Assembly: GCA_036444275.1 (NCBI GenBank)
Contig: JAZGAD010000009.1
Location: 1-22,100, forward strand
Length of the DNA stretch: 22,100 bases
Direction: 5' to 3'
Source: Candidatus Hydrothermarchaeales archaeon
Lineage (GTDB): Archaea; Hydrothermarchaeota; Hydrothermarchaeia; Hydrothermarchaeales; JAZGAD01
Shown: in pieces, positions 1 through 22,100 of the stretch
How the letters are laid out: every line of letters starts with the position of its first letter
How positions within the stretch are numbered: the first letter of the stretch is position 1
Position numbers and translations under genes: made by a program
The notes under the pieces: generated by a model
Seen by the model: the letters and a program-made list of their open reading frames with translations, nothing else
Databases searched by the model: none
Told to the model about the DNA's origin: nothing

Positions 1-1
1 A

Positions 2-943
2 GCTTTCCTGTTAAGCTTTCGGAGGCTCCTCTCTAACCGTAAGAGAGAAAAGAAGAAGCTACGGAAGAGTGATCTGACATACCAGACTTTCTATCTAAGC
101 ATACTCCTATTATTCGTTATAGCTCTCATCCTCAGTTGGGGCCTAACCAAGCCGGTTGTCGATAAATTCGTAACAGGCGTGGAACCTCCTATCTCTCCTG
201 GCTTCTTCAATAGAACGGGATTTCCCATAGTCGCTGGCCTGATGCTGCTCAGTGGCTTCTGCGCCCTCTTAGGTCTTACTCGGAAGAGGCCCCTCTTCAT
301 AGCTACTGGAGGCGTCCTTGCAATCACAATAGTAGCTGTCTTAGTATTCCAATCCATATGGCCTAGTGTATCATCCTATCTCACTGCGTTTCTCCCACTC
401 GCTGTTTTCGCCTTACTGGGGGCAGCGTACAGGATATCCCGCAGTAGATCTCTAAAGGTGGTTGGCAGCTATTTGGTACATCTAGGAATTGCGCTATTGC
501 TCATCGGCGTGCTGGCCAGTTCCACCCTGCAGGAGACATCAGACGTCGTATACGTATACCCAGATGATATTGGCATCTTGAAGGATGTAGGTGGAGGATA
601 TGGCGTAAAACTCCAAGATATTAACGTAGCCCAGGATGAAAAGGGCAACTGGTTTCAGGATGCTAGAATAGCGGTCTACCGTGGCACTGCGGAACTCGGG
701 GAGGTTACCGAGAGGCATGTGAACGATGTTAGGTATGGGCACTATGCCGAGGTCTCTATTTTCAGGAGCATACGAGCCGATGTATATCCCGTTTTCCATG
801 GTGTAACTGGGCACGGAGCTGGAGTAGCAGTAGTCATACCCCTGCGGGTGAAGGTATTGCCTTATGTAAGCTTGATATGGGCTGGTATTATTCTATCCAT
901 CAGTGGTATGGGGATCCTACTCTATTTAGATTTTCATCGTTAA
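2..943 (+). CDS. ccmF: Cytochrome c biogenesis protein CcmF (heme lyase), C-terminal part; truncated by the window edge
   Basis: The frame of the 179..943 ORF is open back to position 2 (AFLLSFRRLL...). Multiple TM helices, 'FFN..GFP', 'GSYLVHLG' and the terminal 'LPYVSLIWAGIILS' helix match the CcmF C-terminal domain. Confidence 0.8.
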   Translation, partial: AFLLSFRRLLSNRKREKKKLRKSDLTYQTFYLSILLLFVIALILSWGLTKPVVDKFVTGVEPPISPGFFNRTGFPIVAGLMLLSGFCALLGLTRKRPLFIATGGVLAITIVAVLVFQSIWPSVSSYLTAFLPLAVFALLGAAYRISRSRSLKVVGSYLVHLGIALLLIGVLASSTLQETSDVVYVYPDDIGILKDVGGGYGVKLQDINVAQDEKGNWFQDARIAVYRGTAELGEVTERHVNDVRYGHYAEVSIFRSIRADVYPVFHGVTGHGAGVAVVIPLRVKVLPYVSLIWAGIILSISGMGILLYLDFHR

Positions 944-960
944 TCCTTGTCTTCTGAAGT

Positions 961-1716
961 ATGAAAATCATAGGCTTCTCAGGCAAAGGAGGAACCGGAA
1001 AGACAACACTGACTGTTCTCTTCCTCAAGGCCTTAATGAACATGAACAACAAAGAGATACTGCTCATAGACTCTGACCCGAATGAATGCCTTCCAAGTGT
1101 TCTCGGCATAGATCAATTCATGCGACTTTCAGACGTGGTAAAGGGTTACGAGGGCAAGACCATTGATCCAGCGCAGTTCTCTCAAGACTTCAACTCTATG
1201 CTGCTAATGAACGAGCAGGATGGTTTCGACTTAATGGTCATGGGACGCGGCGAGAGCGAGGGGTGCTATTGTATTATAAACCACTTATTGAAGAGCAGCT
1301 TCGAGCAGAATGTTCTCAGCGGAGGCCCTTCATACGATTATATATTGATGGACTGCGAAGCAGGGATCGAACACATCTCCAGGAAGACCTCTTCGGCGAT
1401 ACACGACCTCGTCGTTGTTACCGATGCCTCGATGATGGGGATACGCACAATGGAGCGAATAAAAAAAGTGTCAAACGAGGTGAAGAGTAGCGTAAAGCGG
1501 TTTCATGTGGCAGCTAACAAGATCCAGAATCCAGAGATGTCCTCGAATATAGAGGAGAAGGCGTCCCAGCTTGACATGCACTATCTGGGCAGCATCCCCT
1601 ATGATCCGGTGATAGAGGAATACAACTTCCTGGGAAAACCCCTCCTTGGCTTGCCAGAGGACTCGCTGGCATATCTAGAAGCCAAAAAGATGGTGGACAG
1701 TATATTAGCTGTCTAG
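961..1716 (+). CDS. cooC: CooC/AcsF-family Ni-insertion ATPase (CO dehydrogenase/ACS maturation factor)
   Basis: Deviant Walker A GKGGTGKTT, DSDPN, metal-binding GCYC (CxC) and DCEAGIEH.SR motifs. Confidence 0.88.
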   Translation: MKIIGFSGKGGTGKTTLTVLFLKALMNMNNKEILLIDSDPNECLPSVLGIDQFMRLSDVVKGYEGKTIDPAQFSQDFNSMLLMNEQDGFDLMVMGRGESEGCYCIINHLLKSSFEQNVLSGGPSYDYILMDCEAGIEHISRKTSSAIHDLVVVTDASMMGIRTMERIKKVSNEVKSSVKRFHVAANKIQNPEMSSNIEEKASQLDMHYLGSIPYDPVIEEYNFLGKPLLGLPEDSLAYLEAKKMVDSILAV

Positions 1717-1879
1717 CCCTAATTCCATTGCCTAGTTCTAATGGTTCTTCTTAATACTTTTGAAATGCTCTAATAAGCGTCCGCTCCTTTTTCCGCCAGT
1801 AGACTCATCATACCAGCACTATGTTTTCCTAAATCAAGCATCTTTCCAAGAGAAACATCGGAAGACAAGGTTGGGCTTT

Positions 1880-1895
1880 CAAAAAATATATATAA
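1880..1895 (+). promoter_or_regulatory. Archaeal BRE/TATA promoter for the downstream RNA candidate
   Basis: CAAAAAA-TATATATA-A. The TATA box (1887-1894) lies at -31..-24 relative to G1918, the first base of the terminal stem. Confidence 0.6.
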
Positions 1896-1917
1896 TACAT
1901 GGTAGTACACTTTGATT

Positions 1918-2073
1918 GCGGATTTGGAAAGGTGTTCAGTGACGGTTTGTCTTTGATAGGTTGCCACTGGCGACGGGTCCTATCCTCCGGGATAAGATTC
2001 GCCTGAAAAGAAGCAACGGTCCTCGGCCTTCGGGTCGGAGAACGGTGTGACTTTTCGGCTTTGTCAAGTCCGC
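1918..2073 (+). ncRNA. Putative structured non-coding RNA (~156 nt, three-way junction), family not recognised
   Basis: Closing stem 1918-1927/2064-2073. Long arm UUCAG/CUGAA, UUUGUCUU/GGGAUAAG, GAUAGG/CCUAUC. Second arm capped by a C(UUCG)G tetraloop (2028-2033). G-U pairs favour the + strand; TATA box upstream and T-tracts downstream. Confidence 0.65.
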
Positions 2074-2075
2074 GC

Positions 2076-2106
2076 TTTTCATTTTGGGCTTCGGTTTTTT
2101 CTTTTT
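2076..2106 (+). terminator. Oligo-T archaeal terminator region
   Basis: TTTTC-ATTTT...TTTTTT-C-TTTTT immediately after the RNA closing stem. Confidence 0.5.
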
Positions 2107-2220
2107 ATCTTAGTTGCTCTTTTTGTTCAATATCAATGTTACAACAAGTAGTAGGGGGAAGCCGCGAAGCATGATATTTCTATACTGCCGGGATTAATCA
2201 CTTTTCCTGAGCTCTCACTA

Positions 2221-2230
2221 CCTTTATATA
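2221..2230 (+). promoter_or_regulatory. TATA box of the rpa-radA unit
   Basis: CCTTTATATA ends 27 nt upstream of the rpa ATG (2257). Confidence 0.55.
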
Positions 2231-2256
2231 CGATTGCAAGAGATGCTAGTAGGGGA

Positions 2257-3579
2257 ATGGTAATGGACTTAGAAAATATGGTTGAAAAAATCTCTAATGA
2301 GAGCGGATTGGAGGGGAAGGAGATCAAGGCAAAAATCGAGGAAAAGAGGGAGGAACTCGGAGGACTGATAACCCCTGAGGGTGCCGCCCATATCATTGCA
2401 AACGAGGTAGGTGTAAACCTCTTTGAAGGCGCTAGTAAGGCTAGTGATCTAAAGATAGAGAACATAATCCCCGGAATGCATAGTGTGAATATAGTTGGAA
2501 AAGTACTGAAGGTATACCCATTGAAGGAATTTGATAAGAAAGACGGCTCCAAAGGCACCTTAGCTTCTTTAATCCTAGGAGATGACACGGGCAGTATACG
2601 GGTGTTATTCTGGGGCAGTGAAACATCGCTTCTCAATGAAGGTAAGATAAAAGAAGAAGACATCTTAAGGATAGAGGACGGCTACAGCAGGGAGACGCAG
2701 AACGGGGAGGCTGAAGTCCATATAGGCTCTAGATCCAGTGTTAGTGTAAATCCAAGCGACGTGGAGAAAGGGGACATAGCTACACCTATGCATATTCCTG
2801 CACCGATCCCGCAAGAGGTACAGAAGAAGATCTCAGAGTTAGAAGAGGGTATGAGTAGTGTTGGTGTGCTCTGCAAGGTGGTACGCATACACGAGGTGAG
2901 GGAATTCGAAAGAAACGATAAGAGTAGGGGTAAGGTAGTGAACTTGAGTATCGCTGATAAAACCGGCAGGACAAGGCTTGTGCTGTGGGGCGAGGACGTG
3001 GAGCTCGTAGAGGCGGGAAAGATTAAGAAGGGCACTACTATTAGGGTGAATAAGGGTTATGTGAAAGCCCGCTACGGAGAACCAGAGCTAAACATTGGAA
3101 AGTACGGCGAGCTAATCCTGGACCCAGATGGAGAGGTAGACGTAGATATACCCGATCTCTTGATACAGAAGACGCTGTTGGGAGAACTGGAGAACGGCGA
3201 TAAAGCTGAGATAAGAGGCGCTCTAATGGAGCTCTACAGCCCTACGGTCTTTGATAGAAAGAGTGGCAAAGGCATGGTGGTCAACGCGTTGATAGACGAC
3301 GGCACCGCATGCATGCGGGCTGCATTCTATGATAAGCTTGCTGAGAGGCTATTGAACATTCCTCTAAAAGAGTTAGACGCTGAGGGGGATGTAGATATAT
3401 CTAGATTAGACGAGAGAAGGAAAGAGATCCTTGGAAAAGAGATTACCGCCACTGTGAATGTCAAGCATAGTGATTTCTCTGACAAGAATGAATTGGTCGT
3501 ATTGGACCTTGACTTTAACCCAGACCCACGGGAAGTGGTCAAGGAATTACTTAAGGAAGCAAAAGCGAGGGAGGAATAG
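2257..3579 (+). CDS. rpa: Replication protein A (multi-OB-fold ssDNA-binding protein)
   Basis: N-terminal '[18 protein letters not shown]' segment, two repeated OB folds ('[13 protein letters not shown]', '[13 protein letters not shown]') and a C-terminal OB fold ('[13 protein letters not shown]'); directly upstream of radA. The start could be 2263. Confidence 0.88.
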
Positions 3580-3583
3580 AGAA

Positions 3584-4513
3584 ATGGAATTAGAAGAACT
3601 ACCCGGAGTAGGAGCAGCTACCGCTGAAAAACTGAGGGACGCGGGCTTCAAGACCGTGGAATCCATAGCGGTAGCGAATAGTAGTGAACTTAAGGAAATC
3701 TCAGGCATGGGGAATGGCGCTGGCCGAAAAGTGATAAATGCGGCCCGGGAGATCCTACAACTAGGATTCATGACAGGCAGCGAAGTCCTGGAAAAGAGGG
3801 AGAACCTTAAGAAGATAACCATGAGTAGCAACACCCTAGACCAGTTAATGGGAGGCGGAATAGAAACACAGGCTATAACTGAGCTATTCGGGGAATTTGG
3901 ATCAGGAAAAACACAAATATGCCATCAGCTGGCAGTCAACGTGCAACTTTCTGAGGATCAGCACGGACTGGAGAAAACAGTTCTCTATATAGACACTGAG
4001 AATACTTTTAGGCCTGAAAGGATCGTCCATATGTCCCAAGCTCTAGGTCTGGATCCAAAGCCAATCCTTGACAACATAGTCGTGGCTAGAGCTTATACCA
4101 GCGACCACCAGATGCTCATAGTGGAACAAGTTGAGGAGATGATAAAGGAGAAGAACATCGGACTGATAGTGGTTGACTCCCTTACATCCCAATTCAGATC
4201 AGACTACAGTGGCCGGGGCATGCTCGCTGATAGGCAACAGAAGCTCAATAGACATATGCACACACTCCAAAGAATCTCAGATATCCACAACCTCGCAGTC
4301 GTAGTCACCAATCAAGTTATGAGCAGGCCTGACTTCTTCTTCGGAGACCCCACAGCACCTATAGGCGGGCACATCGTAGGGCATTCATCTACATTCAGGG
4401 TATATCTGAGGAAATCCAAGGGCGGGAAGCGCGTAGCTAGGCTCATAGACTCTCCAAGTCTACCAGAAGGAGAGGCAATATTCTCGGTGATAGGAGACGG
4501 AATCAGGGATTAA
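3584..4513 (+). CDS. radA: DNA repair and recombination protein RadA
   Basis: N-terminal HhH '[15 protein letters not shown]', Walker [22 protein letters not shown], '[11 protein letters not shown]', 'PIGGHIVGH'. Start reassigned to ATG 3584, after the GAGG-rich end of rpa. No intein. Confidence 0.97.
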
Positions 4514-4573
4514 ATAAGCGGACAATTGGATCTAACCAACAAAGTATTTATCCCTATTTTTATATTTGAACCC

Positions 4574-5275
4574 ATGATAAAGGCAGTTGCCATAGACATA
4601 GACGGCACCCTTACCGATGCTGGGAGGCGGTTAGATCTGGATGCTGTGTCTAGGTTAAGGGAGCTAGAGGATCTCGGCGTGAAAGTGATTCTAGCCACTG
4701 GCAACATCCTCTGTATAGCAGAGGCTATTTCCATAATGATAGGCACCTCTGGCCCGTTGATAGCTGAGAATGGGGGAGTTATAATGGATCCTAAATCAGG
4801 GAAAACAAGTTACAGGGGAAATATCGACCTGGTTAAAAAGGCTTTCCAGCACTTGATGGGTATATACAAGGTGCAGAAAGTCAGTAGGTCGGAGCTTAGG
4901 AAGACCGAGATAGCCATCTATAGAGACATCGAGGTAGGAAGAGTGAAAGAAGCCCTCAATGATTTCCCGGTTAGCATTGTGGACACGAAGTTCGCCATAC
5001 ACATCAAGGATGCAGAGGTGAATAAGGGCACAGCCCTCGTGAAAGTAGCAGAGATGATGAACATAAAACTGAGAGACATAGTAGCAATAGGGGATAGCGA
5101 GAATGACCGCGAGATGCTCCAAGTTGCTGGCTACGCCATCTCCGTTGGAGAGGGATTGAGGGACGTCAGCGATTATACCACAAAGGAGAAGCTCGGGAAG
5201 GGTGGAAGGGAAGCACTGGATGTCGTCCTCCGAATGAAGAGAGATGAAGATGAAAATGAAAAACGGAAACAGTAG
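4574..5275 (+). CDS. HAD-superfamily (Cof/TA0175-type) phosphoglycolate phosphatase
   Basis: DIDGTLT, LATGN, IAENGG, NKG and GDSENDREM motifs. Start moved to ATG 4574. Confidence 0.85.
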   Translation: MIKAVAIDIDGTLTDAGRRLDLDAVSRLRELEDLGVKVILATGNILCIAEAISIMIGTSGPLIAENGGVIMDPKSGKTSYRGNIDLVKKAFQHLMGIYKVQKVSRSELRKTEIAIYRDIEVGRVKEALNDFPVSIVDTKFAIHIKDAEVNKGTALVKVAEMMNIKLRDIVAIGDSENDREMLQVAGYAISVGEGLRDVSDYTTKEKLGKGGREALDVVLRMKRDEDENEKRKQ

Positions 5276-5319
5276 ATTAGATTTATAAATTACGAGAGTC
5301 CTATATTGACTGGGATTTC

Positions 5320-6096
5320 ATGGGAGTCACAATAACTATTGCTTCAGGAAAGGGAGGTGTCGGGAAGACATCCTTAACAGCTAATCTAGGTATCGCTTTA
5401 GCAGAGTTCGGCAAGGACGTAACCCTCCTAGACGCTGATATAGAAATGGCGAATTTAGAGCTTCACCTCGGCTTGGAAGGGATGAAGGTAACCCTGAACA
5501 ATGTCCTCTCCGGAGATGCCGAGATAGAGGACAGCATCTACCAAGGTCCCGGGGGGGTAAAGGTTATCCCGGCAGGAATATCCCTAGATGGACTGAAAAA
5601 TGCTGATCCAGACAGGCTCAAGAGTGTATTACGCCAGCTTATGGATATGACGGATATCCTCCTCATAGATTCTCCGCCAGGACTAGGGAAGGCTGTAATC
5701 ACTGCACTGGCAACTGCCCAAGAAGTAATCCTCGTTGTAATTCCCGAGATATCCTCTATGTCTGACGCATTAAAGACCAAGATCGTGGCTAAAAAACTTG
5801 GAACCCACATCCTTGGAGCCGTGATAAATCGAGCCGGCTACGATGAGAAGACCGACCTCACCACACCCGAAGTAGAAGCCATCTTGGAAGTAAATGTCCT
5901 TGGCGTGATTCCTGAGGATGTCGAGCTCAGGCGCTCTACCACCTTTGGTCAGGCCATAATGATCAGACGGCCTGATTCTCCTGCCGCTATAGCAATAAAG
6001 CATCTGGCCGCAGAGCTGATAGGGGAGAAATACATCTATGAGGGGCCCAAAGAGGGCATGCTAAGACGATTCTTGTCAGGTCTGCTAGGAGGATGA
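5320..6096 (+). CDS. minD: Archaeal MinD-family ATPase
   Basis: ASGKGGVGKT, DADIEMANL, IDSPPG and a C-terminal amphipathic tail 'MLRRFLSGLLGG'. TATA-like TTTATAAA at 5282-5289. Confidence 0.9.
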   Translation: MGVTITIASGKGGVGKTSLTANLGIALAEFGKDVTLLDADIEMANLELHLGLEGMKVTLNNVLSGDAEIEDSIYQGPGGVKVIPAGISLDGLKNADPDRLKSVLRQLMDMTDILLIDSPPGLGKAVITALATAQEVILVVIPEISSMSDALKTKIVAKKLGTHILGAVINRAGYDEKTDLTTPEVEAILEVNVLGVIPEDVELRRSTTFGQAIMIRRPDSPAAIAIKHLAAELIGEKYIYEGPKEGMLRRFLSGLLGG

Positions 6097-6100
6097 TGAA

Positions 6101-6295
6101 ATGCAACTCTATCTTTATCTACTGTTGATTAGCACCCTCCTCAATGTGGGCCTAGCTCTTAAGATCCTGAATTTGAGGGGGCAACTACTGACTACTAAAG
6201 GCCGGGATCTTACCCCCGAGGAGATGGAATCCCTAAAGAAAAGACTTATCCGTATAAAGAAGATCACCGAGGCATCCAATAATTTCATTCCTTAG
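6101..6295 (+). CDS. Small hypothetical protein with an N-terminal TM helix, co-transcribed with minD
   Basis: Starts 4 nt after the minD stop with a GGAGG RBS; hydrophobic N-terminus followed by a charged helix. Confidence 0.6.
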   Translation: MQLYLYLLLISTLLNVGLALKILNLRGQLLTTKGRDLTPEEMESLKKRLIRIKKITEASNNFIP

Positions 6296-6587
6296 CTACG
6301 TCTTTCTTTAAATCTCTGAAGGTAGCTAGCCTCTCTGCTATAGCGTTATGTTAGTGTATTGTCTCAAGACTCTCGCCCCCTCACGGAGACCATGGTATCT
6401 CCAGGTAGATCTGGATAACGCCTTACTATACCCATCAAAACCTTTCTAACTACATCCTCCACGAAATTAGGATTCTTATGCGCCTTCAATACCACAGCCA
6501 CTTCATCCCCCTTTTTAAGACCTCGTAGAGCTGGGAACTCATGGATTTCTGCAGGAGGGCGATCAAATCCTCGGGCTCTATCTCTCC
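6285..6587 (-). pseudogene. mptA: GTP cyclohydrolase MptA/FolE2 C-terminal remnant (5'-truncated, 2 frameshifts, 1 in-frame stop)
   Basis: Joining frames gives [26 protein letters not shown](fs)DEVAVVLKAHKNPNFVEDVVRKVL...DLPGDTMVSVR(fs)GESLETIH*HNAIAERLATFRDLKKDVAKE*, which contains the MptA motifs SMSS.xYExLKRxDE, NPxFVED and ExIHxHNA. Confidence 0.85.
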
Positions 6588-7549
6588 ATTCCCTTGAATT
6601 TCTCACCCAGATAGGTAAACTGCGCCAACAAAGCCTCAAGCTGAATTATCTCATTGCTGCCCTCCACCAACCTGAAATTGTATTCTCCTATGGTATCGAC
6701 CAACTTCACCTTGGCCTCCTCAGGAATCGTCATACTGAATACCTCTCTATGAAACTGCTTCATCAGATCTTCCCCGCTCAAGCCGTAGGTTATCAGCAAC
6801 TCCCTGAGCCTCTTCCTAGCGGCAGCGAAATCTCCACTGAGGGCTATGCGGAGCATCTCCCTTATCTCCTCCGGCGTAGCTTTTGCCACCACCCGATAGA
6901 TGGTCTCCTTATCCAGCTCCGTCCCAAAGGAGGCAGCTGACTGGAGGAGGTTGATTGCCCGCCTCAAATCACCTTCCGAGACATACAGTATTGCCTCCAA
7001 TCCATCTGGGCTCAACTTTAGGTTCTCTTTTTGAGCTATTTCCCTTATCTTAGCCCCCATATCCTCGTCCTTTAAGGGGGCAAACCTGAAGAGTGCGCAC
7101 CTTGACTGAAGGGGCTCTATTATCTTGCTGGAGTAATTGCAGGATAGAATGAACCTGCAGTTATGGGTCCACTTCTCCATGGTCCGACGAAGAGCATGCT
7201 GGGCATCCTTAGTTAGGGCATCTGCCTCATCAAGAAAAATGATGTTGAAATCCTTATACATGGCCCGCGAATGGGCTAAGCTCTTTATCTTTCCCCTGAC
7301 CACATCTATCCCGCGTTCATCGCTGGCGTTCAACTCGAGTAAATTATCCTTCCAGTTCTCGGAGAAGAGCTCCTTCGCCAGAGCTATTGCTGCCGTAGTC
7401 TTCCCAGTGCCAGGCGGTCCAGCGAAGAGCATGTTTGGCAAGTTCTTCGATTTAACGTAGCCCTGTAGCCTCCCAACTACATCCCTTTGCCCAACGATGC
7501 CCCCTACTTTGTCCGGACGGTATTTCTCCACCCACATGGCCTCGATCAT
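6578..7549 (-). CDS. rfcS: Replication factor C small subunit
   Basis: [41 protein letters not shown] and GDLRRAIN motifs; no intein. Confidence 0.97.
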
Positions 7550-7755
7550 CGTCTGCCCTCATTTATTTATGCCATCTGCTGATTATTAGTTACTATAGCA
7601 TCCAGAAGGATCCTAGCCGGTTTTGCTATACTCTTTACCCTCCTCTTTATAAATCATATCTACGCATCCAGCGAGGAGGTCTAGGTATCAAACGTCGATG
7701 GAATTATAGACCCGGTTACCAGTGGCTATATCGCCCGGGGGTGATAAGGGTCAAA

Positions 7756-7908
7756 ATGAAAATAATGCCACCAGGAATAAAGCTGCCAGACGACATAGAA
7801 TTCGTGACTGTAGAAGAGGAAGTAGAAGAGAAGAAGGTAAAGCCTGCAAAATTAGAGGAATCGGTTGAAGAAATGGAGGAACTTACCCTAGTGGTCGACG
7901 AAATATAA
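7756..7908 (+). CDS. Small acidic hypothetical protein (50 aa), absent from the ORF track
   Basis: MKIMPPGIKLPDDIEFVTVEEEVEEKKVKPAKLEESVEEMEELTLVVDEI*. SD-like GGGGGTGAT at 7737-7745, purine-rich coding-like composition, TTTATAAA at ~7646-7653. Alternative GTG start at 7741. Confidence 0.55.
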   Translation: MKIMPPGIKLPDDIEFVTVEEEVEEKKVKPAKLEESVEEMEELTLVVDEI

Positions 7909-7949
7909 TTTTCAGGCAATAGCCGCTTTCCCTTCCACCCTATACCCTC

Positions 7950-8273
7950 CTAACTGATCTCTTCGTCCATCCATTTAAAGTACTCTTCACTGCCTTCCAA
8001 TATAGGGAGTACTAGGATAGCTGGGTTCTCGTAGCTATGCATCTGCCTGACAAGGCAGATGATCTCCTTTACTTTTTCTCGCTTGGTTTTCAGAAACAAG
8101 AGTGACTCGTCAGCCCTCTCCAGCGTACCCTTCCACCAATAGATAGACTTCACCTTTTCTACCACGTTAGCGCATGCCGCCAGCCTTCGCTTAACCACTG
8201 CTTCTGCGATGCGTTCGGCCTCCGCAAGGTTAGAAGCAGTTATATAAATAGATACATAAGAAATATCGCCCAT
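7950..8273 (-). CDS. cutA: Divalent-cation tolerance protein CutA
   Basis: 'RLAACAN', 'SIYWWKG', 'HSYENPAI'. Confidence 0.93.
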   Translation of the reverse strand: MGDISYVSIYITASNLAEAERIAEAVVKRRLAACANVVEKVKSIYWWKGTLERADESLLFLKTKREKVKEIICLVRQMHSYENPAILVLPILEGSEEYFKWMDEEIS

Positions 8274-8312
8274 GTTAGATTTTCATCGGAAAAGGAATAA
8301 AAGGTTATCCTC

Positions 8313-9425
8313 ATGAAGTGGTTGTGGTTTGTCGGTGCTCTCATCGTTGGGTGGATCATCTTAGTCGAGCTGGATAAGAGAAAAAAGTTGGGTGACGGCA
8401 CAGAGAGGCATTCCATTCTATTCATCGTTAGAACTGGAAGGGGAAGGGATTTCATCTCTAGGCTAGCGAGCCACAAGAGGTTCTGGCGGATCTTCGGCAA
8501 CATAGGTGTGGTAGTAGGAATCTCAGGCATGCTGTTAATGTTCTACGCCATAGGAATGCTCCTCTACTCTAAGTATTACATCGGTATTCCGGTCCCTGGT
8601 TTCCAAGCAGTAATACCTGGAGTTACCATCCCCTTTTGGTACGGTATAGCTGGATTGATAACAGTCCTTGTGGTCCACGAACTGTCCCACGGTATCCTCG
8701 CAATAGCAGAGGGTATCCCCCTGAAGAGCGCCGGTATAGTATTCCTAACGGCCCTGCCTATAGGGGCTTTTATAGAGCCAGACGATGATGAGTTGCAGAG
8801 GAAATCGATAGGAGCGAAGCTAAGGGTGTACTCTGTGGGCTCCTTCGGGAACATACTCCTGTTTATCCTAGCCCTCGCCCTCATCGTCTCCTTTAAAGGT
8901 ATGTTCTTCGGGAACCCGATGATAAACATAGTAGGGGTGACCGAGGGATCCCCAGCAGACGGAGTTTTGGAAGCAGGCATGGTACTGACATCCATAAATG
9001 GTATGGAGGTCTCCTCTATGCAGGACTTTCAAGCGGCTGTGAAGGACATAGCACCTGATCAAACCATTGTCTTGACCTCAGAGGATGAAACTTATACTCT
9101 GATTGCTGCCCCAAAGAAGGGCGATCCCAGTGGCGGTTATATCGGAATCTATGCTAAGGAGGACCGTCTCATTAAAGAAGGGATGAGCAAGCACGCCTAC
9201 TTCATCTTATTTTGGGTAGCCTTCTTAAACCAGGGCATTGCACTTGTGAATCTGGCGCCCCTTCACTTCGGCGTCGCAGCTACAGATGGGCACTACATTC
9301 TAAAGGAGATTATAGGCAGATTCATCCAAGAGGAAAACGCCGAGAAAGTCACCACCTTCATTTCTACTACCACCCTCATAGCGGTGCTCCTCTCAATAGT
9401 GAATCCCCTAAGCTTATTGGGGTAA
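8313..9425 (+). CDS. Site-2 protease (peptidase M50) with PDZ domain
   Basis: HELSH zinc motif in a TM segment, 'IGAFIEPD', PDZ-like 'GSPADGVLEAG...INGMEV', and the third-ligand region NLAP...TDG. Confidence 0.9.
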   Translation: MKWLWFVGALIVGWIILVELDKRKKLGDGTERHSILFIVRTGRGRDFISRLASHKRFWRIFGNIGVVVGISGMLLMFYAIGMLLYSKYYIGIPVPGFQAVIPGVTIPFWYGIAGLITVLVVHELSHGILAIAEGIPLKSAGIVFLTALPIGAFIEPDDDELQRKSIGAKLRVYSVGSFGNILLFILALALIVSFKGMFFGNPMINIVGVTEGSPADGVLEAGMVLTSINGMEVSSMQDFQAAVKDIAPDQTIVLTSEDETYTLIAAPKKGDPSGGYIGIYAKEDRLIKEGMSKHAYFILFWVAFLNQGIALVNLAPLHFGVAATDGHYILKEIIGRFIQEENAEKVTTFISTTTLIAVLLSIVNPLSLLG

Positions 9426-9475
9426 AATAATTGGATAATGGAGAGTAAGATAAGGTAAAAGGTGGAGGAAAATTT

Positions 9476-10066
9476 ATGCATCTTGAAACGAGAAGGCAGT
9501 TCCTCCATATGTCGGGTGTTGGTGTAGCCTTTTATATTAGGTGGGCGCATGATACATATGGATTTTTTTTAGCCTTCGCTACTCTCGCTGTTTCTCTCCT
9601 TATAGGCTATGCCATCACTAGGAAGTATAGGGAGGGCATGCATTTACCCTTTATTTCTAGGTTCATCGAACTCTACGAGCGGTCTGAAGTAATAGAGGAA
9701 GACCCTGGCAAGGGCGCTTTATCCTTCTTCGTTGGTTCCCTAGCAGTACTAGTCCTCTTCAGGTTTAACATAGGTATAGTCAGCGCATCTATAATGATCC
9801 TAGCCCTGGGCGATTCTGTATCCACCCTCGTAGGCAGAAATTTCGGTAGGCACAAGATATTCTATAATTCCGAGAAGAGCTGGGAAGGAACAGCCGCTGG
9901 TTTCCTCTTCGCCTTTCTGGGCGCAGCTACTCAAATCAAACTAGGGATAGCCTTTGTAGGAGCCCTCACAGGCATGCTATTCGAGTCCTTTCCCTTGAAA
10001 GTTGACGACAACATAGGAGTACCACTAGCATCTGGCGCCGCTATGAGTTTGGCACTTTTTTTCTGA
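9476..10066 (+). CDS. CTP-dependent polyprenol/diacylglycerol kinase family protein (dolichol/phytol kinase-like)
   Basis: 'RRQFLH', 'GDSVSTLVGRNFG', 'KSWEGT' and 'DDNIGVP' motifs; multi-TM. Confidence 0.85.
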   Translation: MHLETRRQFLHMSGVGVAFYIRWAHDTYGFFLAFATLAVSLLIGYAITRKYREGMHLPFISRFIELYERSEVIEEDPGKGALSFFVGSLAVLVLFRFNIGIVSASIMILALGDSVSTLVGRNFGRHKIFYNSEKSWEGTAAGFLFAFLGAATQIKLGIAFVGALTGMLFESFPLKVDDNIGVPLASGAAMSLALFF

Positions 10067-10126
10067 AATTTTTTCCGTCATTATTATATATTATGATTCA
10101 TGATTCAAAAAAGCTAGAGGGATATT

Positions 10127-10666
10127 ATGAAAGAGATCAGATTCCACGGCAGAGGCGGCCAAGGTGTGGTTACAGCCGCTGAAATATTGGCTGTCAGTGC
10201 CTTCTACGACGGCAAGTATTCGCAGGCATTCCCGGTCTTTGGAACAGAGCGGAGAGGGGCTCCAGTAACTGCTTTCAGCAGGATAGACGACGAATTCATC
10301 AGAATCAGGAGCCAGATATATGAGCCTGACTATATCGTTGTCCAGGACCCATCCCTTTTAGATGTTATAGATGTAGCAGAGGGTCTGAAGAGTGACGGTA
10401 AGATAATCGTGAATACCGAGAAGAGCCCAAAAAAATTGGGTTTGAAGATAAAGGCGGAGATTAGAACTATAAATGCCACCAAGATAGCCTTGGAAGAGTT
10501 GGGCAGGCCTATCGTGAACACGACGATGCTAGGTGCATTTGTCGCATTGACAAAAGAAGTATCCCTAGAGTCACTTGAAAAGGCTGTGTCAAGGAGGTTC
10601 CCGGAGAAACTTGCCTCTAAGAACCTGAAAGCTGTGCAAGCAGCCTATAAACTTAGTCAGGATTGA
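10127..10666 (+). CDS. porC: Pyruvate/2-oxoacid:ferredoxin oxidoreductase gamma subunit
   Basis: EIRFHGRGGQG, FGTERRGAPV, NTTMLGA. Confidence 0.93.
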   Translation: MKEIRFHGRGGQGVVTAAEILAVSAFYDGKYSQAFPVFGTERRGAPVTAFSRIDDEFIRIRSQIYEPDYIVVQDPSLLDVIDVAEGLKSDGKIIVNTEKSPKKLGLKIKAEIRTINATKIALEELGRPIVNTTMLGAFVALTKEVSLESLEKAVSRRFPEKLASKNLKAVQAAYKLSQD

Positions 10667-10672
10667 TATGAA

Positions 10673-10930
10673 ATGATCTCTAAAGGAGGAGTAATAAGGG
10701 ACCCTGGTAATACAAGCAAAACCAAAACAGGGGGATGGCGCACCTTCATGCCAAAGATAGACATGGAGAAGTGCATAGACTGCGGTAATTGTTGGATCTA
10801 CTGCCCCGATGTATGCATCCAGAAGCAAGGGGGAGACTACGTTGTGGACCTGGATTACTGTAAGGGATGCGGGATATGCGCCAATGAGTGCCCATCCAAT
10901 GCCATAGAGATGGTACTAGAGGAAAAGTGA
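10673..10930 (+). CDS. porD: Pyruvate/2-oxoacid:ferredoxin oxidoreductase delta subunit (2x[4Fe-4S])
   Basis: [33 protein letters not shown]. Confidence 0.93.
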
Positions 10931-12096
10931 TGAAGGACGTGATCCATGGAAGTAGGGCAGTAGCCGAGGCCGCTAGGCTTTGCGACGTGGATGTGATTGC
11001 CGCTTATCCAATAACTCCTCAGACTCACATCGTTGAGGACCTAGCAAAGATGATCGCCGACGGTGAGCTGGACGGAGAGTACGTGAAGGTTGAATCCGAG
11101 CATTCAGCTATGAGTGCCTGCATTGGAGCAAGCGCGACGGGTGCTAGGACCTTTACAGCCACAGCCTCTCAGGGATTAGCGCTGATGCATGAGATGCTCT
11201 TCATAGCGTCTGGCATGCGTCTGCCGATAGTCATGGCTAATGCAAACAGAGCCCTTTCAGCACCGCTCAGTATCTGGAACGACCAGCAGGATTCTATTTC
11301 CCAACGGGACTCTGGATGGATACAATTCTACTGCGAAACAGCCCAGGAGTCTCTAGATACAACTATCCAAGCCTTCAAGGTGTCAGAGGCAGAGAAGGTT
11401 TCCCTCCCATCCATGGTGTGCCTTGATGGCTTCGTCCTTACCCATACGATTGAACCTGTGGATATTCCGGACAAGCCAGTTGTACAAAAATTTCTACCGC
11501 CTTTTAAACCTTCAACATACCTTGACCCACAGGATCCAATGACAATGGGCGCCTACGCTGACCCTAGGTATTATACGGAGTTCAGGTACGAGCATGAACG
11601 GGCCATGGGAGAAGCATTGGAGTATATAAAAAAGGTGGATAAGGAGTATAAGAAGGCCACCGGCAGGGAATACGGCCTAGTGGAACCCTACAATCTGGAA
11701 GGAGCAGACGTAGTCCTCATTGCTATGGGCTCTGTCGTTGGTACGATTAAAACAGTAATTGATTCTTTGAAACTCCCAGTCGGTCTACTTAAGATTAGAG
11801 TGTATCGCCCCTTACCTAAAGATGAGATTCTCAAGGCACTGGAGGAAGCCAAAGTCATAGGCGTCATCGACAAAAACATAACCGTCGGGTTAGGTGAGGG
11901 TGCCCTTTTCACCGAGATAAAGGCATTGCTACAAGGCAAAGGAAATCAGAAAGTTTTAGGATTCATAGCAGGACTTGGTGGCAGAGATATAACCCCCGGG
12001 GATGTGAAAGATATCATATCTCAATGCTTTGGCTCACTTAAGCCTAAATCTGCAAGTGAGGGGGTTACGTGGGTAGGTCTGAAGGTGGGAAAATGA
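10930..12096 (+). CDS. porA: Pyruvate/2-oxoacid:ferredoxin oxidoreductase alpha subunit
   Basis: [34 protein letters not shown]. The ATG overlaps the porD stop (TGATG). Confidence 0.93.
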
Positions 12097-13061
12097 AAGT
12101 AGCTGTAGATGTTCCGAGCTATGTGAAATGCAGGAAAGTATGTGAGGCGAACCTCGCTGCGAATAGATGCTGGTATTTCGGGGAGAACCTGAAGGATGTA
12201 TCCGAAGAGGAACTCTTTGCTCAGGGACATAGGGGGTGTGCTGGATGCGGCGGTACAATAGCCATGAGGCTTGCCTTAAAAGCCGCTGGGAAGAATACGG
12301 TAGTATCTCAGTGTACAGGCTGCATGGAGGTAGTATCCACACCGTACCCCGAGACAGCCTGGAAGGTGCCATGGGTGCACGCTGCCTTCGAGAACTCAGC
12401 TTCAGTTGCAAGCGGTGTAGAAGCAGCCCTCAAGGCTCTGGGCAGGAAAGAAGGGGTCAACGTTATAGCATTCGGCGGCGATGGAGGCACAGTCGACATA
12501 GGCTTACAGGCACTGAGCGGTGCCATTGAGCGGTGGCATGACATGACGTACATCTGCTATGATAACGAAGCCTACATGAACACAGGCGTGCAGAGGAGCG
12601 GAGCGACGCCATATGGCGCATCCACTACCACTTCTCCAGCTGGCAAGTTATCTATTGGGAATGATAGACCCAAGAAGGACATGCCTAGGATCGTCATAGC
12701 CCACGGTGCCCCTTATGTCGCAACGGCTTCGGTCGCGTTTCCCATTGATTACATGGAGAAGGTGAAAAAGGCGCTAGCCACCAAGGGACCATGCTACATC
12801 CATGTCCATGCCCCGTGCACACCGGGCTGGGGAATAGACAATGAAAAGACCATAGAAGTTGCACGCCTCGCAGTTGATACAGGCATGTGGATTCTCTACG
12901 AGGCTAATGATGGCGAGAGCAGGATCACTTATAAGCCCACGCAGCAGGTTCCAGTGAAAGAATACCTCCAGATGCAAAAGAGATTCAGGCACCTCAAGGA
13001 TGACACCATAGCAGAGATCCAGAGGGACATCGACGAGCGGTGGAAGGAACTCTTCGCTTAA
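12093..13061 (+). CDS. porB: Pyruvate/2-oxoacid:ferredoxin oxidoreductase beta subunit (TPP-binding)
   Basis: [20 protein letters not shown]...[23 protein letters not shown] overlap with the porA stop. Confidence 0.93.
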
Positions 13062-13117
13062 CTATACTACGCTGCCTGGTGAATTATTAATAGAATAGCA
13101 TGGGTTAGGAGATAGCA

Positions 13118-13993
13118 ATGGATCTAAGCATTATTGAAGATACCTTTGCTGAGGCCTTCACCAGTTACTACTCACGGGTCCTAATAACAGCTGTTAATGA
13201 GAGATGGGCTGAAATAGCATCTCTAGAAGCCACAGGTTATGGTACCTCTATGATAGACTGCTCCGCCGAAGCAGGGATAGAAGGATACTTGAGTCCAGAG
13301 AGAACACCGGATTCTAGGCCGGGATGCATTATCCAGATATGGGCCAAAAAGAAAAAAATAAAAGATGAATTAATCGGTAGACTGGGCCAGTGTACCCTCA
13401 CAGCTCCTACAGCGGCGGTCTGGAATTATTGCGACTCCGATGAGAAGCTGGATATAGGCCGTAAGATAGGCTTCTTTGGAGACGGCTACCAGAAAGAAAA
13501 AAGAGTACGTGGGAGGGAAGTCGTATCCATACCTACCATGATGGGGGAGTTTCTGATAGAGACTGAGCTGGGTGTAGCCAAGGGTGTCGCTGGGGGTAAC
13601 TTCTTTATTCTCGCTCAAAGTCAAGCTTCAGCGCTGGAGGCAGCGGAGAAAGCAATTGCGGCTATTCGTGGTGTGGAGGGAGTGATAGCGCCGTTTCCAG
13701 GAGGGATATGTACCTCTGGATCCAAGATCGGTTCGAAATATAAATTCCTAAGCGCTTCTACAAACGAGGAATACTGTCCTAGCCTAGCCTCTATTGTAGA
13801 AGGAAGCAAGGTGAAGGGGCTTGGGGCGGTGGCCGAGATTGTGCTAGATGGTATCTCTGAGGACAAAGTTAGAGAGGCCATGCGCTCTGGTATAGAGGCA
13901 GCTGTCAAGGTTGAGGGTGTAGCTAGGATATCTGCTGGGAACTATGGTGGAAGGCTTGGAGATATCAAGGTCTACCTGAGGGAACTCTTCTAG
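13118..13993 (+). CDS. ftr: Formylmethanofuran--tetrahydromethanopterin N-formyltransferase
   Basis: IEDTFAEAF, ATGYGTS.I.C.AEAGIE, TPDSRPG, GQCTLTAPT, FFGDG, GVAGGNF, FPGG...SGSK.GS.Y, ISAGNYGG.LG. Confidence 0.95.
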   Translation: MDLSIIEDTFAEAFTSYYSRVLITAVNERWAEIASLEATGYGTSMIDCSAEAGIEGYLSPERTPDSRPGCIIQIWAKKKKIKDELIGRLGQCTLTAPTAAVWNYCDSDEKLDIGRKIGFFGDGYQKEKRVRGREVVSIPTMMGEFLIETELGVAKGVAGGNFFILAQSQASALEAAEKAIAAIRGVEGVIAPFPGGICTSGSKIGSKYKFLSASTNEEYCPSLASIVEGSKVKGLGAVAEIVLDGISEDKVREAMRSGIEAAVKVEGVARISAGNYGGRLGDIKVYLRELF

Positions 13994-14001
13994 GTGCTTT
14001 C

Positions 14002-14748
14002 ATGCGAGTGCTCATAGCTCAAACAGATGTAAAGTTAGGGGATAAGGAGAGTAATCTAGCTAACGCTCTAGAGATCGTCGAGGGCCATGACGCAGATCTA
14101 TTCCTGTTTCCAGAGCTATTCACCACAGGCTTTGATTATGAGCATATAAGAGAACTGGCAGAAGAGCTTCCAGGTGAAACAGTAGCAGCTATCTCAAGCA
14201 TATGCGGTGATTCCCTGGTGGGTGGCTCCATCTTAGAGAGATATAGAGATAAAATATACAATACATTCATCCTTGTCTCAAGAGAAGGGTTGGTTGGAAG
14301 CTATCGGAAAATGCATCCATTCGGCGAGGAGAAAGAATACCTCGGAAAAGGTAAAAGTGTCGAGGTGGCAGGCACGGCGATGGGTAACTTGGGTCTAGCT
14401 GTCTGCTACGACGTGAGGTTTCCAGAGCAATTCAGGGAGTTGATGCAGCGTGGAGCTGAAGTCGTCCTCGTCTCTGCAGAGTTCCCATTACCTAGGCAGG
14501 AGCACTGGGAGGTCCTCCTCAGGGCTAGGGCGATAGAGAATCAGTTCTTTATATTGGCTGCTAATCGCATAGGCAGAGACGACAAGAGTGAATATTTCGG
14601 AGGCTCTTTAGCTCTGACTCCTTGGGGCGATGTACTCGCTAGAGGAGGCATCGAGGAAGAGATGATCACTGTGGAGATAGATGTAGCAGAGGTTAAGAAA
14701 ATCCGGGAGAAATTTCCAGTCCTCCGGGATGCGGATATACAGCCTTGA
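14002..14748 (+). CDS. Carbon-nitrogen hydrolase (nitrilase/omega-amidase family)
   Basis: Glu-Lys-Cys triad motifs FPELF, YRKMH and CYDVRFPE; RARAIENQ. Confidence 0.9.
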   Translation: MRVLIAQTDVKLGDKESNLANALEIVEGHDADLFLFPELFTTGFDYEHIRELAEELPGETVAAISSICGDSLVGGSILERYRDKIYNTFILVSREGLVGSYRKMHPFGEEKEYLGKGKSVEVAGTAMGNLGLAVCYDVRFPEQFRELMQRGAEVVLVSAEFPLPRQEHWEVLLRARAIENQFFILAANRIGRDDKSEYFGGSLALTPWGDVLARGGIEEEMITVEIDVAEVKKIREKFPVLRDADIQP

Positions 14749-14801
14749 AGAAGGTAGAAATTCTTATAAGGTGGGAATCTTAAAGTAGGTTGGGGTCGGA
14801 A

Positions 14802-15779
14802 ATGAAGAAGATCGCCATACTAATGTTTCTGGTGTTTTTACCTATCACCCATGCTCTTGAAATAACGGAGTATGACGCAAAGGTGGAGCTTTCAGATATG
14901 ACGCCACTAGAGAGCATCAGCCTCACTATGATTAACACACATGAGTCACCTGTTACTGAACTGAGCTATCCCTTCAACAGCAAGGCTGCGGACCTCTCGG
15001 TCAGCGATGTGTCTGGAGAGATTTCTTCCTCTAGTGAATATAAGGGGAAAAAGACGTTTATCACCACATATTTCAGGGAGCCCCTGACCACTGAGGAGAG
15101 CTATACCATGACTTATAAATTCCTTTCCTCAGGTCATGTAACCAAAAAGGAGAACACCTACATCCTTTCAACCAGTCACTCCCTACTAGCAAATGTCAAG
15201 AACTTCAGGCTTAGCATTGTATTGCCTGAAGGCTACGGTATAACCGAAGAAGGCGTTAGCCCAGAGCCTGTAGAAATCGTCTCCGATGGTAGAAAGGTGA
15301 TCCTGAAGTGGGACTACCGTGAGCCCATACCAACGGGCTTGAGAGAATTTAGGGTTATAGTTCTTTTCGAGAGGCTAGTCGTACCAGAACTAGTCGTACC
15401 AGAGATAGTTGAAACAGGAACAACAGCGGCAGAGAAGAACGACATTTACTTTTACACATCGGTTTTCCTAGCTGCACTTCTAATCCTTCTTATATTGAAG
15501 TATATGAAAGAAGAGGACGTATCTCTTAGGCACTATCTTAAGAGACGTAGGTACATCGAGGGGAAGATAGACATCTTAAAGGAGGACGAGCAGGCTATCA
15601 TGAAGATGGTGATAGAAAAGGATGGAATAGACCAGAGAGAGATTCAGCGAGAAACCGACTTCTCAAAGACCAAGGTCAGTAAGATTTTATCCGAGTTAGA
15701 GAAAAGGGGTGCGATAACGAAGCGGCAGGTTGGACGGAGGAACAAGATATACCTGACACAGACACTGAAGGAAGCATAA
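14802..15779 (+). CDS. Membrane-anchored protein with signal peptide, extracellular domain, TM helix and C-terminal winged HTH
   Basis: 'MKKIAILMFLVFLPITHA' signal; TM 'IYFYTSVFLAALLILLIL'; 'GIDQREIQRETDFSKTKVSKILSELEKRG.I.K..VGR.N' wHTH. Confidence 0.8.
   Translation: MKKIAILMFLVFLPITHALEITEYDAKVELSDMTPLESISLTMINTHESPVTELSYPFNSKAADLSVSDVSGEISSSSEYKGKKTFITTYFREPLTTEESYTMTYKFLSSGHVTKKENTYILSTSHSLLANVKNFRLSIVLPEGYGITEEGVSPEPVEIVSDGRKVILKWDYREPIPTGLREFRVIVLFERLVVPELVVPEIVETGTTAAEKNDIYFYTSVFLAALLILLILKYMKEEDVSLRHYLKRRRYIEGKIDILKEDEQAIMKMVIEKDGIDQREIQRETDFSKTKVSKILSELEKRGAITKRQVGRRNKIYLTQTLKEA
15375..15404 (+). repeat. In-frame 15-bp tandem duplication (LVVPE-LVVPE)
   Basis: CTAGTCGTACCAGAA CTAGTCGTACCAGAG, followed by a degenerate third unit ATAGTTGAAACAGGA. 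Confidence 0.85.
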
Positions 15780-15828
15780 TCCAATCGTTCAAAAATTTAT
15801 TTAAGCTCACGGCATAGATATTGCCTTA

Positions 15829-16608
15829 ATGTCGGTGAAGCGGATTTTAAAGGAATACAAAGAGGGCAAGCTATCCTCGGAGGAAGCTGAAAAGAAGCTA
15901 AAGCTCTTCGATTTCATCAAGATTGCTGACTGGGGAAACATAGACATATTGAGGGAGCATAGGACTGGTACGCCCGAGGTAATCCTCGGAGAGAGCAAAA
16001 GCGATGATGAACTCTTCCTCCTAGTTAAAGAGGTCACTGCGAGAAAGGGGCGTTGCATAGTCACCAAAATATCGCGTGCTAGGATGGAGGCACTGGAGCA
16101 TAAACTCCCTAACGGTGTGTTGGCAGAGAAGAATGAAAAAGCTGGTGTATTCGTCGCCAAAAAGAAGAATTTCAAACTTGAGAAGACCAGCGGCAAAGTA
16201 GCTGTCCTCTGCGCCGGCACTTCTGATGTGCCAAAGGCTGAGGAGGCCAGAGTCATAACAGAGGAGATGGGTTGCAAGGTTTACACTTTCTATGATGTCG
16301 GAGTTGCCGGTATACATCGTCTGCTTCCAGCGGTTAGGAAGATGATAGAGGAAGACGTTGACGCAGTGGTAGTTGCCGCTGGAATGGAGGGGGCACTTCC
16401 CTCTGTAGTCGCTGGACTTATAGACGTGCCTGTTATAGGCCTCCCCATATCTACAGGCTACGGTGTTGGCGGTAAAGGAGAGGCCGCCCTCTTCTCTATG
16501 TTGCAGAGCTGCTCACCTGGCTTGGCAGTAGTAAACGTGGACAACGGCTTTGGGGCAGGTGTCCTGGCTTCTCTGATAGCAAATAGGGCTGCCAAATTCA
16601 GAGATTGA
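15829..16608 (+). CDS. larB: Nickel-pincer cofactor biosynthesis protein LarB (PurE-like)
   Basis: 'D..RE.RTG.PEVI.GE.K', AGTSD.P.AEEA, DVGVAGIHRL, AGMEGALPSVV.GL, P.S.GYG, VVNVDNGFGAG. Confidence 0.92.
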   Translation: MSVKRILKEYKEGKLSSEEAEKKLKLFDFIKIADWGNIDILREHRTGTPEVILGESKSDDELFLLVKEVTARKGRCIVTKISRARMEALEHKLPNGVLAEKNEKAGVFVAKKKNFKLEKTSGKVAVLCAGTSDVPKAEEARVITEEMGCKVYTFYDVGVAGIHRLLPAVRKMIEEDVDAVVVAAGMEGALPSVVAGLIDVPVIGLPISTGYGVGGKGEAALFSMLQSCSPGLAVVNVDNGFGAGVLASLIANRAAKFRD

Positions 16609-17788
16609 GAGTTATCTCTGCTTGTTTCTCTATTTCACACATCATCTTCTTTAGAGGTATTCCTGTTTTTTCTGCTATCCTCTTAGCGTCTTCGTACTCG
16701 GCCTTCACATTGATTACCCGCTTCCCGTCCATAGCAACCTTGACTCTAGCCTTCTCCTTGTAGCCTGCTAGCTTCACCTCTATAGTTTTGACCTCCCTCG
16801 CTACATGGAATCTCTTCTGGGCAGGGCTTATCCTAACTCCAAGGGTTCCTGTCTCGCTTACCAACAACTTTGCTAAGGCTTCCTCGTTGCCAACCCGGCA
16901 GACCACCTTCACTAGGTTGCCTGGACGATGCTTCTTGGTTGTGGTTGGGATTATCTGCACATCAAGGGCGCCCTCCGCGTACAGCTTCTCAAGGGTGTAG
17001 CCTAAAACCTCTCCAGAAACGTCGTCTATACTGGTTTCGAGCACTGATACTGCTTCAGTAGGCAAACCAGTTTCGCAGAGTAAGATCCTCAGCACATTCG
17101 GCATTCCTATATCCTTTGTCCCTGCACCAACCCCAACGGCGGTTATCTTGGCTGGCGGCAGCTCAGAGAAGGTCGCCAGGTTAGCCAGAATAGCAATCCC
17201 TGTTGGCGTAGCTAATTCCCCCTCGCCGCTCATATGGAATGGAATCTCGAATTTCCTTAATATCTCGGCAGTAACTGGTGCGGGCACAAGTAGCTTGCCA
17301 TGAGATGTCTCGACAGCTCCTTTACCTGTGTTGACAGACGCGGAATATACATTCATCTCGAAGAGTCCTAGGGCGTCCCCCAAACAGGCTACTCCAATGA
17401 TGTCCAGCAACGTGTCCGGTGAGCCGAGCTCGTGGAGGTCAACTTCCTTGCTACGGTGAGCAACTTTCTCTGCCTCCACTAGGGTATCGGCTACTCGAAG
17501 AGCGAAATCTAACGCACTTGAACCGAGTTTGATGTTTTTAGCGATCCTTTCGGTGCTCCCCACAAGGTCGAAGGGCTTACCCCCGGACACCTTTGCATCT
17601 ACCCAGAGCGCTGGCAATGTCCCCTTCTTGATTCCCTTCTCGATTCTTATCTTGCAGCCGACGTCCTTGGATATGGCAGCAGCCACCCTCTTGAGTTCAC
17701 CTACATCACTCCTGAGGTCAAGTAATGCACCAAGTACCATGTTCCCGCTTATCCCTGAAAGAGACGGATCTATATGTGCTATCTTCAT
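16598..17788 (-). CDS. larC: Nickel-pincer cofactor biosynthesis protein LarC (Ni insertase)
   Basis: SGISGNM.LGALLD, HG.L.VPAP.T, GELATPTG, LETSIDD.SGE, GALDV, KK.RPG, ETGTLGVR, EYED. Single uninterrupted ORF. Confidence 0.9.
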   Translation of the reverse strand: MKIAHIDPSLSGISGNMVLGALLDLRSDVGELKRVAAAISKDVGCKIRIEKGIKKGTLPALWVDAKVSGGKPFDLVGSTERIAKNIKLGSSALDFALRVADTLVEAEKVAHRSKEVDLHELGSPDTLLDIIGVACLGDALGLFEMNVYSASVNTGKGAVETSHGKLLVPAPVTAEILRKFEIPFHMSGEGELATPTGIAILANLATFSELPPAKITAVGVGAGTKDIGMPNVLRILLCETGLPTEAVSVLETSIDDVSGEVLGYTLEKLYAEGALDVQIIPTTTKKHRPGNLVKVVCRVGNEEALAKLLVSETGTLGVRISPAQKRFHVAREVKTIEVKLAGYKEKARVKVAMDGKRVINVKAEYEDAKRIAEKTGIPLKKMMCEIEKQAEITLNL

Positions 17789-17794
17789 CTTTCT

Positions 17795-18787
17795 CTACCT
17801 GGGCAGGCTAGTCAGCACTCGGGGCTGTTTCCCGACTAATACTACGTCCTCTATCCGGACTCCGAATTCCTTGTAGACTCCGGGCTCTATAGTTACCACC
17901 ATGCCTTCTCTGAATTTCTCCTTCGAGTCTTTACTTATCCTGGGCTCTTCATGGACCTCTAGACCCATACCATGCCCACTGGAGTGCAGAAAATATTCCT
18001 CAAGATTGTATTCATCTAGCACGCCTCGAACAGCTAGGTCTGCTGCCTTTACATCGTTTCCATCGTAGCACTCCTTTATCCCGGCCTTCTGGGCTTCGCT
18101 CACGGCCTCGTATACTTCTAACACATTTGAAGGCGAACCCATTGTGAAAGTCCTACTCAAATCAGAGTTATAATAATCCACTTTTGCACCTACATCAATA
18201 ATTACAGGTGCGCTTATCGCTGCTTCTGTTGGCGAGTGATGCGGCACCGAGGAATTCCTGCCACTTGCAACTATAGCTTCAAAGGCGACTTGGGCGTGCT
18301 TCCTGATAGAGTATTCCAGGGAAGCTGCAACCTCCCGCTCAGTCTTCCCTTCCATCTCTGACTCAACACCCCTAGCTGCGTCCTCTGCAATTTTTATAGC
18401 TTTTTTCGTAGTGTCTACCTCTTTTTTCCCCTTTATCTTCCGCATATCCTCTATAAAGTCCAAATTGTGTATTTTTTTTCCCTTAAGATTTTTTTCGATG
18501 AAGCCAAATGAAGTGAAATTCTTTTCTACCCCCATCCCCTTGTATCGTAGTCTTTTAATCTCGCTCCCCACTTTTTCTACTACCTTAAACTTGACCAGCG
18601 AAGCCTCAGCTGGCGCAGCATCCATTCTTGAGACCAATAAAGTAGGCTCATCTTTAAGTAGGAGAGCAGAGGTCGCCGAAGGGAAAAAGCCGGTAAGGTA
18701 GAATATGTTTTCCGGCTTCAGGACTATCCCGCATTTCAAGTCTTTCTCCGAGAGGCGATGTAGAGCATCGTCCAGCCTAGATGCCAT
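17795..18787 (-). CDS. Xaa-Pro aminopeptidase/dipeptidase (M24B)
   Basis: 'ENIFYLTGF', 'IVASG.NSS.PHH', D.GA...Y.SD.SRT, HSSGHGMGLEVHE.P, TIEPGVY, GVRIED. Start is 18787 or 18793. Confidence 0.92.
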   Translation of the reverse strand: MASRLDDALHRLSEKDLKCGIVLKPENIFYLTGFFPSATSALLLKDEPTLLVSRMDAAPAEASLVKFKVVEKVGSEIKRLRYKGMGVEKNFTSFGFIEKNLKGKKIHNLDFIEDMRKIKGKKEVDTTKKAIKIAEDAARGVESEMEGKTEREVAASLEYSIRKHAQVAFEAIVASGRNSSVPHHSPTEAAISAPVIIDVGAKVDYYNSDLSRTFTMGSPSNVLEVYEAVSEAQKAGIKECYDGNDVKAADLAVRGVLDEYNLEEYFLHSSGHGMGLEVHEEPRISKDSKEKFREGMVVTIEPGVYKEFGVRIEDVVLVGKQPRVLTSLPR

Positions 18788-18822
18788 AAACATAAATCTA
18801 TCTATATGTGATATATTTTTCC

Positions 18823-19272
18823 ATGTTCAATCGCGTAGCCGTAGGAGGTACCTTCGATCACTTGCACACGGGGCACAAGACATTAATAGAGAAGGCCTTC
18901 GAGGTGGGCAAGCAAGTGGTGATCGGCATAACCTTGGATGAGATGCTGAAGGAGAAGAATGCAGAGGACTTTCAGAAGAGGAAGAAAGTACTGGAGGAGT
19001 TTCTATCAAGCTTTAGCGGCTACGAGGTAGTAGCAATTGGCGATGTCTATGGTCCAGCGGTAAGCGACCCTAAAATGGATGCAATAGTGGTATCCCAAAA
19101 GACAGAGTTTAGAGCTAGGGAGCTCAATAAGATCAGGCAGACAAAGGGACTAACGACACTCAGCATCATAGTGGTACCTATAGTTCTCGCCGAGGATGGC
19201 GGGCTTATCTCATCCACTAGGATACGTATGGGAGAGATTGATGACGCGGGAAATTTGTTGACAAAAGGCTAA
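18823..19272 (+). CDS. coaD: Archaeal phosphopantetheine adenylyltransferase
   Basis: VAVGGTFDHLHTGH (HxGH), D.YGP, AIVVS..T, ISSTRIR.GEID. Start reassigned to ATG 18823. Confidence 0.9.
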   Translation: MFNRVAVGGTFDHLHTGHKTLIEKAFEVGKQVVIGITLDEMLKEKNAEDFQKRKKVLEEFLSSFSGYEVVAIGDVYGPAVSDPKMDAIVVSQKTEFRARELNKIRQTKGLTTLSIIVVPIVLAEDGGLISSTRIRMGEIDDAGNLLTKG

Positions 19273-19428
19273 TTCTTTTCATTTCACAACTGCGATTGCT
19301 CAAATGCATCGAAAAGGGCGCCAAAAGAAAAGAACATTAAAGATTGAGACCAAAAAGACACTTCTGTTAAGGAATCTATACACCACAGTAACCCCAAATT
19401 TACGTATAAGACATGAGAGATGTTGCCG

Positions 19429-19562
19429 TAGATGGGCTGGAGTGAAGCTCAAGACGCTAATACCCGGGGCCACGAAGTAGTTTCTATTTTCGCCGCCAGC
19501 GCAACACCTCCTTCCGAAGGCTGGCTATCTGCTTACCGGCCCCGGGATCCTCTCCCCATCCA
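19429..19562. ncRNA. Putative structured non-coding RNA (~130 nt), family not recognised, strand unresolved
   Basis: Nested inverted repeats GATGGG/CCCATC, CCCGGGGCC/GGCCCCGGG, AAGTAG/CTGCTT and GCCAG/CTGGC. About 59% GC (77/130 by hand count) versus ~23% in the next 60 nt. No ORF in the track covers it. Confidence 0.55.
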
Positions 19563-19617
19563 TATATCTAATAAAATTGTGAATTAGTTATGTCTCCGCT
19601 AAAAAAATTGCCTATTT

Positions 19618-19872
19618 TTATTTTCGTTTTGCTTTTACGAGAAACTTCAATGTTTTCATGCCTATTCCGAGCATACTGAGTATACCGATTGCTCCACCTA
19701 CCATCGATAAAGTAAGCCCTGCGAGGAACAAAGGGGCGCTTAGTCTTCCGAGGTCCTTAACCTTAAACAATAATATGCTTGCAATCAGTAGAATAAGCCC
19801 GGTAACCGCCATAATCGTTGCAAATGCAAATGCTTTGGTGAGTCTTAATGGCTCTTCCAGTTCTGCATTCAT
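19618..19872 (-). CDS. Small hypothetical membrane protein (2 TM helices)
   Basis: 84 aa with two long hydrophobic stretches and a basic C-terminus; a T7 tract on the - strand (19601-19607) follows it. Confidence 0.6.
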   Translation of the reverse strand: MNAELEEPLRLTKAFAFATIMAVTGLILLIASILLFKVKDLGRLSAPLFLAGLTLSMVGGAIGILSMLGIGMKTLKFLVKAKRK

Positions 19873-19908
19873 ATAAGCCCGTTATGTGCTTTGGAAATAA
19901 AAATGAAA

Positions 19909-19983
19909 CGCGCCCGGGGGGATTTGAACCCCCGATCTACAGCTTAGGAGGCTGTCGCCATATCCAGGCTTGGCTACGAGCGC
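19909..19983 (-). tRNA. tRNA-Arg (anticodon CCU), intronless, CCA not encoded
   Basis: GCGCUCG/CGGGCGC acceptor stem, D-arm with GGAUA, anticodon arm ACAGC-CUCCUAA-GCUGU, T-arm GGGGG-UUCAAAU-CCCCC, discriminator G. Confidence 0.97.
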
Positions 19984-20100
19984 ATACTCGTTTTATCGTT
20001 TTCGGAAATCCTCAACATATGTATAAGGGACCGTGGCCCCATATACCTACCCATCCATACTGCCCTATATCCTTATTATTCTATTAGCTTTTTGATACTT

Positions 20101-20121
20101 TCCTAGCTTGGCTACGAGCCC
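20101..20121 (-). repeat. Orphan tRNA 5'-end fragment (imperfect direct repeat of tRNA-Arg positions 1-21)
   Basis: GGGCUCGUAGCCAAGCUAGGA vs tRNA GCGCUCGUAGCCAAGCCUGGA: 18/21 identical, with a 14-nt exact core. Confidence 0.7.
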
Positions 20122-20171
20122 TAGCCTACTAAAAGAAGGCATTCTTAAATTTATTACCGTTACCTTTACCT

Positions 20172-20816
20172 TTACTTTTCTTCTCTGCACTCTGGAAGCT
20201 TCTCTATATCTTTCACTACGCATCGAGTAAGATCCACAACCTTCTGCACCTTCTTGATTATGGCCCTGTCGCTGGAACAGACTAGCTGATATTTAGATAA
20301 CTCATAATCGGCGTTGGGGACAGCAATGGCATCCCCTATGAGCTTGAATTCCTGGAGTTTCCCCCTCACCAAAGCAGCTAACTCTCCGCTGCGACTTATC
20401 TGTGCATCAAAGATGAAGATGGCCTCCTTCGGCGAATGCACCTTCAAAACCTCTAGAATTTGTTCTACAGCAGGTAATGTGTACTTCGAGACCCGGTACT
20501 TCCCGAAGATGGCCGAAGCGTCCCTCACGAATCCATCGTCACACAAGAAGACACTCTCGCCCTTAAGTGCCGCTTCAACGCCTATTAGGATGTTGTAGCC
20601 GTCGATGGCAACGAGCTTCCCGTCCACGTCTTCTATACATGCGAGTTTAATTTTATGCTCCCTAGCCTCTTCCTCTGAAAAGACGGCGCGCACCAAGAAA
20701 TTCCTCTTACCAGAACTCAACTGGTACCTATCCTCCACCATTCTAAGTGCTGTCTTCCTCTTGTAACCCCTATTCAAGAGGTAGCGCAGATCACATATGG
20801 CGTCTTTCAACTCCAT
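20172..20816 (-). CDS. DUF434 domain protein (PIN/NYN-like acidic motifs)
   Basis: 'A..DLRYLLNRGY....AL..V..RYQL....R..L.R', IDGYN.LI..E, DGFVRD, FD...SRSGEL, SSD..I. Confidence 0.85.
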   Translation of the reverse strand: MELKDAICDLRYLLNRGYKRKTALRMVEDRYQLSSGKRNFLVRAVFSEEEAREHKIKLACIEDVDGKLVAIDGYNILIGVEAALKGESVFLCDDGFVRDASAIFGKYRVSKYTLPAVEQILEVLKVHSPKEAIFIFDAQISRSGELAALVRGKLQEFKLIGDAIAVPNADYELSKYQLVCSSDRAIIKKVQKVVDLTRCVVKDIEKLPECREEK

Positions 20817-20907
20817 AGGAGATACTCACATGCAACCTATTTATTTTTGGCTTTCTTTCTTCTACTCTACTACAATACTTATTTACTCGGCGAACATAGT
20901 CTCTGCC

Positions 20908-21783
20908 ATGAAAATCGGGGCAGAATGTATACCTTGTCTGTTCGAAAGGGCGAAGTTCGAGTGCGACTTGGTCTTCGATGAAAATGAAAGAGATGAGAAG
21001 GTAGAGACGCTAGCAGAGATAATGCGCTCTATAAGCAGAAAACTTGAACTAAGTATCGTGCCTGCTACCATTGGAACCATTAGGGCGAGGATTATCAGTA
21101 AGAAGAGCGGCACCAATGACCCCTATCTAAAGCTAAAAATAGGCAGCGATAAGGTTGCCCGCGAGCTCCTGCCTATCGCTATAGAATTCTATGAGGAAAG
21201 TAAGGACAAGGTAAAGGCCCTAATGAAGATCGCTGCCTCGGCGAACTCCATGGAGTACGGTGTTAAGGGCTATGAATATGATAATGAATCCTTCAAGGGG
21301 GTCTTCCTGGAGATCCTAAAAGAGAAGCTACACTACGATGAAAGGATAGAGACCGCTCTAGAGAGGTTCGACAGAATACTATATCTGACAGATAATGCAG
21401 GCGAAGTAGTATTCGATGAATTCGTGGCAAGAAAGATGGTTGAGGCCGGGAAAGAAGTTGTGATATCCCCTAAGAGTTCGCCTGTTATAAACGATGCAAC
21501 CATAGAGGACATATCTCGCTCAGGTTTGTTCACTGGCTTCAGGATCGTTCCCTCTGGCTCCTACGTGGGCATATCACTAGAAGAAGCACCTAAAGAATTC
21601 CTGGAGTTATTGTGGGATGACAGCTACCTTGTGTTTGCCAAGGGAATGGGGTACTATGAAACCCTATCGGAATTTGAAGGAAAGCTAAAGGGAAGGCTGA
21701 TCTATGTCTTACGTGCAAAATGCGAGCCTGTCGCCAGAGGGATGAAGGTAAAGAGAGGGGAACTAGTAGCCAAAATGATTTAA
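20908..21783 (+). CDS. DUF89/ARMT1-like damage-control phosphatase
   Basis: MK...EC.PC, DPY...K, DNAGE..FD, P.INDAT, KGMG.YE.LSE, AKC.PVA. Start reassigned to ATG 20908. Confidence 0.88.
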   Translation: MKIGAECIPCLFERAKFECDLVFDENERDEKVETLAEIMRSISRKLELSIVPATIGTIRARIISKKSGTNDPYLKLKIGSDKVARELLPIAIEFYEESKDKVKALMKIAASANSMEYGVKGYEYDNESFKGVFLEILKEKLHYDERIETALERFDRILYLTDNAGEVVFDEFVARKMVEAGKEVVISPKSSPVINDATIEDISRSGLFTGFRIVPSGSYVGISLEEAPKEFLELLWDDSYLVFAKGMGYYETLSEFEGKLKGRLIYVLRAKCEPVARGMKVKRGELVAKMI

Positions 21784-21860
21784 TTTTTGAGCACTAGATA
21801 TGCCTTTCACGTCTATGTATCCAGCAAGAATCTCTAAGCACTATATTTTAATTTATTTTT

Positions 21861-21879
21861 TATAGTTAATTTTACTATA
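21861..21879. promoter_or_regulatory. Palindromic candidate operator upstream of the AbrB-type gene
   Basis: TATAGT-TAATTTT-ACTATA in an AT-rich promoter region; RBS AAGGAGG at 21886-21892. Confidence 0.45.
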
Positions 21880-21900
21880 CTTTCTAAGGAGGAATTAGGT

Positions 21901-22100
21901 ATGGGAACAAGTATAGTCACGAGAAACTATCAAATTACTCTGCCAAAAGACGTTAGACTGCTCTCCAAGGTAAAGGAGGGTGATCAAGTTCTAGTAGGTG
22001 TGGATGAGAAGGGTAAGATAATCTTAGATGTACTCAAAGAGAGTCCGGTCGATGAAACTTTTGGGATATGGAAAGACGAAAGAGAAGGCGCTGCGTATGT
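21901..22100 (+). CDS. AbrB/MazE/SpoVT-family DNA-binding protein (probable antitoxin); truncated by the window edge, absent from the ORF track
   Basis: MGTSIVTRNYQITLPKDVRLLSKVKEGDQVLVGVDEKGKIILDVLKESPVDETFGIWKD...; the swapped-hairpin motif 'QITLPK.VR.....EGD'. Confidence 0.85.
   Translation, partial: MGTSIVTRNYQITLPKDVRLLSKVKEGDQVLVGVDEKGKIILDVLKESPVDETFGIWKDEREGAAY

Follow-up and report, generated by a model that had tools for sequence, protein, structure and literature searches.

A probable structured RNA gene of an undescribed family in uncultured hydrothermal archaea

Locus and transcription signals

Near the start of the window, by which we mean the whole 22,100-nt stretch of archaeal DNA analysed here, a gap separates a ParA/CbiA-type gene (positions 961–1716; called cooC in an earlier note made from the sequence alone) from an OB-fold rpa gene (2257–3579, + strand, with its ATG at 2257). 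The question raised by this gap is whether it holds an RNA gene and, if so, of what kind. The structured RNA in question lies between these 5' and 3' neighbours, at 1918–2073 of the + strand, and, with the terminal pair of its closing stem as its limits, is 156 nt long; the transcript is probably a few U longer. Its GC content is 54%, against 46.5% for the genome.

The locus has what appear to be its own transcription signals. An A-rich stretch that reads as BRE-like (1880–1886, + strand) precedes the TATA box TATATATA at 1887–1894, which lies about 30 nt upstream and fits a transcription start at or next to G1918, as had been proposed from this one sequence; a TATA-like octamer begins 28–33 nt 5' of the RNA's first G in 21 of the 22 copies of the family described below. 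At the other end a single unpaired purine, G2074, stands between the closing stem and a series of T-tracts (2076–2079, 2082–2085, 2095–2100 and 2102–2106) that make up much of the 3' flank at 2074–2106 and that we read as archaeal oligo-T termination signals. These tracts, too, had been pointed out before, and they recur in the family, where in 20 of 22 copies a run of at least four T starts no more than 7 nt past the RNA's last C. Immediately 3' of the RNA stands A in 16 copies, G in 4 and T in 2. Archaeal promoter spacing and oligo-T termination are established knowledge, and the TATA and T-run distances fit a primary transcript that would extend from the first base of the closing stem to the first T-tract. 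We infer the transcript, its ends and its abundance from these sequence signals. A second TATA box, TTTATATA at 2223–2230 on the + strand, is found where the earlier note had located it, 27 nt before the rpa ATG, and is rpa's own.

On the 5' side of the promoter is a conserved element of about 55 bp (1824–1876, + strand), whose parts are TTCC at 1826–1829, TTCC at 1844–1847, GGAAG at 1860–1864, AAGGT at 1867–1871 and GG at 1873–1874. When the 110 nt upstream of 17 copies were aligned with MAFFT, the element emerged as TTCCA-N5-TCCA-N3-G-N4-CA-N2-GGAAG-N2-AAGGT-N-GG ahead of the TATA region. It is present as well in the later-found copies G010, G028 and G022, and it is absent from four diverged copies (G000b, G001b, G009b and G027a). 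Its conservation suggests that a dedicated factor controls transcription of the RNA, and the element is probably a transcription-factor binding site specific to this RNA gene family. A small reverse-strand protein encoded over the element was considered and rejected, as its possible frames are interrupted by stops and agree neither in start nor in length; the upstream region has no consistent reading frame on either reading. The motif was likewise rejected as the signal of a genome-wide regulon. With an AT-rich box added, GGAAGnnAAGGT occurs at eight sites in the genome at one mismatch or fewer, of which only C9:1860 precedes the RNA, an inverted-repeat scan for the upstream motif returned 14 scattered sites, and no regulon was apparent in either genome scan. 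As far as such signals can be read from DNA, those of transcription at this locus look strong and regulated.

A z-score against shuffled sequences and covariation in relatives had both been named in the earlier note as checks on the RNA call. The + strand folds at −63.9 kcal/mol (z = −3.50), and none of 200 shuffles folds as well; the − strand folds at −46.2 kcal/mol (z = −2.28), a value reached by 4 of 200 shuffles, so that the structure favours the + strand as had been argued. By itself, single-sequence folding makes an RNA gene plausible, not proven. The homologue in G001, described next, folds with a z-score of −5.74.

Homologues and the shared fold

A blastn search of 40 relatives returned one homologue, in a genome of the same family but another genus (G001), which is 71% identical, has a different upstream gene and keeps promoter-like and terminator-like flanks. 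More distant copies were found with three covariance models, built from 2 (R1), 6 (R2) and 17 (R3) sequences. R1 detected full-length copies in 6 of the 35 genomes of the order and R2 detected 17 copies in 14 of the 35, and with R3 the count rose to 22 copies, spread over 17 of the 38 genomes of the phylum Hydrothermarchaeota; of the genomes at least 90% complete, 8 of 21 have a match. The RNA at 1918–2073 matches all three models at full length, scoring 169.3, 134.9 and 118.3 bits, respectively. Broken down by family, in tallies that leave out the genome of the window (G000, itself in f1), genomes with an R3 match number 1 of 1 in f1, 2 of 2 in f4, 2 of 2 in f10, 3 of 4 in f5, 2 of 3 in f6, 5 of 6 in f9 and 1 of 11 in f2, with none in f3, f7, f8, f11 or f12. 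R3 thus has no match in 21 of the 38 genomes of the phylum, including 10 of the 11 of f2, most of them more than 90% complete, so there the RNA is either dispensable or too diverged for detection.

Beyond the phylum, R3 used with stricter filters had no match in four other archaeal phyla, each represented by 151 genomes (604 in all), and it had none in five further single genomes. Phage and plasmid collections gave no blastn match. Among viral contigs, 80 loci, taken from at least 120 pattern-matching stretches listed, were screened with R3 and yielded no accepted copy; the sole match among those listed (25.2 bits, L198:1669–1826, − strand) was rejected, as it lies inside a 154-aa ORF and its arm lengths differ. 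As far as searched, the family has so far been found only in one archaeal order of uncultured hydrothermal archaea.

Five genomes, that of the window included, carry two copies each. The second copy in the window's genome (C12:53676–53828, − strand, detected with R3) is only 47% identical to the first, and by such divergence the same-genome paralogues are old, diverged copies and not recent insertions. These old paralogues have kept their shape while their sequences diverged.

The 22 copies share a fold in which a 10-bp closing stem (P1) and a short P2 lead into a tight four-way junction, with 0–1 unpaired base between adjacent helices, from which three long arms of about 15–20 bp each depart. 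All apical loops are of the UUCG, UCCG or CUUG type, and a GNRA loop never occurs in the 22 copies. P1 (helix 1) is formed by GCGGATTTGG at 1918–1927 and TCAAGTCCGC / UCAAGUCCGC at 2064–2073, both on the + strand as are all parts of the fold, and is the very pairing of 5' and 3' ends that had been drawn from the single sequence. Its 10 pairs are formed in 99.5% of cells over the 22 copies and nine of them show compensatory changes; the terminal pairs G-C, C-G and G-C are nearly invariant, with G1-C in 22 of 22. P2 (helix 2) joins AGGU at 1930–1933 to GCUU at 2058–2061 and opens into the four-way junction; its four pairs are 91.7% paired and all four are compensatory. An AAAG/CUUU extension of the closing stem had been proposed here, and the stem does continue, as P2, but the proposed register was two bases off the conserved one.

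Arm A (1936–1970) is a long imperfect hairpin with a conserved tip, GUC-UUU-GAU, and a loop at 1952–1954; it comprises 15 pairs in helices 3 and 4 (75.3% and 89.2% paired), 14 of which are compensatory. Arm B (1972–2003), with 13 pairs in helices 5 and 6 (95.5% and 88.6% paired, 12 compensatory), is a hairpin capped here by C(UCCG)G with its loop at 1986–1989 and by C(UUCG)G in most other copies. Arm C (2005–2056) contains 14 pairs in helices 7–10 (85.9–100% paired, 13 compensatory). It begins with a base helix, GAAAAG/CUUUUC, followed by a purine-rich symmetric internal loop and upper helices, and ends in a C(UUCG)G cap with its loop at 2029–2032. The internal loop, just above the base helix, is AA opposite GA in this copy, and across the copies it is AA/GA, AA/AA, GAA/GAA or CAAA/CAAA. 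The cap corresponds to C(TTCG)G at 2028–2033, the tetraloop of the second arm recognised in the earlier note. Sequence is conserved at the GCG/CGC end of P1, in the junction core UUGAAAG ... CUUUCGGCU, at the arm A tip (GUC-UYY-GAY across copies), in the tetraloops and in the purine-rich internal loop of arm C, and the unpaired bases of the junction and internal loops number 1–4 per site.

A different arrangement had been suggested for the region of arms A and B, namely a single long arm made of 1935–1942/1999–2007, 1946–1953/1989–1996, 1955–1960/1979–1984 and 1961–1965/1969–1973. This arm can be drawn in the present sequence but is not conserved over the 22 homologues, which form two hairpins instead: its positions are 58.6% paired against a shuffled mean of 56.8%, a level equalled by 39 of 500 shuffles, in an alignment that was fitted to the rival fold and so counts somewhat against the long arm.

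The shared fold is carried by covariation. In the 22-copy alignment 90.8% of cells are paired, a level that none of 500 shuffles reached (their figure is 67.0%), 52 of the 56 pairs show compensatory changes, and pairing falls to 30–50% when partners are slid by 1–3 columns; these main pair counts come from alignments fitted to the covariance model and hence lean towards its structure, and the slide and shuffle controls leave part of the effect of shared ancestry in place. The 6-sequence alignment was 93.5% paired with 33 of 57 pairs compensatory, and the 17-sequence alignment 91.9% paired with 50 of 57. When the 22 copies were aligned with MAFFT, blind to structure, RNAalifold recovered P1, the arm A tip and, in arms B and C, both the base and the tip, predicting 31 pairs of which 25 are compensatory. 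Covariation in relatives is therefore present in both kinds of alignment. Pairwise identity among the copies is 30–67%, save for two near-identical pairs, and the compensatory changes include many G-U pairs that are workable on the + strand only.

The features of an independent RNA gene are thus found together in this family: a promoter at a steady distance (21/22 copies), a following T-run (20/22), a compensated fold (52/56 pairs) and genomic contexts that differ. With its own promoter and terminator signals and a conservation that does not depend on its neighbours, the locus agrees with the earlier proposal of a stand-alone archaeal non-coding RNA gene, and we consider it very likely that 1918–2073 (+) is an independently transcribed, highly structured RNA gene of an undescribed family.

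Comparison with known RNA families

The 4227 models of Rfam 15 were scanned at the gathering score and at E ≤ 10. At the gathering score, the whole window contained only a tRNA at 19909–19983, and ARAGORN run on the window found only a tRNA-Arg at 19908–19984. At E ≤ 10, positions 1700–2300 contained only STnc350 at 2196–2223 (− strand, E = 1.1), outside the RNA, and the 19 other copies scanned contained one chance-level Pistol match (E = 9.6) in a single copy and nothing recurrent. Beyond that Pistol match, the 20 copies scanned thus have no match in Rfam 15, as the label of an unrecognised family had anticipated. The RNA had further been said to lack the signatures of 5S rRNA, SRP RNA, RNase P RNA, tRNA, C/D and H/ACA guides and riboswitches, and our comparisons placed it in none of these classes.

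With tRNA (RF00005) the RNA shares four helices at one junction, a stem that pairs the ends, a GC-rich end followed by one unpaired purine, and a stand-alone gene with its own promoter. It differs in being twice as long, in its closing helix of 10+4 bp rather than 7, and in having only tetraloops, with no D, anticodon or T loop. RF00005 has no match on any copy scanned, and a tRNA, intron-bearing or tRNA-like, was rejected with the detectors silent and the arms misfitting.

The genome has its ordinary 5S rRNA at C28:80221–80341 (85.7 bits), SRP RNA at C53:86491–86807 (209 bits) and RNase P RNA at C39:17535–17832 (201.4 bits), and none of the corresponding models (RF00001, RF01857 and RF00373) matches at the RNA locus. 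As these housekeeping RNAs are found elsewhere, the RNA is not a divergent form of any of them. It does resemble them in being a small-to-medium stable RNA whose ends pair in a closing stem; 5S rRNA, however, is built on a three-way junction and not on four helices. Archaeal SRP RNA is about 300 nt long, and archaeal RNase P RNA has the P4 pseudoknot with CR-I and CR-V. Guide RNAs of the C/D type have RUGAUGA and CUGA near their ends, and those of the H/ACA type have a pseudouridylation pocket, a K-turn and a 3' ACA. Reading through the 22-copy alignment turned up neither RUGAUGA nor a terminal CUGA, and the 3' end, always CGC or one of the variants CAC and UGC, has no ACA close by. A guide role was rejected on these missing boxes, on internal loops that at 1–4 nt are too short for pockets, and on the absence of an Rfam match.

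Three other kinds of RNA invite comparison. Y RNA and the bacterial YrlA, whose partner is Ro60/TROVE, are protein-bound trans scaffolds with a long stem formed by the ends and a tRNA-like junction module. The RNA described here resembles them in its long end-to-end stem and junction-organised module, and by analogy in the scaffold mode that we tentatively favour for it. A search for the TROVE domain (PF05731) detected it in the positive controls Deinococcus radiodurans and Bacteroides thetaiotaomicron but in none of the phylum's 38 genomes, and the Rfam scans gave no Y-RNA match; since none of the 38 genomes has a TROVE match, a Y-RNA-type role with Ro is excluded. The HgcC-type orphan RNAs of thermophilic archaea are stand-alone, structured RNAs, GC-rich over their genomes, with an archaeal promoter and no known function. 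The RNA is like the HgcC family in being a stand-alone structured GC-rich archaeal RNA gene; the four-armed fold and the lineage differ, and no Rfam model is recurrent at E ≤ 10. The hairpin ribozyme, known from a satellite-RNA setting, has a perfect four-way junction that could let internal loops of adjacent arms dock. The RNA shares this layout, as internal loops lie in adjacent arms of its perfect four-way junction; against the likeness stand the lack of any sequence or model match, the lack of an identified cleavage-site signature, and the nature of the RNA as a chromosomal, paralogous archaeal gene.

The family is absent from Rfam 15, and no such RNA was found described in the literature searched; it is a new family, and we make no claim to a new mechanism. 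To our knowledge, very few structured RNA families are known in archaea beyond the universal ones, and the searches made here yielded none from the phylum Hydrothermarchaeota. The RNA is small and stable enough for structural and pull-down work that does not depend on culturing, and the covariance model is ready for annotating it in metagenomes.

Possible functions and alternative readings

Junctions and purine-rich internal loops are typical sites of protein or tertiary contact. In this RNA conserved single-stranded bases hardly exist, which argues for recognition by shape rather than by base pairing, and with nearly all bases paired and the tetraloops closed a base-pairing seed is hard to place. 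Taken together, the extent of pairing, the conserved junction and internal loop, the shape-keeping paralogues and the strong transcription signals favour an RNA that would work in trans, as a stable scaffold or decoy for protein binding. What its partner would recognise is its shape, namely the junction together with the purine-rich internal loop in arm C, and the RNA would not work by pairing to a target. We put this forward tentatively and in part by analogy, as a reading somewhat more apt to prove wrong than right. Covariation as unusually clean as that seen here (52/56 pairs at 30–67% identity), combined with paralogues and an upstream element, is usually the sign of a specific molecular partner.

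A more far-reaching version, which we regard as unlikely, is that the RNA is the core of an undescribed lineage-specific ribonucleoprotein or RNA machine. The perfect four-way-junction shape would then be the functional unit, engaged by junction-binding or tRNA-handling proteins or serving as the core of a catalyst or sensor, with a dedicated factor bound upstream and with paralogues that have separate partners. Should the RNA prove to be nothing more than a protein decoy, what has been gained is a single new family; a junction that is itself the functional unit would make this a new kind of RNA.

The idea of a trans-acting regulatory small RNA that finds its mRNA targets by base pairing through a conserved seed draws on the gene's standing alone, with promoter, terminator and a conserved upstream control element to itself, and on its paralogues, which occur in many such families. 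The fold leaves little room for it: 56 pairs are packed into about 156 nt, closed tetraloops of the UNCG type cap the arms, and the unpaired sites of 1–4 bases include no visible conserved single strand of seed length, so that we find this reading improbable. We hold a similarly low opinion of a ribozyme or trans-acting ligand sensor in which the core of the four-way junction is the active site or pocket. In its favour, sequence is conserved chiefly in the junction (UUGAAAG ... CUUUCGGCU) and in a purine-rich internal loop of the arm next to it, a layout that looks like that of junction-organised ribozymes and aptamers. Against it are the lack of a ribozyme or riboswitch match (the Pistol hit, in 1 of 19 loci, being at chance level), conserved unpaired bases too few for a pocket, and the lack of an associated metabolic gene set.

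The cloverleaf topology of the four-way junction raises the further idea that the RNA mimics a tRNA or acceptor minihelix and is handled, outside translation, by RNase P, tRNase Z, the CCA-adding enzyme or an aminoacyl-tRNA synthetase. Its end, nearly invariant as G1-C, C2-G and G3-C and followed by one unpaired purine that is A in 16 of the 22 copies and G in 4, suits this idea, and the genome's tRNA-Gly(CCC) and tRNA-Leu genes likewise start with GCGG and end with CCGC-A. The idea is nonetheless distinctly improbable: ARAGORN and the Rfam tRNA model are silent, the closing helix has 10+4 bp rather than 7, base 8 is paired with covariation, three tetraloops take the place of any seven-base loop, T-loop or anticodon loop, and CCA is not encoded. 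The GCG/CGC end may be merely a stable helix end joined to a purine start site.

Still less can be said for the idea that the RNA works in cis on the rpa-radA operon, as its 5' leader, riboswitch or attenuator, which we judge very improbable. The RNA does share its strand with rpa and ends 184 nt before it, and in G004 and G012 a HEAT-repeat gene follows on the same strand 11 and 27 nt past the RNA. The neighbours, however, vary from locus to locus, being a cooC-like gene and rpa here and genes for top6A, PIN, HEAT-repeat, BioY, JAB, ATP-grasp, flavin reductase, metallo-beta-lactamase and RACo proteins elsewhere. Among the loci examined no other copy lies beside rpa or radA, and in 10 of the 18 copies that could be scored the nearest downstream ORF is convergent. 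These differing contexts and convergent ORFs indicate that the RNA is not an rpa-radA leader; the T-tracts directly after it, the separate TATA box of rpa and the lack of any riboswitch family match in Rfam point the same way. No steady same-strand place before a coherent set of genes, of the kind that marks a cis-regulatory RNA or riboswitch, was found across the copies. That the RNA is not the rpa 5' UTR had already been argued in the earlier note, which had also called any link to RPA and RadA speculative. A functional link to rpa-radA or to recombination genes was accordingly rejected, as no other copy adjoins either gene and the neighbours vary.

The least credible reading, that the locus is a DNA palindrome, a short protein gene or a mobile-element relic and no RNA gene at all, can point to ORFs of 65 and 48 aa that overlap the RNA on the − strand and to the presence of several copies within genomes, but it is opposed by compensatory G-U pairs that work on the + strand only, by the age and divergence of same-genome copies (47% identity between G000a and G000b), by reverse frames that yield no consistent ORF across the upstream region and the first 20 nt of the RNA, and by phage and plasmid collections free of blastn matches.

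Some gene order is shared around the copies. In an all-vs-all comparison of flanking ORFs, 3 of the 22 copies have a top6A-like ORF upstream and 5 have a BioY-like ORF that is convergent downstream, a partial synteny that we read as inherited gene order.

A conserved element upstream of the RNA promoter

Ahead of the BRE/TATA (1880-1896) of the RNA gene in the window lies a conserved ~55-bp element (1824-1876), whose pattern is TTCC ... GGAAG-N2-AAGGT-N-GG. This element is common to most copies of the RNA, in six families, and is absent from four diverged copies. To our knowledge, conserved elements upstream of the BRE are unusual for archaeal RNA genes. The 1824-1876 element looks like a dedicated transcription-factor site.

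Further copies and matches of the RNA family

The same genome contains a second, diverged copy of the RNA outside the window (C12:53676-53828, minus strand, which is L032:1501-1653, minus strand, in the extracted locus), which scores 90 bits in the search with R3, the covariance model of the family, and is 47% identical to the window copy. A same-strand gene of the RACo family, with Fer2, RACo linker, middle, and C-terminal domains, sits 87 nt downstream of this copy, and the arrangement of RNA copy and RACo-family gene recurs in a relative's genome, G001 (L117). Accessory genes of the CO-dehydrogenase/acetyl-CoA pathway adjoin both copies in the genome, RACo on C12 and a cooC-like gene in the window; this shared neighborhood may be a coincidence. 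The window encodes two P-loop ATPases of the ParA/CbiA/Mrp type (961-1716 and 5320-6096), and the label 'cooC' that the earlier note gave to the first of these is based on matches to the general CbiA, AAA_31, and ParA families only, none of them specific to CooC.

A weak full-length match to R3 (25.2 bits) was also found on an IMG/VR contig of 4019 nt (L198:1669-1826, minus strand), where it is enclosed by a 154-aa ORF. Compared with the RNA family, its arm A is much longer and its arm C much shorter. As this locus had been pre-selected with a pattern derived from the family itself, the match is probably due to chance.

The rpa-radA boundary and tRNA genes

When read from its first ATG (3458), the radA ORF shares its initial 122 nt (3458-3579) with the final part of rpa, whose stop is at 3579. 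Because the alignment of most RadA relatives starts only at about residue 40-45, radA translation probably begins immediately behind rpa, at about 3575-3590.

The sole Rfam match at gathering score in the whole window is a tRNA-Arg (CCU) gene (19908-19984, minus strand; RF00005, 65.1 bits). In the relative G009, a cluster of three tRNA genes (L118:122-496) is located roughly 1 kb upstream of the second copy of the RNA in that genome, an arrangement not seen in the other loci scanned. Across the whole genome that carries the window, ARAGORN finds 37 tRNA genes without and 41 with an intron search, among which Asn, Ile, and Trp acceptors were not found; the genome is 81% complete, and their absence may therefore be no more than an effect of missing contigs. 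The tRNA acceptor stems are very GC-rich relative to the genome (46.5% GC), a composition that suggests growth at high temperature.
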